The notes below the pieces were generated by a model. The model had not been told where the DNA came from. It made no database searches and worked only from the letters and a program-made list of their open reading frames with translations. A DNA stretch of 64,000 nt from a virus (Duplodnaviria; Caudoviricetes): positions 1 to 64,000 of the IMG/VR virus record IMGVR_UViG_3300037067_026376, one strand, 5' to 3'. Shown piece by piece: positions 1 through 64,000 of the stretch; position 1 is the stretch's first letter; each line of letters opens with the position of its first letter. The position numbers were made by a program, and so were the translations under genes.

Positions 1-48
1 TGATTGGCCTAAATTTAAAGCAGTAAGAAATGTAGCGGGGTTAACATA

Positions 49-1128
49 ATGGCACTTGTTATTGGAACTAATTGTGGATTTGTATTTTCTGCTCCTGTAG
101 ATGATCCTGAAGGAGGCTTATTTGAAATTCGTAACAACGCCGTAGTAAGTAAATTTACAAGTCCTGATGGAGTAACAAAAATAATAGAAATAGGATGGTG
201 GTGTAACGAATCAACAGAAGAAGCTAATTTTGAAGTAGGCTTATATTCCGCAGATGGTGCAGTAGTTCCGGGAGAAGCCGGAACAAGACTTTATGTTTCA
301 GATACAAATGCAAAAGGGACTAGCTCAGGGTGGAAAAGAGTAACAGTAGATTGGAGTATAACTGAAAGTACTGATTATTGGATAGGAGTGCAATTAGACA
401 ATACAGCATCCGCCACTAACACTGATAATGCTACAAGTGGCGGTGGAGGATACGATAGAATATATGTTCAAACAGGATTACCAAATCCATTTGGTGGCGG
501 AGCTTTAGGAAATGCAGATGGTATGTTGGCTATTTATGCTTTATATGAAGTTGGGGGGCCTGCGATTACTTCTATTTCTGACGAAACCATTAAAGATGGG
601 CAAACAGGGGTAGTAATATCAGGAACTGATTTTTCTGCTTCCGGAAATACAGTTCATCTTAATACAGCAGCAGATGGGAGCGAAACCGATGTTGAACAAG
701 TAATAACTGCCGAAGCTGCGGATGAAATAACATTTACGGTAGATTCCGGATCTTTTGCGCCTGGGGCAACTCTGTATGTTATCGTAGAGGACGCGGATAT
801 AAACTTGTCAAATGGTCAGGAGGTTACATTGGTATCTGATCCGGTTTCTCCTGTTTATTCTGATACTATTACTGGCGCTTCCTATGATTCTGATACAGGA
901 ATAATTACAAGCAATGGAAATTTTGGAGATTATACTGGAAGGTTTGCTTTTGTAGTAGAAGGAGCCGCAGGAGCATGGGTTTCTGACATATTTGAAATTC
1001 TTGACTCTGATGTGAATTCGATTATGATTGGAGATGGTTTAGGCGATAATACTGATGTTGATGTATATATATTACCCACTACAGGCAGTGGATTCTTAGG
1101 GGGGATAAATAGGGGGTTAATAAACTAA
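49..1128 (+). CDS. Putative virion structural protein with central IPT/TIG-like Ig domain
   Basis: Acidic G/T/S/D-rich beta-type sequence; PAITSISDETIKDGQTGVVISGTDF resembles an IPT/TIG start; late operon upstream of lysis genes. Confidence 0.5.
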   Translation: MALVIGTNCGFVFSAPVDDPEGGLFEIRNNAVVSKFTSPDGVTKIIEIGWWCNESTEEANFEVGLYSADGAVVPGEAGTRLYVSDTNAKGTSSGWKRVTVDWSITESTDYWIGVQLDNTASATNTDNATSGGGGYDRIYVQTGLPNPFGGGALGNADGMLAIYALYEVGGPAITSISDETIKDGQTGVVISGTDFSASGNTVHLNTAADGSETDVEQVITAEAADEITFTVDSGSFAPGATLYVIVEDADINLSNGQEVTLVSDPVSPVYSDTITGASYDSDTGIITSNGNFGDYTGRFAFVVEGAAGAWVSDIFEILDSDVNSIMIGDGLGDNTDVDVYILPTTGSGFLGGINRGLIN

Positions 1129-2528
1129 TGCAATATGGAGCTTTAGAAAGTACATTTTATTTTAATTTTGCGGTTAATGATAATACTGGTGATCAGGCAG
1201 ATGGAGTGGTAGGTACTGCCTATGTGAGACTAAAAGGTGCCGCTGCTGATGCTGCACCTGTTTATTCTGCTACGCCTTATCTGCTAACTCATGCCAACTA
1301 TCCAGATGGATGCGTAGAAGTGGCTATCCCAGCTACGGCTGTAAATGGATTTGCAGGAGATAGCGAATATGCGGTTTATTGCGATCACGCGGTAAGCGCA
1401 GTCTATCCAAATGGCATGATAGGAGAGTTCATAACAACAGCTTTAGCTGACGATACAGAATTAGCGGAATCAGTTTCAGCAAAACTTCAAACTGATATGC
1501 AAGCTGACCCTACTGATTTCCATGTCAATGTGATGGAAGTCAACGGAACTGCTCAGACAGCAAATGATAATGGAGCGGATATAAATACTATATTATCCAG
1601 GATTATAGGAACATTGCTTGCCGGTGATCATAATCCTCAATCCGGAGACGGTTATGCCATAGTTAATAGTGGGACCTTTGGAAATTCAATTCTTAATGAA
1701 AAATTAAACACAATTGATGATTTTATCGATACTGAAATAACATCAATTATTACTCATTTAACTGATATAAAAGGCGCTGGATGGACGACGCAAACGCTTC
1801 AGGCAATAATAACTGCCCTTGCGACTAAACCTACATCGGCAGAGGTAAATGCAGCATGTGATACCGCTATAGCGGATGCTGCACTATCATCTCAAACATC
1901 TGTCGATACAATTGACGGAATTGTAGATTCTTTATTAATAATCGCACAAAAACTCGACACGGCACTTGAACTTGATGGGGCAGTATATAAATTTACCGCC
2001 AACGCTTTGGAGGAAGCTCCAACAGGTGTGGGGGGATTTACCACGGATGACAGAAACGACTTACAGGCGATAGACGCAATTACAGCTATTTTAGCGACAA
2101 TGTATGAAGATAGCGCCGGTTACAGATTTAAAGCAAAGGCTCTGGAGCAAGCTCCAGTAACAAGTGTCACCGGATTGGCTACAACTGCTCATGTTCAGGA
2201 AGTAGAGGATAAATTAGATATTGTTGACACTAATGTTGATTCCACACTTGCTGATACCGCAGAAATGCAGACTAAGCTTGATACCATAGACTCAAACGTA
2301 GATTCCGTTTTAGAAGACACCGGTTCTGCCGGAGTAAAAGTCATGGACGTTGAAACCGGCTTGACACATGCTCATGCTATGCAAATACTTGTTGCGTTGG
2401 GGTGCCTGATGGATGGCGGAGGGACTTCAACTATACATGCCCGGAATTATGAGGATACTAAAAATAGAATAACGTGGATTGTAGACGAAAACGGGAATAG
2501 AACCGGCATAACTTTTAATTTTGATTAA
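1128..2528 (+). CDS. Acidic putative virion protein with internal repeats
   Basis: Repeats YKFTANALEEAP / YRFKAKALEQAP and LDIVDTNVDS / LDTIDSNVDS; ends NRITWIVDENGNRTGITFNFD; start overlaps upstream stop. Confidence 0.45.
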   Translation: MQYGALESTFYFNFAVNDNTGDQADGVVGTAYVRLKGAAADAAPVYSATPYLLTHANYPDGCVEVAIPATAVNGFAGDSEYAVYCDHAVSAVYPNGMIGEFITTALADDTELAESVSAKLQTDMQADPTDFHVNVMEVNGTAQTANDNGADINTILSRIIGTLLAGDHNPQSGDGYAIVNSGTFGNSILNEKLNTIDDFIDTEITSIITHLTDIKGAGWTTQTLQAIITALATKPTSAEVNAACDTAIADAALSSQTSVDTIDGIVDSLLIIAQKLDTALELDGAVYKFTANALEEAPTGVGGFTTDDRNDLQAIDAITAILATMYEDSAGYRFKAKALEQAPVTSVTGLATTAHVQEVEDKLDIVDTNVDSTLADTAEMQTKLDTIDSNVDSVLEDTGSAGVKVMDVETGLTHAHAMQILVALGCLMDGGGTSTIHARNYEDTKNRITWIVDENGNRTGITFNFD

Positions 2529-2538
2529 GGTATGATAA

Positions 2539-2697
2539 ATGTTTCCTATTTATTTATGGCCTCTTGATTTATGGCCGGTACATTTTTGGCCGGGGTACGG
2601 GGAAGAACCTGTTGAACCGGTAGATCTTACCTCCGGAATCGTGTTTGAGGTATATTTTGCAGATAGCATAGAATTTGATATAGAATTCAAGGATTAA
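2539..2697 (+). CDS. Small Trp/Pro-rich protein (52 aa, absent from ORF track)
   Basis: Hand-translated MFPIYLWPLDLWPVHFWPGYGEEPVEPVDLTSGIVFEVYFADSIEFDIEFKD; fills the gap between two genes. Confidence 0.55.
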   Translation: MFPIYLWPLDLWPVHFWPGYGEEPVEPVDLTSGIVFEVYFADSIEFDIEFKD

Positions 2698-2701
2698 TGC
2701 A

Positions 2702-2989
2702 ATGAAATCACTTCAATTAGGCGAATATGGTATTCCAATAGTTTTTAATCAAGAGTTAGATATTACTACTGCCGATATATATATCCTTTATACGAAGCCT
2801 AGTGGAGAGGAGGGGCAATGGAATGCGGTAAAAAATGGCACATCTTTTTATTATATGTTACAAGATGGGGATATTAATGAAACAGGAACATGGGTATTAT
2901 GGCTGTTCGCGGAATGGCCAGGTAAAGAATTATGGGCAAGAGTCGCGTTACAGGTGAGACATGCTCCTACGGATAGGGTGATTGTATGA
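2702..2989 (+). CDS. Small Ig-fold virion protein (BppU N-terminal-like)
   Basis: YTKPSG and YYMLQDGDINETGTWVLW pattern typical of BppU-N-like phage proteins. Confidence 0.45.
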   Translation: MKSLQLGEYGIPIVFNQELDITTADIYILYTKPSGEEGQWNAVKNGTSFYYMLQDGDINETGTWVLWLFAEWPGKELWARVALQVRHAPTDRVIV

Positions 2990-3549
2990 ATATAATTCAG
3001 GATTATCGCGTTCATGATAAATATTTTGCTTCTATCTCCTCTGAATTCTCAAGAAATATAGCGGATATAACTGAAATCGTATGTCATGGGACGGCTGGGG
3101 GTCAATCCGCAAAAGGGATCATAAAGTGGATGCTGAGTGGTGAGAGAGAAGAAGAATATAAAAAGGGGATCGCATTATTTCATTATGAAATAGACAGAAA
3201 TGGAGACATATATCAGATAATTCCGGATCTTAATTGGGTATATCATTCATCTTCAGGAAGACATGATAAGAAAACAATTGGAATTGAACTTGTAAATCCA
3301 GTCATCGAAAATAAAGGTAAATATACGATAGACCAATATAATTCTCTTTTTAGCTTAATCAAAAGAATGATGCAGTTATATCCCATAGACCATATTGCCG
3401 GTCACGGAGGGAATAAATTAAAATATTCAGGTTCATATAAGAACTGCCCCGGAGAATTCGACTGGGTTTTATTAAAACGTAATTTCAACATCAGTATGGA
3501 AACAAAAGAGATCTACAAATTAAAAAATGATGGAGATGGAAATGGCTAA
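2986..3549 (+). CDS. Endolysin, N-acetylmuramoyl-L-alanine amidase (Amidase_2 type)
   Basis: Zn-ligand motifs IVCHGTAG, HYEIDRNG, TIGIEL, IAGH and KNCPG. Confidence 0.85.
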   Translation: MNIIQDYRVHDKYFASISSEFSRNIADITEIVCHGTAGGQSAKGIIKWMLSGEREEEYKKGIALFHYEIDRNGDIYQIIPDLNWVYHSSSGRHDKKTIGIELVNPVIENKGKYTIDQYNSLFSLIKRMMQLYPIDHIAGHGGNKLKYSGSYKNCPGEFDWVLLKRNFNISMETKEIYKLKNDGDGNG

Positions 3550-3865
3550 AAGCAAAAAAACACAAAGAATCATAGGAAAAGTCCCGAATTTTTTTATAAC
3601 AGGATCATTCCTGATGACCCTGGTCATAGGGTTACTCGTGGGGTATAACCAGTTGCAGCAAAAATATCAGGAAGAGAAATGGATCGCCGCGGAAAAACAA
3701 GACATAAGAATAGAACAAAAAATTGATAATTTATCTGTAGTAATAAATGAAAAAATGGAAGCAGATTATAAAAAAATTGAAGACAACTCAAAAAAAATTG
3801 CTGTGTTATGGCAAGAATTAAAAAACAGAACAAAGACATGGGTTCGTTCTACATCTGCGGAATAA
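3542..3865 (+). CDS. Single-TM coiled-coil protein in lysis cassette (holin or i-spanin-like)
   Basis: N-terminal TM FFITGSFLMTLVIGLLVGY then coiled coil; GGAG upstream of ATG 3542. Confidence 0.4.
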   Translation: MAKSKKTQRIIGKVPNFFITGSFLMTLVIGLLVGYNQLQQKYQEEKWIAAEKQDIRIEQKIDNLSVVINEKMEADYKKIEDNSKKIAVLWQELKNRTKTWVRSTSAE

Positions 3866-3873
3866 TATTTAAA

Positions 3874-4071
3874 ATGAAAAAAAATCACAATACATTCGTA
3901 GAATTATCAAAGATATGGAATTATATCAAAGACAATAAAATTATTATCTGGGCATTTATTGTCTTTATGCTTACGATAAGATGGCAATGCAGCAATGAAA
4001 CCGGGGAGATGAAATTCAACTTCGGGTGTTCTCCTATCAGAATTTCTGATGTTAAGGAAATAATAAAATGA
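3874..4071 (+). CDS. Small membrane protein in lysis cassette
   Basis: Hydrophobic IIIWAFIVFMLTI; start at ATG 3874 inferred. Confidence 0.4.
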   Translation: MKKNHNTFVELSKIWNYIKDNKIIIWAFIVFMLTIRWQCSNETGEMKFNFGCSPIRISDVKEIIK

Positions 4072-4268
4072 AAGAATATTTTTTACAAATGATGTCAACC
4101 CGGGGTACTACATCTCTCATGAGACATATTGTTCTCGCAATCGTTATTATCGCTTTGATATGCGCGGTCGCGAATATATTTGTAGAAAAAGATTTAACAG
4201 CAATGGTAGTAGGTATGTTAGCTGCCGCGGGAGTATCAAAGGGGTTCCAGAGCTTTGCTGAGAGATAA
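4068..4268 (+). CDS. Holin-like 2-TM protein
   Basis: 66 aa, two hydrophobic helices, near the endolysin. Confidence 0.55.
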   Translation: MKEYFLQMMSTRGTTSLMRHIVLAIVIIALICAVANIFVEKDLTAMVVGMLAAAGVSKGFQSFAER

Positions 4269-4728
4269 GATAAAAATAGGATTAATATGTTTCATCGCTG
4301 GTGGAATTATCTTCACCATCATGGTAAAGAGTTTCTGGCCTACGGTTAAAACTGAAATTGAATATGTATCTGCAGGCACAACCACTCATACTACAAATAC
4401 TGAAGATATTAACATTAATAACCCGGAGGATTGTCAGATAGCAAAGGATTGCGCTAACTCAGATATAAAAGTGGAAGCTGAAGTAAAAGACGATATTATC
4501 TTTGGAACCGCGAGTGATGATTGTAAGACTACTGATTTTAAAATAAAACTTAAAATAAAACAATCGTTCCATCATACATTTCAAGTGGGATATTTATATC
4601 AAATGAAAATAGGACAAAGTATAGAGTTATCTTATTTCTATAATTTTAATCTTTTTAAAATTGGGGGAGGGCTGATCCTTAACAAAGATTGTCCCGGGGT
4701 TAAGGTATCTCTCCAGAAATCATTTTGA
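4255..4728 (+). CDS. N-anchored envelope protein with C-terminal amphipathic beta strands
   Basis: N-terminal TM; C-terminus alternates hydrophobic and aromatic residues and ends in Phe (SLQKSF). Confidence 0.4.
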   Translation: MLRDKIKIGLICFIAGGIIFTIMVKSFWPTVKTEIEYVSAGTTTHTTNTEDININNPEDCQIAKDCANSDIKVEAEVKDDIIFGTASDDCKTTDFKIKLKIKQSFHHTFQVGYLYQMKIGQSIELSYFYNFNLFKIGGGLILNKDCPGVKVSLQKSF

Positions 4729-5294
4729 AGGAAGCGCCATGGATAACATATAAAGCCGTACAATGGCTCGATAATTATCTCGACAAAAACATGATAATGT
4801 TTGAATACGGAAGTGGGGATTCCACTCTGTATTTTTCAGAAAGAGTTAAAAAAATTGTATCCGTGGAACATAACAAGATATGGTACGACAAAATATATAA
4901 AAAATTAACTGCTTCCGGCATGAAGAATTGGGACTATTTTAATATATTACCCGATAAATTAGAATTCCCTATTGATTATTTCCCGGGAAGTTACTCCTCT
5001 AAATCAGGAAAGGATCATGCCCGAACCCTATCCTTTGAAAAATATGTTAAATTTATTGAAATCTATCATGATCATTTCTTTGATTTTATATTCATAGATG
5101 GACGCTCTCGCGCTTCCTGTGTACAATACGCTTTGAATAAAATAAAAAAAGGGGGGTACCTTATGCTTGATAACTCAGATAGAAAGCATTACGAATATAT
5201 ATTTACTCTTATGAGCGCGTATGAAAAGACAGATTTTTGGGGATATGGAAAAGATCATGAATACTGGAATACTACGATATGGAAGGTAAAATAA
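4725..5294 (+). CDS. Class I SAM-dependent methyltransferase (non-DNA type)
   Basis: MFEYGSGDST motif I; FDFIFIDGRSR; GGYLMLDNS. Confidence 0.8.
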   Translation: MKEAPWITYKAVQWLDNYLDKNMIMFEYGSGDSTLYFSERVKKIVSVEHNKIWYDKIYKKLTASGMKNWDYFNILPDKLEFPIDYFPGSYSSKSGKDHARTLSFEKYVKFIEIYHDHFFDFIFIDGRSRASCVQYALNKIKKGGYLMLDNSDRKHYEYIFTLMSAYEKTDFWGYGKDHEYWNTTIWKVK

Positions 5295-5296
5295 TA

Positions 5297-5554
5297 ATGA
5301 AATCGGTAACGAGGAGAAAATATGTCTGTGAGCTGGCTCGCGAAATAAATGATCTCCACCAAAGCGATTCCGAACATGATGTTGAAGTCCGAAAATTACT
5401 TTCAGATATTGTGCACGGCGCTAAAGCCATGGTTAGAAAACTTGAAGAGTATAAAGAAGGGACGAAACTGGAATTATTTCCGGAGATGACTTCAAATTTC
5501 AAGGCGAAGAAAAAATTAAGAAAACAGGAAGGTTATAAAAAAATTGAAATTTAA
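5297..5554 (+). CDS. Hypothetical protein
   Basis: ORF tightly packed within the operon. Confidence 0.5.
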   Translation: MKSVTRRKYVCELAREINDLHQSDSEHDVEVRKLLSDIVHGAKAMVRKLEEYKEGTKLELFPEMTSNFKAKKKLRKQEGYKKIEI

Positions 5555-6101
5555 GACTATGAGATGGGAAGAGATTTACAAGAGATTACCGAAAGATAAA
5601 CCGATAATCGGCGCTGAGATAGGGGTGTGGACGGGAAAGACAAGCAGTTACCTCATAGAAAACCTTCCGAATCTCACCATGTACATGATCGATGCCTGGG
5701 CGGATCCCGTTACAATACCCTCATTCTTTAACTCCGGCGCGAAAATGGCAAGATTTGATAAATCAGTATATGACTCCGCCTATAATACGGTACAACAGAT
5801 TCAATTAAAATACCCCGATAGATCATTCGTCATTAAGGATATATCTCTCCGCGCTTCCTGGAGATTTAATGGAAATACCTTAGATTTCGTCTTTTTGGAC
5901 GGTGATCATAGTTATGAAGGATTATCCTTAGATATGGATTTATGGTATCCAAAAGTAAAGCTCGGCGGTTTATTCTGCGGACACGATTATAATCCCGCAG
6001 ATAAAGGATTCCGCGGAGTAAAAAAGGCGGTAAATGAATGGTTTGAACCTGATGAATTCGAACTTGGAGATGACCATACCTGGTTTCACATAAAGAAATG
6101 A
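5544..6101 (+). CDS. Class I SAM methyltransferase (Methyltransf_24-like)
   Basis: GAEIGVWTGKTS; LDFVFLDGDHSYEG; GGLFCGHDY. Confidence 0.85.
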   Translation: MKFKTMRWEEIYKRLPKDKPIIGAEIGVWTGKTSSYLIENLPNLTMYMIDAWADPVTIPSFFNSGAKMARFDKSVYDSAYNTVQQIQLKYPDRSFVIKDISLRASWRFNGNTLDFVFLDGDHSYEGLSLDMDLWYPKVKLGGLFCGHDYNPADKGFRGVKKAVNEWFEPDEFELGDDHTWFHIKK

Positions 6102-6856
6102 AGATAATAGGAGTATATTTTAACCCGCCGGAATCTGACGTATATGAACGCCTCACCCGCGTCTTCTTATATTCTCTGAGAAAAAATATGCCTGACACCA
6201 GATATGAAGTATATGAAATACCTTTTCCCATAATTGAGGGGAAAAGATTTCAGGCTCAAATGGAAAAGCAAAGGATATGGACAAAGCTGGCGCTGCAGCA
6301 AACAGAAGAATACATCATCATGGATACGGATATGATGGTGATGGGGGGTCTCACTGAGGCATTTAAAGAGAATTTTGATATAGCTTATACCTCTAGAAGA
6401 TTGTTCCGAAAACCGTTAAATGGAGGTATGTTATTCTGCAGACCCACGGCAGCAACGAATGATTTCTGGGATGAATGGATTGAGAATTGTAAAGAAGCCT
6501 ATGAAAATAAATCCATACAGAATAGAAACAACAGCAAATGTAAGGGATTCGCTCAATCCGCGTTATGGCATACGATTCAAAATTACGCTTTCCCTATCGA
6601 TATAAAAGCGTTGCCATGTCACGAATATAATGCTTGTGACGAGGAATGGAATAATATTAATTACGAGAATGTAAAAGCAATACATATAAAGGGAAGAATG
6701 AGGAAAGCATTATTTGGTCCGAAGCAAATACCGGACCAAAAAGTATATAATCTTTGGAGAGAATATGAAAGAGAATGTTACAGTGGTAATCAGGAGCATT
6801 GGAGAGAGGACTACGGAGTTATGTCATTACCTGATTTCCAAGCAAATCCCGGATAA
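6098..6856 (+). CDS. GT-A glycosyltransferase (nucleotide-diphospho-sugar transferase-like)
   Basis: DxD motif (MDTD), LNGGMLF, YNAC and HIKG motifs. Confidence 0.7.
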   Translation: MKIIGVYFNPPESDVYERLTRVFLYSLRKNMPDTRYEVYEIPFPIIEGKRFQAQMEKQRIWTKLALQQTEEYIIMDTDMMVMGGLTEAFKENFDIAYTSRRLFRKPLNGGMLFCRPTAATNDFWDEWIENCKEAYENKSIQNRNNSKCKGFAQSALWHTIQNYAFPIDIKALPCHEYNACDEEWNNINYENVKAIHIKGRMRKALFGPKQIPDQKVYNLWREYERECYSGNQEHWREDYGVMSLPDFQANPG

Positions 6857-7514
6857 AAATATTTTTATCGTCATCAAATATCCATCTACGGAAGGTACAC
6901 GGGCCGTATATGAGATAGGGCTAAGAGAAGGTAGAAAATGGACGTTGTTTGTGGACGCAGATCAATTACTTTTTAAGAATTCTGTAAAATTTTTATATAA
7001 TCTTGCGGAATCTCAGGAGCATCTTGTATTCGGAGTGAAGGGATGTGTAAATGATAAATTATTCATGGAATACAGAAAGATGGGATGTGGCCCCATCATG
7101 TATAATACTCAGGCATTTGAATCCGCGATAAATTTTATTCCAGATCCTTATCAGGCGATCCGCCCTGATTCATATATCATAGCAAATATGAAACAGCTTG
7201 GATATGACTGGATAAGAAACTCTAAAAAAGTGGCCTTTCATGATTACTTCCAATATTATCGTCACATATACAAGAAGATGTTTATAAATGCAAAAAAATC
7301 AAAATTAAACTGTCGTCATTTACTGCCAAGATGGAAAATGCTGGCGCAGAATGACAGCGACTTCGAGATATGTATAAAGGGGTATCTCGCGGGTAAGGCA
7401 TACAATGGCGACCTGGCCATTGACTACAGCAAAGATTACGGATATGTCAATGAAATACCGGAGAAGGAGCCTATAACAAATTTTGAAGAATATGAGGCGC
7501 TCGTTCATGAATAA
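6765..7514 (+). CDS. GT2-like glycosyltransferase
   Basis: VTVVIRS start and LFVDADQ DxD motif; start at ATG 6765 inferred. Confidence 0.6.
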   Translation: MKENVTVVIRSIGERTTELCHYLISKQIPDKNIFIVIKYPSTEGTRAVYEIGLREGRKWTLFVDADQLLFKNSVKFLYNLAESQEHLVFGVKGCVNDKLFMEYRKMGCGPIMYNTQAFESAINFIPDPYQAIRPDSYIIANMKQLGYDWIRNSKKVAFHDYFQYYRHIYKKMFINAKKSKLNCRHLLPRWKMLAQNDSDFEICIKGYLAGKAYNGDLAIDYSKDYGYVNEIPEKEPITNFEEYEALVHE

Positions 7515-8211
7515 GGTAGTTACAGCTTCATTTGATTACGGTGACTCCAATAAATTCAAAACTCTGAGCGAAGTCTTTATCTCATCTATAAATAAGAACG
7601 TGTCCGGAGCAGAAATAATCTCATATTTATTGCCGGAGCCGGAGATAAGGTTTAATAGAACCCGGAGTTTTATCTCAAATTCAGTTAAATTAAAAATGTG
7701 GGTTGATTCTGTTCGTAATTGTAATGATGGCGACTGCGTAGCGCTTATGGACAGCGATATGCTTGTTATTCATGATTTTTTTGATGTCTTCGACAATGAT
7801 TTTGATATTGGATATACGGTCCGGACCCGAAGTAAATGGCCTATAAATGGAGGAGTTATATTCGTAAAAGTAAATGATAAGAGCAGGGAATTTATGAACC
7901 TGTTTCTATCTGTGAATAATAGAATGCTTCAAGATACGGAGTTTCATAAAATATGGCAGTCCAGATATGCAGGAATAAATCAGGCGGCATTTGGGTATAT
8001 GTTGGAATATCCAATTCCTATAAATGTAAAAATTAAACCATTTCCATGCCGGATTTATAATGCCTGTGGAGAAGACCTCCCTATTGATGAAGACATAACT
8101 AAAATTATTCATATCAAGGGAAAATTAAGACAGGCAATCTTTGGAGAAATAAAAACCGAGCCTGAATTAGAAGGTTCGGTTTTATCATGGAATAAATATA
8201 AAGAGATATAA
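7507..8211 (+). CDS. GT-A glycosyltransferase, paralog of 6098-6856
   Basis: MDSD DxD, INGGVIF, YNAC and HIKG motifs shared with the 6098 gene. Confidence 0.7.
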   Translation: MNKVVTASFDYGDSNKFKTLSEVFISSINKNVSGAEIISYLLPEPEIRFNRTRSFISNSVKLKMWVDSVRNCNDGDCVALMDSDMLVIHDFFDVFDNDFDIGYTVRTRSKWPINGGVIFVKVNDKSREFMNLFLSVNNRMLQDTEFHKIWQSRYAGINQAAFGYMLEYPIPINVKIKPFPCRIYNACGEDLPIDEDITKIIHIKGKLRQAIFGEIKTEPELEGSVLSWNKYKEI

Positions 8212-8214
8212 TAA

Positions 8215-8619
8215 TTATTTACCCATTAAACAAATATTTTGATAAGATTCTATGGGTGGATTCTCATCCTGAGCATTTTTATATTCAGAATAATCTTCCT
8301 TCTTCTTTAATTTTTCACTTTTGCTTCGATAATGTTTATAAATGGCACCCTCCTGAGTTGCTATTTTTTTATATAGAAACTCTTCAACTTTCATGATTAT
8401 TCTTTCATAAAATCTGTTTCTTTTCGCAATTGCGGCGCTTAATGCATATCCTTCCCCTACGCCGGGATCATATTCATCTCCGGCTTCGTAATTGCATTTT
8501 GCCACGCCTTTGAATTCTTCTACACCGTCATTGATAAAACATATAACTGCCTTTTCATTTGGATGAAGAAATCTGACATTTAATTTTTGATCTAAAATTG
8601 TTATCGTAAAACTATCCAT
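8215..8619 (-). CDS. Hypothetical phage protein
   Basis: GVAKCNYEAGDEYDPGVGEGYAL pattern; last gene of the minus-strand arm. Confidence 0.5.
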   Translation of the reverse strand: MDSFTITILDQKLNVRFLHPNEKAVICFINDGVEEFKGVAKCNYEAGDEYDPGVGEGYALSAAIAKRNRFYERIIMKVEEFLYKKIATQEGAIYKHYRSKSEKLKKKEDYSEYKNAQDENPPIESYQNICLMGK

Positions 8620-8623
8620 TACT

Positions 8624-8890
8624 TTATTCTCCTTTATTTATTATGACCGGACCAACCGGTTCAAAAGTGATACTCGATTCGTTGATATAAACAACCTTGA
8701 AAGTATAATCTTTAATAACTATCTCCTCATCGATAGCGAATACACTCCAGTGTTTCGGAACGGATTCACCGTTCGGTCTTATCAATTTGTTTTCTACTTG
8801 AGCGAGTGCCTTCTCGAAAGCATCATCCGTTTTATACTTTTCAGTTATTAAATATTTTAATCCTTCAAATTTATTTGTTTCTGGGTTCAT
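8624..8890 (-). CDS. Hypothetical protein
   Basis: ORF with GGAG RBS. Confidence 0.5.
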   Translation of the reverse strand: MNPETNKFEGLKYLITEKYKTDDAFEKALAQVENKLIRPNGESVPKHWSVFAIDEEIVIKDYTFKVVYINESSITFEPVGPVIINKGE

Positions 8891-8911
8891 TGTCCGATAC
8901 TCCTTTATTTA

Positions 8912-9271
8912 TTATGCATGTTTTCCATCATCTACCGCCTTAAAATGCTTTAATGGATGACGGCCAACACTAAATTCTTTCATCGCTAAATTAGCGATAT
9001 CTACAAGTAATTCATCATTCCCGGTCTCAATATATTTATTTGATCTATCAATGATGCTTTTTATTACCTGATCCGTCGTTCTGTTTTGTTTCGAAAAGGG
9101 CCCATATCTGAACCTTCCCATAATCAATCGGTTCCGCATTAATGTTTCAAATTTAAGGTCCCATTCCGTTTCTTTTAATTCTTCTATATCCGGTATTTTA
9201 TTTGTCTTTTCATCTTCAGATAATCCACATTTCCATCGCCATAGATTATCAAGAAAAAAGCGTTCATCCAT
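8912..9271 (-). CDS. Conserved phage protein, possibly all-alpha NTP pyrophosphatase-like
   Basis: LMRNRLIMGRFRYG and LVDIANLAMKEF motifs; next to thyX; function is a guess. Confidence 0.4.
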   Translation of the reverse strand: MDERFFLDNLWRWKCGLSEDEKTNKIPDIEELKETEWDLKFETLMRNRLIMGRFRYGPFSKQNRTTDQVIKSIIDRSNKYIETGNDELLVDIANLAMKEFSVGRHPLKHFKAVDDGKHA

Positions 9272-9881
9272 ATATTTCCGGTAATTGCTTCGTTATCTCG
9301 TCACGTAAAGGAATCATTACTTTTTGCATATCCGGATGAGCTGATGACGCGCATCTTAACTCAAAAATATGTTTCCACTCGCGAAGGTTTGCTTTTACCA
9401 CAATTTCTGTTTTTACGTCATTCGGCAACACACCTCGGGCAGCTTGAGGAGATAGATCATGCTCTCGTAAAAACTGATAAGCCATTTCAGATTGTCTCAT
9501 TTGAAGTATCCATGCTTCTTTTGTTTCTTCATCTGGCTTTGTTATAATTCCATCGCCAAACCAATACGGTTTAATGACAGTAATACCTTCACCTTCATAA
9601 TCGCAATATCTGGTGCTCTCCTGAGCGAAGGAGCACAAACGGTGTCTTACCATTTCATAACAAAACCCGCGATTATGAATGAACCGGACTTGAATATCAT
9701 AGAATTCAATCATGGCTAAATGATTTCTTTTCACAATATTTGAAACGAATTTTACTGCTGAGTCATCTGTTATTTTATCTTCTGATTTATAACAGGTACG
9801 GCCGCATTTTTCCAGATGCTTTAATACGGTATCTCTATTTATATCGGTTAAAATCTCGTAACTTGGATCAATTATTTTCAT
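9264..9881 (-). CDS. thyX: Flavin-dependent thymidylate synthase
   Basis: RHRLCSFAQESTRY signature, ARGVLP, NLREWKHIFELR, HPDM. Confidence 0.93.
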   Translation of the reverse strand: MKIIDPSYEILTDINRDTVLKHLEKCGRTCYKSEDKITDDSAVKFVSNIVKRNHLAMIEFYDIQVRFIHNRGFCYEMVRHRLCSFAQESTRYCDYEGEGITVIKPYWFGDGIITKPDEETKEAWILQMRQSEMAYQFLREHDLSPQAARGVLPNDVKTEIVVKANLREWKHIFELRCASSAHPDMQKVMIPLRDEITKQLPEIYG

Positions 9882-10218
9882 TATCCGCGACTCCTTTTAA
9901 TTTATTATAATATTTTTCAAGGTATTCCACTTGAAGAAACACTTGTTTCTTCTTACCTCCAAGATTCATCGTTACTCTTGGAACCTCCGTCATTTTTGTA
10001 ATGATCTCAGGAGCGGCAGCCATGAATAATTGATATCCATATCTGCGTTGTATCTCTCTGAATCTCTTCTCTGAATTTACCGGCAAATCTTCGTGCTTTA
10101 ATTTCCCGGTAGAAATATATCCCGACATTGCTATCACAGCCACTGATAATGCCTTTGCGCAGGACTGATGCTGCTTTAACCCGGCACTCCCTCTTGTATT
10201 TCTATGCATTTTTCTCAA
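9868..10218 (-). CDS. Hypothetical protein
   Basis: ORF with AAGGAGG RBS. Confidence 0.45.
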   Translation of the reverse strand: MRKMHRNTRGSAGLKQHQSCAKALSVAVIAMSGYISTGKLKHEDLPVNSEKRFREIQRRYGYQLFMAAAPEIITKMTEVPRVTMNLGGKKKQVFLQVEYLEKYYNKLKGVADNENN

Positions 10219-10236
10219 TTTATAGGATCCTCCTTT

Positions 10237-10504
10237 TCAAATTCCATTAGATTCGACTGGTTCATTTTCAACCTTAATTTTTTTCTTTCTGCTTTGCCGT
10301 TGAACATCTTGCATAAATCACAGTCAACTTTTCTTGCTTTTCTTTCTCGACTCCTATGTAAGCGTCTAAATCTTCTTGACGAAAACGCCTATGCTCACCA
10401 GTGGTCTTGAAAGACTTTATCTTCCCATTGTTGGCAAGCGTCTTGAGTGTATTTATTGATACCCCAAGATATTCGCTCGCTTCTGTGATTTTATAGATTT
10501 TCAT
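10237..10504 (-). pseudogene. tnpA: IS607-family serine transposase (TnpA) remnant lacking the catalytic core
   Basis: MerR-like HTH then VIYARCST catalytic start, stop at 10274; a different frame continues KKKIKVENEPVESNGI* to 10237; no tnpB nearby. Confidence 0.75.
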
Positions 10505-11259
10505 TTATTCGCTTCTCTGCAATTTTGAAGTACTCTGGGTCAAGTTCGATACCGATGAAGTTGCGGTTGAGATTTTTACAAGCCACGCCAGTTGAACCGC
10601 TCCCCATTGTATTGTCTAGCACTGTTTCACCTTCAATGGTATAGGTTTTGATAAGGTATTCAAGTAAGGCGACTGGTTTTTGAGTTGGGTGTTGACCTGA
10701 CTTATTTGCATTTGATACTGATATTATTGATTTTGGGTATTTATGAGTTCTAGTTCTTTTTATTCCATCGTTATTTTTAATAGGGCTACTATCTGATTTT
10801 GAATAACATTTATAGCTATCGGGATTCTCCATTTTTTCCATAATTGGAAAATATGTTCCGGAATTAAAAACTGATATTATTTCGTGTTGCTTCATGGGGT
10901 TATGTTTTGCTATCTGGAATCCGCTTGCTGTAACCTTGTTCCATATCCAATCATACTTGTAATCCTTAATATTCGACATCCTTAAATGACTAGAAAACGG
11001 CTCACTCCCAAACAATACTATAGCGCCACGATCCTTTATAATCCTTTTGTATTGCTTCCATAACGGCTCGAATGGAATAACCGTATCCCATTTACAAGCA
11101 GTAGTACCTAAGTTAGCCGTAGGGCAAATCACAAAGAATCATATCAATGGATTTTGATTCAATGTACTTCATAGCCTCCAAGCAATCTGCATGAATTAAG
11201 CTATTCGGTTGAATTTGCCCTACGTAACCTCCTTCCTTAAGATTTTCAATCACCTTCAT
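10491..11259 (-). CDS. N4/N6 DNA methyltransferase (beta class) interrupted by a stop and 10 extra nt at the DLPYG motif
   Basis: 11259-11113 encodes ...IHADCLEAMKYIESKSIDMILCDLPYG*; a second frame resumes GTTACKWD...HPTQKPVALLEYLI...VLDNTMGSGSTG. Confidence 0.85.
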
Positions 11260-11627
11260 AGTATATACCCCTTTATGTTAGTTTTTAGCGTGTTCCATTC
11301 AGCTTGTGTCATATCGTTTTTACATCTATTCTCAAACCATGATAAAAACTGTAAATTACTCAACTCATTAGTACCACCATTTGCTTTCGGTATTATATGG
11401 TCTATTGAAGGCTTAGTATACTTGCACGGATTATTCTTGTATTTTTCATACACAAGTAAAAACTGTGCATCAGTATAAAAATACTCAATATACTTTATAT
11501 ATTCATCACTCGTTATATTCCATCTACCTTCCCTATTTGTAATAGCTTCATTTAACACTTTTAGTATTTCAAAATCAAATTGCATTAACCATTCTAAGTC
11601 TATATCAAATCGCAGATGGTTCTTCAT
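11256..11627 (-). CDS. HNH endonuclease
   Basis: SIDHIIPKANGGTNELSNLQFLSWFENRCK; ATGA overlap with the methyltransferase. Confidence 0.85.
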   Translation of the reverse strand: MKNHLRFDIDLEWLMQFDFEILKVLNEAITNREGRWNITSDEYIKYIEYFYTDAQFLLVYEKYKNNPCKYTKPSIDHIIPKANGGTNELSNLQFLSWFENRCKNDMTQAEWNTLKTNIKGYIL

Positions 11628-11749
11628 ATTACCATATTTACTTTGCAGTAATGTTTCATATTTTCGTAGCCCTCTTGTATTTTTCGGTTGACGAATCTGA
11701 ACTCCATTGCCTCTTTGGATGATTTTATATCTATCACTTTATCTGACAT
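11624..11749 (-). CDS. Small hypothetical protein (41 aa)
   Basis: AGGAG RBS; ATGA overlap with the HNH start; hand-translated. Confidence 0.4.
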   Translation of the reverse strand: MSDKVIDIKSSKEAMEFRFVNRKIQEGYENMKHYCKVNMVI

Positions 11750-12368
11750 TTTTTTCTCCTTTTATTCTTGATATCTCCCATTTACCATCTTGAAATGTTT
11801 CCATCTCAAATACTTTGTCCGCTACATTTATTATCTCTTTGCCGTGGCTGACAATAATAAACTGAAGATTAAGCTCCTGTGACAATTGCTTCAAAATCTC
11901 CGCTCCATAAGGCTGCAAATCCTCTGAGAGCTGCACAAATGGCTCGTCGAGGAATATAGTATTCCGGGTCGTACCAAGGCTCCACGCTGCAATCCTGAGG
12001 CCCAGGGATGCTATATTTACGACTCCACCGGCATCTCCCTCAAATATATCCACTTCTTCCCCGGCTTTAGTAAATTGGAGTTTAGCCTCTGTTTTACCTC
12101 GTTTTATCTCAAATATAAGCTCAAATTTATATAATCCCGGAAATACAGCGTCAAGAGCCAACTGGACGATGTCTTCGATATGATATTTTAAGGATTCCTG
12201 CGTATTTTGAGCCGTCGCCTGAAGAAATGCTTGAGCGATTTCCAGATCTTTCTTGAATTGAAGCAGGGATTCCTCTTTCTCTTTTTCTATATTTTGTTTC
12301 TGCAGGAGAATATCAAGCTTGCCCTGAGATTTAAGTAATTTTTCTTTATAGTATTGTATGTTATTCAT
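11739..12368 (-). CDS. Rad50/SbcC (gp46-like) C-terminal half
   Basis: Coiled coil, degenerate ABC signature DAGGVVNIASLGLR, Walker B IFLDEPF, H-loop IIVSH; no Walker A. Confidence 0.85.
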   Translation of the reverse strand: MNNIQYYKEKLLKSQGKLDILLQKQNIEKEKEESLLQFKKDLEIAQAFLQATAQNTQESLKYHIEDIVQLALDAVFPGLYKFELIFEIKRGKTEAKLQFTKAGEEVDIFEGDAGGVVNIASLGLRIAAWSLGTTRNTIFLDEPFVQLSEDLQPYGAEILKQLSQELNLQFIIVSHGKEIINVADKVFEMETFQDGKWEISRIKGEKNVR

Positions 12369-12495
12369 AGTCTTATTAATATTTTTAATATGTCTTCGTC
12401 TCTGGTTAAGATATAATTCAACAATAGCTGCCGCTTTATCTGATCCTTGACTCTGTTCAGATTAGTAATTGTTTTCTGGTGAACTAAAGCGTCTT

Positions 12496-12741
12496 CTACA
12501 GTTTGTTCCATTCCACTACTTTATCCAGTTTCACCAAAAGAGCTTCCTGCTCCTTCAACAGCTTTTCTATCTCGGTGTTCAATTTATTCACAACGGTTTC
12601 GGCGTCATCTATGTTTTTTATGTCGGGTTCTTTCTTTAACTGCTCCTCAATCTGATCCAGGGCGCCATTGATCCTTGACTCCTTATCCTTCGCTGCTGCA
12701 ATTTTTTTTCTTAACTGTTCGAAATCTTCAATTTTTATCAT
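12496..12741 (-). CDS. Small coiled-coil protein
   Basis: Heptad pattern; lies within the Rad50/Mre11 cluster. Confidence 0.55.
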   Translation of the reverse strand: MIKIEDFEQLRKKIAAAKDKESRINGALDQIEEQLKKEPDIKNIDDAETVVNKLNTEIEKLLKEQEALLVKLDKVVEWNKL

Positions 12742-12995
12742 TGTGTTTCCGCCTTATATATTTCATTCTTTTCTTTGTATCTCTTTCAAACCTTTTTCTA
12801 TAATTTCCATGCCATTCCTTGAAATTAAACCGTTTATTGTTATCAGACCGCTTATGAAAAGATTTAATTGGAATTTTACATATTTTATGTCCTATTTCTA
12901 ATCTTCTGATTAAATTCTCTTCTGAATTACCGGACTATCTTTTAGGACTAAAAAATAGTCTCTTAAAAAATCTTATAATGTTAATTATTACCTTT

Positions 12996-13400
12996 TTAAT
13001 TTTTATCATTATCTTCTCCATTCTTGCTCTTTCTCATATATGAGAAATTCTGAATATAATAGATGCTGCCGTCACTGACTCGTTTCACGGCGAAGCAATC
13101 TCCTTGTTTAAATGGGATCTGTAGAAGTTCCGCTTCGAATATTGCATTACTATTTTCAAAGAAAACGTCTACGATATCACCTATTTCTATAAATTTGTTA
13201 CTTATTATCATTGGAGCATCATCACAAATAAAAGTTGCATATCCCATAGCTTCAATGACACAGGATTTACCATTCTTTTTTATGTAATATTTCTCCCACC
13301 TCTCGCCGTCAACATACGATATTGAATCGGCGCTTATAAATTCCCCGAATTCTTGCAGTGCCTGTTTCTGCCCCGGTGTTTCTGCATTTATAACTTCCAT
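12996..13400 (-). CDS. Hypothetical protein
   Basis: ORF directly downstream of the Mre11-like gene. Confidence 0.5.
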   Translation of the reverse strand: MEVINAETPGQKQALQEFGEFISADSISYVDGERWEKYYIKKNGKSCVIEAMGYATFICDDAPMIISNKFIEIGDIVDVFFENSNAIFEAELLQIPFKQGDCFAVKRVSDGSIYYIQNFSYMRKSKNGEDNDKN

Positions 13401-13402
13401 TA

Positions 13403-14290
13403 TTATTTCTCCATCATCTGATTTATAAAAGTAATTGCACCCTCGGTAAGTTCCGGATTATTCTCCATCCCCTTCCTGACATTCTCTTTAAAATCTATTC
13501 CTGATCCTTTCCCCTGCTGCATCTTCTCCTTTATCAGGGAGGCGAAGCTATGTATCCTGTCCATTTTATCTTTGCTCTCCTGGACATAAGAGTCTGTAAC
13601 GATTTCACAGTCATCAGGAACTGGAATAGGTTTTATACTTTCTATATCAGTATCAATTAAATATATCCTTGGTTCGTAATCTTTAAAATCCGATGCCTGA
13701 CGATTTAAACAGCCCGGGACGACTACATATCTATGATTATTCTTGCCTTCATTTATATACCCAAACCCATGATGATTATCTCCAGCGAATATAAATTTTG
13801 CATCAGGATATTTATCAAGCGCTTCTTTCGCTGTCATTGCCTTTGTATTTGGAGGCATGGATTTTTTATCTTCAAAAATTAGAGTATGAAGAAAAAGCAT
13901 GTCGCCTTCTCCGATAACTTCCTGACCGTAATGAGCATGTCGCGCCTGAAGAATAGGAATAGGTTTTATAATTCCTGATCTCCATAATACTCCAAAAGAT
14001 GATTGATCTACTTTATCCCATTGATGCCATGGGAGTTCATGGTTTCCGGCAATTCCAAAAACATTTGTTTGGTAAAATGCTTCAATAAACATATTTTTTA
14101 TATAATCTGGAACAGTAGGAGCATCAAAAATATCTCCCGTCATAAATATAGGAATATTTTTCTCTTTTGCAGTCTTTGCGATAAATTGAAGTTGAAACCT
14201 CTGCGTCTCTATCCATTCCTCTTGAGACTGTACGCGGCAACGAGGTAAATCACTGCGCAAATGGAGGTCACTGCAAACTATAAATTTCAT
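13403..14290 (-). CDS. Mre11/SbcD (gp47-like) metallophosphoesterase nuclease
   Basis: SDLH, GDIFD, GNHE, GDNH and PGCL motifs. Confidence 0.9.
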   Translation of the reverse strand: MKFIVCSDLHLRSDLPRCRVQSQEEWIETQRFQLQFIAKTAKEKNIPIFMTGDIFDAPTVPDYIKNMFIEAFYQTNVFGIAGNHELPWHQWDKVDQSSFGVLWRSGIIKPIPILQARHAHYGQEVIGEGDMLFLHTLIFEDKKSMPPNTKAMTAKEALDKYPDAKFIFAGDNHHGFGYINEGKNNHRYVVVPGCLNRQASDFKDYEPRIYLIDTDIESIKPIPVPDDCEIVTDSYVQESKDKMDRIHSFASLIKEKMQQGKGSGIDFKENVRKGMENNPELTEGAITFINQMMEK

Positions 14291-14451
14291 AATAATATCA
14301 CGCCTATAGCTATTGAAATAAACCCCATTGCAAGGATGATTGTACTTATATTTAAGTAGTGTTTTTTTAATTTTATCATAAATCCATCATTTAATATTCT
14401 TAATATTAAATAGCATAGAAATAGACATATTCCAATCTTAAAAAATATCAT
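14287..14451 (-). CDS. Small 2-TM membrane protein (54 aa)
   Basis: Hand-translated; ATGA overlaps at both ends. Confidence 0.5.
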   Translation of the reverse strand: MIFFKIGICLFLCYLILRILNDGFMIKLKKHYLNISTIILAMGFISIAIGVILL

Positions 14452-15578
14452 ATCAGCATCTCCTTATTAACGGGTTGATTACATGTAGGACATGTCTTCG
14501 GTAATTTATTCATAAGAGATTTTATTTCACCTGTCAGTGTATTAGCTTCTGCTCTTTTACTTGCACGTTCCCTATATTTATCAAGAATAGACTCAGCCTT
14601 TACCAGTTCCTGCTCTTTCTTTATAATTTTATTTTCTAGGGCAAGGGCGTCAGTCATTAACCTCTCAACTTTAGAGAGATCATATTTTTGAACTTCTTCT
14701 AATTCTTCCACGCCTTCGTCATATTTTTCAAAAAGCTCTGATATGATGTCTACTCTATCTTCTGCGTAATCTATATTTTCCTGGATATTTTCAATTTTAT
14801 CCATCAATGCTGCGACTTGACTCAAATTTTCAGGAATACCTGCCAGTTCATCTTCATAGCGATGGAACTGATCTACTAACAGATTTAGTTTTTCAAATTT
14901 TTCATTTTTTTCTTCAATCGTGAGATTTAATTTTTCTATTTTCTCTATCTGCTTCGCGGCTACTTCTACCCAGGACAGAGCTGCAATTTCCTTAGCAGTT
15001 TCCTCCCGAGACTTTTTATTCTCTTCGATATCGCGATTATTTTTTCTTCTTATTGATTCCGTCTCGGATAATATTTCATCAATAACATTCAATTTAATGA
15101 TATTGTTAAAGAACTCAGCTACCTTACCCGGAGATTCCGACAAGAGAAAAGGCTGATCCCATTGCTTCTGAATATTTACTTCAGACAGATTGAGAATATT
15201 TGAAATTTCTTGCGGTACATCGGTCTTGATGGCTTCAAAACTCTGATCAGGCGCGCCATGGTCGTCACTTTCCTGTGTCCATACCTCATAACCATTAAAT
15301 TCAGGGGCTTTTATCCTGCTGACGACCATGGCTTCGTTATTATCTTCAACAATTACTTTAACGCTATGTTCGGTTTTAGGATTTCTCTTCCCGTCTCTGT
15401 CCCACCATGATACGTAGTTATTGCCTACCGGTCTGTTGTCTTTTACCCATGTCAGCGCTCTCCTGACTACAGTCTTACCCTTCGAGGAAGAACCTATGAT
15501 CAGGTTTATCCCGGGTACAAATTTAAAGAGGACATCGCGATGGCTTTGAAAATTTTTATTTCGGAGTGACAATATCAT
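14448..15578 (-). CDS. Rad50/SbcC (gp46-like) N-terminal half with zinc hook
   Basis: KNFQSH, Walker A GSSSKGKT, Q-loop IQKQWDQPFLL, coiled coil ending in CPTC. Confidence 0.88.
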   Translation of the reverse strand: MILSLRNKNFQSHRDVLFKFVPGINLIIGSSSKGKTVVRRALTWVKDNRPVGNNYVSWWDRDGKRNPKTEHSVKVIVEDNNEAMVVSRIKAPEFNGYEVWTQESDDHGAPDQSFEAIKTDVPQEISNILNLSEVNIQKQWDQPFLLSESPGKVAEFFNNIIKLNVIDEILSETESIRRKNNRDIEENKKSREETAKEIAALSWVEVAAKQIEKIEKLNLTIEEKNEKFEKLNLLVDQFHRYEDELAGIPENLSQVAALMDKIENIQENIDYAEDRVDIISELFEKYDEGVEELEEVQKYDLSKVERLMTDALALENKIIKKEQELVKAESILDKYRERASKRAEANTLTGEIKSLMNKLPKTCPTCNQPVNKEMLI

Positions 15579-15740
15579 ATCTTATATATCGGAATTATTT
15601 TTTATTTTTAATAAGTTTTTTGAGCTGCTTCTTTATTTTTCTGCGGTTTTCTTTAAATAGATTTTCTGCGTGGAGATTTATGAAGTATTCCCTTAACAGG
15701 CTTTTAATCTCCTCATCGCATAATATTTTTTTAGAAGTCA

Positions 15741-17054
15741 TTATTTATATTTATTCCTTAAAAACAACGAAATTGCGATAGAAACCGGACCAATTAAATC
15801 TACAAAGCACGCGGGAAGCAGACTCATGAAGAATTGAGCCTTATCCTTATCTATACCGAGAACCTTCGCCAACCATCCATAGAAATTTACTATATTCTCG
15901 GTATCTTTTGTTACTCCGAGAATGATGCCTTTGTCCTTACTCTCTTTTAATAATATTCTTTCTTCTTCTCTTATCTTATTTAATTCATCGAGGACTGCTT
16001 TTATTTCTTTATTTGTCTTATTCAAACTCCATTGATTTTCCGCCCACGTCTTATCATTTTCTGTTCTTTTATCAAGGCCCCGCATAGTTTTTGATATTTC
16101 AGTATAAGTCTTTGAATTTTCTTTGTATTCATTTAATCGTGAACGTAAATCTCGTTTCTGTTCCTGTAGGGACTCCCAATTCATTTTGCCCGTATCTATG
16201 CCTTGCCTTGCCTGATCCTTCAGGTTAAGAACAAACTTATTGTATTGACCGGCAACGGTAGAGAATATAGAGAAAAATGTGACCGCAGCCCATAGAATAA
16301 TAAACCCGAGAGTAATGCTCCACTGCGCGACCTTGCTGCGCGTCACCTGCCCCGATAGGAATAGGATAACGGTTTCAAATGCGGATACAGCGAATCCTAC
16401 CATAATAGCAGACAATAAGAGAGCAAATGCCCATGGCAGAAATTCCAAGAGCCATACCGTGGTGTAATAAATGCTTATTATTGAAGCCCCTATCCCTATC
16501 GCGCCCATAAGGATCTGGATTATATATATCGGAGCTGAATATTTAGATAACTGTTTCTTGGTCTTTTTATTTCTAGATTTTAAAAGATTCTTTAATTTTT
16601 TGATAATAGAATCTTCGTCTGAATACGTCCTTGCGTGTTGTTTTTCAGATGGGAGTGCCAATACAGCAGGTTCATATTCGTGTATTCTTATAACATTTTC
16701 TTTGGGCAAAGAAGGATTCGAACCCTCTGTGTTTCCCTGTACGGGGTCTACAGCCCCGCGTGACTCCGCCATCGTCACCGTTTGCCCATTTTTATAAATT
16801 TCAATTGGCTCTCGCATTTCTTTATCAACTACTATATTTTTGTTAATTAATGGATTGTCCTCCTTTTCCGGAAATCTATACCAGTCTTCAACTTTCTCCA
16901 GATATCCATCTTCAGCGAGGACCTGCATATATTTTTTTGTCTGATCTTCAGTGTAATGAAGGATGTTGCACATCTCCTGAAGAGAGGGAAACCTTTTCTT
17001 CTCCCGGATAATCTTATTTATTGTTTTCTTTATCTCATAATGTTTTTCCATCAA
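15741..17054 (-). CDS. Winged-HTH, multi-TM and coiled-coil protein
   Basis: N-terminal FPSLQEMCNIL...LAEDGYLEK LexA-like wHTH; about 4 TM helices and a coiled coil. Confidence 0.55.
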   Translation of the reverse strand: MMEKHYEIKKTINKIIREKKRFPSLQEMCNILHYTEDQTKKYMQVLAEDGYLEKVEDWYRFPEKEDNPLINKNIVVDKEMREPIEIYKNGQTVTMAESRGAVDPVQGNTEGSNPSLPKENVIRIHEYEPAVLALPSEKQHARTYSDEDSIIKKLKNLLKSRNKKTKKQLSKYSAPIYIIQILMGAIGIGASIISIYYTTVWLLEFLPWAFALLLSAIMVGFAVSAFETVILFLSGQVTRSKVAQWSITLGFIILWAAVTFFSIFSTVAGQYNKFVLNLKDQARQGIDTGKMNWESLQEQKRDLRSRLNEYKENSKTYTEISKTMRGLDKRTENDKTWAENQWSLNKTNKEIKAVLDELNKIREEERILLKESKDKGIILGVTKDTENIVNFYGWLAKVLGIDKDKAQFFMSLLPACFVDLIGPVSIAISLFLRNKYK

Positions 17055-17428
17055 TAATTCCTATTAAGAAATTCCAATACTTTCATGCAAATATTTTTAT
17101 CTAAATTGCTTATTTTAAAAGGGATCATGCTGAATTTTATCCCTAGATCTTCATATAATTGAGGAGTGTGGTCCCTTTTTCCTTTATATATACTATCAAT
17201 TTTATCGTAAATTTTTTTTCTAAGATTTCTTAAATCTTCATCTGCAAGCTCACCCGTAGGAGTTGCAGTGCCTTTTTTACAAGTTACTCTATAATTACAT
17301 TTTGGAAAATTCATGCAAACCCACATTAATCCATAAGAAGTTCCATATACTTCTTTGCTGTTTATGAGCTTGGCGCCGCAACCGCAGTTAGGACATTTCA
17401 GATCTTTACCTTCTTTATCGAATATCAT
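17051..17428 (-). CDS. Zinc-finger protein (DUF3268-like)
   Basis: CPNCG...WVCMNFPKC...TGELADEDLRNLR. Confidence 0.65.
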   Translation of the reverse strand: MIFDKEGKDLKCPNCGCGAKLINSKEVYGTSYGLMWVCMNFPKCNYRVTCKKGTATPTGELADEDLRNLRKKIYDKIDSIYKGKRDHTPQLYEDLGIKFSMIPFKISNLDKNICMKVLEFLNRNY

Positions 17429-17541
17429 TAATATATTCCTTTTTAACCTTTCTAAATAATCTTTTATATAAAGAAGAACTTCTTAGTTTATCTTCCCCTT
17501 TCAGATTATCAATTGAATTTTCCAATTCTTTTCTTAATTTT

Positions 17542-17814
17542 TTAACTCTCGTTTTTCTCATCTCTTATCTCCAACGCGTATATGTAAGCGCTTATTTTAA
17601 AGTTTTTTGATTCAGGGTTCCCATTCTCAACGAATATAATAGGAAGTTTTTCCGTTAATTCATTTCTTATTTTCTTTTTTAATATTCCTGTTAATATGGA
17701 TACTTGATTACTGTTGAGCTCCTGTAACGTAAATTCAGATATCTGGTGATCACAGGCATATAACCGGATACCAAGCCTTTTCAAAAACCAATTCCTAATT
17801 CTGCGTTTTAGCAT
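17542..17814 (-). CDS. Hypothetical protein
   Basis: GGAGGAGG RBS before ATG 17814. Confidence 0.5.
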   Translation of the reverse strand: MLKRRIRNWFLKRLGIRLYACDHQISEFTLQELNSNQVSILTGILKKKIRNELTEKLPIIFVENGNPESKNFKISAYIYALEIRDEKNES

Positions 17815-18268
17815 AAATCCTCCTCCCGTAATCTGCCATAAGAATCGCCTCTGCCCGGCCATCAAGCATTCGCCCCCTCGGCGTAAAAAATTCAATACTG
17901 GGAAATAACTGTTGCGCCGCCTTTACCGATGCATCCTTTCCCTTGTTAATAAGTGAAAATTCCTTCTTCCACTTCGCGGGATGGATTTCCTGATATGGAA
18001 TTTCAAGAATATCAAGACATGCCTTTATCTTCCCGTAACCGATGCCATAAGTAAATGCGCCTTTAATTCCTTGCTTCGGAAGGACCTGAGCGCTCTCTAA
18101 GATACAGAAACAATTATCTTTTGATAGATCTGAATTACTTTTGACTATATATAAGTGTTCATATAAATCAGAGGGATTTTCAGGCATGTCAATTACACGC
18201 CCCCCTGGATGATCGATTACTGCTAAGGCACCTGACTTTCCAGGATCACATCCTAAGAATACTGTCAT
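17795..18268 (-). CDS. RuvC-like Holliday junction resolvase
   Basis: LGCDPGKSGALA, ILESAQ, PAKWKK, DGRAEAILMA. Confidence 0.85.
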   Translation of the reverse strand: MTVFLGCDPGKSGALAVIDHPGGRVIDMPENPSDLYEHLYIVKSNSDLSKDNCFCILESAQVLPKQGIKGAFTYGIGYGKIKACLDILEIPYQEIHPAKWKKEFSLINKGKDASVKAAQQLFPSIEFFTPRGRMLDGRAEAILMADYGRRIYAKTQN

Positions 18269-18462
18269 TTCTTTTTGTCCTTTTTCATAATAGAATATTC
18301 TATAAAAAGCCCGGATATGATAATTATCGCTGCAGCAACTGCGATCCACCACAGAAGCAGCGCCCAGGAATATTTTTCAGAAATAAACAGGCACCAATAG
18401 GTGTTGGCAAGAATTATCAAAGCAGATATGATTGGTAAAATTATATTTACGAATAATTTCAT
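18265..18462 (-). CDS. Small membrane protein
   Basis: Two hydrophobic segments. Confidence 0.5.
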   Translation of the reverse strand: MKLFVNIILPIISALIILANTYWCLFISEKYSWALLLWWIAVAAAIIIISGLFIEYSIMKKDKKK

Positions 18463-18920
18463 TGTAAACCTCCAGGCAATAATTTCGGCACTCTCCCTGT
18501 ACTTGCAATCTGCAGTAATTGCGGGAGTAAATGATCACTTAATTGTTTTCCGTCCGGCATCATAACGAAAGCCAGGAATTCCTTTTCTATAGTTGAGATT
18601 CCTGATTCCACAGCTTCAAGTTTCGCCTTTACCGCCAAAACAAGAGCACGCCAACGCTGCCGTATCGCTTGTTCATACGCTTGTTCTGCCTGATTATTTT
18701 TGCGGGAACGGCCAGTATCTGTTTTAATAAATTCTTCTTTTTTAGGCAGAGGTACAGTAATCTGTATCATGAGTCCATTATATTCAAACATAAGATAAGC
18801 AATATCTTTTCTTTCCATAACTCCGAATGCATCTGCTCCATATTTTCTTAAAATATTCTGAACTTCCTGTTGCGACTTCTCAACAGACACGCTTGTATTT
18901 TGAGCATAATGATTTTTCAT
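18459..18920 (-). CDS. Conserved hypothetical phage protein
   Basis: YAQNTSVSVEKS...LRKYGA and WRALVLAVKAKLEAVESGI motifs. Confidence 0.6.
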   Translation of the reverse strand: MKNHYAQNTSVSVEKSQQEVQNILRKYGADAFGVMERKDIAYLMFEYNGLMIQITVPLPKKEEFIKTDTGRSRKNNQAEQAYEQAIRQRWRALVLAVKAKLEAVESGISTIEKEFLAFVMMPDGKQLSDHLLPQLLQIASTGRVPKLLPGGLQ

Positions 18921-20146
18921 TTACTTTTTTCTTTTAACTCCATCTTTTCCTTTATCGCTAAATCAAGTTTCTGTTTTAAATCATTCTTTTCTATTTTGTG
19001 TACCAGTTGCCGCAAACTATATTCTTTTCCCTCCCAGGGAATCCTAACTGTTTCAATACTATCAACGACTTCACCATCATCATGCCTTAAATCATAGAGA
19101 AATATAAGAGCCTCCTCAATTGAGGCGGAATCCTTGCTCTTATCGAGAGTTATGGTTATTTTTTCCTTTATGTCTTTTAATATAATGTCTTTTATCTCAG
19201 GAAATTCTATTAATTTCACCTTAGCATTTTCTCTGCCCTGCCCCAATCTCTCCCCGTTATAAGACAGCCATACCCCTGATTTCTCTATGATACCGTGTTT
19301 AATTCCAAGATCTATGATCTCCCCCTCGACAGATATGCCGTGCCCAAAAATTATATCGAATTCTGCTTGACGATGCGGACTCGCACACTTATTTTTGATT
19401 ACTTTTACCCGTACACGATTCCCTATTATTTCGTCGCCTTTTTTTAAGGACTCAATTTTTCTTATATCTAGACGAACAGAAGAATAAAATTTAAGGGCAT
19501 TACCTCCAGGATTCACTTCTTTTGATCCAAACATTTTCATAGGATCGATTCTTATCTGATTAATAAAAAATAAACATGTCTTTGATTTTGATACAACTCC
19601 AGTAAGTTTTCTTAATCCTTGCGACATCAATCTTGCTAGTAAAGCAATATTTGAATCGCCAAAATTTCCATCTATTTCGGCCTGAGGAACAAGAGCAGCA
19701 ACAGAATCTATTACTATGAAATCAATTATTCCTGATCTCGTCATTGTCTCTGCAATTTCAAGACATTCTTCGGCGGAGGATGGCTGAGAAAATAACATTT
19801 TTTTAGTATCTATACCTATTCTTTCCGAGTATAAAGGATCAATTGCATGTTCCATATCCAAATAGGCCGCTATTCCTCCCATTTTTTGAACCTGAACCAC
19901 TATTTGTTGAGCAAGAGTTGATTTGCCACTCATTTCTGGGCCTACACATTCTACTATCCTTCCTTTTGGGATTCCATTGATCCCTAATGCTATATCAAGT
20001 TCCAAGGATCCAGTAGGTATGGATTCAATTTTTATCCTGGATGATTCATCGCCGAGCATCATTACTGAACCTTTTCCGAATTGCTTCTCAATTTGCGCTA
20101 TCGTTTGATCAAGAATTTGCTGCTTATCCACTTTTTCTTCTTTCAT
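18917..20146 (-). CDS. recA: RecA recombinase with C-terminal extension
   Basis: GPEMSGKST, IVIDSVAAL, FINQIR, GGNALKFYSSVRLDIR. Confidence 0.97.
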   Translation of the reverse strand: MKEEKVDKQQILDQTIAQIEKQFGKGSVMMLGDESSRIKIESIPTGSLELDIALGINGIPKGRIVECVGPEMSGKSTLAQQIVVQVQKMGGIAAYLDMEHAIDPLYSERIGIDTKKMLFSQPSSAEECLEIAETMTRSGIIDFIVIDSVAALVPQAEIDGNFGDSNIALLARLMSQGLRKLTGVVSKSKTCLFFINQIRIDPMKMFGSKEVNPGGNALKFYSSVRLDIRKIESLKKGDEIIGNRVRVKVIKNKCASPHRQAEFDIIFGHGISVEGEIIDLGIKHGIIEKSGVWLSYNGERLGQGRENAKVKLIEFPEIKDIILKDIKEKITITLDKSKDSASIEEALIFLYDLRHDDGEVVDSIETVRIPWEGKEYSLRQLVHKIEKNDLKQKLDLAIKEKMELKEKSK

Positions 20147-20661
20147 TATATCTTTTCCTCTACTAAAGCTAGTAAATCTTTATCTACAAATTCTTCCACG
20201 ACTCCAATTGTATCATCATGATTTCCATTATGGCAAACTACGCATAGAGCTATTTTTTCAAACCCCCTGCTTTTTGACATCCCGGTCGAACTATATCCCA
20301 GAGATATTATTCGTGCCTTAGAATTCAAGACTCTATTTAAAATGTTTTTTATTTTAGTGTCTTTCCCGATATATCGACCTTCATATTTTTCTCTTCCCTT
20401 ACGAAGACTATACGGCGGATCCCAGATAACAGTATCAAACTTCAAATCAGTAGTGTTTATAAATTCATAGGCGTCTCCATGATGATGAGCTGGCATTTCC
20501 GGATCTAAATCGACTCTATATTCATCACAATTCATCATTACTTTTCCTGCAAATAAATTAAGAGTTTTGCCATTACACCATGATTCTACCCATTTCTTTA
20601 ACTGAGGTTGCATGAAGGTATATCTCGCGGGTGGCTGCATTAAATATGTAAAATTTTTCAT
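20146..20661 (-). CDS. Small amino-type DNA methyltransferase-like protein
   Basis: LNLFAG SAM-binding and DPPY catalytic motifs. Confidence 0.7.
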   Translation of the reverse strand: MKNFTYLMQPPARYTFMQPQLKKWVESWCNGKTLNLFAGKVMMNCDEYRVDLDPEMPAHHHGDAYEFINTTDLKFDTVIWDPPYSLRKGREKYEGRYIGKDTKIKNILNRVLNSKARIISLGYSSTGMSKSRGFEKIALCVVCHNGNHDDTIGVVEEFVDKDLLALVEEKI

Positions 20662-20746
20662 TTATTTCCTTTTTATTATTGGCCAAGGCCGCGAACACTC
20701 TTATCGACAGCCTCACTTACGCCTGGAGTGGTAGTACCAATATATT

Positions 20747-21112
20747 TTAAGATTCCTTGTTTATTCGCATAAATGCCGATCTGTCATAAAACGCAGCCTT
20801 ATAAAAAATACTGGCTTTATAGTTTCCATCTTGATCTATTAACTCACTCCACATGGAGTGATCTGTGGCCCGCTTACTCCATCCCTTCGGTAACTCAGCT
20901 ATGCAAAAAATAGGATCTTTAGCTAAAGGACTACCGAATTTTACTCCCTGATCTTGAAGAATTTTTTTATCTTCATCATTTATATTTACTGGTAATTCGG
21001 AACTATTTATTAACTGATTTTGTCCTTTCTTTTCTTGTTGTTCAATTGCTTCTGGATTTACACCCATGATCCAACCCGGATGTTTTGCATTTTTTTCTGT
21101 ATTCGTTATCAT
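20747..21112 (-). CDS. Conserved hypothetical phage protein
   Basis: LPKGWSKRATDHSMWS...IFYKAAFYDR pattern. Confidence 0.55.
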   Translation of the reverse strand: MITNTEKNAKHPGWIMGVNPEAIEQQEKKGQNQLINSSELPVNINDEDKKILQDQGVKFGSPLAKDPIFCIAELPKGWSKRATDHSMWSELIDQDGNYKASIFYKAAFYDRSAFMRINKES

Positions 21113-21116
21113 TTTT

Positions 21117-21338
21117 TTACCTTTTAAATAAATCTCTTTTTAAGCTACCTTTAAGCAGAAGATTAAGCTTATCCGGGAAGATCCGGTATCTCCCGCCTAT
21201 TTTCTTCCCTATGTGATAAACTTCACACCATGTCCTTATCGTGACTGCGCTGGTCTTGACTATTGCTGCAGCTTCTTGAGGAGATATCGTCTCCTCAAGC
21301 TCATATAAAGTTTCTTCTATTTTGCTGATATCGGGCAA
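21117..21338 (-). CDS. Excisionase-like HTH protein
   Basis: ISPQEAAAIVKTSAVTIRTWC...KIGGRYRI. Confidence 0.7.
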   Translation of the reverse strand: MPDISKIEETLYELEETISPQEAAAIVKTSAVTIRTWCEVYHIGKKIGGRYRIFPDKLNLLLKGSLKRDLFKR

Positions 21339-21339
21339 T

Positions 21340-22434
21340 TTATTCTCCTAAGAGTTTTACTCTCTCATCGTCACATTTCCTGAATATATCGTCACTGCAC
21401 TGATTGCAATCCTGAGTCAAATCATTATCCTTCCCGAATACATGATTATAAGGACATGGATTAGTAGAAGCCGCGGCTTCAGGAGATCTTGAACGCCTGC
21501 GCGATGATCTGCCCTCACTTGGAGCGGATACAGAAGCTGGTTTATTAACAGGGTCTACCTCATCAAATGATGGCCGTCTCAGATCGGAATTTACATCCCG
21601 GGAAGGGATATCTTCTTTGCCTGAGGCCTTATCATCATCAGATTCTTCTGCTTCTCCAGTTCCTACCTGAAAGTATGCGTTCCTAACCTCTTCATACGCC
21701 GGTTTTATCAGCATTTTATCCAGAGGATATGCCTGCTCCATTACTTTATCGCTGTATTTCTTCGGATCTTTTCTCTCGGCGAAGGATACGGCATAATTAA
21801 GGTTTTTGCCTGCCGCTGTATTCTGAGCCGTTACGATAAATTCTACACTGCAACCGAATTCAGGATCCCAGAAATCAGTAAATTTACCGTTACCAAAGGC
21901 CGTGGCTTCAAGCAGTTTCTTTTCGAACCAGAAATGAATTTCCTCAAATATCTGAATAACTCTTTTATCCTTCGGCTGATTCAAGTCGATTACATTATAG
22001 AGACATCTGCGTTTTACCCCTAAAGGATTCCCATTTAATGAGGAATCAGGTACAGCTTTATCGTTTTTCAACATTCTCCTGTCTTCACATACAGGGCAGG
22101 GTTCGTTAAACATATTCTCGAGACATAGATAAGTATCATTACCCCCAGGCCCCATTTTTCTATGGACTTTAACGTCCGCGTTATAGGTGATATCGCCGGA
22201 AGGAATATCGGCAAGGTTATTTGTAGTCACAATAAAGGGCAAAATATCAATCCTGTTTATAATTTCCTTCCCTCTTTCCGTTATCTCTGGGCGATAAAAC
22301 ATCTCCTTCTTATACCCGCCGACAATTTCAAGATTAAGAATTGACTTCCCCGGGGTGTACCCGCCCTGATCTTTTGTATCGTAATTCTTTTGCGTTCTCT
22401 CCCTGATTTTTCTACGTCTTTCTTCTGCGTTCAT
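21340..22434 (-). CDS. T4 gp32-like single-stranded DNA-binding protein
   Basis: RIDILPF, CxxxxxxxCPVC, RCLYNVID and an acidic/low-complexity tail. Confidence 0.65.
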   Translation of the reverse strand: MNAEERRRKIRERTQKNYDTKDQGGYTPGKSILNLEIVGGYKKEMFYRPEITERGKEIINRIDILPFIVTTNNLADIPSGDITYNADVKVHRKMGPGGNDTYLCLENMFNEPCPVCEDRRMLKNDKAVPDSSLNGNPLGVKRRCLYNVIDLNQPKDKRVIQIFEEIHFWFEKKLLEATAFGNGKFTDFWDPEFGCSVEFIVTAQNTAAGKNLNYAVSFAERKDPKKYSDKVMEQAYPLDKMLIKPAYEEVRNAYFQVGTGEAEESDDDKASGKEDIPSRDVNSDLRRPSFDEVDPVNKPASVSAPSEGRSSRRRSRSPEAAASTNPCPYNHVFGKDNDLTQDCNQCSDDIFRKCDDERVKLLGE

Positions 22435-22465
22435 AAATATTTTTACTCCTAAAATTTAATTTTAT

Positions 22466-22860
22466 AATACCGTTGCCGGTCTTCCCCGGCTGTTGCTTTG
22501 GTTACCGCCATAGCGTCCTAGCCACGTCCAAAAAGATTTTATTAGCTATTCCTTCAGATAGATACTTTCCGGGGCTTATTCAGGTTTACCCATACCCTCT
22601 CTATCGACTCTATGCTATCTCTGATTTCAAAGCCTGTCCCCTATTCTCAGTCTTTACATAGGAAGCGTAACCCGATACACGACTGCGCTGTCCGCCTTTT
22701 TCAAAAATCTTCGAGGGCTGCGACAGCACTTTTAAAATAATACCGGCTACTTTTTACGGAAGTAGCAAACCGTTAAAAATCAGGTTTAATTTGAGCCTGT
22801 ATAAACGCCCATACAGTGGGCCGCTCAACACCTTTTCCGCTTTGACCTGAATGCGGTAGG
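22466..22860 (-). ncRNA. Candidate structured ncRNA with several hairpins and pseudoknots
   Basis: No good ORF, elevated GC, multiple stems; directly downstream of tRNA-Met; boundaries approximate. Confidence 0.4.
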
Positions 22861-22868
22861 ATTTTTCT

Positions 22869-22942
22869 TAGCGGAAGCGGGAATCGAACCCGCAAAGTGC
22901 AAGGGTTATGAACCCTCCGACTTACCATTGGTCTATTCCGCG
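22869..22942 (-). tRNA. tRNA-Met(CAU), initiator-like
   Basis: Cloverleaf; anticodon loop UU-CAU-AA; three G-C pairs at the base of the anticodon loop; unpaired C1:U72; T arm GCGGG-UUCGAUU-CCCGC; no encoded CCA. Confidence 0.9.
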
Positions 22943-23061
22943 ATGTTATAATACCAAACAGGAGGTGAGACTTAAATAAACACTCCTATTGAGCGGCAGG
23001 CCGCCACGCCTTATCTCATGCACTAACGCTATTCACGCCACGCCGGGCAAATCCTGCTTCC

Positions 23062-23226
23062 CTATTTAAAAAGGGCACTTCTGAAGTCTTTTAATTCCTG
23101 ATCCAGAACTTTCATGACTTCTTTTGGGTCTTCCCCGTCTTCAACAGTTGCGGAAACTCCGGGTTTAATATTTTCATAATTACCCAGATTGAATGTCCTC
23201 TCAACTGTCACTTCTTTGATCTTCAT
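23062..23226 (-). CDS. Small conserved phage protein (54 aa)
   Basis: Hand-translated MKIKEVTVERTFNLGNYENIKPGVSATVEDGEDP... Confidence 0.65.
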   Translation of the reverse strand: MKIKEVTVERTFNLGNYENIKPGVSATVEDGEDPKEVMKVLDQELKDFRSALFK

Positions 23227-23380
23227 CTACTTCTGCCTTATAAAATTTATCTAAAATAGCTTACGCTATTTTAATATTTATTTCCTGTTCAAAGGAACAG
23301 GCTTTAACGGTGTAGCCCACCGTAATATATTTAATGTTATTTTATTTTGCTCCTACAATAAAATATTATTCATTTCCGCT

Positions 23381-23620
23381 TTATCTAAAAACCATCTCTC
23401 CGACTATACTTTTTAATTTCTCCTGTCTTTTTTCTGTGTATTCTGCTTGTAATTCCTCTTTACTTTTATTTAAATTCCAAATTAATTTATTCCCGCAATT
23501 TGGACAATAATTATCTCCGTTTTTTAAATGTTTAGATTTACATGCAGGACATTTAAAAACTTCTCCATACCATTCTTCCTCTCCAATTAAATTCTCGCTT
23601 TTAATTATTATTTCTTTCAT
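23381..23620 (-). CDS. Zinc-ribbon protein
   Basis: CPAC...YCPNCG. Confidence 0.6.
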   Translation of the reverse strand: MKEIIIKSENLIGEEEWYGEVFKCPACKSKHLKNGDNYCPNCGNKLIWNLNKSKEELQAEYTEKRQEKLKSIVGEMVFR

Positions 23621-23740
23621 ATATTTTTGCTCCTATTTAAAATAATAACGCGGGCAGGTGAGGTATCAGTTTATTGTGCTGATCAAGCTTTACATAAACA
23701 TCCCATTCTCCTTTTACTTTCCTTGCCCATTTATAATGCC

Positions 23741-23908
23741 TTGTAGGGGTGGGACTTTCACCCACTAGAAAAATTTCAGAAGAACATACCGTATACAAGA
23801 AGTCCTCCTAAGTGATTTTTATAAAAAACAGTGGAAGTTGTCCAAACTCATGCCTGAGCGTTTTTTATATTTTTCCTATCTTATCCGTCCTTTTATTACG
23901 TCCCTACA
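23741..23908 (-). ncRNA. tRNA-mimic ncRNA (acceptor stem and T arm enclosing a large insert)
   Basis: UGUAGGG/CCCUACA 7-bp stem with A discriminator; T arm GUGGG-UGAAAGU-CCCAC; internal stems. Confidence 0.55.
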
Positions 23909-23919
23909 TTATAATACCA

Positions 23920-24005
23920 TTATCAGAATAGGATATCTTCAATGGGACTCACACCCACTATTCCGATAACTGATAGATATCTTCAAACCGACTCTCACGG
24001 CTATC
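23920..24005 (-). repeat. Two tandem copies of a stem / T-loop hairpin / UUGAAGAUAUC motif
   Basis: Units 23972-24005 and 23920-23969 share architecture with covarying stems. Confidence 0.55.
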
Positions 24006-24010
24006 GTGCT

Positions 24011-24544
24011 TTATAAAGCCTTATCCTCCGTTACGGATCTTCTTCTCCTGCTGTTTATCCTTTCCGATACCTCAGACCTTTTCTCCTCTGTTTTCTGTTT
24101 CCATTGCTCCTGCATACTCAGTATCTTCTTTAAGTCCCGGGGTTCTTTCGGCCCGGCGAAATAAGCTCCGCCCCAAAGCCGGACGAGGTTTTCCAGTGAA
24201 GTCTTCTTATGATCAAGGGCGCGGACGGCGTTATTACAGATATTATATTGATATATCGAGTTATGAAATTTTTCCGTAGCTTCTTTATGAAGAGTGTGAG
24301 TTTCTATATAAGCCTTTACCACTGCTTCAGTGAACTTATTCCCAGAATTCTTTTCCCTGAATTCTTTATCGATTGTGGAATCTATGAAATCAAGACTCTC
24401 TTTTGCTTTTTTCATTTTATCCTCTGCGATAGAAGATAATTTGGCCCATTTCATATATACCCGAGGCTGATTTATCCATTCCACATCTAATGCCTCGGCG
24501 TCAATACTGACATCTTTTTCGTAATCTAAATTTTCTTCTGACAT
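24011..24544 (-). CDS. UvsY-like recombination mediator
   Basis: DVSIDAEALDVEWINQPRVYMKW...ALDHKKTSLENLVRL; near the SSB and recA genes. Confidence 0.55.
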   Translation of the reverse strand: MSEENLDYEKDVSIDAEALDVEWINQPRVYMKWAKLSSIAEDKMKKAKESLDFIDSTIDKEFREKNSGNKFTEAVVKAYIETHTLHKEATEKFHNSIYQYNICNNAVRALDHKKTSLENLVRLWGGAYFAGPKEPRDLKKILSMQEQWKQKTEEKRSEVSERINSRRRRSVTEDKAL

Positions 24545-24562
24545 TCAATTCTCCTTTTTATT

Positions 24563-24775
24563 TTAATAACTCCCAGACCGAGACCCAGACCGAGACCCAG
24601 ACCCAGACCCAGACCAAGACCCAGACCCAGACCCAGACCCAACCCCAGACCCAGACCAAGACCCAGACCCAGACCCAGACCGAGACCCAGACCCAGACCG
24701 AGACCCAGACCCAGACCGAGACCAAGACCCAGACCCATACCAAGACCCAGACCTTATATAATTAGCAACTATCAT
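24563..24775 (-). CDS. Ser/Gly dipeptide-repeat protein
   Basis: SG/SR/SW repeats; start overlaps upstream stop. Confidence 0.65.
   Translation of the reverse strand: MIVANYIRSGSWYGSGSWSRSGSGSRSGSGSRSGSGSGSWSGSGVGSGSGSGSWSGSGSGSRSGSRSGSY
24572..24753. repeat. Hexanucleotide tandem repeat (CCCAGA/CCGAGA/CCAAGA variants), about 30 units
   Basis: Directly visible. Confidence 0.95.
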
Positions 24776-25113
24776 TATTTCTGACCTTTAGGAATATTAT
24801 GTTTCCAAAAACCAAAATCTGTAACTGTATCGAGATTTACAAACCAGTCCCCCATTTCTTCATATTCATTTAATTCCCCGCCCTTAATAGCTTGCATAAA
24901 TCTTCCTGAATCAGCTACCCATATAGCTTGAGATAAAAATACAATTTTACCTATTAGCTTTTCGACCTTACCAATAATATGATAAGTAACTGTCCGCAAA
25001 AATAGTGTTTTACCTACAAGATCATTCAAATCAGATACATCAATTTTTTCATTTTCCCCTAGCTGATCTTTAATTAATTCATAGGTCTCGTCGCTGACAT
25101 TTAACGTTTTCAT
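24775..25113 (-). CDS. Conserved phage protein (DUF6948-like)
   Basis: LFLRTVTYHIIGKV...AIWVADSGRF motif. Confidence 0.55.
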   Translation of the reverse strand: MKTLNVSDETYELIKDQLGENEKIDVSDLNDLVGKTLFLRTVTYHIIGKVEKLIGKIVFLSQAIWVADSGRFMQAIKGGELNEYEEMGDWFVNLDTVTDFGFWKHNIPKGQK

Positions 25114-25127
25114 AAATTCTCTTTTTT

Positions 25128-25604
25128 TTATTTTAATATCTGTATTATATACGATACGTGAATCCCTTCATAAGCTCCTGCACTCTCTACCAGGTAATGA
25201 TAATCCCCGGATTCTGAAGGAGTATAGTGATAAATTATTTTATTCCCTGTTTCTATCTCGCTGTAACGGTCACTATTATCCTTCGACCAACAAGCTCTAA
25301 CATCCTGACCCGTGGTATAAGTAAACGCGATATAAGTGATACCTGCTTCCAGTTTAATGGGATAGCTGGCGGTACGTTTGTAATAAACTCTGTCAAAAGA
25401 TGTCCAGCAGATACCGTCAACTTCATGACCCTCGCGGATAAGCTTATTCTGATAATCTACGATAAATTCAGAAATATCAAAGAGAAGTTGTTCCGTTATT
25501 ATTTCTTCTTTTTTTTCTCTTTCAGCTACAGCTTTATCCCAATACATTTGATTAAGATTGAGAGAAGAAAAAATTATTAAAAAAGTAACAATTATTTTAT
25601 TCAT
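25128..25604 (-). CDS. Exported or membrane-anchored hypothetical protein
   Basis: Signal-like N-terminus MNKIIVTFLIIFSS. Confidence 0.5.
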   Translation of the reverse strand: MNKIIVTFLIIFSSLNLNQMYWDKAVAEREKKEEIITEQLLFDISEFIVDYQNKLIREGHEVDGICWTSFDRVYYKRTASYPIKLEAGITYIAFTYTTGQDVRACWSKDNSDRYSEIETGNKIIYHYTPSESGDYHYLVESAGAYEGIHVSYIIQILK

Positions 25605-25866
25605 AACTTATTATTTCAAAATATGCGGTATAAAAAAGTTCATTATCCAATATATCGAACTTCTGATCAACTAAAAAGCATCGCCCTGTTGTTATTCCTA
25701 ATTCCGGTACATAACAACATAAATCAGGCAAATTTTTAAAATCATGACTTAAAAAATCTATAAGTTCAAAATTTTCTTCAGTATTTAATTTTAAAATAAA
25801 CCCTTTATCCATTTCAGTAATTTTTGCCTTATTTACATTAAATTGATCTATTTGTATCGTTTTCAT
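25597..25866 (-). CDS. Hypothetical protein
   Basis: Operon-packed ORF. Confidence 0.45.
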   Translation of the reverse strand: MKTIQIDQFNVNKAKITEMDKGFILKLNTEENFELIDFLSHDFKNLPDLCCYVPELGITTGRCFLVDQKFDILDNELFYTAYFEIISYE

Positions 25867-25872
25867 ATTTTT

Positions 25873-26142
25873 TTATTCCGAACTTGAACCTATTTTAGCG
25901 CCTATTTTTCTATTTTCAATCTGCCATAGAGGAACGTGAAGAACAAAGTCCCACATCATCTCTCGACTCATTATTAGATGATTTACTAATTCACACCACT
26001 CTTCTTTCGTGGGATAACAATTATCGAAAATTTCTTTATAACAATCTTTACATGCTCTCTCAAATCCCTCCCAATCTTCTCGACGATAAAAATATAAATC
26101 TTGCGCTATTACAGATAATTCTTTTGCTTTTTGAGTAATCAT
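25873..26142 (-). CDS. Hypothetical protein
   Basis: Operon-packed ORF. Confidence 0.45.
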   Translation of the reverse strand: MITQKAKELSVIAQDLYFYRREDWEGFERACKDCYKEIFDNCYPTKEEWCELVNHLIMSREMMWDFVLHVPLWQIENRKIGAKIGSSSE

Positions 26143-26177
26143 CTAAAAATAATTTTCCCTGAAATATTTTTTAAAAA

Positions 26178-26315
26178 TCGAGACAAATAATGAGAAAGTG
26201 TTTTCTTTACCGGTGTGTTTGACCAACTTCACTACCCCGCGGATAATTCGCGGGGGGAGGATTTGAACCTCCGAATGCCGGTTCCTATCGAAGTATCTCT
26301 CTCGTCAGTACTCAA
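26178..26315 (-). ncRNA. Y RNA (YrlA-like) A
   Basis: Permuted tRNA-like domain: T arm GGAGG-UUCAAAU-CCUCC, loop-closed acceptor-like stem CCCCGCG/CGCGGGG, D-like arm; terminal stem with UACUUCGA; just downstream of Ro60. Confidence 0.8.
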
Positions 26316-26320
26316 TTATA

Positions 26321-27733
26321 TTAAATTTCTATCTCCTCGATTCTTTTAATAAGGGTATTTTTATCCTGCTCCAATGCCGCTATTATTTCGAATATGTTCT
26401 CGGAAAATCCGGCAATAGTCATTATTTTATTACCTATTATCTGAGATGTCCCATATCCCTGCAAATCGAAGGAATAAATATAAGGATCACAATTATAAGA
26501 CTTTTTATATTGATTAAATTCTGATTGTGGAGTATTGCCACCCATCCATCCCTGCATATCGCTCAATATTATGATTCTGTCATAAGCCTTACTTGCTTTC
26601 TGAAATATAGAATGAAAATTAGTTCCGCCGCTTGCGAATCTGACTGAATTTGCTAAAGTGATAAGAGTATCGTCAGTGTTTACAGTTCTATATCTTGCAT
26701 CGTTATTAAAAGTCATGAAATCACAGTTGTTAGTCTTTACAAGCGCCATAGCAAATAATGATCCTATCTGTGCAGGTTTGCCAGTCATCGAACCGGATTC
26801 ATCAAGAACAACAAGAGTTTTTCCCTTAAATCTCGGGACATTGCTTAATGAAATCTCAACTGCTTTATTCAGATATTTCTTAATCTTAGCGTTGTTGACT
26901 TCTTCGTAAGCCGTAGTAAATCGGAACGGGAGAACCATGGATTTATAAATTCTTTTTTCGTTTACAAGTTCCTCACATGCTTTATCGATAGCTTCAGGAG
27001 CATTTTCCTGAATATTACGCAGATTACGGATAAGGGCAAAATATTCCAGTTTGGGGTTATTTACGAATTCAATCCATGCCTCTTTCTTCAGCATAAATTT
27101 TTCTTCCTCGTTCTTCGCCTTCTGACCCGCACCTGTGAGTTTGGATTCCCATGTTGTAGTTGATTTTAATTCATCTCTTACAAGTTTAGCCAACGCATCC
27201 GAGTTCTTTTCCGATCCCTTCGGATGAAGAAGATTTACAGCATCTATAAGTTTGAACTCTTTTCCTTCTCCTCTGTATTTCGCGATCTGATAGGCATCAA
27301 ATTTATCAAATGCTTTCTTCAGACCCTTTCTTAATGAGTTTGGAATAGGCTTTTTATAGTTACTCAGATAGTATGAAAGTATCTCTGTAATATCATCGGT
27401 GCGATATACTACTTTATCGAAAAAATTCTTTGTCCAGTTCTCGCCCTTTACCTGTTTCGCGATCTCTCCAGCAACGATATGAGTGATAGATCTCATCCGA
27501 AACTCGTTGCGAGCAAATATTGCTGATTTCGCCACAAACTTTTTATCCTTCATCCCGGAAATCATTCTCTTGATTTCTTCAATGTTTGTTTCCTCTGATC
27601 TGTAGAATTGATCATTTACAAATGAAGTAAGGAGAAACGTCACGAACTCCATTTTATCCGGGAGCTTGTATGCGCGTCCACCCGCCAGGTTTTCCGTTTT
27701 AGCGCTTTGTGTTTTTGTATTAAATTTAGACAT
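26321..27733 (-). CDS. Ro60/Rsr-like TROVE plus vWA RNA-binding protein
   Basis: ENLAGGRAY N-terminus, FDAYQIAKY, TWESKL, ALIRNLRNI, LPFRF, vWA MIDAS DESGSM, GGTNF. Confidence 0.93.
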   Translation of the reverse strand: MSKFNTKTQSAKTENLAGGRAYKLPDKMEFVTFLLTSFVNDQFYRSEETNIEEIKRMISGMKDKKFVAKSAIFARNEFRMRSITHIVAGEIAKQVKGENWTKNFFDKVVYRTDDITEILSYYLSNYKKPIPNSLRKGLKKAFDKFDAYQIAKYRGEGKEFKLIDAVNLLHPKGSEKNSDALAKLVRDELKSTTTWESKLTGAGQKAKNEEEKFMLKKEAWIEFVNNPKLEYFALIRNLRNIQENAPEAIDKACEELVNEKRIYKSMVLPFRFTTAYEEVNNAKIKKYLNKAVEISLSNVPRFKGKTLVVLDESGSMTGKPAQIGSLFAMALVKTNNCDFMTFNNDARYRTVNTDDTLITLANSVRFASGGTNFHSIFQKASKAYDRIIILSDMQGWMGGNTPQSEFNQYKKSYNCDPYIYSFDLQGYGTSQIIGNKIMTIAGFSENIFEIIAALEQDKNTLIKRIEEIEI

Positions 27734-27957
27734 CAGTTTCCTCCTAATGGAACATTATTTATTAAACATGCTCTTATAAAGCCTTCGCGATATGCCGCAT
27801 TTAAAAGCAACACTTCGTCATCTATTTCCCTGATAGATGAAATCCCGGCATATCCTTTTCTGATTATGGTTTCATCATATATTATTTTAAAGAAACAAAC
27901 AAATATACACCATTTCTTTTCCAACATATACGGTTTAGGGATTTCATTCAGTTTCAT
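27733..27957 (-). CDS. Small hypothetical protein coupled to Ro60
   Basis: Stop/start overlap with the Ro60 gene; lies between the Y RNAs and Ro60. Confidence 0.45.
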   Translation of the reverse strand: MKLNEIPKPYMLEKKWCIFVCFFKIIYDETIIRKGYAGISSIREIDDEVLLLNAAYREGFIRACLINNVPLGGN

Positions 27958-27973
27958 ATTTTTATATTAAAAA

Positions 27974-28098
27974 GCAGGACAAAATTTAGTAGGGTGTGTC
28001 GCCTTTCGGCGTCGTCCGGATTTGAACCGGTTCAAAAAATTCAAGATTTTTTTGCTTAACCAATAAGCTTCGAAGTAACCCTATCTATCAGTACCTGC
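27974..28098 (-). ncRNA. Y RNA-like B
   Basis: Terminal stem GCAGG/CCUGC, UUACUUCGA motif, D-like hairpin, T arm CCGG-UUCAAAU-CCGG. Confidence 0.75.
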
Positions 28099-28111
28099 CG
28101 TTATTTTCATA

Positions 28112-28246
28112 ACAGGAATAAAATTTAAGAGAGAAATTTTTAGCGCTCTCCCAGCTGAGCTATAGGCCACCGCAGCGGCCTGGCAGGATTCGAACCTTGC
28201 CACCTCTAGATTAACAGTCGAAGTAACTCTCTTATCAATACCCTGT
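28112..28246 (-). ncRNA. Y RNA (YrlA-like) C
   Basis: ACAGG/CCUGU ends, UAAGAGAG/CUCUCUUA stem, UUACUUCGA, T arm with GGUUCGAAUCC, loop-closed acceptor stem, D arm GCUC-AGCUGGGA-GAGC. Confidence 0.85.
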
Positions 28247-28267
28247 ATTTTAAAATTTAAAATAACT

Positions 28268-28331
28268 ATCGGAACAAAACTAAGAAGAGGATTATTTCCC
28301 AACGAAGTATCTCTTCTTTTCAGTTTCCGAT
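28268..28331 (-). ncRNA. Minimal Y RNA-like D (Ro-binding stem only)
   Basis: AUCGGAA/UUCCGAU and AAGAAGAG/CUCUUCUU stems with AUACUUCG; no tRNA domain. Confidence 0.65.
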
Positions 28332-28434
28332 ATTTCCCGGAAATGATTGAAGTTATCGCAATCCCCGGTCTTCAAAAACTAACCTACGTTTTGTCCGTCA
28401 CGATTCTGACGGCCCTGATACTATATATATCGTA

Positions 28435-31400
28435 CTAAAATGGAATTTGCCCTAAGTTTTTTATTTTTTCACAAAAATTTTTTATTCCTTCTTTGAAAAG
28501 TTCTTTATTCTCAGAAGCATAAATAGTGCTCACTGGGTGGAGGCAAAAACATACCCAACACCCGTATTTTTCATTCCATTCCGTAGTTCCGGATTTGTTA
28601 ATAATACCGGTATCATTATCTGTGAAAAACTTAATATTCGCGTTTCCCAGAGCTAATACGACAAATGGATTTATACTCCTGAGTTCTTCATCAAGCCATT
28701 TCCTGCATCTATCAACGTGTTTTCGCGTAGGATTCTTTATTGTCCTACCGGGGTAACATTTGCATACATTTGTAATTTGAAAATCTTCTCTTAAATGACC
28801 ATATAATCCAAGTTCATACCATAAAATATCTCCGGAATCATGGATGAATCCTCTTCCTTGTTTATCCTCGAATTTTCCTGGGGATTCTCCTATGATCATT
28901 ATGTTATAATTTCCTATGGTTGGCAATACAGGTGCTTTGCATTCTTTTCTTAACTCGCAATCCTGACATTCAAGAATGTCTTTATTCCGGAATCTTTTGA
29001 CAGGTTTCATCAAATTAAGAGGTAGATTTGATATATTACCCGATATAAGATCATTTTCTCTGTTTGTTACTAAATCAATAAATTCCGTATCTGTTACCAC
29101 GTCAGATAACAGATTATAAAGTTTCGCGTATCTTCCCATGACCCCTTTCATTATAGAGATACTGAGGTATTCCGAGATATGTTCCGCCTCTTCATCACGT
29201 ACTGGGACATCATCATAAGCCTTTATTTCATCAAGTATCTTCATAAATTTATCCGGTATCTTTCTCTTACTCTTCCCGGATTCATAAAATCCCTGGCCCT
29301 CTTTTATATTTTGAAAGGCTATCGCAGTTTTTTCTCCGATCCCTTTTATCTCGGTGAATGGGGCATATAATATTCCATTCCGGATTATCCATAACGTGGG
29401 ATCGCTTATTCCTATTTTCGGCGGTCTTATCTCTATCCCTAATCGGAAAGCCTCCGCTATATATTCATTCTTTTTATCTTCATCTTCGGTACCGCAGGTA
29501 AGCAAGGCGCAGATAAATTCTGCGGGATAATTTAATTTGCTCCACATGCAATAATATGTAATCATAGAGTAGGGCACAGCGTGCCCCTTCGTAAATGCGT
29601 AGCCTCCCATAGCTGCCAACTCATTCCATAACATAGACGCCTGTGTCTCCGAAAGTGTGCCTTTTCCTAAGCATCCCTGAACGAATTCACCCTGATATTT
29701 AAGAAATGCTTCTTCACCTTTTGATTTAGCCACTACTTTTCTTATCTTATTCGCTGTGGCCCAACTCATGCCAGCAAGCTCAATTACCATTTGCATTAAT
29801 TGCTCCTGATAAAGAATGATCCCATAGGTATCTCTTGTTATCCCTTCAACTAAGGGATGAATATAATGTACAGGTTCAGTCCCCCTCTTCCTGTTGACGA
29901 AATCATTACTTAAACCGGATTTTAATGCACCCGGCCTATAAAGAGAGGTTGCGTGTACTAGCATTTCAAAATTATCTATTCCCAAATCCTGACAGAATTC
30001 TCTTTGACCCTGAGTTCCGACCTGAAAGCAACCTACATTATTTCCTTTTGATAATTCTTCAAAACATTTTGGATTTCTCAAATCTAAATCTTCAAATTTG
30101 ATGTCGATACCATGATTTTCTTTTATAAGTTTTTTCGTAAAATTTAATACTGATAACGTACTTAGGCCAAGTATATCAAGTTTCATCAATCCCATATACT
30201 CAATATCTTCTTTATCCCAATTTATTATTGGTTCTTTATCCTTGCCCAATGCGAAGGAGCATCTGGTACCATTTCTGAGATCTTCATCACTAATAACAAC
30301 GGCTGCGGCGTGCTGGCCGCGATTTTTAGATACTCCTTCAGTTGCAATGGAAATATCACAGATTTCTGGAAACTTTTTATGAAATTCTCTTCCTTCATCA
30401 AATTCATTAATTGCGGAGCTAATTGTAGCGCCATAGCCTTCTTCTCCTTTTAATTTATCTTCTATCACTTTACAAAATATATTCACTTCCTTGAGAGGAA
30501 TATCGAAAACCCGGCTTACATCCCTAACCGCGCTTTTTCCTTTCATTTCTGAAAATGTACTCACCGCGGCCACGTTCCATTTCCCATATAATTCTTCGAG
30601 ATGTTTACGGATTAAAGGCTTCTTTACATCTTCAAAATCTATATCGATATCCGGATAATCAAATCTTTCCAGAGAAAGAAAGCGCTCAAATAAAAGATTA
30701 TATTCTAAGGGGTCAGGAAGGGTTATCCCTAACAAATAACATACAAGAGAGCCAGAACTTGAGCCACGGCCCGGACCGGTCATGACATCGTTTTCTTTGC
30801 ACCATTGAATGAGTTCCCATACGATAAGAAAATATTTCGCGAATCCTTTTTCTTTTATGAGGTCTAACTCATGCCACATCCTTTCCCTGTATAATTCTTC
30901 GTTCTTTCCGGTAATAATTATTTTATCTGAAAACCCTTCAAAGCATAACTTGTTGAGTATTTTTTCATCAGTTTCCCATATAAATTTAGGAACAGTAGGG
31001 AGAGATATTGTTTTCTTTTCTATCTTTTGAAAGCCGGAGCATTTCTCCGCAATTTCCATTGTATTTCTAAGCGCTTCCTGATATATACCGTCAGGTATAA
31101 CAGCCTGCTCTTTAAATCCTCTTATCATTTCACGATAACTCTTTAAGTAATAACTATCTCCGGTAAATTTCCATCTCTTTTTATCCGACCATTTGGATTT
31201 AGTCTGTATCGCGAGCAACACCTCATGAGCTTTCGCGTCCTCGGGATAAACGTAATGCGCGTCGTTGCTGCATACAAGAGGAACACCCGTTTTGTGACAT
31301 AAATAATCACATAATTGATTTGTTTCTTTTTGTTTATCGAAATCATGAGGCATTATTTCCAGATATAATAAACCCGGGATTCGTTGTTTTAATTCTTCAA

Positions 31401-31851
31401 ATAAGTTTAACCCCCAGGGATAATGCAGAAATGTTTCAGAGCATCCCGTCATCACTATTAACCCTTCAATATGTTTCAATAAGATGGAGGGATCTATGCG
31501 GGGCCTGTAGTAAAAACCATCTATATTTGCGATTGTTGTCATTTTAAGGATATTCTGAAATCCCTCTTCATTCTTAGCCAAGACAGTAATGTGAGCACGC
31601 TTATCGCCTTTTTCTTTTATCGCTGCATCTTCTGTGATATAAAATTCCTGTCCTATGATTGGAATGATATTTGCCTCTTTACAGGCGTTTTGAAATTTTA
31701 TCGCGGAATCGCAATTGCCGTGATTTGTAATGGCCAGGAATTGAAATCCAAGTTCCGATGCGCGTTTTGCATAATCTTCCGGTTTACCGAAACCATCGAG
31801 AAGGCTATAGGTGTCATGAACATGAAGATGACAAAAGGGTTGAATTGACAT
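28435..31851 (-). CDS. dnaE: DNA polymerase III alpha (DnaE-type) fused to a C-terminal family-4 UDG-like domain
   Basis: PHP HLHVHDTYSLLDG, GRGSSSGSL, PDIDIDF, KLDILGL; C-terminal CQDCELRKEC, IGESPG, NVCKCYP, HP motif. Confidence 0.93.
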   Translation of the reverse strand: MSIQPFCHLHVHDTYSLLDGFGKPEDYAKRASELGFQFLAITNHGNCDSAIKFQNACKEANIIPIIGQEFYITEDAAIKEKGDKRAHITVLAKNEEGFQNILKMTTIANIDGFYYRPRIDPSILLKHIEGLIVMTGCSETFLHYPWGLNLFEELKQRIPGLLYLEIMPHDFDKQKETNQLCDYLCHKTGVPLVCSNDAHYVYPEDAKAHEVLLAIQTKSKWSDKKRWKFTGDSYYLKSYREMIRGFKEQAVIPDGIYQEALRNTMEIAEKCSGFQKIEKKTISLPTVPKFIWETDEKILNKLCFEGFSDKIIITGKNEELYRERMWHELDLIKEKGFAKYFLIVWELIQWCKENDVMTGPGRGSSSGSLVCYLLGITLPDPLEYNLLFERFLSLERFDYPDIDIDFEDVKKPLIRKHLEELYGKWNVAAVSTFSEMKGKSAVRDVSRVFDIPLKEVNIFCKVIEDKLKGEEGYGATISSAINEFDEGREFHKKFPEICDISIATEGVSKNRGQHAAAVVISDEDLRNGTRCSFALGKDKEPIINWDKEDIEYMGLMKLDILGLSTLSVLNFTKKLIKENHGIDIKFEDLDLRNPKCFEELSKGNNVGCFQVGTQGQREFCQDLGIDNFEMLVHATSLYRPGALKSGLSNDFVNRKRGTEPVHYIHPLVEGITRDTYGIILYQEQLMQMVIELAGMSWATANKIRKVVAKSKGEEAFLKYQGEFVQGCLGKGTLSETQASMLWNELAAMGGYAFTKGHAVPYSMITYYCMWSKLNYPAEFICALLTCGTEDEDKKNEYIAEAFRLGIEIRPPKIGISDPTLWIIRNGILYAPFTEIKGIGEKTAIAFQNIKEGQGFYESGKSKRKIPDKFMKILDEIKAYDDVPVRDEEAEHISEYLSISIMKGVMGRYAKLYNLLSDVVTDTEFIDLVTNRENDLISGNISNLPLNLMKPVKRFRNKDILECQDCELRKECKAPVLPTIGNYNIMIIGESPGKFEDKQGRGFIHDSGDILWYELGLYGHLREDFQITNVCKCYPGRTIKNPTRKHVDRCRKWLDEELRSINPFVVLALGNANIKFFTDNDTGIINKSGTTEWNEKYGCWVCFCLHPVSTIYASENKELFKEGIKNFCEKIKNLGQIPF

Positions 31852-31876
31852 TTATATAAATATTCCTTTAAAGATT

Positions 31877-32155
31877 TCAGTATTTATTTTGTTCCAAAGA
31901 GTTTTCGTAATCTTCTTTTGATAATGCTTTATTGCACCATGGGCAATAACATTTATAATCGTAGACTGTTATTGCATTATCTATGATTTTTGTCTCCGGA
32001 ACTATATCCCAGCCCATTTTTTTTAGAAACTCAATGGCATCTTTCTTTGTCTCCCCGGGTTCAAGGGAAAGAATTAATTCTCCCCAGCAATATCCCTGGT
32101 TTTCTATGTTGTCGTCGTCACAATTAACCTGAACCGTGTTTACTAATTTAAGCAT
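31877..32155 (-). CDS. Hypothetical Cys-containing protein
   Basis: ORF with CxCPWC. Confidence 0.45.
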   Translation of the reverse strand: MLKLVNTVQVNCDDDNIENQGYCWGELILSLEPGETKKDAIEFLKKMGWDIVPETKIIDNAITVYDYKCYCPWCNKALSKEDYENSLEQNKY

Positions 32156-32405
32156 TATTCAACCTCCATTTTCGTCCTCTACCAACTAATATTTTTCCCT
32201 TCGCTATGACAGATCCGGAGGGATCAATATATACTTTGCCTTTTTCACATAACTCTCCATTAACTCTTATTGTGCGTGCGCCGCTGATATGCACGTTATG
32301 GCTCGCCAAATAAGCATTGATTGCTATTGCTACTTCCGCCCCGGTCAAAAAGATATCAATTCCAGGGCCAAATTCTGTCTTGCCTTGGCCATATTTAATT
32401 ATCAT
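32148..32405 (-). CDS. Conserved hypothetical phage protein
   Basis: YGQGKTEFGPGIDIFLTG...IYIDPSG-like motif. Confidence 0.5.
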   Translation of the reverse strand: MIIKYGQGKTEFGPGIDIFLTGAEVAIAINAYLASHNVHISGARTIRVNGELCEKGKVYIDPSGSVIAKGKILVGRGRKWRLNNA

Positions 32406-32701
32406 TTTAACACTCTACCGTACCAATGAGATGTATATTTAATTTTATCGCCTTTATCGTATCTGTAGAAATGATTTTTGCTAACCTCTAATTCAATGAT
32501 ATTATCATATTCCCAGAATACTAAAATATATTTATCCGGAGTATATTCGTTATCGTTATGGTAATTTTCATCTGTATCATAATCTGATACATGGTGATAA
32601 TGACTCGGAGCATAAAGTTTCTCGATTATTACAGATTCCATGTCTATGGGTTCTCTGCAGGACAAAAAAATTAACGCTAAAATTATAAATATTTTTTTCA
32701 T
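32402..32701 (-). CDS. Predicted lipoprotein
   Basis: MKKIFIILALIFLS-C lipobox-like signal. Confidence 0.55.
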   Translation of the reverse strand: MKKIFIILALIFLSCREPIDMESVIIEKLYAPSHYHHVSDYDTDENYHNDNEYTPDKYILVFWEYDNIIELEVSKNHFYRYDKGDKIKYTSHWYGRVLK

Positions 32702-32873
32702 CTCTATAACCCCATTTCATTTTTCAATTTATCAAAGGAATCATTATACTCTTTTTCTTTTCTATCGCAAAACCTAGACCCGGATTCACAACGTTCTCTA
32801 TGAGAGCGAACCTTGTTATGATGCTCTCTTTTCTTTTTATTCCGCGCTAATTTTTTCTGTCTTAATTTTTCAT

Positions 32874-33071
32874 TCATGGTTTCAACTCCTTTTCATAATC
32901 CCATAATACCTTATTCCATCTGGGAACATCCATCCATCTCAAAACCAGCTCCATCACCATCAACAGGCATTCCCGGCATAGCCAAAATTCCTCTTCTCTT
33001 ACGGGAAGAATAATTTTATCGATTGCTTCTGCTTTTTTGCATCTGCAACAGATATGTTTTTCATTTGTCAT
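32874..33071 (-). CDS. Small zinc-binding hypothetical protein
   Basis: CCRC and CREC motifs. Confidence 0.45.
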   Translation of the reverse strand: MTNEKHICCRCKKAEAIDKIILPVREEEFWLCRECLLMVMELVLRWMDVPRWNKVLWDYEKELKP

Positions 33072-33101
33072 TATATTTATCGGAATATTTTAAATTTTTA
33101 C

Positions 33102-33479
33102 TTATTTTTTATTATCTTTTTTCCATTGCTTCCATGCCGTAGCCAGATCAGGCAAAGCTTCCGCGAGAAATTCCGCCGCTTTCATCTTACAATCTGAAAA
33201 CTTAGCATGTGTAAAGTTAAATAAATATTGATCATGACTATTGCTTAAATTATCAAAGGCAACATATCTACATTGAATTTTATCATAAAGAAATTCATCA
33301 AGTTCATGTGTTAAACAATTTATAACTTCGCGCCATTCGCTGTAATCACCGCCTATTTTAATCCTGGGAATAGAACCCGATTCCGGAATAAGATAAAATT
33401 CTCCGCCTGTGCCTTCTCTCAAAACTAATTGAATTTGATGAAATCCTGCATAATAAACGCCAATTATTTTTTGCTTCAT
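33102..33479 (-). CDS. Hypothetical protein with possible HExxE metalloprotease-like motif
   Basis: LTHELDEF. Confidence 0.4.
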   Translation of the reverse strand: MKQKIIGVYYAGFHQIQLVLREGTGGEFYLIPESGSIPRIKIGGDYSEWREVINCLTHELDEFLYDKIQCRYVAFDNLSNSHDQYLFNFTHAKFSDCKMKAAEFLAEALPDLATAWKQWKKDNKK

Positions 33480-34894
33480 TTGTTCTCCTTCTTTATTACC
33501 CTTGAATCTAAAATTACTTGTCCTATATCAAGACATTGCAGCACGACCGCTTCATAGGTACCTCTTCTTCTCGCTCTGGTGTCCTTTAATATGTTTATTC
33601 TCATTATCCCTTGTTCCTGCTCCTCATCGGTTTGATTTAATCCAAAGGCAAGAGTGACATGATTCAATTTCCTGTAATCTTCACTTAAATCGGATTGTTT
33701 TATATCTTTATCCAGGGTATGAACTTTTGTATGAGTTCCGGTAATTACCGCGGCATCCCAATACTGTGCCATACTTCTGTGTCCTGACCATATCTCATCA
33801 ATTTGATGTCTTTTCTCGTCGTTTCTTTTAGCTTTCATTGCGTCAGCATAATCTGTTATTATTACATCGGGAACCCAATTATCAAAATGTCTTAAATTTT
33901 CAATATGAGAATTTACATCTTCCACAGACATTGTATTCTCCGGAGCATATATTATTTTTAATTTTTTATTTTTTGATATTTTTTTTACAGCATCCATTTT
34001 TCTCAAGGTTTCGCTAAGTTCTATTGATTTTCTCATTTCCTTACGTTGATGAATCATTCCATTTCTTTCATAATTATAATCAAAAAAGGGAATAGATATT
34101 TCTACAGGTCCGCTTTCTCCGGAAGTAGATTCTGTACATCCTGTAATTCTTTTTGCTTGTCTCTTTAAAAAATCTTCTTTAGGTAGTTCAAATAAAAATA
34201 AAATAGTGTTATTCCCACTTAATAAAGATAAAAAACCTATCTCCTGAAGCCACATCGACTTCCCCCTAGCGGCTGGTCCTGATACAGCCATAAAATCTTT
34301 TCTTTTCGCCGGTCTTATGAATTTTCCTAATTCTCCGGGAAATGAGAATAAAGAATCATCACCATCTATAAATCTGAGAGCATTTGTCATTTCATTGACA
34401 TCTTCAAATACATCTATACCGGCATGTATATTCTTTTCCACCCTCTGATACGCGGATACGACGGCCTCAGCCTGAACGTAATCCGCTCTCAACCTGTATC
34501 CGCGTATCTTTTCTTCAAGAGATAAAAGACTCGCATCTTTAAAGAATTCAAGAGCACGATCAGCGTAATATTCCACATTATATTTTTTGTTCTCCTCGAC
34601 ATATTTATCGTTTATTCTTTCGAGAAAAATAGAAATTGTTTCAGCTTTATTAGGATCCGGAATTTTTATCTTTTCCGATTCAAATATAGATTTTATATCA
34701 GTAAGAGGAGCTTTATCATATTTCAGGTAATAATCCATGCACCACTTCGCAACAGTTCTGGTATAGAACTGACCAAAAAATTCCTGTCTATACACTTTCT
34801 GTATCTGTTTTATAAACTCGGAGGATATTATCATGCCCAGAACGATATTATTTTCTTCACTGTCTTCTGGAACTACTCTCTCAAATTTCGGCAT
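33476..34894 (-). CDS. DnaB-like replicative helicase
   Basis: Walker A SGPAARGKS, Walker B IITDYAD, SEDYRK, GLNQ. Confidence 0.8.
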   Translation of the reverse strand: MPKFERVVPEDSEENNIVLGMIISSEFIKQIQKVYRQEFFGQFYTRTVAKWCMDYYLKYDKAPLTDIKSIFESEKIKIPDPNKAETISIFLERINDKYVEENKKYNVEYYADRALEFFKDASLLSLEEKIRGYRLRADYVQAEAVVSAYQRVEKNIHAGIDVFEDVNEMTNALRFIDGDDSLFSFPGELGKFIRPAKRKDFMAVSGPAARGKSMWLQEIGFLSLLSGNNTILFLFELPKEDFLKRQAKRITGCTESTSGESGPVEISIPFFDYNYERNGMIHQRKEMRKSIELSETLRKMDAVKKISKNKKLKIIYAPENTMSVEDVNSHIENLRHFDNWVPDVIITDYADAMKAKRNDEKRHQIDEIWSGHRSMAQYWDAAVITGTHTKVHTLDKDIKQSDLSEDYRKLNHVTLAFGLNQTDEEQEQGIMRINILKDTRARRRGTYEAVVLQCLDIGQVILDSRVIKKENK

Positions 34895-35227
34895 TCAGTG
34901 ATCCCTTTTATTGTTTATTTTAAATATTATTTTTTTTCACATACCACTTCATGAAATCATTAAAAGAATCGAATTCATAAACTCACATATTATGCTTTTT
35001 TACTTTCCATTTTTAGTTCTGTATATTTAGCGCTGCATTTTTTATCGCTATGACTGTAAATTATTTCATATTTTGTTTCAACAACCTTATCATAAATTAT
35101 ATGACAGAGGTTACACTTTTTTATTTTATTGTTCATGAAAATTTGTTTAGCCACCAGACTGCATTAAATCAACGTAGTGAAGTTTCGTTATTTTGGGGTA
35201 TCATTGTTTATTTCTAATGTAGATCCC

Positions 35228-35602
35228 TCATTTCTTTGAGTTTTTCCATGTATCCTTGTCATTAAACGGGCAATCACTGATATTATTTGTTTTCTTGTTG
35301 ATGATATCTATTAATTGTTCTGTAGTTATCATGCCGGTATGTCCTACCCCAACATAATAATTGCAATCACCGCCTAATTCCTTGTTATAATTAGGTTTAT
35401 GATTACTAAACCTTATTTTAAATTTTTTATCGCCTTTTTTCAGATAAAGATATTTTGATACCGTACTCTTTGATTCCTGCATGTCAACACTGAACCCCAT
35501 ATCTAACATCGCTTCTGAAAATTGTATCCATTTCGGAACGGGATAACCCTTAATCAGATAGTTTGGTTTTATGCTATCCAGATATTTTTGACTTAGGTCC
35601 AT
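35228..35602 (-). CDS. Conserved hypothetical phage protein
   Basis: SKSTVSKYL...IRFSNHKP motif. Confidence 0.55.
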   Translation of the reverse strand: MDLSQKYLDSIKPNYLIKGYPVPKWIQFSEAMLDMGFSVDMQESKSTVSKYLYLKKGDKKFKIRFSNHKPNYNKELGGDCNYYVGVGHTGMITTEQLIDIINKKTNNISDCPFNDKDTWKNSKK

Positions 35603-37072
35603 TTACGCCTCTACCATAGCTGAATCATGAGATTTATTAAAAATACTCTGTACCCAGTTCCTTTCCTCTTCCGCTCTTTCTAATTCTTTATCAAAAGCGC
35701 TATCATTTTGTTTCCTCAACCGCACCTCATCTAGAAATTTATCGCTGGGGTTAAGATCGTAGTCGCCGCCATACTCCTTCTTTATCCACATGATATAATT
35801 CTTCCATCTCCATTTGATATAATTGATCTGGAATAAACCGTTATCACTATACATATCGGATAAAAACTTAATATGCATGTCAAAAAATTTATTCTCTCTG
35901 ATTTTTGATGGATTCAATATGTCTTTTACCCTTTCCCTGTATTCCTTTTCCCTGCGGATCACAAAATTGACGCACTGTATGAGTTCCTGCGCCTCCGTCG
36001 CATTCAAATCCTTCCCCCTGAAAAAAGAAGCGCGGTATTTTGATACTATTTCCGGATCGAGGGGTTGCTCTTTACGCTTACCTTGAAAATTCTTTTTAAC
36101 CTTGGTAAGAAAAATAGATTTATGGGTATAATCATTAAATAAGAAATTATTACAATCCGGAGGTAATTTATCTTGAAAACTCCCGTATTCTCCGGCAAGG
36201 ACATCGTCATAAATATCTATGGCGTCTATGATCTCTTCGGGAGTCCATTTCTGATAGAGATCTCTGCGAGATACTTTATTTTGTGATAGGTAATCTTTAT
36301 CAAAATTGTATATTCTCCCAAAATTACCAGTAAGCAGCATACAAAATTTTTTAGCGGCATCGTTATAAACCTTGGTTCCAGAGCGATGACTTTTTATAAA
36401 ATTTTTATTTTCTGCAATATAATTCAAAAATCTCCACCCCTCCTCAAAAGCGGGGTCGGGCGGCGTCTCCTTCCTAGGATTCTTTTTAGCGGAAGGAATT
36501 TCATTTGTTTTTATATCTTCGGGAATGATTTGATCATTGTTTAATGTTCCTTCCGCAGGAAGGACATTACTAGATACTTTAGTATCTATATTCTTTATGT
36601 TATTATTATATATGTTGTTATTAATATAGTCGCTCTCAGCTTCTCCCAGAGTCGGTTCTGCCTTCTCCCAGAGTCGGTTATTTCGACCTTCGCAAATTTT
36701 TATTTTTGTACATAAATCAGAAAGATCTAATGTATATTTATTATGTTGCTTCATTGGATCATTTGGATATAATTTTGATTTTTTTAAGATACCTAAAAAT
36801 TCCGCGTCTTTGATAGCATTAATAACAATATCTCTTCCGATTTCTAAATCTTCAGCAATTGTATTTATTTTGGGAAAACAATCGTCAACCCCTTTCCCTG
36901 TATAAGATAGCATATATGCCAACACTAATTTTACCCATTTCCCGCGTTTATTATTTTTATCTGGGTTATCGATATCGACTAAAATATCATTTAATTTCAG
37001 TCTCATTAATTTTTTAGGTATTATTCCATAACCATCTTCAAGTATACCGGATAATTCTATTGTGTTTTCCAT
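35603..37072 (-). CDS. Replication initiator-like protein with N-terminal HTH
   Basis: CFPKINTIAEDLEIGRDIVINAIK...NKY; NNNIYNNNIKN linker; upstream of the helicase. Confidence 0.6.
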   Translation of the reverse strand: MENTIELSGILEDGYGIIPKKLMRLKLNDILVDIDNPDKNNKRGKWVKLVLAYMLSYTGKGVDDCFPKINTIAEDLEIGRDIVINAIKDAEFLGILKKSKLYPNDPMKQHNKYTLDLSDLCTKIKICEGRNNRLWEKAEPTLGEAESDYINNNIYNNNIKNIDTKVSSNVLPAEGTLNNDQIIPEDIKTNEIPSAKKNPRKETPPDPAFEEGWRFLNYIAENKNFIKSHRSGTKVYNDAAKKFCMLLTGNFGRIYNFDKDYLSQNKVSRRDLYQKWTPEEIIDAIDIYDDVLAGEYGSFQDKLPPDCNNFLFNDYTHKSIFLTKVKKNFQGKRKEQPLDPEIVSKYRASFFRGKDLNATEAQELIQCVNFVIRREKEYRERVKDILNPSKIRENKFFDMHIKFLSDMYSDNGLFQINYIKWRWKNYIMWIKKEYGGDYDLNPSDKFLDEVRLRKQNDSAFDKELERAEEERNWVQSIFNKSHDSAMVEA

Positions 37073-37087
37073 ATTTTTACTCTCCTT

Positions 37088-37516
37088 TTATCTTAAGCAA
37101 TCATCAAAATCTACATCGTCATTTATTGTTTTTCCGTTTTTTAAATCCTCTATCGAATCTAAATAAAAAGGTCCTTGTGTTAAACATTTGTCGAGATCCG
37201 GGAGATAATCTTTGACATCATCTATAATTGGCGGGAATTTATTATATTTCGGTTTATGTCTGGAAATATAAAAAAGTTCTTTGATGCAGCAATCTATATG
37301 AGAACTGGTTAATTCATAACAAAAAGAAAAAGCATTTTTTTCATAAAAAGATTGCATCATTCTGTTCCCTAAATTATTGCTCTTCCCTATATAAATTATT
37401 TCATCACTGTATGGATTCTCTTCTTTAGATTCATCCATTAAAAAATATACTCCATTTTTACCTTTTAAAAGATGAATAAGTTTTTTTATTTCTGGATTAA
37501 AATCATATCCTTCCAT
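37088..37516 (-). CDS. GIY-YIG nuclease-like protein
   Basis: GVYFL...IIYIGKSNNLGNR...E...KPKYN. Confidence 0.75.
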   Translation of the reverse strand: MEGYDFNPEIKKLIHLLKGKNGVYFLMDESKEENPYSDEIIYIGKSNNLGNRMMQSFYEKNAFSFCYELTSSHIDCCIKELFYISRHKPKYNKFPPIIDDVKDYLPDLDKCLTQGPFYLDSIEDLKNGKTINDDVDFDDCLR

Positions 37517-37698
37517 TGCTTTCTCCTTTGCCTATAAAATAAAAAAGCCCTTCTACCTGTTGCCGTGGGCTCTGAATGCCGGACAAGCGATTACATTCAG
37601 ACAGCAACATATAGAAAAGCTCTTAAATAAAATACCATTTACTTGTCCTTGATTAAAATTACTCCGGCCCCACAGAGTAATTTTAAGTTAAGGAAATA

Positions 37699-38385
37699 TT
37701 ATTCAGATGTCAACAAATATTTTGACCACTGCGAACTCATGGCCTCCGCGATTCCAGAGAAAGTGAGTGATCTTATCTTTGATCTGTTTTTTGATGTGGG
37801 CAAAAAATCTAAATGATTTTTAGACCTTTTTGAAAGAACAGGATTATAATGAGTAAGGCTGTATTTTTTATTTTTCGCTATTAAATATTCCGGAGTTACA
37901 ATTTTTGTGGATATCAACAGTGGTAATCCTTTGATCCATAAACATGTGGATTTTGTTTCAGGATGTCCGAACATCCATGGTTGGATGATTTGATCCGGTT
38001 TTCTTAAAACTGTACTCATGCATCCTGTTGGATTTTCAATACATTTATGTGGAATGTCGCAATAATACAATTTTTTAAAAAAATCAATAGCTTCGAGTCT
38101 GGCTTTCCTTCGCTCCTGTCCTACTAAAACGCCTGATTTACGCGCAGGTTGGTCTTTTAACCATTTATTAGCTGTATTAGTGAGATAAGTACAAGGCGGA
38201 TGAAAAATACCTAAATCCCAGCCATCATCAAGATGTTTTAAAACATCATCCTGTATATGCCATTCCGGATGACCTCCCTCCGCCGGGATAATGTCGCAGG
38301 AATAAGCCTCGTGTCCTTTATCCCGAAAAGCCTTTGTTACTATTTGACTGAATTCACATCCTATTAAGACTTTAAGTTTTTTCAT
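37699..38385 (-). CDS. C5-cytosine methyltransferase-like protein
   Basis: VLIGCEFS, HPPCTYL (PC motif), IENP, QPWMFGH, KSTCLW. Confidence 0.75.
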   Translation of the reverse strand: MKKLKVLIGCEFSQIVTKAFRDKGHEAYSCDIIPAEGGHPEWHIQDDVLKHLDDGWDLGIFHPPCTYLTNTANKWLKDQPARKSGVLVGQERRKARLEAIDFFKKLYYCDIPHKCIENPTGCMSTVLRKPDQIIQPWMFGHPETKSTCLWIKGLPLLISTKIVTPEYLIAKNKKYSLTHYNPVLSKRSKNHLDFLPTSKNRSKIRSLTFSGIAEAMSSQWSKYLLTSE

Positions 38386-38659
38386 TTTTTTAGTAAAGGT
38401 CCCCGCCCGGGTAATTATAAAGGGTTGTAAAGTGTAGTTATTTTGTGAGGTCCCGGGCGGGATCACCAATATGTATTGGTACTTTATATATCGGATAAAA
38501 TCTATAAAAAGTCAATATTTTTTTTACTTAATATGAAGCCACCCGGCAGCTTCCTGTTCTGCCGGGTGGTTACTGCAATTCATTGTTTTTTTGAACTTAA
38601 ATTATCTCTATATCCTTTTTAAAATTAAATTTAATAACGCCTCTACTGAGTGCGTGACT

Positions 38660-39124
38660 TTATAAGTCCTTAAAAATACTATCGAATTTATCAGCCAACT
38701 TAGGATAAACTGTCTTAAGCGTATTTTTATATTCTGCACTTGTATCATTTAATTTTCCATTTATAACTAAATCAAAATCTGGAATCCATTTTTCAGGAAC
38801 TTTGAATATCCAGTAAGCAAACGTGGAATCAAAGTCATCATCATAATCCTCTAAGTATTCAGGCATATTTTGCATTTCATTATTTTGTTCTAAATAGCTT
38901 TCTCTGTTTCCTCCTCCTGTCCTCGTATAAATTGTTATTACTTTTTCAGTAACATTATTCTTTTTTAATGGAATTCCGAATTGATCCATTTCTGTATCTG
39001 AATTATTCGCACGTCCTGCAAAACAATCCCGGAATCTTGGATATTCATCAGGATGCTTTCCAAGCATTGGTAATATAAAAAATGTAGCAGGGTTCGCACC
39101 ATTTATTAAATTGTATAAACTCAT
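38660..39124 (-). CDS. Conserved hypothetical phage protein
   Basis: PRFRDC, IYTRTGGGNR, DDDFDSTFAY motifs. Confidence 0.6.
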   Translation of the reverse strand: MSLYNLINGANPATFFILPMLGKHPDEYPRFRDCFAGRANNSDTEMDQFGIPLKKNNVTEKVITIYTRTGGGNRESYLEQNNEMQNMPEYLEDYDDDFDSTFAYWIFKVPEKWIPDFDLVINGKLNDTSAEYKNTLKTVYPKLADKFDSIFKDL

Positions 39125-39164
39125 TCTCTTTACTCCTTCGTTATAATTAAACATCAATCTGATG

Positions 39165-39356
39165 TTATAAAGCCTTCCTGTAAAGCCTGCCACATCCTTC
39201 TTTTTTACATATCCAATATTTATTTTTATTCATATTTATAAGATTCACAGGTGAAAGATTTCCATTTTTATCAGTTTTAACGATCCTTATTTCATCTCCT
39301 TCATTTGCTATAAATTCATCCATTTCATTTCCACATTTATCACATAATAATGTCAT
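39165..39356 (-). CDS. Small Cys-containing protein
   Basis: CDKC and CKKEGC. Confidence 0.45.
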   Translation of the reverse strand: MTLLCDKCGNEMDEFIANEGDEIRIVKTDKNGNLSPVNLINMNKNKYWICKKEGCGRLYRKAL

Positions 39357-39357
39357 C

Positions 39358-39873
39358 TTATCCCTCCTGTTCTCCTGATAATAAAATAACTGTTTTATAA
39401 TCTATATCATATGCTTTAGCGGTTTGTTCATCGTTCCACTCTTCAATAAATTTATAGAGTTTTTCCACATTCACTATATCGTCAAAGTCTTCATACATCT
39501 GTTCTTCGGCGTTTTCTAAGGCAGAGTCAATATTAACTTTAAACTGATGCTCAGTGCATCCCCATGCCCATGTCGGAATATCGGTATCATCATTCAATTC
39601 ATAAAATTCAAGTAAGTCTTCATAGTCTCTAAAGTATTTATCATATCTATCATCATATAAATATTCTAATTTATAATCAGAGTATTTAATTTTATTTGCT
39701 TTTTCATATTTTATTTTAGCAGAACATTTTTCACATTGTAAATGGTACTGTTTTAATTCTACTCCGCATATATTGCATTTACAGGGTTCACAACATTTGT
39801 CTGCAAGTTCTTTGTCAAAAGATATTTTGCTGCAAATTGAACATTGGTATACTTCTATTTTTTTTGAGTTCAT
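39358..39873 (-). CDS. Cys-rich hypothetical protein
   Basis: Multiple CxxC motifs at the N-terminus. Confidence 0.55.
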   Translation of the reverse strand: MNSKKIEVYQCSICSKISFDKELADKCCEPCKCNICGVELKQYHLQCEKCSAKIKYEKANKIKYSDYKLEYLYDDRYDKYFRDYEDLLEFYELNDDTDIPTWAWGCTEHQFKVNIDSALENAEEQMYEDFDDIVNVEKLYKFIEEWNDEQTAKAYDIDYKTVILLSGEQEG

Positions 39874-39884
39874 ATCTGTTCTCC

Positions 39885-40607
39885 TTATACTTGATCAATT
39901 ACTAATGTTTCGCATAAAATGCCACAATCATCAACTATAGGCGGAGTATGTCGTCCTGATTCTGGATCGAGTTCATCAAGATAAATTCCCTTGATGCAAG
40001 TGCCATGAATAAGTCTTTCCATTTCTGCACGTTTTTTAAAAACTTCCGGGAAATCAATTCTTATATGATTCCAATATCCTTTTCCACCTTTAACGCATCC
40101 AATACAATTGTTATTATTATATCCAAGGTCATACATTACTGGACGCTTTATATTATTTGCTTTTAAAATTTCATGTGCTTTTTGTTTTGTAATATTATTT
40201 TCTATTAATGGAAAAATATGTTTCTGCCCCGGCATGGATTCAAGAATCCTATCGGCTCTATTTTTTTCGTTACAATCCAAACCCCAAATATAAATTAGCG
40301 ATTCAATCTGTTCAATTTCCCATTCTTTCCTGACACGTCTTTTTAAAAATTTTGTACAAGCTGCCCCAGCTACACCATTTATATATCCTCTGCCGCCAGA
40401 CATTCTACATGCATTTTCAACCGATTTATATGGCGATTGTAATATTTCTATTTCTTTTCCAAACCATTTTTCACAATCTTTTATAAATCTTAGAGTATCA
40501 GGATGTTGATCGTCTATATGAGTGTAAATTATTTTATCTATTTCATTTATTTTTAGTTTTGTTGCAACCGCAGAAGATACTCCAGCGGAAAACCATGATA
40601 CAACCAT
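39885..40607 (-). CDS. PAPS reductase-like (PP-loop) protein
   Basis: SWFSAGVSSAVA, HPDT, CTKFLK, NNNCIGCVKGG, CGILC. Confidence 0.8.
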   Translation of the reverse strand: MVVSWFSAGVSSAVATKLKINEIDKIIYTHIDDQHPDTLRFIKDCEKWFGKEIEILQSPYKSVENACRMSGGRGYINGVAGAACTKFLKRRVRKEWEIEQIESLIYIWGLDCNEKNRADRILESMPGQKHIFPLIENNITKQKAHEILKANNIKRPVMYDLGYNNNNCIGCVKGGKGYWNHIRIDFPEVFKKRAEMERLIHGTCIKGIYLDELDPESGRHTPPIVDDCGILCETLVIDQV

Positions 40608-40670
40608 ATCTATTCTCCTGATACTTGATTGACAACTTTAGTAAATTCATCACTATAAAATTGGTCTGGA

Positions 40671-40838
40671 TCATCTACAATATTTCTTTAACACTTCCAG
40701 CATCAACTTATTTTGTTCTTCGAGATAGTTAATGTATTTCTTGCATGTATCCAATTTATCAGGATGAGCAGTGCAAAATATTCCATAACATTCTTCTTTG
40801 CATTCTACTTTTTCAAATACTTCTCTTGATGTATTCAT
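40671..40838 (-). CDS. Small Cys-rich protein (55 aa)
   Basis: Hand-translated; LEEQNKLMLEVLK resembles the neighbouring paralogs. Confidence 0.45.
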   Translation of the reverse strand: MNTSREVFEKVECKEECYGIFCTAHPDKLDTCKKYINYLEEQNKLMLEVLKKYCR

Positions 40839-40847
40839 ATTGACCCC

Positions 40848-41369
40848 TTATATTTTATTTAAACATGCAAATTCACCAGAATATTTAATTGCAGCCTTGT
40901 TATATGCTTTTGCGGCTTGTAGTTTATTATTATATAGTCCTAAATAAATTTCTATATTATTTATTCTTATATGACTTTGCCATTTATTAGATGCTTTATG
41001 CCAAGATACACCTTTGTAGCCAGATATATTATTTTTTGGCATTTTCATATTTTTTGAATTTTCAGCATGTGTACATATTCTTAAATTTTTCTTTTGATTA
41101 TCTAATGTATTATGATTAATATGATCTATTATAATTTTAGAATCTACAATATCTAAAATCAATCGATGTAACTTTAAATGTTTTTTATCTTTTTTATTGG
41201 TTATGCAATAAAAATTTTTTATATGTGGGCTATAGTTTACATGCCATTTAAAATAATTAATTTTATTCCAATCCTCCGAATCAATTACAACTTCTTTATT
41301 TCCATATTTCTTAGATATAATAAGAAATTTTAATACTTTATCGTCTTGATATATTATCTTATTTATCAT
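40848..41369 (-). CDS. HNH-AP2 homing endonuclease
   Basis: LHRLIL...DHINHNTLDNQKKNLR; AP2 SGYKGVSW...YLGLY...AAKAYN. Confidence 0.9.
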   Translation of the reverse strand: MINKIIYQDDKVLKFLIISKKYGNKEVVIDSEDWNKINYFKWHVNYSPHIKNFYCITNKKDKKHLKLHRLILDIVDSKIIIDHINHNTLDNQKKNLRICTHAENSKNMKMPKNNISGYKGVSWHKASNKWQSHIRINNIEIYLGLYNNKLQAAKAYNKAAIKYSGEFACLNKI

Positions 41370-41370
41370 T

Positions 41371-41661
41371 TTATTTCTCCATCTTTTGGATTAACTGTTT
41401 ATTATTATTAAGATCTAAATCAGGTTCCCAATTATTATCAAAAAAGTTTTCCACTGGTTCTTCATTACCATTTAAATGCCATCCTATTATTTTTAAATTT
41501 TGTCCATAAAGAGAAGATTGAATATTTTCCAATGTACTGTTTGTTATCTTTAACGCTTCCATCAATTCTGCCTTTTGTCGTTCCAGAATTGTTATCACGC
41601 ATTCTTCAGGATAATTCAATCTTTTCGGGCAGTCTTTACAATAGAATTGATTACATGTCAT
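41371..41661 (-). CDS. Tandem paralog 1 (LExxxAEL...QKMEK family)
   Basis: Shared motifs and a 28-bp junction repeat. Confidence 0.6.
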   Translation of the reverse strand: MTCNQFYCKDCPKRLNYPEECVITILERQKAELMEALKITNSTLENIQSSLYGQNLKIIGWHLNGNEEPVENFFDNNWEPDLDLNNNKQLIQKMEK

Positions 41662-41662
41662 T

Positions 41663-41917
41663 TTATTTCTCCATCTTTTGGATTAAATTATCCACAACCG
41701 AAAATTCACAGTTTATTTTGTTGTCATAAAATGGGCATATCCCATTACAATCATAACAATAATGTTTTTTTATTGTTTTATCGATTCGTTTTAAAGATGC
41801 AAGCAACTCCGCCTTATCCGCTTCCAGCTTCTTTTGTATTAATTTTTCCATTTCTCGAAATTTACTTTCAGTAATAGGTATATCGTTTTCTGATATAAAA
41901 TTTCTTAATTCGTTCAT
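41663..41917 (-). CDS. Tandem paralog 2
   Basis: KLEADKAELL...LIQKMEK. Confidence 0.6.
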   Translation of the reverse strand: MNELRNFISENDIPITESKFREMEKLIQKKLEADKAELLASLKRIDKTIKKHYCYDCNGICPFYDNKINCEFSVVDNLIQKMEK

Positions 41918-41918
41918 T

Positions 41919-42188
41919 TTATTTTTCCTCCATCTTTTGTACTATTTGATTTAATAATTTATGAAATGTGGAAGTTGGTCTGATTGAATTAAGTTTATTT
42001 CTATTCAAATATTCTGCAATTTCCTTTGATAGATTTAATAGTTCTGCATTATCCGCTTCCAGCTTTGCTATCATGGATTGTTCTTGAGCTAAAATCGCAT
42101 TAGTCATATCATCAGGCCAGTCTTGATTACCTTCTATGCAACCAAGAATTATGGTTTTTATTTCTGCTTTACGCTTTTCCCAGTTCAT
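41919..42188 (-). CDS. Tandem paralog 3
   Basis: KLEADNAELL...QKMEEK. Confidence 0.6.
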   Translation of the reverse strand: MNWEKRKAEIKTIILGCIEGNQDWPDDMTNAILAQEQSMIAKLEADNAELLNLSKEIAEYLNRNKLNSIRPTSTFHKLLNQIVQKMEEK

Positions 42189-42424
42189 ACTTATATCTGC
42201 TTGTTATTTAATGTCCCTGTCATATATAATACATTTTATATTTTATTGTTTTTTCCATATTTTGATTTATGCAATATCTAAAATTTTATCAAGAATTCGT
42301 AATAAAGTTTCAGTATCTATCTCATTTGGCAATCTGCTATTTGTAGATTTTCCAGCACATTCTTTTTTTTCGCAATGTCCGCAAATACCCATCTCTTATT
42401 TAAATTTAGAATATGCTTTATATA

Positions 42425-43336
42425 TTATTCCTCAACAATATCTTTTACTATTTCTTTCGCATCTTTATCAGATAAAGATCCCGGATCCCCTTCAGACAAT
42501 ACAATTATTTCTGATTTTACTCTTAAACCTTTAAGTTTTTTATATAATTCCTCTGCTTTTTTTTGAGCTTCTGCTTCCGGGTCAAACATAATTGATACTT
42601 TTTCAAATCTTGATGCTATCAAATTCACCTGGGCATCTGTGTATCCAGTTCCGAAAGTCGCTGCAGCATAATCTCCCAATTTCCATTTATCCAGGATCCC
42701 TTCCACGATAATTACGTGGTTGCCGGGAACATCATCTATGCCGTAAAGGATATCTTTGTGATGTACAATTTCCAGGTCCTCGGGGTAAGTCATATATCGC
42801 ACATCAGCTTTTCCAGTATAATTTCTTCCTTGAAAGGAAATTATATTTCTTTGATAATATATCGGAATGATAATTCTAAAAGCGAACAAATTTTTATTTT
42901 TAATAAAACCTATGGGACCACAACACCTTAAATTATATTTTTTAATTAAATAATCAGGATCGAATCCGCGTCTATATAGATAATCTTTGGCTTGATTGTT
43001 GAGTTCTATAGTTCCTATAGGCCATTCTATTTTTTTTGCATGTTGTTTTTCTTTATTCATTTTGGAATAAATAATATCTGATTGATCGAATGAAAATTTA
43101 TATTGTCGAGAAATGGAGTTCCATGATATTCCAGTTAAGTTATATATAGCGTCAGGAAGAGGAATTTTTCCACATTTAAAACAATAAAAAATATTGTAAT
43201 CTTTATGAATTGCCCCATGAAGTTTTCCGGGTGAAGAATTACAATACGGGCATGTACATTCCCACCACCCCCTAGAATTAGGACCTGAATAATTTATATT
43301 ATAATTTAAAAAAAATTGTTCCCAATTATATATCAT
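42425..43336 (-). CDS. DNA primase (Zn finger plus TOPRIM)
   Basis: CPYC...CFKC, IIIPIY, FQGR, IIVEGILD, FDPE, DPG. Confidence 0.88.
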   Translation of the reverse strand: MIYNWEQFFLNYNINYSGPNSRGWWECTCPYCNSSPGKLHGAIHKDYNIFYCFKCGKIPLPDAIYNLTGISWNSISRQYKFSFDQSDIIYSKMNKEKQHAKKIEWPIGTIELNNQAKDYLYRRGFDPDYLIKKYNLRCCGPIGFIKNKNLFAFRIIIPIYYQRNIISFQGRNYTGKADVRYMTYPEDLEIVHHKDILYGIDDVPGNHVIIVEGILDKWKLGDYAAATFGTGYTDAQVNLIASRFEKVSIMFDPEAEAQKKAEELYKKLKGLRVKSEIIVLSEGDPGSLSDKDAKEIVKDIVEE

Positions 43337-44072
43337 TTAGATATGCGAACTCTCCATGATATATTAATGCCGCTTCATTATATGCTTTTGCTGCTCCTAT
43401 TTTATCTTCAAAACAGCCTAAATGAATAATTTTATTATTATATTCAATTACGGCTTTCCATTTTTTAGCGCCTTTGTGCCAGCTAACACCTTTATATCCA
43501 GAAGTATTATTTTTAGTTAATCCTCTATTTGACATATTTTGTTGATGCGTACATTGCCTTATGTTGGATTCTAAATTATTTAATCCATTCCTATCTTTAT
43601 GATCTATCATTTTATTTTTAGTTTTAAACAATAATTCATGAATAGAAATAGTTAATTTTTTATTTTTTATTGGAAAGGTTGTTGTTGCATAAAAAGTTCC
43701 AGGTCTTTTTATAACACGCCATCTATATTCTTTAATTTTATTATAATTTTTAGTATCAATTAAAATTTCAAAATTTCCATATTTAGGGGATTCAATTAAA
43801 AATTTTGTAATATCTTCATCTTGATAAATAAGTTTATGTGATTTTCTTTTTTGTGTTTTTGACCAATGATGATTTATAAATTTTTTTGGTTTTCCTTCAA
43901 ACATTTTGGTTAATAGTCCACAACCACATTTACAAAAATGTGTAGTATTAACAGTGGGATAATTTTTTCTGGTAGAGTGTCCTTTGATAAAATTATTATA
44001 TTTTTTTGTATATTTACTCTTCATAGTAAACTTTCCGCAGCCGCATTCACAGAGTTTTGGTATATTTTCCAT
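43326..44072 (-). CDS. HNH-AP2 endonuclease with CxCGCG repeats
   Basis: CECGCG, CKCGCG, DHKDRNGLNN, SGYKGVSW, AAKAYN. Confidence 0.88.
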   Translation of the reverse strand: MENIPKLCECGCGKFTMKSKYTKKYNNFIKGHSTRKNYPTVNTTHFCKCGCGLLTKMFEGKPKKFINHHWSKTQKRKSHKLIYQDEDITKFLIESPKYGNFEILIDTKNYNKIKEYRWRVIKRPGTFYATTTFPIKNKKLTISIHELLFKTKNKMIDHKDRNGLNNLESNIRQCTHQQNMSNRGLTKNNTSGYKGVSWHKGAKKWKAVIEYNNKIIHLGCFEDKIGAAKAYNEAALIYHGEFAYLNDI

Positions 44073-44073
44073 T

Positions 44074-44439
44074 TTAACCCTTGTCCTCCCAATATGATGG
44101 AGGATTAGCGTTTGTGATATCTTCCGGGCTATAATTAAATATATCTAATATCTGCCACAATGCGTCCTGTTTGCTTTGTAAAGTGTTTTCTTGCACTGCT
44201 CTAACTGCTATCCTTTTAATCTCGTTTAGATCACTTTCTGTAATATATGCCATTATCTTCTCCTTATATATTTTATATTTATAATTTCTATGTTCTCTAA
44301 TTGCTTTTGTTTGTCTCTCTTTTATGTAATATTGTTTTGATCCACCTCTTTTTTGCCTTAACTTTTTATTTAATTCTAATCTTTCAGGGAATAAAATAAA
44401 TTGTATTAATCTTTTATCAACTTTAAAGGAACGAGCCAT
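44074..44439 (-). CDS. Hypothetical protein (start uncertain)
   Basis: ORF; may start at internal MAYITES. Confidence 0.4.
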   Translation of the reverse strand: MARSFKVDKRLIQFILFPERLELNKKLRQKRGGSKQYYIKERQTKAIREHRNYKYKIYKEKIMAYITESDLNEIKRIAVRAVQENTLQSKQDALWQILDIFNYSPEDITNANPPSYWEDKG

Positions 44440-44574
44440 GCCCCCGGATAGAATTTCCTTCCTGATATAATTTTTTAATTTGTTCCCTATCTGTTTCAGA
44501 TAATTTTATCCTCCGGTCTTTATCAATCTGCTTTAGAATGAATCTGTTCCTTTTATTTTCAAAAGCGTATGGCA

Positions 44575-44856
44575 TTATTTTATTTTTCTTTTATTATAAG
44601 TTTCAGGATTGCAAACAGGGCAATATCTTTTTGCATTTTTTTGATTCTTTAATCTTCTCTCAAAATTTTGATCACCATCTTCCCAGATTCTGACCACTTT
44701 ATAATTAATGCCTGCAATATTCAGCGCCCGGAGAAGTTTAGCCCCATTACCTGCGCGATGTCTTTCCAGTCTTTTCTCCATATTTCCATCTTTACAGAAC
44801 CCCAGGTAATGACAGCAGCCTTTGTAATCACGGTCAAAATGTATGAAATATACCAT
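44575..44856 (-). CDS. Small GIY-YIG endonuclease-like protein
   Basis: MVYFIHF...HYLG...RLERHRAGNGAKLL...ERRLK...CPVC. Confidence 0.75.
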   Translation of the reverse strand: MVYFIHFDRDYKGCCHYLGFCKDGNMEKRLERHRAGNGAKLLRALNIAGINYKVVRIWEDGDQNFERRLKNQKNAKRYCPVCNPETYNKRKIK

Positions 44857-45107
44857 TATTTTGTCCTTAATTCATTTATTGAAGGTGCATATAATTTTGA
44901 TTCCCACATCAAATTAAAACCATACATAGATTCTATCTGGTAATGCCACCATCGTTTATGTTTTCCGAAATATTTATATATTATTTGCGGAATAGGCTCG
45001 TTAAGTAACAATAAAACTATATGATGTTTATAATGATCCTGATGATTATAAAAACAATCACCTGGTTCTAAATTAAATATATTTTGATCAAAATCTTTAT
45101 TATCCAT
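44856..45107 (-). CDS. Hypothetical protein
   Basis: Operon-packed ORF. Confidence 0.45.
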   Translation of the reverse strand: MDNKDFDQNIFNLEPGDCFYNHQDHYKHHIVLLLLNEPIPQIIYKYFGKHKRWWHYQIESMYGFNLMWESKLYAPSINELRTK

Positions 45108-46960
45108 TACTTTTTCCTGTATCTATTCATTAAAATTGTAAGCATATTCTCATCTTCAGGTGCTTCTCCGTCCATGATAGCTGTTATTACCTGCCTCTTC
45201 TTATCTATTATTTCCGCCATATCCTCATCGATAGTATTTTCTCCGAGGAGATAATATATATTCACAGAAGCTGCTTTCTGTCCTATTCTTAAACTTCTAT
45301 CTTCTGCCTGATCATGAGACGCCGGGATCCAATCCAATTCAATGAAAGCTACATTACTTGCAGCAGTCAAAGTAATACCCATGCCGGCAGCTTTTATGTT
45401 TCCTGCAAATAATTTTATATCAGGGTTGTTCTGAAACTCATCTACAGATTTCTGCTTCTGATTCATGTTATCCCTGCCGTCAAGTTTTACCGCAATATCA
45501 GGATATTTCTTCATAATCATATCTATAGCGGAGTGATGAACACAAAATAGTATAAGTTTTTCTCCAGATTCCAGGAACGTATCTATCCAGGAAAATATCT
45601 GCTCCCTTTTTCCAGCTACAGTTAATTGTTTTAATTTTTCAAATTTAACGAGAACTTCCGCCATTGTAGCGCGAATAGCTGATTCCTGCCCTTCCGTTTC
45701 ATGCAGATAATTTATAATGTCCGCTTCAGCTTTTTCATATTCCTTTCTGTTATTTATTTCCATGGGGATAACACTTCTCTGCTTGAGGGGAAGATCCTTT
45801 AGGACGTCTTTTTTTAATCTGCGTATCATGAATGAATTTACAAGGATTTTATGCAGCTTATCAGTATTGCTATGCCCTTTGAAACCGTCTTCCATACTTC
45901 CACAATATTCCATTCCGAAATGATACCAGTTAGGGAATAATTTTGGATCAAGCATATTTAAAGTGGTAAAAAATTCTATTGGCCGGTTCATAATTGGAGT
46001 TCCGGAGAGGCATATTATTTTTTCCATTTTTCTTGATATTTTTTTGACCGCTTTCGTTCTCATTGCCTTCGGGTTTTTGATAGCTGAGGATTCATCTATG
46101 ATCATTATCTTAAAATTCATTTCCATTAGTAATTCAAGGTAATCTTTTAATATGTCATAATTTATGATCGTTATCTTTTTATCATCATAGAACACGGATT
46201 GCCGTCCCTGTATGATTTGAACGTTATCACCTTCTTCCGGCATCCATTTCTTAATTTCCCTATGCCAGTTAAGTTTAAGAGTTGCCGGTACTACTATGAG
46301 CGCAGGTCTTAATTCGGGATGTAACTTCATATAGACAATTGATTGTGCACTTTTTCCAAGGCCCATATCGTCTGCGAGTAATGCCCTGCCATTGAATTTT
46401 TCAAGTAGCTGCACTCCTTCCTCTTGGAAGGGATATAACTTCAATCCTGTTTGCAGCGAGACATTGATATCGGCAGGCTTCACTTCTTCTATTTTTCCAC
46501 CTTTAATCTCAAACCCTAATTCGCTCAGCTTATCATAACTGTATTTATTCGCAGGCAGGCTCCACTGCTTTTCATCTTTATTCCATACCCTGCCCGGCAG
46601 CCTCCGTATTTCTTCCAGAATTTTTTTAAATTCTTCTGTCGATCCGCCGAAATTAAGATAAATCATATCATTTTTAACTGCTGCGGTTTTATATGATGGT
46701 CTTACTATCTGCTGATCCGTAGGCGAAGGCACGGGTATTTTGTCGTAAAGTATTTCCATTCCTGAAAGCTGATTTTTGTATTTGCTCAACATTTTATGCA
46801 CAGCATTCGCCATGTTATAAGTCCATGACGGTTTCGCCGCCAGGTCTCGTGCGAATGGAGAATCAAACCTATTAAACCCCTGCTGATCCTGTGATGATGC
46901 GCCGTCACATACATTATTTAGTGCTGTCAGTGCCTGTCTTAACTCGGTATAGTTTTCCAT
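45107..46960 (-). CDS. SNF2-family helicase/translocase
   Basis: LADDMGLGKS, IIDES, LSGTPIMNR, GITLT, QAEDRSLRIGQ. Confidence 0.93.
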   Translation of the reverse strand: MENYTELRQALTALNNVCDGASSQDQQGFNRFDSPFARDLAAKPSWTYNMANAVHKMLSKYKNQLSGMEILYDKIPVPSPTDQQIVRPSYKTAAVKNDMIYLNFGGSTEEFKKILEEIRRLPGRVWNKDEKQWSLPANKYSYDKLSELGFEIKGGKIEEVKPADINVSLQTGLKLYPFQEEGVQLLEKFNGRALLADDMGLGKSAQSIVYMKLHPELRPALIVVPATLKLNWHREIKKWMPEEGDNVQIIQGRQSVFYDDKKITIINYDILKDYLELLMEMNFKIMIIDESSAIKNPKAMRTKAVKKISRKMEKIICLSGTPIMNRPIEFFTTLNMLDPKLFPNWYHFGMEYCGSMEDGFKGHSNTDKLHKILVNSFMIRRLKKDVLKDLPLKQRSVIPMEINNRKEYEKAEADIINYLHETEGQESAIRATMAEVLVKFEKLKQLTVAGKREQIFSWIDTFLESGEKLILFCVHHSAIDMIMKKYPDIAVKLDGRDNMNQKQKSVDEFQNNPDIKLFAGNIKAAGMGITLTAASNVAFIELDWIPASHDQAEDRSLRIGQKAASVNIYYLLGENTIDEDMAEIIDKKRQVITAIMDGEAPEDENMLTILMNRYRKK

Positions 46961-47009
46961 AGTTTTAGCCCTTTATATATTATATATCGGAATATTTATT
47001 GTTTTTATC

Positions 47010-47036
47010 AAAAGAAAACCCCGCTCTCACGGGGTT
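47010..47036 (-). terminator. Intrinsic terminator closing the cassette array
   Basis: AACCCCG-UGAGAG-CGGGGUU followed by UUCUUUU on the minus strand. Confidence 0.7.
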
Positions 47037-47041
47037 ATTAT

Positions 47042-47233
47042 TCATTGTTTTTGCAGATATAAATCAAAGCGTAATTTATTACTGCCCCAGTTTAATGAAA
47101 CAAGCCTTAAAGCATCTGACCATTTCGTAGCAAGGGCATTTTTACTGGAGTAAGGAACAATCCCAATTTCAACGATCCAATTCTCGTCTATTCTTACATC
47201 GTTAAGTGTTTCTTTCAATTCTTTTACTGTCAT
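47042..47233 (-). CDS. Array gene, hypothetical
   Basis: Preceded by element 1. Confidence 0.6.
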   Translation of the reverse strand: MTVKELKETLNDVRIDENWIVEIGIVPYSSKNALATKWSDALRLVSLNWGSNKLRFDLYLQKQ

Positions 47234-47313
47234 AATAATTATCCCTTTATAATTATAGATTTGTAAACCCTCAAGGGTTTATGTAAGTCCCCCGCAGGAG
47301 ACAAACATAAAAC
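47234..47313 (-). repeat. Double-hairpin intergenic element 1
   Basis: TAAACCCT/AGGGTTTA; TTATGT-aa-GTCCCC..GGAGAC-aa-ACATAA; CCCTTTATAATT. Confidence 0.85.
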
Positions 47314-47505
47314 TTAGAAGTTCATCATAATTGATTTATCTATTTCTTCTTTTGAATATTCCACTTCCGATTCCCAATAATTTTTGATTTTACATTTGTT
47401 ATTCTGGTCAAAAATTACTTTTCTAAGTTTAGGACCATCGTTTATCAAATAATTAGATTTTGCAATAGCATAATAAATATTATTTTCTTTAAAAAAAGTT
47501 ATCAT
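47314..47505 (-). CDS. Array gene, hypothetical
   Basis: GGAGG RBS, coupled to the sigma-like gene. Confidence 0.55.
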   Translation of the reverse strand: MITFFKENNIYYAIAKSNYLINDGPKLRKVIFDQNNKCKIKNYWESEVEYSKEEIDKSIMMNF

Positions 47506-47517
47506 ATAAATCCTCCG

Positions 47518-48162
47518 TTATGCTGCTTTTAGATTTTCTCGGATCTCCCGAAGTGCTGATGTGATTCTGTATTCGTCCCAGCCTTTGCCATGAAAGTAAT
47601 CATAGATTGCGTGCTGTTTCGCTTTCGCCCGGCTCATATTTGAGCGTTCCCGGAAATTACGTTCCATGATGAAATTATAGTTATAAATAATTTCATCATG
47701 CATCTGCCGTGCGTCCCTGCTCATGCTCTGAAGCGTGATGTCGATAAGAAGATCGCTTTCTTCCTCTTTCCATCCCTTTACCTCTCTCCCGCAGAACATA
47801 GCCCCCTGGGGCAGATTAAGGGAATCGCTTCCGTTATCTTCTGAGTTGATAGAATCAGTATATTGATGATACCGTTCCAATTCCTGATTTTCCTGCATTC
47901 TACCGTAGAACTCCCCGTTCTTTTTCTTGCCGCCGTTTATACTTCCCCGGCGTGCGTAATTATACATTTTCCAGAACAGAGATTTTGAGTAGAAGGTATG
48001 AAACTTAGCTGCAGAGGGATTGAATTTTTCTGCGCACAGCATAAATGTATCGTGTGCTACTTCTAAAAGCTCATCCCTGTCTATCCCAGTAGTTTGATGA
48101 ATATTTTTTACCGTGATATTAATAGCTTTTTCTACTTCTTTCGTATAGAGTTCTTCATACAT
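47518..48162 (-). CDS. Sigma-70 region-2-like transcription factor
   Basis: DRDELLEVAHDTFMLCAEKFNPSAAKFHTFYSKSLFWKMYNYAR resembles sigma region 2; C-terminal helical domain. Confidence 0.55.
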   Translation of the reverse strand: MYEELYTKEVEKAINITVKNIHQTTGIDRDELLEVAHDTFMLCAEKFNPSAAKFHTFYSKSLFWKMYNYARRGSINGGKKKNGEFYGRMQENQELERYHQYTDSINSEDNGSDSLNLPQGAMFCGREVKGWKEEESDLLIDITLQSMSRDARQMHDEIIYNYNFIMERNFRERSNMSRAKAKQHAIYDYFHGKGWDEYRITSALREIRENLKAA

Positions 48163-48245
48163 AGTATTGACTCTCCCTTTTATAATTTTGTTAAGCGTTT
48201 AAAAAACCTTACTCAATCCCTGCGTACAGGGAAAGAGTAAAACTT
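48163..48245 (-). repeat. Double-hairpin element 2
   Basis: TTACTC-aa-TCCCTG..CAGGGA-aa-GAGTAA. Confidence 0.85.
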
Positions 48246-48620
48246 TTAATTTTTTACGATTTCTCTTATTGCGTTTTCTACCGCATCCCAATTCATACCG
48301 TATTCATTATCTGTATGTCTTGAGATATGATCCAGAACCTCGCCAGCCTGAATATTGTTTATTTCGACATCCATTTCTTCCGCTTTTTCGTAGACGTCCG
48401 CAGTCTCCCATGTATCTACAATCGCAATCGTAGTTCCATATTTATCGTTTGTTTCAATCAGTTCAGCTTTTACGACATGGAAATCAGCATTCACTATTTC
48501 TTTTAATTCTTTAACTCTTGTCTCGGCGTCACCTTCATGAAGAAAGAATTCGCCGTGATCATCATGCGATAATTTGTTTCCGTTTCTGCTTTCGCCTGAT
48601 TTGATAAGATATACCTGCAT
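48246..48620 (-). CDS. Array gene, hypothetical
   Basis: C-terminal VLDHISRHTDNEYGMNWD motif. Confidence 0.6.
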   Translation of the reverse strand: MQVYLIKSGESRNGNKLSHDDHGEFFLHEGDAETRVKELKEIVNADFHVVKAELIETNDKYGTTIAIVDTWETADVYEKAEEMDVEINNIQAGEVLDHISRHTDNEYGMNWDAVENAIREIVKN

Positions 48621-48700
48621 AGTATTAACCCCTTTATAATTATATTTAAAGTTTTTAAAAACTTTACTCTATAGGTATATATACCTATAGAGTAAAATGT
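48621..48700 (-). repeat. Double-hairpin element 3
   Basis: Two perfect palindromes TAAAGTTTTTAAAAACTTTA and TTTACTCTATAGGTATATATACCTATAGAGTAAA. Confidence 0.9.
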
Positions 48701-48898
48701 TTAATTTCTTCCTGCGATTGCTATTCCCTGCGGATTATAAATTAATGCGACATCTTTTAAAGGTATTCCGCCTTTATCGAAAACATTACCTTTATCATCC
48801 ATGACGGATTTGCAGAAATCATTATAATAATATTTGAAATCCTTCGCCGTTCCTTTCCTTTCTAATCCGTCCTCTACGATCCAGTATTTTGCTTTCAT
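48701..48898 (-). CDS. Array gene, hypothetical (65 aa)
   Basis: ATG 48898 follows the element RBS. Confidence 0.6.
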   Translation of the reverse strand: MKAKYWIVEDGLERKGTAKDFKYYYNDFCKSVMDDKGNVFDKGGIPLKDVALIYNPQGIAIAGRN

Positions 48899-48978
48899 AA
48901 TATTAACCCCTTTATAATTATATTTAAACCTTAAAGGTTTACTCAATGACCCGTTTATACAGGTCAAAGAGTAACGCT
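48899..48978 (-). repeat. Double-hairpin element 4
   Basis: TAAACCT/AGGTTTA; TTACTC-aa-TGACC..GGTCA-aa-GAGTAA. Confidence 0.85.
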
Positions 48979-49416
48979 TTAATATTCCCCGGCTTCGTCT
49001 TCAATTTCTTCTGCGTATTCCCTGAATTTATTTTTGTCCTTGTAAACTATTTCATAGGATAATTCAGGACCGTCTTCAGTGTCTCTTGCATCATAATCAG
49101 CAATGATACAATTAATTGATTTCTCGCTGTCTGTTGCGACATAAGAGACAAACCCGGATTGTATCCCTATGACAATATTAATTTCGGGTTCGCTGTCGCT
49201 GGCTGGTTTTTCTTCTATTTTTCCGGCAGGATATAGAAATATTTCCGCAGTGCCGACGCTGTTTCCGTTAAAATCATTGAATCTGTCAAATAACGATTTT
49301 ATATCGTCATTCACTGCAATTTTTTTGCTGTACTCTGACAAGATTCTAGAGACTTCCTGACCTGGTTCGTCGCTAAATGCGTCGTTATCCAGATTGATTT
49401 TAATAACTAGTTCCAT
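48979..49416 (-). CDS. Array gene, hypothetical acidic protein
   Basis: INLDNDAF...DFNGNSVG domain plus a second acidic domain. Confidence 0.6.
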   Translation of the reverse strand: MELVIKINLDNDAFSDEPGQEVSRILSEYSKKIAVNDDIKSLFDRFNDFNGNSVGTAEIFLYPAGKIEEKPASDSEPEINIVIGIQSGFVSYVATDSEKSINCIIADYDARDTEDGPELSYEIVYKDKNKFREYAEEIEDEAGEY

Positions 49417-49497
49417 TACATTAACCCTTTATAATTTTATTTAAGTCTTAATAGACTTATACAAAGGGAAAATAATTTTTCCCTAAGCATAAATACA
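49417..49497 (-). repeat. Double-hairpin element 5
   Basis: TAAGTC/GACTTA; AGGGAAAA/TTTTCCCT. Confidence 0.85.
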
Positions 49498-49731
49498 TTA
49501 AAAATACGATAGATTTTTGATTGCTTTCTTGTCTTGTTCCCTATTCCCGATATGAATATTTTTAATTGCAGCCTGTAAAATTATTCTAGGAAGAATAAAA
49601 TCGTCGCTGTAATCCTCTTTATTGATCCCGCCACTGATTAATAAGCGTTCGCCCTCAGACTTCAAAAATGACTTGAAATCACAATTATTGATCAGCTCTT
49701 CATATTTTACTTTAAATTGTTCCTTTGTCAT
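49498..49731 (-). CDS. Array gene, hypothetical (77 aa)
   Basis: ATG 49731 follows the element RBS. Confidence 0.6.
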   Translation of the reverse strand: MTKEQFKVKYEELINNCDFKSFLKSEGERLLISGGINKEDYSDDFILPRIILQAAIKNIHIGNREQDKKAIKNLSYF

Positions 49732-49817
49732 ATAATTAAACCCCTTTATAATTATTGTTAAGATTTTAAAAAATCTTATGCAATGACCTGAATATATCAG
49801 GTCAAAACACAAAACTT
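49732..49817 (-). repeat. Double-hairpin element 6
   Basis: TAAGATTTT/AAAATCTTA; TGACCTG/CAGGTCA. Confidence 0.85.
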
Positions 49818-50129
49818 TTATTTTACATTCGCTATCATGTCACGCTTTAAACCGTCGCTGACATTCCATATAATGGGATAATTATTTTCCCTTTCATACA
49901 TTCTGTAATTATCTTTATTATATTTTTTCGGTAATAGATTATTCTCAAACATAATCGCCAATGCTGTTTGCTTGTAATGTTCGCCGTATCCGTAAACTAC
50001 AGGATCAGAAACAAATATTTTTCCGTCTTTTATGCGTTCGATATTTACAGAATGATAAGTATTACCATTTACTTTGTCGAACCAGCGCACAGCGGAAACA
50101 TTAAATAATATTACTCTTTGCTTTTTCAT
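49818..50129 (-). CDS. Array gene, conserved hypothetical phage protein
   Basis: RWFDKVNGNTYHS...YGYGEHY motif. Confidence 0.65.
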   Translation of the reverse strand: MKKQRVILFNVSAVRWFDKVNGNTYHSVNIERIKDGKIFVSDPVVYGYGEHYKQTALAIMFENNLLPKKYNKDNYRMYERENNYPIIWNVSDGLKRDMIANVK

Positions 50130-50218
50130 ATAATAAACCCCTTTATAATTTATTTAAGTCTTTTTAATAGACTTATAAAACAGGGATAATAAAATATTAT
50201 CCCTGAAATATAAATTGA
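50130..50218 (-). repeat. Double-hairpin element 7
   Basis: 85 bp identical to element 10. Confidence 0.9.
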
Positions 50219-51085
50219 TTAATTTTCGCTAATATATTTTTCGGCGAATACCCCAGTTGTTTTGAAATTGATTGCCGGGATAGAAATTGATTTTTCGTTA
50301 TGGTCAATGACTACAGAATTTGACGCTATCAGGTTTAAAAATTCCTGATATTTATTTTTTGTTTCCTGTAATTCTGAAACATATTTTTTTATATCGTCAA
50401 TTAAGGCGATATAAAATTTGTCGTAATCAAAAAATTTAGTTACGGAAAAATTACCGTCAAACACTGCGTAATATAAGTATTCGCTGTCAATATCCAGAAT
50501 ATCAGTTAAGATGAATTGAAGAATTGATCCCGATTGGTGATTTAACATTAACGCAGTGTCAATATTCCAATCTGAAGAATCCGGAAAATTATCAAAACTT
50601 GACCAAAAACCGTCGTAACTTGTGTAATGATCCCTTAAATATTGCGTCCATTCTTCCATATTATCAGAAATCAATTTTTTAATATTATCAATATTTTCCT
50701 TTGTGAATACAATTTCAATATTTACGGAATCGTTGTAAAAATTGTATTCTCTAGGCGAAACAATTTTCTGATAATTCAATTTCTTTATCAGATTATTTTT
50801 CACTAATATTGATTCAATTTCTGAAGCGCATTTTTTGCAAACCGCTGTTTCATATTCCCGATTTTTAAAATGATCATAAGATTTATTGTTTATGAATGAT
50901 TCAATCTTTTTTGATAATTCTTCGCTGTTATTATTCACTAATAATAAATCAATTTCACTGTTTCCAGTTTTTTTATTTTCGATCGATTCTTTTAAATCCT
51001 GTATGATATAATCATTATCAGGTTCAAAAAGAGTATTGTAAAAACCTGGGAATACCGGTAACCATGATTCAACTTTTTTATTCAT
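50219..51085 (-). CDS. Array gene, conserved hypothetical phage protein
   Basis: LPVFPGFYNT, SPREYNF and SYDGFWS motifs. Confidence 0.65.
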   Translation of the reverse strand: MNKKVESWLPVFPGFYNTLFEPDNDYIIQDLKESIENKKTGNSEIDLLLVNNNSEELSKKIESFINNKSYDHFKNREYETAVCKKCASEIESILVKNNLIKKLNYQKIVSPREYNFYNDSVNIEIVFTKENIDNIKKLISDNMEEWTQYLRDHYTSYDGFWSSFDNFPDSSDWNIDTALMLNHQSGSILQFILTDILDIDSEYLYYAVFDGNFSVTKFFDYDKFYIALIDDIKKYVSELQETKNKYQEFLNLIASNSVVIDHNEKSISIPAINFKTTGVFAEKYISEN

Positions 51086-51165
51086 AATATTAACCCTTTA
51101 TAATTAAATTTAAGGTTTTAAAAACCTTATCACTAGAGATATATTAATCTCTAATGATAAAAATT
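51086..51165 (-). repeat. Double-hairpin element 8
   Basis: TAAGGTTTT/AAAACCTTA; TTATCA..AGAGAT/ATCTCT..TGATAA. Confidence 0.85.
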
Positions 51166-51309
51166 TTAAAGTGGACGTAAACAGCTTGTCTTGAAAAACC
51201 AGTTTACGCCGTACCAGTCTTTATTTTTGCCGGTTAATTTTACAATATAAATTGTCCTTAATTCTTTTATTACAATTCCTGTCCCAATTCCTTTAACATA
51301 TACTTTCAT
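51166..51309 (-). CDS. Array gene, 47-aa SH3-like small protein
   Basis: Hand-translated MKVYVKGIGTGIVIKELRTIYIVKLTG...; exactly fills the space between elements 8 and 9. Confidence 0.6.
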   Translation of the reverse strand: MKVYVKGIGTGIVIKELRTIYIVKLTGKNKDWYGVNWFFKTSCLRPL

Positions 51310-51390
51310 ATATTAACCCCTTTATAATTTTATTTAAGTCTTAATAGACTTATGCAAAGGGAAAATTATTTTTCCCTAAGTATAAACATA
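51310..51390 (-). repeat. Double-hairpin element 9
   Basis: Near-identical to element 5 (3 substitutions in the core). Confidence 0.9.
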
Positions 51391-51567
51391 TTAAAAATTA
51401 TGATTTATCATCGGTTTATTATAATGTATATAATTATATATTTGTTGTTGTTCCTGCGGTGTAAAATCAGAAATTTTTATATATTTCTTTTTATTTTCCG
51501 ATTCATAAATAAAATTAGTTTTATCGTCATAAAACCAGCGATAATTATTAATTATAATTTTTTCCAT
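51391..51567 (-). CDS. Array gene, 58-aa hypothetical
   Basis: Hand-translated MEKIIINNYRWFYDDKTNFIYES...; fills the space between elements 9 and 10. Confidence 0.6.
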   Translation of the reverse strand: MEKIIINNYRWFYDDKTNFIYESENKKKYIKISDFTPQEQQQIYNYIHYNKPMINHNF

Positions 51568-51655
51568 AGTATTAACCCTTTATAATTTATTTAAGTCTTT
51601 TTAATAGACTTATAAAACAGGGATAATAAAATATTATCCCTGAAATATAAATTGA
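51568..51655 (-). repeat. Double-hairpin element 10
   Basis: Identical core to element 7. Confidence 0.9.
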
Positions 51656-52075
51656 TTAATAACCGTAAAGAATATCGGAAACATTCTTATTATATTTATC
51701 ATCACTATTTTTTAAAGCATAGAATAAATTTACTGTTCCGCCGCGCGGATCATGTTGAAATTCAGGAATGATTGAAATAAATTCGCTGATATTTATTTTC
51801 CCTGCGTACTCTTTTATTTTTCCTTCAATCAATTCTATTTCCCGATCAAATACAGTAAAATCATCTTTAATATATGCGTTTTTATCAGTTATGGAAAAAT
51901 GACCTTTGCGGGGAATATACCCCTTACCATTACATGAATTTTCGCATTGCCGCTGATGCTGTTTATAAAGTTTTCTCAATTTCATAAAAAGCATTACTTG
52001 ATCATAATTTAATACAAGTCCTGCACGCTCAGCGAATACCCCGACGATAAAATAATACAGTTTTGTATTTTTCAT
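51656..52075 (-). CDS. Array gene, conserved hypothetical
   Basis: QCENSCNG and HDPRGGTV motifs. Confidence 0.6.
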   Translation of the reverse strand: MKNTKLYYFIVGVFAERAGLVLNYDQVMLFMKLRKLYKQHQRQCENSCNGKGYIPRKGHFSITDKNAYIKDDFTVFDREIELIEGKIKEYAGKINISEFISIIPEFQHDPRGGTVNLFYALKNSDDKYNKNVSDILYGY

Positions 52076-52162
52076 ATAATTTTAACCCTTTATAATTTAT
52101 TTAAGATTTTTAAAAATCTTATAAAGACAGGGAATATATAATTCCCTGCTGATATAAAAATT
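52076..52162 (-). repeat. Double-hairpin element 11
   Basis: TAAGATTTTT/AAAAATCTTA; CAGGGAAT/ATTCCCTG. Confidence 0.85.
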
Positions 52163-52402
52163 TTAATAACTTTCGATCCATTCACTTAATGACATTTTAA
52201 AATTCATTCGATTAAATACTTTTTCAATGTCATTGATATTTTTTGTATTAATTAAATCGGATATTATATCAGATTTATAATTTTTAATTGTTTCTAATAT
52301 TGCATCGTATACATACCCATTTTTTACTAAAATTTCAATTGCTTTTTCCGTATTTGCGTCAAATTCTTTTATTAAAGATTCTTTTATCATTTTATAATTC
52401 AT
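52163..52402 (-). CDS. Array gene, hypothetical
   Basis: Between elements 11 and 12. Confidence 0.55.
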   Translation of the reverse strand: MNYKMIKESLIKEFDANTEKAIEILVKNGYVYDAILETIKNYKSDIISDLINTKNINDIEKVFNRMNFKMSLSEWIESY

Positions 52403-52489
52403 ATAATTTTACCCCTTTATAATTAGTATTAAGAATTTAAAAAATTCTTATCCATGAGTAATAATATTATTACTCATGGGAAAAACTTT
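52403..52489 (-). repeat. Double-hairpin element 12
   Basis: TAAGAATTT/AAATTCTTA; CCATGAGTAATAAT/ATTATTACTCATGG. Confidence 0.85.
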
Positions 52490-53314
52490 TTACTTTAATT
52501 TGAAATTAAAGCAATCCGTTTGAAATCCGCCGTAAACAGAATCATAATTATAACTGCGCTGAGCGTCGGCTTTTATTCCTATGCGATCATATTTTGCGTT
52601 GCCGTAACAAACAGGAATTGTCATTTTTTTAAACGTCTTATTCTCAAATTGACTGCCTGATCCCAGGAATTCGCCGAAAAAACCGAATTGAGTATTTTTG
52701 GGAATTTCTATTGATTTACAAGTTTTGATTTTTTCCTTTAATTCAAGAAAATCATTTAAAGAAATAGTAAACGGTAATTCCAGTAAACAAGCTCCGTATA
52801 CATTCGCATGTTCAGAAAGATAATCATCTTTTTTTATTCCCTTCCTTACTACTTTGAAAATCTCCGACAAATAACCTTTTTCCGACATAGTATCCATTGA
52901 ATTAGTACAGTCATAATTTGAATAAAATATCAGACTTGCCAATATTTCAGTATTAAGTAATTGATCATAATTCAAATTTACAACCGGATAAATCTCCAGT
53001 TCATTGATAAATTCTTTTATCAGTTTATCGTCAATTTCAGATTCTGAATGATCTGAAAGTAATATTTCAGCAATTTTTGATTTAAAATGATCAAATATTA
53101 TTTCTTCCTTAAAAAAATCTTCCTGCTGAAAGATATAATCTAGATTATTTTCATAAAGTTCATTGCAAAAATTATCGCTTCCCTCTTCTAGAATAGAAAT
53201 AATTTGATTTTTTGACAAATTGTCGCTGCGGTCAAAATCAATCTTGACCGGGTTTTTGTCGCAGTATTCCTGAATTTTAACTTGTAAATCAGCAATCATT
53301 TTTTCTTTTAACAT
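52490..53314 (-). CDS. Array gene, hypothetical acidic protein
   Basis: GFFGEFLGSGS and YDSVYG motifs. Confidence 0.6.
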   Translation of the reverse strand: MLKEKMIADLQVKIQEYCDKNPVKIDFDRSDNLSKNQIISILEEGSDNFCNELYENNLDYIFQQEDFFKEEIIFDHFKSKIAEILLSDHSESEIDDKLIKEFINELEIYPVVNLNYDQLLNTEILASLIFYSNYDCTNSMDTMSEKGYLSEIFKVVRKGIKKDDYLSEHANVYGACLLELPFTISLNDFLELKEKIKTCKSIEIPKNTQFGFFGEFLGSGSQFENKTFKKMTIPVCYGNAKYDRIGIKADAQRSYNYDSVYGGFQTDCFNFKLK

Positions 53315-53400
53315 AGTATTAACCCTTTATAATTAATATTTACGATTATTAAAAACCGTATAAAATGGCAGGAAAATTAATCCCTGTCAAAGTATCTGAT
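53315..53400 (-). repeat. Double-hairpin element 13 (degenerate)
   Basis: TACG/CGTA variant of hairpin 1; TGGCAGG/CCTGTCA. Confidence 0.7.
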
Positions 53401-53414
53401 TTTTAAATTAAAAG

Positions 53415-53680
53415 TTGCCGGATTGCTCCGGCTTACCAGATTTTATTGAAATTCTTTTTTAAAATTTGTTTTGCATAAATAAATTTTGGCAAAATTGAAT
53501 CATCATTATCCCAGACAACATTAGTAAGTCTTGATTCGTACCTATCTAAAAATTTTAAAAGTCTTTCTTCAGTCATATTTTTTATAGTTGTTTTATAATT
53601 TGTTTTCATAATTTGTTTTCCCGGACAATCTAACCCGGCATTTTGAGCCGGGTATTTTTTTATTTGCCGGATTGCTCCGG
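53415..53680. repeat. 17-bp direct repeat TTGCCGGATTGCTCCGG (GCAA-tetraloop hairpin on minus) at 53415-53431 and 53664-53680
   Basis: Exact match; flanks a 47-aa ORF. Confidence 0.8.
53433..53576 (-). CDS. 47-aa hypothetical protein lacking the array element
   Basis: Hand-translated MTEERLLKFLDRYESRL... Confidence 0.5.
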   Translation of the reverse strand: MTEERLLKFLDRYESRLTNVVWDNDDSILPKFIYAKQILKKNFNKIW

Positions 53681-53714
53681 TTTGGTGTGCTAATATACCA
53701 TGTGGTATTTTTTA

Positions 53715-53873
53715 AATTACTATTAAATATTTATAATCGTATAAAACGGCCATACATAGTTTGTAGCTGTTGTATTCCGGATATAATTCTTTCACTTTTT
53801 CTTTTGCTATTGCCATGCAATCATTCGTTAATATTTCTTTCACTTTGTTGTATTGAGATTTTGTTATTTTCAT
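53715..53873 (-). CDS. Array gene, 52-aa hypothetical
   Basis: Hand-translated MKITKSQYNKVKEIL...; preceded by element 14. Confidence 0.55.
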
Positions 53874-53956
53874 AATATTAACCCCTTTATAATTAAATTT
53901 AAGTTTATAAAAAACTTATTACAGGACACTTTTAAAATGTCCTGTTTATAAATCTT
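53874..53956 (-). repeat. Double-hairpin element 14
   Basis: TAAGTTT/AAACTTA; ACAGGACA/TGTCCTGT. Confidence 0.85.
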
Positions 53957-54118
53957 TTATTTACAGTAATTAAACCAGAATATTTTGTAGTCACTCCATA
54001 AAAATATATTATCTCTATCTTTATATTTTATCTCTTCAGCGATGTGATATATTTTTATATTATATTCTGATTCTATTCCGTTTTTTTGTTTGCATATTTC
54101 TTTTTTAAAATCAATCAT
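53957..54118 (-). CDS. Array gene, 53-aa hypothetical
   Basis: Hand-translated; fills the space between elements 14 and 15. Confidence 0.55.
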   Translation of the reverse strand: MIDFKKEICKQKNGIESEYNIKIYHIAEEIKYKDRDNIFLWSDYKIFWFNYCK

Positions 54119-54201
54119 ATAATCACCCTTTATAATTATAGTATAAGATTTAAAAAATCTTATGTAATGACTGTATTTAATACAGTCAAAACATAAAACT
54201 T
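54119..54201 (-). repeat. Double-hairpin element 15
   Basis: TTATGT-aa-TGACTGTATT/AATACAGTCA-aa-ACATAA. Confidence 0.88.
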
Positions 54202-54345
54202 TTAAGCGACTCTTTTTTGTCTCAATGCTAAGCGGCGAGAAAATATTTTTCCTGTTTTGTCTTTTTCAAAAATTGTTTTTACATACTGGACATTACCTTT
54301 CAGGTCATAACATTTAACAAATTTTGTTTCATTTACAATTTTCAT
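54202..54345 (-). CDS. Array gene, 47-aa basic protein
   Basis: Hand-translated MKIVNETKFVKCYDLKG... Confidence 0.5.
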   Translation of the reverse strand: MKIVNETKFVKCYDLKGNVQYVKTIFEKDKTGKIFSRRLALRQKRVA

Positions 54346-54346
54346 A

Positions 54347-54454
54347 TTATTTTACCTGTTTTTTTATTTTTGATTTTAAAGCATAGTAAGAAATTACTGC
54401 CGCTAACAATAACACCGCTTGTGATAATATTTCTAAAGTCTTTTTATCTAACAT
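54347..54454 (-). CDS. Array gene, 35-aa single-TM peptide
   Basis: MLDKKTLEILSQAVLLLAAVISYYALKSKIKKQVK; preceded by element 16. Confidence 0.55.
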   Translation of the reverse strand: MLDKKTLEILSQAVLLLAAVISYYALKSKIKKQVK

Positions 54455-54536
54455 AATATTAACCCTTTATTAATTAGATTTAAGATAAAAATTAATATCT
54501 TACTAGATAAGACAATTTGCATTGTCTTAAATAGTA
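54455..54536 (-). repeat. Double-hairpin element 16
   Basis: TAAGATA/TATCTTA; TTACTA..TAAGACAAT/ATTGTCTTA..TAGTAA. Confidence 0.85.
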
Positions 54537-54789
54537 ACATATTAAAAACTGCAAATATATTATTTATTCCAGATTCGACGATTTATAAAAAGATATAAAC
54601 CGGACAGGATAATATATTTGTCTTTGTGTTAAGTTTAGGGTTAATTATATAGGGTTATTAGATTTAATTATTTTGCTTTTGCCGTATTGATCGGGATATA
54701 CCCGGATTATACAGTGTTGCAAAGCCTTAATCTTAAAATTAAGTTTTAAATCGTCGAATTTCAAATAACCAGTTGTACTTTACATATAT

Positions 54790-54819
54790 AATATAGTAAT
54801 AATATCGGTTAAAAGTCAA
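54790..54819 (-). promoter_or_regulatory. Sigma70-like promoter heading the array
   Basis: TTGACT-N18-TATATT on the minus strand. Confidence 0.5.
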
Positions 54820-54829
54820 GAAAAAAAAG

Positions 54830-55700
54830 AAAAAAAAGTGAAAAAAGTTTACGTATGTAAACAAAAACAGGCAAAAATTGAACTTTTTTTAATAAAAAAT
54901 AGATAAATTCAGGGAAAAATAAAATAATGTCCGATATAAAATAAATATATCTATAAGAGCAATAGACATATAGACATATAGATAATAATAAACAGGATAT
55001 AACAATCAAATAATATAGAGATATAGAGTATCTGTATATAATGTATTATTTATATATTCAAATAATACGATATAATAGAGCTAAACAGGATATTATATAT
55101 TACATTAAATTGATTGATTATACAATACAGGATATATACAATACAGGATATATAAACAACAATATCCGATATAAAAGAAATATAAACAATAAGAGATAAA
55201 CAATAAAGTAATGATAATAAACAGGATATAATATATTTCTTCGAATTGATCGATTATACAATACCCGATATATAGTAAGAGTAAAGGGTAAGAAAATAAA
55301 GAAAAATATACAGGATACAGGGCAAAAGCAGGGAAAGAAATATATGGCGGCATACTATCTATTTATCTATATATTCAAATAATACGATATATATAACCTG
55401 ATTATATAAGCTTTTTATAAGACTGATAGTGCTATGAGACATAACATATATTAGAGGAAGTAATACTATATGGACATTTTCATATAAATGTCCATAAAAC
55501 ATAAAACCATGTCCTATAGCCTATTACACGTTGTTCAACCTCGTATAATTTTATGGAAATTTTTTCTGGCCTCCATTTCCTATAATATCCTCTCCCTTCT
55601 ATTACGAGACATTACTCCCGTATAATTTTATAGGAATTTTTTCCTACCCCCTTATTTCTATTAAGTATTTCTTTATTATATTCCGATATATATGTTATGG
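54830..55700. other. AT-rich repeat-rich non-coding divergence region
   Basis: ACAGGATAT x5; 24-bp direct repeat at 55051-55074 and 55368-55391; no credible ORF. Confidence 0.65.
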
Positions 55701-55709
55701 AGTAAATGA

Positions 55710-56285
55710 ATGCTTACAGGTACGATGCTTGTTAATGGTTTAAATAAAGATAAAGATAGGAGAGAATTAGATTATTACCCTACTCCTCCACAGGTTACTG
55801 CTGCTTTATTAGAATATCTTAATAAATTATATGAATTATCTACTATGACTTGTATTGAACCCGCCTGTGGTACTGGTGAAATGGTAAAGATTTTAGAAAA
55901 ATATTTCCTTCGAGTACAATCCTCGGACATTATCCTTGAATGTTATGGGGTGGGAGATACAGACTATTTAACAACTCCTTATCCAGGATCTGAAAATACT
56001 GCGTTGATAACAAATCCCCCTTTTAAACATTCAGAAGCATTTATCAGGAAAGCTATTGCTGAAAAACATTTTATCACAGCAATGTTATTAAAAAGTCAAT
56101 ATTGGCACTCTAGGAAAAGATATTCCTTGTTTATGGATACAAATCCTGCTTATATATTACCTCTTACTTGGAGACCTGATTTTTATTTCAGTAAAAAAGG
56201 GAGCTCTCCTACTATGGAAGTTATATGGACGGTATGGGTTAATGCGCCTCATGATAATTGTATATATCACCCTCTTATTAGATAA
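55710..56285 (+). CDS. Amino-type DNA methyltransferase
   Basis: DYYPTP, IEPACGTG, ITNPPF. Confidence 0.8.
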   Translation: MLTGTMLVNGLNKDKDRRELDYYPTPPQVTAALLEYLNKLYELSTMTCIEPACGTGEMVKILEKYFLRVQSSDIILECYGVGDTDYLTTPYPGSENTALITNPPFKHSEAFIRKAIAEKHFITAMLLKSQYWHSRKRYSLFMDTNPAYILPLTWRPDFYFSKKGSSPTMEVIWTVWVNAPHDNCIYHPLIR

Positions 56286-56372
56286 ATCTCTCTATTAGAA
56301 ACCATCATTCCTTTAAAATTTTACAATATTTTTTTCTAGGGTCTTTTTCTATAAAATTCCGATATATAGATA

Positions 56373-56600
56373 ATGAGAAGAGTTAAAAAACCTAAAATGG
56401 GAGAATATGTACTTGTGACGAAATATAGTGACAAGGACCCTATGGACCCATGGTATATAAGCTTTGTCGACGGTATTATATACAAAAATGATAAAATATA
56501 TTATACCGTAGAGGATTCCTCCAGGTTATGGCCATGTTGCTTCAGAATAAGCAGGGGTGAAGCTTCCGCCTGGTTCGCAAGAAATGGAGTAATGACATGA
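56373..56600 (+). CDS. Conserved hypothetical phage protein
   Basis: GEYVLVTKYSDKDPMDPW motif. Confidence 0.6.
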   Translation: MRRVKKPKMGEYVLVTKYSDKDPMDPWYISFVDGIIYKNDKIYYTVEDSSRLWPCCFRISRGEASAWFARNGVMT

Positions 56601-56911
56601 ATATAGGATTATTGGATGTGGATGGGAAAAGATTCCCGAACCTGGCGTTGATGCGGATATCAGCATATCATAAAACTATAGGAGATTCCGTTGCGTTTGT
56701 AAGAGATGGCGGAGCCTATGATGTTGTATATAAGAGCAAAGTATTTACTTTCTCTAAAGAACCTGTTATCAATATTATTGCGGATTCTATCTATCAAGGA
56801 GGCACAGGGTACGATTTATCTTCTAAGTTGCCCTCTTACCAGATAAATAATATGTTTTCTCCCTATCACAGAACTTTTTCCTTCATAAAATTTTCCAATA
56901 ATTTTTCTTAG
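56597..56911 (+). pseudogene. Truncated N-terminal fragment of a radical-SAM-associated phage protein
   Basis: IGLLDVDG..FPNLALMRISAYHK...SKVFTFS...GGTGYD; stops before any CxxxCxxC. Confidence 0.65.
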
Positions 56912-56957
56912 GGTATTTTTCTGATTTATTCCGATATATAAGTAAAAGGTAGAAAAT

Positions 56958-57449
56958 ATGAAATTATTGAAGAAATGGCGTCAGGATTGGAGGATAAAGT
57001 TCAAGGCCCGGATTCGTAAGGAATATAGAAAGAAATTCGAGAAGAAGCTAAGAGAGGAGATGCTCGTAATAAGCGATTCCCGTGATGCCGCGATAGCTCT
57101 GAAGGATAAGGAGATTAGTGAACTGCATCTGCATTATAAGCGGGAAATTGAGATAGTAAGGACACAAGAGGCGAATAAATGGAAAACTCTCCTGGAGGAA
57201 AGGGATTCCGAAATACATAGATTAAGAAAAGAAAAGGAAGAACGCAGAGAAGCTATTTTAAAATTTGAACAGATGGTGCAGGACTTTGAAACAAGCTATA
57301 CCAGCACCAGGGTTAAGATCGGGGCCGCGGGCGAGTACGTTAAGAAGGCCGAGCAGAGCCTGTTAAGCAGTTCCGGGGAGTGGGATTCCTTCACGAATAT
57401 ATACAGGAAACAATTCCCAAAGATACAGGAACAATTAAAGGAGAATTAA
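56958..57449 (+). CDS. Coiled-coil hypothetical protein
   Basis: Heptad-rich, charged. Confidence 0.55.
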   Translation: MKLLKKWRQDWRIKFKARIRKEYRKKFEKKLREEMLVISDSRDAAIALKDKEISELHLHYKREIEIVRTQEANKWKTLLEERDSEIHRLRKEKEERREAILKFEQMVQDFETSYTSTRVKIGAAGEYVKKAEQSLLSSSGEWDSFTNIYRKQFPKIQEQLKEN

Positions 57450-57463
57450 AGGAGGCGTCCATA

Positions 57464-57592
57464 ATGAAACAATCCGTAAAAGAATACGTCACAGGATTAA
57501 TCTTTCTCTTGATCATACTTTTTATGGCATTTATTTTTTATTACTGGGTGGTATGGAGATTGATAATTATCGGCATTTTAAATTTAATGTGA
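57464..57592 (+). CDS. Small TM protein
   Basis: AGGAGG RBS; hydrophobic. Confidence 0.5.
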   Translation: MKQSVKEYVTGLIFLLIILFMAFIFYYWVVWRLIIIGILNLM

Positions 57593-57598
57593 GGAACG

Positions 57599-57826
57599 AT
57601 GGGAAATAATAGATTCTGGACAGAGGAAAGATTGATGATCGCGAGGGAGATATATCTCTTGCCTCGGGTAACGGAACATATCGTAGCTGTAACCGAGTTT
57701 AGAAAAAGAGGGATAAAAATTACCGCGGCAGCGGCTCAGGCTTTGTCGAACAGGAAAGAGTTTAATATTAAAAAGCCGTATATATTAAGGGGCAAACCGT
57801 CGCGGGACAGGAGCATAAAGAAATAA
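57599..57826 (+). CDS. Small basic hypothetical protein, possibly HTH
   Basis: FWTEERL start. Confidence 0.45.
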   Translation: MGNNRFWTEERLMIAREIYLLPRVTEHIVAVTEFRKRGIKITAAAAQALSNRKEFNIKKPYILRGKPSRDRSIKK

Positions 57827-57907
57827 TGTTGGTAGTTCACTAATATTTGTATTATCTTTAATCTTTTGTCTCTTAGCATTGCGGGCTATATTATTCAGGA
57901 AAATAGA

Positions 57908-57936
57908 TTGATTATTCATTCGTAGCATTGTATTAT
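57908..57936 (+). promoter_or_regulatory. Sigma70-like promoter for tRNA-Ser
   Basis: TTGATT-N17-TATTAT. Confidence 0.5.
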
Positions 57937-57947
57937 AACCGCAGCAT

Positions 57948-58031
57948 GGAGGTAATCCGGTTGGTTTTAGGGGCTTGTCTTGAAAACAAGTGGTCAGAAA
58001 TGGCTCGGGAGTTCGATTCTCTCTGCCTCCG
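57948..58031 (+). tRNA. tRNA-Ser(UGA)
   Basis: GGAGGUA/UGCCUCC acceptor stem, G discriminator, CUUGU-CU-UGA-AA-ACAAG anticodon arm, long variable arm, T arm GGGAG-UUCGAUU-CUCUC. Confidence 0.9.
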
Positions 58032-58161
58032 TAGAACAGCCCCGTAGAAAATGGGGTTTCCGTGAAGTAAAAAAACTTGACTCGATAATGTTTTAATGTT
58101 AAAGACTGCACACGCGCAGTCTTTTTTTTATTATCATAGATATAAACGGAGGAATATAAAG

Positions 58162-58332
58162 ATGGCAAATACAAAGAAGCGTCTCGGTTTTAAAGCTGTA
58201 GCCAAAAAGATAGCGGGGGAACAAGGAATATCCATGAAAGGGGCCAACGCGATATTGGCTTCGTCCTCACGCAACGCGAGTAAAGCGGCGAAGCGTAAAA
58301 ACCCAAGACTTAAAAAAGTTCGCGGGCGTTAA
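58162..58332 (+). CDS. Small highly basic protein (56 aa)
   Basis: GGAGG RBS; GFKAVAKKIA...AILASSSR.AS.AAKRKNPRLKKV. Confidence 0.7.
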   Translation: MANTKKRLGFKAVAKKIAGEQGISMKGANAILASSSRNASKAAKRKNPRLKKVRGR

Positions 58333-58363
58333 AAATATAAAATAAAAAAAAGAGAGAGTAAAA

Positions 58364-58870
58364 TTGGCAAGGAAAGGAAACACGCCGGTTGTATCCGGGC
58401 CCGGTGGAGGTCTCCCCGGATCAGGACGCACACCCAAGGCCCTCATGTTTAAAAATTATCCCCAGGCGATAGCTAAACTTGATGAGGGTATATTACCCGC
58501 GATACAAGTGCTTATCGATGGATTAAAAGCGACTACTAATGTTTATAGCAAAGACGGCACTCTGGTAGAAGCTAATGTTCCTGATAAATGGTATAGGATG
58601 AATTGTGCGGTACAGTTGCTGAAGAAAGCCATTCCGGATAAGAAGATAAAGGAAATTACCGGCGCTGAGGGCGGACCCATAGAAGTAAATGTGAATAAAA
58701 GAGAGACTGTATTTAATATATTACAGGTGCTTGAGAGTAAATCATTAGAGGAGTTAAGGCAGGAAATAGAAGATGGAAATTTCCAATTATCTGAACCTGA
58801 CGGAAGAGCAGCGATTACAACGGAGGCAACAGTGGAAGGAGAGACAGTCAAAGAAGAAGAAGGGAATTGA
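58364..58870 (+). CDS. Terminase small subunit (putative)
   Basis: Directly upstream of TerL; EITGAEGGPIEVN motif typical of TerS C-termini. Confidence 0.65.
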   Translation: MARKGNTPVVSGPGGGLPGSGRTPKALMFKNYPQAIAKLDEGILPAIQVLIDGLKATTNVYSKDGTLVEANVPDKWYRMNCAVQLLKKAIPDKKIKEITGAEGGPIEVNVNKRETVFNILQVLESKSLEELRQEIEDGNFQLSEPDGRAAITTEATVEGETVKEEEGN

Positions 58871-60395
58871 TCCCGAGCAGGAACACGCCAGAGACAGAGC
58901 TTTAAAAGCCCTGTTTTTAATAAAACAGCATCTTAATAAAGAGATAACGCTTTCTCAGACTGAAATAACTACTCTCTGTGCTGTCGTAGTGGAGAGAAGT
59001 TCCGATTTATTTTTCTTTGCTAAACATGTCCTGGAATTTAATCTTCTTACGGAACAAACTCATAAGAGATGGGCGGATGATCTTATCACTGCGGTAAAGA
59101 AGGGAAAAAAAAGAGTAATGAGGCTGAAGCCCCGGGCGACGTACAAGTCTACCTTATATGGGATATCTTTTGTTCTGTGGATATGGGGGTATATCTCTCC
59201 TCAAGTTAGAATATTTTACACATCTTCTAATAAACTTCTTCTTGATGAAATTGCAGATTCTTTGAGTTCTTATGTAGGTACGGATAAAAACGAAACGTTA
59301 TATTCTTTTATTTTTGGGGTTGTCAGAGACGACTCTGCTAAAAATACTTCAGACGTATTTAATCTTCGCGGGAGGAAAGGAAAAGGATTTTCTCTTATTT
59401 TAAGAACTTCCGGAAGCTCTACTGTTGGTGTTCATCCGAATATAATAATTATTGATGACCCCTTGAACGAAGAAGACCGTAATCATGAATTGGAGAGAAC
59501 AAATAAGGAGAGGTGGTTTGATACTCTTAACCCTCTTATCGTACCCTTTTATGATGAGAAGAATGACATAACTTTTGAATCTCTTTATTATATAGGAACG
59601 CGCTGGCATCTTAGAGATCTAGTGTGGTACATAATGGAGAAACTGGTCAAGGAGAAAAAACAGGAATGGGATATAGAATCTGAATCTATTATAGGGTCTG
59701 ATGGTCATTCCTTCTATCCGGAATTATTCACAGATAAGCAGATACTGGAATTAAAAGGAACGATGTCGGAAATATTTTGGAGTTGCCAATATTTGAACTC
59801 TCCGTTGTCCGAAGGTTTACAAACTTTCGATTTAAAACGTCTTACCTTTGTTCGCCCTTCTCAGTTTAAAGAAGTATTCAGATACGGCCAGATCATCTGT
59901 GGATTTGACCCCAGCTTAGGTAAAAAACATAGTGACTTTCCCGCGGTATGGTGGGCGCATTATTATAATGACACCATAACTTTCTTTGATAACATAGATG
60001 AAAAAGTGGAATTGACGCTTCTTATACATCAGATCGCGGCGAAGAATAAATTATATCGCTGTCGGAAAATGGTGTATGAAAATAATGGCGTTACCCTAGT
60101 GGAAAAGGCCATTAAAGATGCTCATGCCAGATTGAACTGGAGAATAGATATTGACCCCGTACACCACGGTAGCGATAGCAATAAAAACGAAAGAATTGTT
60201 TCCACGCAGCCTGATTTATATTCCGGGTATGTACGGTTCCTGTCTGATTACGAGCGCAGGTACCCCGAGGCGATGAACCAGATAGTATTTTATGGCGCTT
60301 ATGGCAATGATGACTATCCGGACTGCATGGAGATGATAATATCTTATTTTAGGCGTCCTCATTTTGAATTTACAAGATATTCCGGAGCATTATAA
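58773..60395 (+). CDS. Terminase large subunit
   Basis: Walker A-like PRATYKST, Walker B IIIDDP, GTRWH, nuclease DPS...SDF and DDYPD. Confidence 0.9.
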   Translation: MEISNYLNLTEEQRLQRRQQWKERQSKKKKGIDPEQEHARDRALKALFLIKQHLNKEITLSQTEITTLCAVVVERSSDLFFFAKHVLEFNLLTEQTHKRWADDLITAVKKGKKRVMRLKPRATYKSTLYGISFVLWIWGYISPQVRIFYTSSNKLLLDEIADSLSSYVGTDKNETLYSFIFGVVRDDSAKNTSDVFNLRGRKGKGFSLILRTSGSSTVGVHPNIIIIDDPLNEEDRNHELERTNKERWFDTLNPLIVPFYDEKNDITFESLYYIGTRWHLRDLVWYIMEKLVKEKKQEWDIESESIIGSDGHSFYPELFTDKQILELKGTMSEIFWSCQYLNSPLSEGLQTFDLKRLTFVRPSQFKEVFRYGQIICGFDPSLGKKHSDFPAVWWAHYYNDTITFFDNIDEKVELTLLIHQIAAKNKLYRCRKMVYENNGVTLVEKAIKDAHARLNWRIDIDPVHHGSDSNKNERIVSTQPDLYSGYVRFLSDYERRYPEAMNQIVFYGAYGNDDYPDCMEMIISYFRRPHFEFTRYSGAL

Positions 60396-60403
60396 ATAAT
60401 TGC

Positions 60404-60432
60404 TTGACTTTAAAATGGGTTAAATATATAGA
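60404..60432 (+). promoter_or_regulatory. Sigma70-like promoter upstream of portal
   Basis: TTGACT-N17-TATAGA. Confidence 0.45.
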
Positions 60433-60579
60433 TTAAGTATAGCGCTTTTAGCGCTAATTTTTGACTCTCTTTCAAAAATTTACTCTCTTTGTTGTTTATT
60501 TTTCGAAAGTCAACCGCGATAAGGTACAGTTCGCTTGCTCGGCGATAAGAGCGCTTTAAATAAAAAGAAGTGATAATAG

Positions 60580-62037
60580 ATGGCGACTGATACCAATTTA
60601 ATAATTTTTAATCAAAGACATCCTGAATTAAAAAATAAACAAGATAATTGGAAGCTTATTTACGATAGTTATATCGGCGGTTTACAATTCAAGAATGGTA
60701 ATTATCTTATTCAATATCCCAAAGAAAGTAACGGATCGTTCGCTAAGAGAAAAGAAAGGGCGGTTTATCCCAATCAGATGTCTCCGGTAGTGGATATGCT
60801 TAGCGGCCTTTTATTTCTAAATGAACCCATACGCACGATTCCGAAAGAACTTAATTATCTCCTCGATCAGGTTTCGGGAAAGAAAAAACTTAATGAGTTT
60901 ATGAGGATTGTTGCCGCCCATTCCTTTATGTTTACCTGCGGCATCCTTGTAGATTCTCCCGATTTTAATCCCGATATAATTCGCACAAAAAAAGACAGGC
61001 TTGATAATGGAGTAAATCCTTACGCAATTTTGTATCTTCCTTTTAAGATAAGGGATTTCGATATAAATTCTCATGATGGAGAACTGAATTGGGTGATCCT
61101 TGATAATTCATATCGAAGCCATCCCGATCCATTTGCCGTGGGCAAAGATATCGTTAAATATACGTTATGGACGAGAGAATATTGTCAGCATTTTATTTTA
61201 GTCGATAATAAAGCTGTTGTGCCGGAGGAACCGCGCCCGCATAAAATAGGTTATGTTCCTTTTAATTTCATAAGCTGGCGTGACGACAATAACGACTTCA
61301 TAGGAGAAACCGTTTGTGAAGACATTGCTATGATTTGCAAACTTATATATAACAATATGAGTTATATGGACGAGATGCTGGCATCGGGTACATTTAAAAT
61401 GTTGGTTTATCCCAGCAAAGACGGCAAGGCTCCGGTTAGTCTTATCAATGGCGGAGTCGGCCCGTTGTCTATTATTCCTGTCGACATAGATGCGAAATTT
61501 TCTCCGGGTTTTATTGGGGCGAATCTTACAGAGATAGATCCCTTTATCAATGCCATAGAATTTTATATGTCCGAGGTAATGAAAAAAGTAGGGTTATCCA
61601 CAGATGAAACGAAAGAGTTTGTCAAGTCCGGAGTCGCCAAAGAAATAGATTTTCAGAAGATGAGGGCGTTGCTTCAATCCGGAGCGCTGATGATGGGAAG
61701 GGCAGAGGAATGGATATTCCGGACTGCTTCAAGGTGGGAAAACAGAACTATAAAAGGAAACGCGATCAAATCTGAATACACTTCTGCTTTTTCTTCAAAG
61801 GATTTGCAAACGGAAGTCACGATGCTTAACGAACTCTTAATGCACCCCGTTAAGAGATTACAACAGGAGACGTTAAAACTTCTCGTAAAAAAACAGTTGG
61901 CGAATGATTTAAAGCCTGATATATTACAATTGATCTATGATGAAATAGATAAGAGTAAAACGATAATTGAGAATAAAGTAGATGTAATGTCCGCTTCATC
62001 AGTTATCAAAGAAGAGAATCAAAATAACAAGAAATAG
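60580..62037 (+). CDS. Portal protein
   Basis: Follows TerL; HPEL...W..IYDSYIGG, YPKES...R..RAVY, GYVPF and KSGVAK motifs. Confidence 0.85.
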   Translation: MATDTNLIIFNQRHPELKNKQDNWKLIYDSYIGGLQFKNGNYLIQYPKESNGSFAKRKERAVYPNQMSPVVDMLSGLLFLNEPIRTIPKELNYLLDQVSGKKKLNEFMRIVAAHSFMFTCGILVDSPDFNPDIIRTKKDRLDNGVNPYAILYLPFKIRDFDINSHDGELNWVILDNSYRSHPDPFAVGKDIVKYTLWTREYCQHFILVDNKAVVPEEPRPHKIGYVPFNFISWRDDNNDFIGETVCEDIAMICKLIYNNMSYMDEMLASGTFKMLVYPSKDGKAPVSLINGGVGPLSIIPVDIDAKFSPGFIGANLTEIDPFINAIEFYMSEVMKKVGLSTDETKEFVKSGVAKEIDFQKMRALLQSGALMMGRAEEWIFRTASRWENRTIKGNAIKSEYTSAFSSKDLQTEVTMLNELLMHPVKRLQQETLKLLVKKQLANDLKPDILQLIYDEIDKSKTIIENKVDVMSASSVIKEENQNNKK

Positions 62038-62045
62038 GAGAGTTT

Positions 62046-62888
62046 ATGAGAGTTAAGAATTTCAGATTTTTTCAGCAGTTATTAAATTTATTTTTCTTTG
62101 TAAGGTGTTGGGCTGAAGATCCAAATAATCCAGGAGGCGGCGGAGGAGGAGATGAACTTAAATTTAGCGGAAAATTTGCGGAGATTCCAGATCCAAAGTC
62201 AGGGAATAAAATAAAAGTTCCGGAGGAAATTGCTGCATCCATTAAAGAGATAATTGGTCATTCCATCGCCACGACAAGGGAAAAGGTAAAAGAGGAATTT
62301 AATCCTTTATTGGAGAGCCTTAAAAGTGATAACGCGGATTTGAATAAGATCCGGGAGGAGTATGATAAATTAAAAGAAGCTAGCATGACAGCGGAGCAGA
62401 GGGCAGAAGCCAATGCGGCAAAAGCGATCAAAGAACACGAGAAGGCCGCGAATTCAGCAAGAGAAGACTTGAAGAAATGGAAAAGCTTATTTGAAAAATC
62501 AACGATAAGAACTGATATTTTCAGCGCTTTCGGGGATGCGAAGTTATTTAACCCGGGGCAGGTATCCTTACTTTTTGAAAGCGAAGGGAAGGCTAAAATA
62601 TCCGAAAAAGTAGATGGCGAAGGAAAGCCTACGGGAGAATTTGAAACTATAGTTACCCTAACACTTGAGGATAAAGACGGTAAGCCTGAAGTGGTAGAAG
62701 GCACTCCGGGAGAGTTATTTAAGAGATGGATCGAACTTGAACGTAATTTTTATCTGCGTCAGGTAGATTTGTCCCCGGGCGGAGGATCACCTCCGGCGAA
62801 CAAGGGGAATTATGGAAGGGTGGAGTGGGATAAATTGAAACCTTCCGATAGATTAACAAAAGCAAGAGAACAAGGTGTTAAGAGATAA
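62046..62888 (+). CDS. Capsid scaffolding protein
   Basis: Charged coiled coil between portal and MCP; PGGGS tail. Confidence 0.7.
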   Translation: MRVKNFRFFQQLLNLFFFVRCWAEDPNNPGGGGGGDELKFSGKFAEIPDPKSGNKIKVPEEIAASIKEIIGHSIATTREKVKEEFNPLLESLKSDNADLNKIREEYDKLKEASMTAEQRAEANAAKAIKEHEKAANSAREDLKKWKSLFEKSTIRTDIFSAFGDAKLFNPGQVSLLFESEGKAKISEKVDGEGKPTGEFETIVTLTLEDKDGKPEVVEGTPGELFKRWIELERNFYLRQVDLSPGGGSPPANKGNYGRVEWDKLKPSDRLTKAREQGVKR

Positions 62889-62942
62889 ATAGATAAGAGA
62901 GAGTCGAAATAAATCTTTTGTTGCCATCAGGAGGAAATTGAT

Positions 62943-63875
62943 ATGGCATTAACATTAGTAGAAGCTGCGAAGATTTATTCAGGAGATCCGATTCGTTCCG
63001 CTATTATAGAAATGTTCGCTTCATCTTCAGATCTTCTTAGGGAACTCCCTATCGAGACTATTGAAGGTACGGCCATGAGATACAATAGGGAGGAAACTCT
63101 TCCTGGTATCGGATTCAGGGGCGTAAATGAAGCCTTTACGGAAGGGACGGGTATTATTAATCCAATGACGGAACCGCTGGTTATTGCCGGTGGAGACTTG
63201 GATGTTGACAGGTTTATCGTCCAGAGAATGGGCGCGGGTATGCGTTCAACTCATGAGATGATGAAGGTAAAGGCTCTTGCCCTTAAATGGACAGAGACTT
63301 TTATAAAAGGAGATCAGACTTCAGAACCAAGAGAATTTGATGGTCTGCAGGTAAGATGTACAGGTAATCAACTTATTCCGAATGGCACTACCAACAACGG
63401 AGATCCGCTATCATTGGCGAAATTGGACGAGTTGATTGACGCTGTTGATAATCCTACTCATTTGCTTATGAGCAAAGCAATGAGGAGAAGGTTGTCTGCT
63501 GCTGCTCGTCTGTACAATGTTGGTGGATACGTTACTTATGAACTTGATGCTTTCGGCAGAAGGGTTACATATTACAACGATCTTCCTATTCTTATTGTTG
63601 ATAAAGATAACGAGAATAATGACATCTTACCCTTCACTGAAGTGTCGAACAATGCAAGCGCGGGAGCCAAAGCTACATCGATATACTGCGTAAGTTTTGG
63701 TGAAGGTATGTTTACCGGGATACAGGGCGGAGATATTGATGTAAGAGATCTCGGGGAAGTTGATGACTCACCGGTTTACAGAACAAGGGTGGAATGGGAT
63801 TGCGGTATCGCAATATTCCATGGCAGAGCTGCGGCGAGGTTATGGTCAATCTCTGACGCTGCGGTAGTGGTATAA
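62943..63875 (+). CDS. Major capsid protein
   Basis: MALTLVEAAK, FRGVNE, GGDLDVDRFIV, FIKGD...EFDGL, YRTRVEW. Confidence 0.88.
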   Translation: MALTLVEAAKIYSGDPIRSAIIEMFASSSDLLRELPIETIEGTAMRYNREETLPGIGFRGVNEAFTEGTGIINPMTEPLVIAGGDLDVDRFIVQRMGAGMRSTHEMMKVKALALKWTETFIKGDQTSEPREFDGLQVRCTGNQLIPNGTTNNGDPLSLAKLDELIDAVDNPTHLLMSKAMRRRLSAAARLYNVGGYVTYELDAFGRRVTYYNDLPILIVDKDNENNDILPFTEVSNNASAGAKATSIYCVSFGEGMFTGIQGGDIDVRDLGEVDDSPVYRTRVEWDCGIAIFHGRAAARLWSISDAAVVV

Positions 63876-63887
63876 GGGAGGAATGAC

Positions 63888-64000
63888 ATGAGTACAAACA
63901 GAAAAACAATGACTTATGATCATGCACTCTTATTGCATGACGGAGCAGTCGTTACCGGTAATGTTGCCGGTAACATCGCTGCGGTAGCTAAAGTGCTCGA
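63888..64000 (+). CDS. Head gene following MCP (possible decoration/cement protein), truncated by window end
   Basis: GGAGG RBS; MSTNRKTMTYDHALLLHDGAVV... Confidence 0.5.
   Translation, partial: MSTNRKTMTYDHALLLHDGAVVTGNVAGNIAAVAKVL

Follow-up and report, generated by a model that had tools for sequence, protein, structure and literature searches.

We have identified a gene for a β-class DNA methyltransferase in this phage that is interrupted, shortly after the codons for its catalytic motif IV, by a 10-nt gap beginning with an in-frame stop codon. The architecture recurs in the methylase genes of many other phages, where it is linked to an upstream gene for an HNH endonuclease. The explanation that we consider best, and regard as reasonably probable, is that the gap forms part of a homing cassette in which it would protect the cassette's own target, and that the methylase would be made by ribosomes that hop over the stop from one Gly codon to another. 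On the broader proposition, namely that such hops form a large family occurring naturally in the methylase genes of phages and that an HNH cassette uses the hop for immunity of its target, our confidence is evenly balanced.

The window, i.e., the whole stretch of 64,000 nucleotides that was analyzed, belongs to a linear viral contig of 81.7 kb from IMG/VR that is approximately 59% complete. On the minus strand, an HNH endonuclease ORF truncated at its N-terminus (positions 11,256 to 11,627; 123 aa compared to a family norm of approximately 211 aa) precedes the methylase gene, and its TGA overlaps the ATG of the methylase (11,259 to 11,257) as ATGA. From this ATG, the N-terminal part of the methylase (N-part; minus strand, 11,116 to 11,259) runs for 48 codons, including those of catalytic motif IV (DLPY), to the putative take-off codon GGC (Gly; 11,116 to 11,118), which is preceded by GAT TTG CCC TAC. 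The sequence on the same strand continues directly with the in-frame TAA stop (11,113 to 11,115), the spacer CTTA (11,109 to 11,112) and the putative landing codon GGT (Gly; 11,106 to 11,108), located 10 nt 3' of GGC and followed by ACT ACT GCT TGT AAA TGG. The C-terminal part (C-part; minus strand, 10,491 to 11,105) lies in the +1 frame, reads TTACKWD ... RINENL over 204 codons, holds motif I (MGSGSTG) and ends at a TAA (10,493 to 10,491), so that the two parts joined give 48 + 204 = 252 aa. These coordinates, the 10-nt spacing between GGC and GGT and the joined length agreed in full with the initial annotation when compared with the sequence and the list of ORFs, and its statement that both halves are otherwise intact held true for the N-part as well as the C-part of the window methylase. 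The 12-mer GGCTAACTTAGG was found once in the window, at the gap site alone, and since it has no second copy there, a dispersed repeat of the window phage was ruled out. No DNA relatives covering at least 80% of the region were found among 50,697 deposited phage genomes.

The C-part matched the Pfam family N6_N4_Mtase (PF01555) with 113 bits (cut-off 26.7; E 2.4e-32), while NCBIfam CcrM-type models matched the window methylase only beneath their cut-offs. DLPY occupies residues 44-47 of the joined product and MGSGSTG is found close to its C-terminus, which is the order of β-class N6-adenine/N4-cytosine DNA methyltransferases with motif IV N-terminal and motif I C-terminal; the single uninterrupted ORF of that class is replaced in the window by a stop and a +1 shift after codon 48. 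In all 22 of the closest protein homologs (60-87% identity), G and T are directly adjacent in the sequence DLPYGTTACKWD, and the window methylase has retained each of the 42 columns that are invariant across 23 aligned sequences.

The gap is not confined to the window. Viral, genomic and metagenomic contigs were scanned with a pattern consisting of DLPYG-coding sequence, 1-30 extra bases and TTACKWD-coding sequence, which in its stricter form led to 26 viral contigs and in a slightly relaxed form to 20 stretches in species-representative genomes and at least 119 in metagenomes. After removal of duplicates, at least 152 sites carried extra bases between DxPYG and TTxCKWD, and among the matches listed 145 of the 152 showed a GGN codon, a stop, 0-5 nt, a landing codon and ACN ACN. 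The same architecture at no fewer than 145 non-redundant sites places the window feature far beyond chance, and the recurrence in homologs with synonymous variation that had been suggested as a check was thus strongly positive. Among the 145 stop sites listed, the stop was TGA in 70, TAG in 41 and TAA in 34, and the gap measured 4 nt at 12 sites, 5 nt at 13, 6 nt at 24, 7 nt at 11, 8 nt at 10, 9 nt at 46, 10 nt at 17 and 11 nt at 12. Gaps of 4-11 nt fall into all three frames (0, +1, and +2), and no gap of 12-30 nt occurred among the matches listed, although the pattern permitted them. The seven stopless sites among the 152 matches listed comprised in-frame inserts (GGG, GNG, and similar) together with L226, which is the sole cassette-type site listed with a sense codon, CAA replacing TAA. 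The exact gap of the window, CTAACTTAGG, was present in at least 10 other contigs with differing synonymous flanks. Moreover, the isolated Geobacillus phage vB_GthS_PK3.6 carries a 7-nt gap, GGT TAA C GGC, and its methylase gene is accordingly split in the annotation into two CDS, gp63 and gp64 (OP341627, 35,900 to 36,677). In its sister PK3.5, the equivalent position is occupied by a sense variant, GGA AAC GGA (an in-frame GNG). The recoding originally suggested for the window gene gained support from this recurring Gly-stop-Gly geometry (4-11 nt in three frames), but the proposal had missed the HNH cassette in which the gap resides.

Comparison of the gapped and ungapped sites revealed the linkage to the HNH gene. 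A homolog of the HNH gene was located immediately upstream in 57 of the 93 gapped sites for which the upstream sequence extended over 750 nt or more, as compared to none of 68 ungapped sites (Fisher p = 4e-19, a test that ignores relatedness), and in 70 of 71 upstream HNH matches the HNH ORF ended 103-164 nt before the gap site. When 80 loci were collected by methylase similarity alone, HNH was present in two of them, which were precisely the two gapped ones, and on a contig with three methylase genes (L039) the gap was found solely in the HNH-linked copy. The HNH ORF of the window scored 24.2 bits against Pfam HNH (cut-off 21.4), matched several PHROG HNH families and reads SIDHIIP...GGTNELSNLQ in its motif region. 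In an HMM made from 19 cassette HNH genes it aligned to positions 69-211 only, the first approximately 68 positions being missing compared to its 211-aa relatives, such as the copy in L022, and its frame opens right after the stop of an upstream ATPase gene without the N-terminal HTH-like part seen in locus L026. The window copy is probably degenerate, and given its truncated N-terminus the cassette is probably immobile. A tract shared with the L026 cassette (minus strand, 10,925 to 11,708; blastn, 86% identity over 784 nt) spans the HNH remnant, the methylase N-part, the gap and the first approximately 60 codons of the C-part, and the identity to L026 drops outside these borders, as expected of a co-converted homing tract. 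A Pfam search of full-length cassette HNH and of other upstream ORFs gave no matches. In L008 and L014, the place of HNH is taken by a functionally uncharacterized protein of PHROG 6927.

Furthermore, the loci carry traces of the gene sequence that the cassette would have displaced. A second, older N-terminus of the methylase, now orphaned and ending in ...DLP followed by a stop or junk, is found 5' of HNH in at least 19 of the 48 loci; in L026 the orphan is fused into the HNH frame, and in Vibrio phage VnaP the HNH gene lies between two methylase fragments. Read from these loci, the unit is composed of an old N-fragment, HNH, a new N-terminus of 48 codons that brings a start of its own, the stop gap and finally the recipient gene, beginning with its original Gly codon. 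If the two N-terminal repeats recombined, HNH would be lost and the gene would stay gapped, which fits the gapped sites without HNH (36 of 93), among them PK3.6.

Based on this organization, we propose that an HNH cassette invaded a β-class methyltransferase gene at the sequence encoding the junction of DLPYG and TTACKWD, in which case the 10-nt interruption would constitute the right-hand (3') edge of the cassette with the Gly codon of the recipient coming next. By descent, the landing GGT appears to be the original Gly codon of the invaded gene. The HNH protein would cut ungapped methylase alleles at the conserved junction, whereas the gap would destroy the target site in the carrier genome; from the sequences we infer a homing function by which element-free alleles would be cut and the own allele would be immune, for which the strict linkage of HNH and gap, the old N-terminal fragments that end at DLP and the case of VnaP provide indirect evidence. 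During translation, when GGC in the P site is paired with peptidyl-tRNA-Gly and TAA occupies the A site, a fraction of the ribosomes would release the codon, and the released peptidyl-tRNA would slide 10 nt, re-pair on GGT and allow decoding to resume at ACT. The product of such a hop would be the canonical 252-aa enzyme (approximately 29 kDa) containing ...DLPYGTTACKWD... at the junction. Since a single architecture is common to the gaps of all three frames (0, +1, and +2), re-pairing in the P site is the only explanation that would account for all of them uniformly, and the need for one mechanism to serve all three frames rules out simple frameshifting or readthrough as the common cause. Likewise, re-initiation was ruled out because most classes are without a start codon after the stop.

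The sequences at the gap are constrained in several ways. The take-off codon was GGT or GGC in 94% of the 145 sites listed, as opposed to the same Gly in ungapped relatives, where GGA was used in 58%. The landing codon among the sites listed was GGN in 115 and NGC or AGT in 27, and NGC landings would form two of the three pairs with the anticodon GCC of tRNA-Gly. The spacers of the sites listed contained T 153 times, A 83 times, C 55 times and G only 6 times (2%), and GG did not occur within any of these gaps. In the 9-nt gaps the first triplet was always a stop and the second occurred in 13 forms, indicating that the stop itself is under selection. Some observations point in the other direction. 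Take-off and landing codons are often imperfectly matched, with GGY to GGA in 48 of the sites listed, and the 4-nt class (GGT TAG C) is without a second GGN, which counts against a hop. Nor does the GG of the landing codon provide independent proof, since descent by itself would already account for a second GG. In-frame sense inserts (GNG and GGG) exist and seem to be tolerated, and given these the advantage of a stop is not evident; that the stop is kept for attenuated expression is a guess on our part. Stop-hops studied in E. coli in the laboratory, by Weiss and colleagues in 1987, were reportedly inefficient (approximately 1%), and the yield of methylase may consequently be tiny in this case. 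The tRNA genes of the window encode tRNA-Tyr, tRNA-Met and tRNA-Ser, and no phage-encoded tRNA-Gly was present there.

The main rival to this interpretation is the simple knock-out, listed as an alternative from the outset and still the strongest competitor, although we regard it as rather unlikely. According to this explanation, translation simply terminates at the stop of the cassette, giving a product of 48 residues and no functional methylase, and the downstream ORFs look intact because the invasions are recent and frequent. In a tree of 286 C-parts the gap state changed at least 49 times as compared to 87 in shuffles, so that the clustering was significant and the state nevertheless labile, and the C-parts nearest to that of the window were ungapped, as a knock-out by recent invasion would have it. 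Ungapped rows had been sampled around the relatives of the window and gap-only clades may reflect this sampling, and L126 and L127 have only the gene in common while their flanks differ; hence, neither is taken to prove vertical descent. With a mobile cassette and a labile gap state, much of the conservation and divergence of the C-parts may predate invasion, and the window copy may represent a recent invasion that has not yet decayed. Destruction does occur, as indicated by the mere methylase fragments that flank HNH in VnaP, and the C-part was already shortened in 9 of 119 assessable gapped sites. In the other 110 (92%), however, it was open and of full length over what appears to be a long gapped time. 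The stop has been conserved as a stop while switching between TAA, TAG and TGA next to a spacer that is free to vary, which suggests a long gapped state and selection at the level of translation. Furthermore, the start and the frame of the N-part have been kept. The median pairwise dN/dS was the same on both sides of the gap, at 0.24 in the 30 codons that precede it and in the 55 that follow. Within cassette lineages, the changes in the N-part were almost exclusively synonymous, as seen between L011 and L026 (dN 0.047, dS 0.76), and the 30 codons preceding the stop in the window differed mainly synonymously from relatives with the same gap such as L011 (dN 0.014, dS 0.79); in the C-part, comparison of the window and L026 gave dN 0.015 and dS 1.48. 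Finally, a knock-out requires neither the limit of 11 nt nor the absence of GG nor the G-poor spacers observed among the sites listed.

A +1 frameshift on the shifty stop GGC-TAA-C would add three residues to the product (DLPYG-NLG-TTACKWD) and could be told apart by its junction peptide, which would be DLPYGNLGTTACK for the shift and DLPYGTTACK for the hop. The window itself is compatible with such a shift, its gap being of the 3n+1 type with the +1 frame open across it (AAC TTA GGT), and natural relatives tolerate two extra residues at this position (GNG, GGG); even the 4-nt class (GGT TAG C) can be read as +1, giving G-S-TT. On the other hand, re-pairing of tRNA-Gly on GCU would be poor, and a +1 shift leaves unexplained the in-frame (6 and 9 nt) and +2 (5, 8, and 11 nt) classes, which have the same architecture and the same cassette. 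We therefore consider the frameshift improbable. Even less probable is an enzyme of two chains, in which the 48-aa N-peptide would assemble non-covalently with a separately initiated C-part. An ORF of 213 aa does open in the +1 frame with a GTG at 11,132, but this GTG is peculiar to the +1 class, with no start after the stop in the in-frame and +2 classes, and the ORF would begin out of frame within the coding sequence of the N-part; in addition, the C-part alone is without motif IV.

Still less credit, practically none, is given to an artifact or private lesion, whether it arose through faulty assembly or sequencing or was left behind as a scar by an IS607-type element. The contig is indeed a metagenome assembly, GG flanks the gap, and a small HTH ORF of 76 aa (10,274 to 10,504) that adjoins the methylase gene matches positions 2-69 of the IS607 transposase model, i.e., the N-terminal third. 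The initial annotation was thus right to place a tnpA remnant beside the gene, but the link to a scar did not hold, since copies of this ORF, 79-99% identical over 19-74 aligned aa (74 aa for both L031 and L039), are located behind gapped as well as ungapped methylase genes, the latter in L031, L046, L030 and L034. Judging by these copies, the HTH ORF is a conserved small neighbor and not a local scar, and the gap co-occurs with HNH rather than with a transposase. The recurrence of the identical gap in distinct contigs with other synonymous flanks argues against both an artifact and a scar, and the assembly error that had been considered is contradicted by the sister form in the genome of PK3.6, a phage that was isolated and sequenced. 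An intron remnant, another of the early suggestions, was excluded since the gap is far too small.

To our knowledge, programmed bypassing has for decades rested on essentially one example from bacterial viruses, gene 60 of phage T4 and its homologs. The T4 gene 60 bypass goes together with the HNH homing endonuclease element MobA, as reported by Bonocora and colleagues in 2011. Like the cassette proposed here, the MobA element combines an HNH gene, a short out-of-frame overlap, an N-terminal extension repeating the target and a stop-containing gap that reaches to the landing codon. In both cases a Gly take-off codon lies beside a stop and the landing codon is Gly, alleles without the element are uninterrupted, and HNH is often degenerate, in T4 as well as in the window. 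This plan accords with a published description of MobA, in which HNH is joined by an N-terminal extension containing a homology region and by a bypass cassette, and in which the insert reaches as far as the landing codon (bioRxiv 10.1101/2022.08.31.505936). In contrast, the target in T4 is a topoisomerase II and not a β-class DNA methylase, and the gap there measures 50 nt, or 20 nt in the clade with the shortest one, as compared to 4-11 nt here, which leaves no room for a take-off stem-loop in the methylase genes. A nascent-peptide motif resembling that of T4 was not identified, the codons used are GGA to GGA in T4 and GGY to GGN here, and T4 has retained the upstream piece of its split gene as a subunit, whereas this piece is discarded in the methylase loci. 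BLASTP of HNH against T4 gp60.1, the only part of MobA that was compared, gave no similarity (E = 0.47 and 1.7). Whereas bypassing in T4 is proven, the methylase hop is a proposal derived from sequence comparison.

With regard to its mechanism, the proposed hop is closest to the synthetic stop-hops constructed in E. coli (Weiss, Dunn, Atkins, and Gesteland, 1987; described in PMC5009743), where the peptidyl-tRNA leaves its codon while a stop occupies the A site, to pair again with a matched codon a few nt downstream, independently of frame and over distances of +5, +6 or 9 nt. Those were engineered and of low efficiency, whereas the family proposed here would be natural, widespread and apparently selected, and a 2016 review stated that a natural in-frame stop-hop was not known (PMC5009743). 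The ShiLan-type HNH of actinophage methylase genes is likewise a homing HNH inside a methylase gene that is not obviously destroyed, but its insert is read in frame as an extra protein loop with HNH hidden in another frame, and it is without a stop, gap or replacement N-terminus (PMC11855218). The mitochondrial byps of Magnusiomyces capitatus also differ, being GC-rich inserts of 27-55 nt at many sites and in many genes with no nuclease partner (PMC5009743). A published description of the methylase gap was not found in the literature searched, which covered few subscription journals.

If the proposal is correct, the methylase genes would represent the first natural family of stop-hops, present in cultured phages such as PK3.6, and the second cassette combining bypassing with a homing endonuclease after T4 gene 60; homing endonucleases would then have recruited bypassing at least twice for protection of the target site. 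The more than 140 sites, with their different gap lengths, three stops and various landing codons, would constitute a natural mutational series for the release and re-pairing of tRNA in the P site. Gene callers that split or truncate such methylases could be corrected, with a bearing on predictions of phage methylomes and anti-restriction. Even if the gene is dead, there is still a widespread HNH cassette aimed at the coding sequence of a catalytic motif in phage methylases.

In addition, a 13-bp RNA hairpin ending 11 nt 5' of GGC is weakly predicted in the window (minus strand, 11,130 to 11,166). Folding of positions 11,100 to 11,170 gave an MFE of -13 kcal/mol (z = -1.84), and 11 of 200 shuffles folded equally well. 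A consensus RNA structure was not found across the family (alifold energy 0.0; 64.6% vs. 62.1% of cells paired), where a model of a 12-pair hairpin performed weakly better than shuffles. Synonymous shuffling gave a z-score of -0.77 in the gapped genes as compared to -0.27 in the ungapped genes (p = 0.19, Mann-Whitney test). A hairpin with at least 10 of 12 pairs at that position was found in 25 of 113 gapped genes as compared to 1 of 72 ungapped genes. The hairpin of the window is kept in relatives with a 10-nt gap, in L118 with an extended inner stem, and other lineages have a different hairpin in the same place, including one clear compensatory change (AGTATC/GATACT vs. AGCATC/GGTGCT). As modeled, the hairpin is possibly a lineage-specific stimulator on the exit side of the ribosome and a feature of a subset of the gapped genes.

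Two sister Geobacillus phages carry alternative forms of the methylase site; PK3.5 (vB_GthS_PK3.5, L251) and PK3.6 (vB_GthS_PK3.6, L108) are 96% identical downstream, whereas identity between the two methylase alleles drops to about 68%. The site reads GGT TAA C GGC in PK3.6 and GGA AAC GGA in PK3.5, the latter being an in-frame sense form (DLPYGNGKT...). Both alleles have an AACGG core, which points to interconversion between stop gaps and sense 'GNG' alleles. A metagenome contig (L226) carries the HNH cassette, comprising the HNH gene, methylase N-terminus and gap, with the 10-nt gap of the window in which TAA is replaced by CAA (GGC CAA CTTA GGA). The C-part of this methylase is still open over 209 codons, and the locus is a natural stop-to-sense variant of the cassette gap.

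The cyanobacterial Leptolyngbyaceae MAG CBDHHL01 contains six copies (L112, L113, L117, L124, L128, and L129), 94-99.8% identical over 2-3 kb, of a multi-copy mobile element, which lacks HNH and whose methylase gene is interrupted by a 5-nt gap (GGT TGA GC). In some 4-nt-gap loci, a PHROG 6927 protein of 185-202 aa replaces HNH directly upstream of the methylase (L008:3333-3938, minus strand; L014:3607-4161, plus strand). A Pfam search of these two proteins gave no match; they may belong to a second family of nucleases that exploits this methylase site.

In the window, a 209-aa ATPase gene (11739-12368, minus strand; PHROG 15167, weak ABC/Rad50-type C-terminal matches) ends exactly at the start of the truncated HNH frame, so that the deletion that took the HNH N-terminus would abut this gene.

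The initial annotation placed a tnpA remnant next to the methylase. A 76-aa MerR/excisionase-type HTH ORF (10274-10504, minus strand) does overlap the methylase stop, and its match to the IS607 transposase model covers model positions 2-69 only (E = 2.6e-13, below the cut-off). However, copies 79-99% identical over 19-74 aligned aa (74 aa in L031 and L039) recur 3' of methylase genes in L031, L039, L046, L030, and L034, and the ORF therefore seems to be a small protein conserved as a companion to these methylases, possibly a regulator, rather than a decayed transposase. A YARCST motif lies just before its end.

Follow-up and report, generated by a model that had tools for sequence, protein, structure and literature searches.

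A repeated RNA module with two alternative, covarying hairpins joins exchangeable early genes in an uncultured phage

We analyzed a 64,000-nt stretch (the window) from an uncultured groundwater/landfill phage whose lineage carries a DnaE-type polymerase, and we ran genome searches on the whole 81.7-kb record, which is about 59% complete. On the minus strand, some 19 small early genes are joined by 16 copies of an RNA module of about 85 bases, and these stop-to-ATG elements span positions 47231-54545. The array is bracketed by one sigma70-like promoter upstream and one strong terminator at its end, both of which had been noticed in a previous reading based on the sequence only (the sequence-only reading) and were recovered by our scans: a candidate early promoter, TTGACT-18-TATATT (54790-54819, minus strand; consensus scan, 10/12 matches), and a GC-rich intrinsic terminator (47017-47036, minus strand; an 8-bp stem, 5 of its pairs GC, followed by a U run). 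The TTCCGATATATA box before the helicase gene (46981-46992, minus strand) is the first copy of a probable middle/late promoter motif, which in a motif count had 10 copies with at most 1 mismatch (expectation 1.4), each on the strand that is coding locally; this promoter-like box was absent from the array.

With the exception of one probable sigma factor, the array genes had no informative Pfam, PHROG or Atlas match, and the earlier description of the array as an early-type operon of mostly ORFan genes was supported. The host-takeover or anti-defence roles that the sequence-only reading gave these genes are putative. The probable phage sigma factor (47518-48162, minus strand; phrog_351, E = 2.8e-4) is encoded by the third gene from the 3' end of the array and is the sole array gene common to all five relatives. 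Sigma70_r2 matched 2/5 of its homologues (best E = 4e-6), and the top Foldseek rows for the protein were nearly all sigma factors, every one with an E value of at least 0.02. Rfam gave only sub-threshold, miRNA-precursor-like matches in the array, the gathering score being reached only by a tRNA elsewhere.

The motif TTATAAAGGG occurred in 14 minus-strand copies at 47243-54135 (0.5 expected), with no further minus-strand copies in the 81.7-kb record; E02 and E16 are two additional copies of the element with variant motifs. Elements measure 80-89 nt and occupy, in every case, the whole interval between a stop codon and the following ATG; an additional 5' hairpin brings E13 to 118 nt. A covariance model (R1) built without E01, E07, E09, E10 and E13 recovered 16/16 elements (E = 3e-10 to 1.3e-4), including these 5 non-seed copies, and nothing below E = 0.01 elsewhere in the genome; the module is exclusive to the array. 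Fold z scores of -2.8 to -8.0 were far better than those of shuffles. Motif counts, the R1 model and fold z thus confirmed the 16 intergenic elements that had been claimed.

From the 5' end of the array, all on the minus strand, the elements are E16, which precedes the first gene and has no upstream ORF (54455-54545; R1 E = 3.4e-5, z = -6.99); E15 (54119-54201; E = 1.5e-8, z = -6.19); E14 (53874-53956; E = 3.1e-7, z = -7.00); E13, which has the weakest long hairpin and the extra GC-rich hairpin CCGGAGCAAUCCGG ahead of it (53315-53432; E = 3.2e-6, non-seed, z = -2.80); E12 (52403-52489; E = 4.4e-7, z = -8.05); E11 (52076-52162; E = 5.2e-8, z = -5.72); E10, which shares 85 nt at 100% identity with E07 (51568-51655; E = 1.6e-6, non-seed, repeat family D2); E09 (51310-51390; E = 1.1e-8, non-seed, z = -3.86); E08, with a fully paired long hairpin (51086-51165; E = 4.2e-8, z = -6.86); E07 (50130-50218; E = 4.5e-6, non-seed, z = -5.00); E06 (49732-49817; E = 3.2e-10, z = -7.66); E05 (49417-49497; E = 1.2e-7, z = -5.18); E04 (48899-48978; E = 2.4e-9, z = -6.27); E03, again fully paired in its long hairpin (48621-48700; E = 7.7e-9, z = -6.88); E02, with the variant ribosome-binding site (RBS) AAAAGGGAGAG (48163-48245; E = 2.4e-8); and E01, the last element (47234-47313; E = 1.3e-4, non-seed, z = -3.78).

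Each element reads, in mRNA sense, as a long hairpin starting from the stop codon, a second hairpin (hairpin 2, UAAG..CUUA), an A/U-rich leader with AAUUAUAAAGGG(G), and AUG. The segment AAAGGG(G) lies 7-9 nt upstream of the AUG in 16/16 elements, so the claim of one RBS per element was borne out, each being a standard one. The box AAUUAUAAAGGG is unlike the GGAG-type Shine-Dalgarno sequences (SDs) of other genes in the genome, and this distinctness raises the possibility that it serves as an operator through which the whole gene class is regulated post-transcriptionally, either by a RegA- or RegB-like phage protein or by an antisense-box leader RNA, with the hairpins presenting or protecting the box. 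A structured leader RNA is predicted ahead of E16 (54546-54785, minus strand; fold z = -3.18); two AACCCU boxes lie in a part of it that is left unpaired and are antisense to the core of the cassette RBS (14/15 positions matching at 54643-54657), and the relatives L274 and L276 retain them. T4 RegB and RegA likewise act on the initiation regions of early genes (PMC3014915). However, conservation of the box may be mere copy-and-paste descent, L277 and L276 pair other RBS sequences with the same hairpins, and no regulator gene was identified. We regard such an operator as improbable; it would be compatible with the processing function that we favor below rather than exclusive of it.

The long hairpin has a median of 21 bp and 23-nt arms and begins at nt 1-2 of the element, that is, at the stop codon. 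It is present as had been described and is longer than described, since it includes the stop codon and the A-rich tail. Of its cells, 84.9% were paired compared with 65.3% in shuffles, with a covariation score of 0.512 versus 0.181 (0/500 shuffles as high); for hairpin 2 the values were 84.2% versus 71.5% and 0.383 versus 0.140. Across 45 model-aligned copies, in an alignment fitted to the structure, 90.7% versus 62.1% of the long-hairpin cells were paired and the score was 0.713 versus 0.179. All these covariation counts are inflated by the shared ancestry of the window and L274 copies. Furthermore, cognate arms paired better than swapped ones both in the lower stem (-3.42 versus -1.74 kcal/mol) and in hairpin 2 (-5.85 versus -1.24 kcal/mol; permutation P <= 2e-4 for each). 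Because the lower stem is largely invariant and rich in A-U (A tract against U tract), part of its apparent pairing could be compositional.

The two helices compete, and both are copy-specific. The 3' arm of the long hairpin can pair alternatively as hairpin 2, whose 5' arm and loop are the partners of the stop codon and A-rich tail in the long form, so that only one of the two hairpins can form at a time. The sequence-only reading was right that two hairpins exist; they are alternatives, not merely overlapping. A covariance model of the kind it had called for found all 16 copies, with both helices covarying.

The elements are selected as RNA, as had been proposed, and the covariation of both helices is joined here by a strand asymmetry. 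The mRNA sense was the more stable in 13/16 window copies and in 37/47 overall (Wilcoxon, P = 1e-6), and G-U pairs numbered 81 in the sense fold versus 20 in the antisense fold, which indicates that selection acts on RNA, not on folded DNA. The strand call had previously been mixed, with its elements 9 and 12 favoring plus; the minus strand stood and the mixed reading did not.

This asymmetry bears on the proposal that cassettes are captured at attC-like or REP-like DNA sites, folded as single strands and recognized by a site-specific or HUH recombinase. The conserved structure, the variable sequence, and the gain and loss of cassettes all suit such sites, and integron attC sites resemble the elements in that cassette boundaries are set by structure more than by sequence. 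Yet attC sites work as folded DNA with an IntI integrase and core sites, and both were sought here without success: the 81.7-kb record (~59% complete) had no match to Phage_integrase (PF00589, the IntI-type tyrosine recombinases), Resolvase or Y1_Tnp (PF01797, the HUH transposases), and the inverse core sites RYYYAAC/GTTRRRY were not present in the aligned elements, whose conserved ends are UAAAAGUUUUA and UAAG..CUUA. Crossovers, moreover, fall at several element positions. Integron-like capture, as originally suggested with a tyrosine, serine or HUH recombinase, is extremely improbable.

The long form was more stable than the two-hairpin form by 5.2 kcal/mol on average, with E09, E11 and E13 having no energetic preference for it. 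When the first 13 nt were blocked in the model, 44/47 copies adopted the two-hairpin state. One reading of this switch is a translational relay, in which a ribosome terminating upstream would melt the lower stem, hairpin 2 would form and free the next RBS, and cassettes would be coupled. It would account for the stop codon being the first base pair of the stem and for two mutually exclusive helices that both covary. Against it, modelled SD accessibility was unchanged with the first 16 nt masked (0.51 versus 0.54; 50 copies), the SD was strongly sequestered in neither state, and E16 has the same structure with no upstream ORF; the relay strikes us as very doubtful.

Four relatives (L274, L029, L277 and L276; helicase identity 99-53%) keep the element architecture, even with a differing RBS sequence, with some L276 and L277 copies retaining the long hairpin alone, while the genes between elements are largely different among them. 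The earlier idea of a shuffling platform was supported to the extent that gene content varies among relatives, with differences ending mostly at elements. The flanks of the array are 97% identical between L274 and the window, and the array itself differs by cassette insertions and deletions, with 9/14 block ends within elements (+-15 nt) compared with 24.7% expected (P = 0.002). E02 is chimeric with respect to L274 7893-7978, being identical from the hairpin-2 loop onward and having an unrelated long hairpin. Alternative cassette arrangements were also found in contigs of other samples, and crossover points map to several of the conserved stretches within the element.

The closest known systems are the T4-type PeSL cassettes and the T7 early RNase III sites. 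PeSL stands for promoter-early stem-loop, and such cassettes were described in T4-type phages (Arbiol et al. 2010, PMC2839356; Comeau et al. 2014, PMC4122927); the sequence-only reading does not name this closest published analogue. Circular excision products (mini-circles) are a further trait of PeSLs. As here, a repeated composite element of about 80-100 bp, with a stem-loop and with an SD and start codon at its 3' end, fills the gap from stop codon to ATG between early genes that are short and for the most part ORFans, within a plastic part of the genome, and close relatives differ by gene insertion, deletion and replacement at the elements, with homologous recombination between elements as the likely cause. 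In contrast to the single GC-rich terminator stem of PeSLs, the elements here have two mutually exclusive covarying helices and A-U-rich stems of about 21 bp, and the phage belongs to an unrelated lineage with a DnaE-type polymerase. The sigma70-type promoter, the defining half of a PeSL (an early promoter near the sigma70 consensus, -35, N17, -10, with an AT-rich upstream region), is not detectable here, although the sigma70 consensus may not be that of the host.

If the elements were nevertheless true PeSL-type units, each would carry its own promoter, either host-type or read by another factor, perhaps via hairpin 2 and TATAAA. The exactly shared stop-to-ATG layout and an invariant TATAAA (TATAAT in 4 copies) 8-15 nt upstream of the SD are in keeping with this idea. 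The best -35/-10 score, however, was 8.31 compared with 8.18 in shuffles, at inconsistent positions (scored against the sigma70 consensus, which may not be the host's), and promoter-like sites were not enriched (75 versus 61 +-8). A start 7 nt past TATAAA would put the SD at the extreme 5' end, the spacing from hairpin 2 to the SD in L277 ranges from 7 to 21 nt, and no T7-like RNA polymerase was found in the record. We consider individual promoters quite improbable. Since the relatives keep the module but swap genes, we place the array within the known PeSL cassette concept, as a variant that lacks the promoter, rather than in a category of its own.

The long hairpins could instead be leaky intrinsic terminators or attenuators, like PeSL stem-loops but promoter-less. 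Each hairpin with its U run would drop a fraction of transcripts, giving a 5'-to-3' gradient and a delayed distal sigma factor, and a ribosome halting at the stop codon, which sits within the stem, could suppress termination. A run of U5-6 lies 2-4 nt past the middle stem in 11/16 copies and 5/16 copies passed a simple terminator scan, which keeps attenuation a live alternative or additional role. Terminators commonly have an upstream A tract that pairs with the U tract. PeSL stem-loops, moreover, have been shown to terminate (PMC2839356). But the stem bases are A-U rich, unlike the phage's GC-rich terminator at 47017-47036; E01, E04, E05, E07, E09 and E10 have no U run; 16 terminators in series would leave the conserved distal sigma gene little expression; and neither hairpin 2 nor the conserved length of two turns would be accounted for by termination. 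We give this reading a modest chance.

With moderate confidence, we favor the reading that each element, on a polycistronic early mRNA, is an RNase III-type processing and stability junction followed by a translation-initiation region that is portable, and that the conserved stretches double as joints for homologous recombination. RNase III substrates are hairpins of about 20-22 bp, or two helical turns (Nicholson 2014, PMC3867540), with an ideal of 22 bp (PMC3867540); the median of 21 bp and the 23-nt arms match this ideal and count for processing. In signals of the T7 type, an internal loop or bulge close to the cut site restricts cleavage to one strand. Most copies here have an internal loop, 2x2 (or 3x3 or 1x2), at a distance of 6-11 bp beneath the apical loop, and pairing is complete in E03 and E08; the previously described UU/UU form occurs in roughly half of all copies rather than in every one. 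By analogy, the size of the long hairpin, and perhaps its internal-loop geometry, are those of RNase III processing signals (PMC3867540).

We infer a single early transcription unit that would run from the host-type promoter through the structured leader and about 19 small genes to the strong terminator, with the 16 elements acting within the mRNA. The ground state would be the ~21-bp hairpin of roughly two helical turns, in many copies interrupted at its center by a 2x2 UU/UU loop. It would be cleaved, as in T7 early mRNA, by an endoribonuclease specific for double strands, most probably the RNase III of the host; no RNase III gene was found in the phage record (59% complete), so a host enzyme must be assumed. 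Once the lower stem has no 5' strand to pair with, through loss or occupation of that strand, the released UAAG... would refold with ...CUUA as hairpin 2. Processed messages would then carry a hairpin behind the stop codon at the 3' end and, at the 5' end, a hairpin a few bases before an unstructured A/U-rich leader, the fixed Shine-Dalgarno AAAGGGG and AUG. The outcome would be a portable, context-insulated expression unit. Short homologies are offered by AUAAG, CUUAAAU, the RBS box, and the stop codon together with its A tract; general recombination there may add, delete and replace cassettes, as was shown for PeSLs in T4-type phages.

The T7 RNase III signals (R0.3, R0.5, R1, R1.1 and R1.3) are likewise intercistronic hairpins of about two turns in early mRNA (predicted to be polycistronic here), in many cases interrupted by an internal loop at the center and under selection as RNA, and the products expected here by analogy would be messages ending in a protective 3' hairpin. 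They differ in that many more sites are present here (16 candidate processing sites), the stem starts exactly at the stop codon, an alternative 5' hairpin and a fixed RBS are built into the unit, and the sites mark swappable cassettes. To our knowledge, swappable cassettes at RNase III sites have not been described for T7. SPO1 genes have many individual promoters and terminators, unlike the array here, and we know of no description of a repeated two-state module in SPO1/SP82. The SPO1/SP82 early region resembles the array in its dense small early genes with strong individual RBSs (cluster: PMC6873191). In the account of Hue et al. 1995 given in PMC3997798, Bacillus RNase III cleaves the early RNA of SP82, and the downstream RNA is stabilized by a purine-rich SD close to the 5' end thus created.

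Sixteen intergenic gaps in the window, each 80 to 89 nt from a stop codon to the next ATG in mRNA sense, carry a structured element on the minus strand (E01 to E16, 47231-54545, with E16 upstream-most in the mRNA). Between 47243 and 54135, the minus strand carries 14 copies of the motif TTATAAAGGG (0.5 expected), and there are no further minus-strand copies in the 81.7-kb record. We built a covariance model of the element, R1, from a 24-copy seed, 11 of them in the window and 13 on relatives' contigs. R1 recovered all 16 window copies (E values from 3e-10 to 1.3e-4), 5 of which lay outside the seed, and no other site below an E value of 0.01 over the 81.7 kb, which bears out the 16 structured stop-to-ATG elements described in the sequence-only reading. 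E13 has an additional hairpin, and E16 stands ahead of the first gene. The single sigma70-like site (54819-54790, minus strand) and the terminator (GC rich; 47036-47017, minus strand) that had been proposed to bracket the array were both found, at its upstream and downstream borders, respectively. An Rfam search with the elements and with the leader RNA that precedes E16 gave no matching family and no ribozyme; the sole gathering-level match within the window was a tRNA gene (22869-22942, minus strand).

In most copies, the minimum-energy fold was one long hairpin beginning at nucleotide 1 or 2, in the stop codon (median arms of 23 nt and 21 bp; apical loops of 3 to 6 nt), and the fold z-scores of the elements ranged from -2.8 to -8. 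The lower stem pairs the stop codon and AAAGUUUU with UAAGNUUUUU, the middle stem is UUAYNN/NNRUAA, and the upper stem, of 6 to 11 bp, is wholly different from copy to copy; a 2x2 UU/UU internal loop is often present. The 5' arm of a second hairpin (UAAGNNN-loop-NNNCUUA) is the UAAGN... segment that the long hairpin also uses, and the two are therefore mutually exclusive. In computed folds, the long form was more stable by a mean of 5.2 kcal/mol, and 44 of 47 copies, with the first 13 nt blocked, switched to a fold that combines the upper hairpin with hairpin 2. Hairpin 2 is followed by an A/U-only spacer, AAUUAUAAAGGG(G), 7 to 9 nt, and the AUG. One gene of the array departs from this layout: the gene at 47314-47505, next after the sigma-like gene discussed below, has no element and is preceded by a canonical GGAGG Shine-Dalgarno (SD) sequence 12 nt past the sigma stop (47506-47517). 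GGAG-type SDs were also seen in most middle and late genes, and the AAAGGGG box is therefore array specific. A 58-aa gene (53433-53609) has, in place of the standard element, direct copies of another, GC-rich hairpin on both sides (CCGGAGCAAUCCGG; 53415-53434 and 53664-53683); L274, a relative's contig, shares this second kind of cassette boundary.

We then evaluated whether pairing is kept while sequence changes. When all 16 copies were aligned with MAFFT, the result was structure inconsistent and RNAalifold returned no pairs from it; covariation was therefore measured on a chosen subset and on an alignment made with the model. With 24 copies aligned by MAFFT, 84.9% of the cells of the long hairpin were paired (65.3 ± 1.5 in shuffles), double-sided changes numbered 90 (versus 34), and covariation scored 0.512 (versus 0.181), values matched by 0 of 500 shuffles, with slid controls at 39 to 55% paired; these figures include ancestry common to the window and L274 copies, and the outermost lower-stem pairs are a near-invariant A tract against a U tract. 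Among 45 model-aligned copies, an alignment that leans to the structure, 90.7% of cells were paired (versus 62.1%) and the score was 0.713 (versus 0.179). Hairpin 2 behaved likewise (paired cells, 84.2% versus 71.5%; double-sided changes, 29 versus 8.8; score, 0.383 versus 0.140). An alignment-free arm swap agreed: cognate arms paired better than non-cognate arms in both the lower stem (-3.42 versus -1.74 kcal/mol) and hairpin 2 (-5.85 versus -1.24 kcal/mol; permutation P value ≤ 2e-4 for each), and the X-against-X'' control was null. Both competing helices are thus copy specific, and the earlier claim that selection acts on structure holds in the covariation and swap tests alike.

In 37 of 47 copies, the mRNA sense gave a more stable fold than the complementary strand (-20.8 versus -17.5 kcal/mol; Wilcoxon P value = 1e-6), and G-U pairs numbered 81 in the mRNA-sense fold against 20 in the complement, where base composition predicts about equal numbers. 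These results indicate that selection acts on the transcript. The preference for the minus strand noted from the sequence therefore stands; the mixed call, in which some elements favored the plus strand, does not.

We propose RNase III-type cutting of these junctions because their two-turn length, frequent central internal loop, predicted intercistronic position, and RNA-level selection match those of processing signals. For RNase III signals, 22 bp is the ideal length, and internal loops lead to single-strand cuts that leave stabilizing 3' hairpins (PMC3867540). The early transcript would be cut at every long hairpin; each cut would free the UAAG segment, allowing hairpin 2 to form at the new 5' end, and each message would then be flanked by hairpins and headed by a standard, unstructured RBS. 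The RNase III sites of T7 early mRNA would be the closest functional analogue. The main rival is that the long hairpins act as attenuators: a run of 5 or 6 U residues lies shortly after the middle stem in 11 of 16 copies, and the stem-loops of the promoter-early stem-loop (PeSL) cassettes of T4-type phages terminate transcription (PMC2839356). However, the stem bases are A-U rich, the U run is missing in several copies, and the conserved sigma-like gene sits near the distal end of the array. Processing and attenuation could also operate side by side. Ribosome-driven unmasking of the SD was rejected as the main mechanism, as partition-function accessibility was 0.51 unmasked and 0.54 masked.

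Sigma70-type promoters were not detected inside the elements (best -35/-10 score of 8.31 versus 8.18 in shuffles, at inconsistent positions), and promoter-like sites were not enriched in the array region. A different box, TTCCGATATATA, occurred in 10 copies (1.4 expected), all on the local coding strand and 10 to 25 nt before genes (15583, 46981, 55681, 56357, 56929, and five 1-mismatch sites), with none within the array; it is probably a middle/late promoter read by a phage sigma factor. The 214-aa product of 47518-48162 (minus strand) had a weak PHROG match, and Sigma70_r2 was found in 2 of 5 homologues; the top Foldseek rows for its AlphaFold model were nearly all sigma factors, every one at an E value of ≥0.02. 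From sequence and predicted structure, this protein is probably a two-domain sigma factor, as would suit an early operon whose product turns on the TTCCGATATATA gene class. No T7-like RNA polymerase was found in the 81.7-kb record (one RNA_pol fragment scored 11.8 bits, far under the cutoff), and the two largest array proteins gave no usable functional lead in Atlas, Pfam, or PHROG.

Lookups with the helicase and the sigma-like protein yielded four relatives with comparable arrays, whose helicases were 99% (L274), 68% (L029), 54% (L277), and 53% (L276) identical to that of the window. Scanning IMG/VR, JGI metagenomes, and GTDB genomes for exact motifs returned almost only single chance matches, the exception being the L029 contig, and a search for related loci by helicase returned distant loci only. 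The stop-hairpin-UAAG..CUUA-RBS architecture was kept in all four relatives, also with another RBS (AAAUUAAGAGGUGA in L277), and some of their copies retain the long hairpin only. The sigma-like gene was the sole gene common to all five arrays, and most others occurred in one array only. Between the window and L274, whose flanks are 97% identical, L274 has an additional 84-aa gene and two additional genes (105 and 72 aa) ahead of the sigma-like gene, the window has an additional 79-aa gene with one element, its 103-aa and 77-aa genes are missing in L274, and the genes past the sigma-like gene differ. The 145-aa gene of the array (48979-49416, minus strand) corresponds in L274 to a 61-aa N-terminal version with a 238-nt noncoding remnant (6119-6542) and in L029 (1996-2673) to two homologues, of 64 and 132 aa, that are separated by an element. 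As read from these sequence comparisons, cassette genes are truncated and duplicated, not just swapped.

Alignment blocks between the window and L274 ended inside elements (±15 nt) in 9 of 14 cases, against 24.7% expected (P value = 0.002). Gene content between elements varies among relatives, in line with the shuffling suggested in the sequence-only reading. E02 and its L274 counterpart (7893-7978) are unrelated up to the hairpin-2 loop and identical from there on; elsewhere, the whole element changes along with the downstream gene, or the RBS tail alone is replaced. Junction positions thus vary, which argues for crossovers at several conserved stretches, as expected of homologous recombination and not of a site-specific enzyme. 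The suggested role of the elements as recombination joints is upheld insofar as most differences end there; the attC-like, site-specific route is disfavored by the varied crossover points and by the lack of a recombinase, as the search elsewhere in the genome for a tyrosine, serine, or HUH enzyme, and likewise for RecT, ERF, and RNase III, found none in the 81.7-kb record (59% complete). E07 matches E10 with 100% identity over 85 nt, yet L274 has another element at the E07 position, a pattern that points to recent conversion. Three other samples also yielded contigs with L274-type junctions.

The leader RNA that lies between the candidate early promoter and E16 (54546-54785, minus strand) has a closing stem of 12 to 13 bp (fold z-score of -3.2), and its unpaired stretch bears two AACCCU boxes (54643-54657 and about 54628-54642), the first of which is antisense to the cassette RBS core at 14 of 15 positions. 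The boxes are kept in L274, and the leader of L276, a distant relative, has altered versions of them. A cut at E16 would likewise free this structured leader. A bolder reading, which we consider quite improbable, is that the elements are two-state RNA switches under class-wide control: the leader freed at E16 would pair in trans, through its AACCCU boxes, with the RBS box that is identical in all cassettes, and would thereby silence the whole early class or set its timing. The choice of fold would determine which cassettes are accessible, and the leader would be a master regulator RNA, encoded by the phage, for a shuffling array. The leader of a middle gene (37699-38385) contains, next to a GC-rich hairpin, a second 14/15 antisense copy of the RBS core (38413-38427, plus-strand match; antisense on the local mRNA); about one match with ≤2 mismatches is expected over the whole window.

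The PeSLs of T4-type phages are the closest published system, alike in layout and evolutionary role (PMC2839356, PMC4122927). In contrast to PeSLs, the elements here were not found to contain the defining promoter, and their two-state RNA has not been described for PeSLs. This array, promoter-less and bistable, is a clean example from a new phage lineage. The PeSL principle, in which a standard module between genes serves both to express accessory early genes and to shuffle them, is thereby extended to an unrelated, uncultured lineage, in which the module appears to act without a promoter of its own, solely as an RNA junction that can take either of two folds. If processing occurs as proposed, the junction would be a natural insulated connector for polycistronic expression (3' stabilizer, 5' stabilizer, and fixed RBS), of interest for synthetic operon design. 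It would also be a practical marker for the fast-evolving early gene sets (host takeover or counterdefense) of uncultured phages, whose arrays its covariance model would retrieve even with no conserved gene, and the frequent cassette differences among near-identical landfill and groundwater phages would offer a natural series for gene-set turnover.

The record (81.7 kb, an IMG/VR virus with an estimated completeness of 59%, the window being its first 64 kb) encodes a DnaE-type polymerase, a DnaB helicase, an SNF2-type helicase, a terminase, and a portal protein. Near-identical DNA occurs in groundwater and landfill metagenomes, a lookup of RNA runs listed none that contains the locus, and megablast against GenBank phages gave no match to the region and no near relative. 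Host assignment from the relatives' MAG bins was rejected because the labels conflict (Dehalococcoidia and the PVC group). Genes lie on the minus strand at 8 to 55 kb and on the plus strand from about 55.6 kb. Where the early and plus-strand genes diverge, there are tandem 16-bp repeats (TATACAATACAGGATATA and variants, at 55103-55168 and 55197-55274) and a 57-nt repeat, which may be iterons or operator sites.
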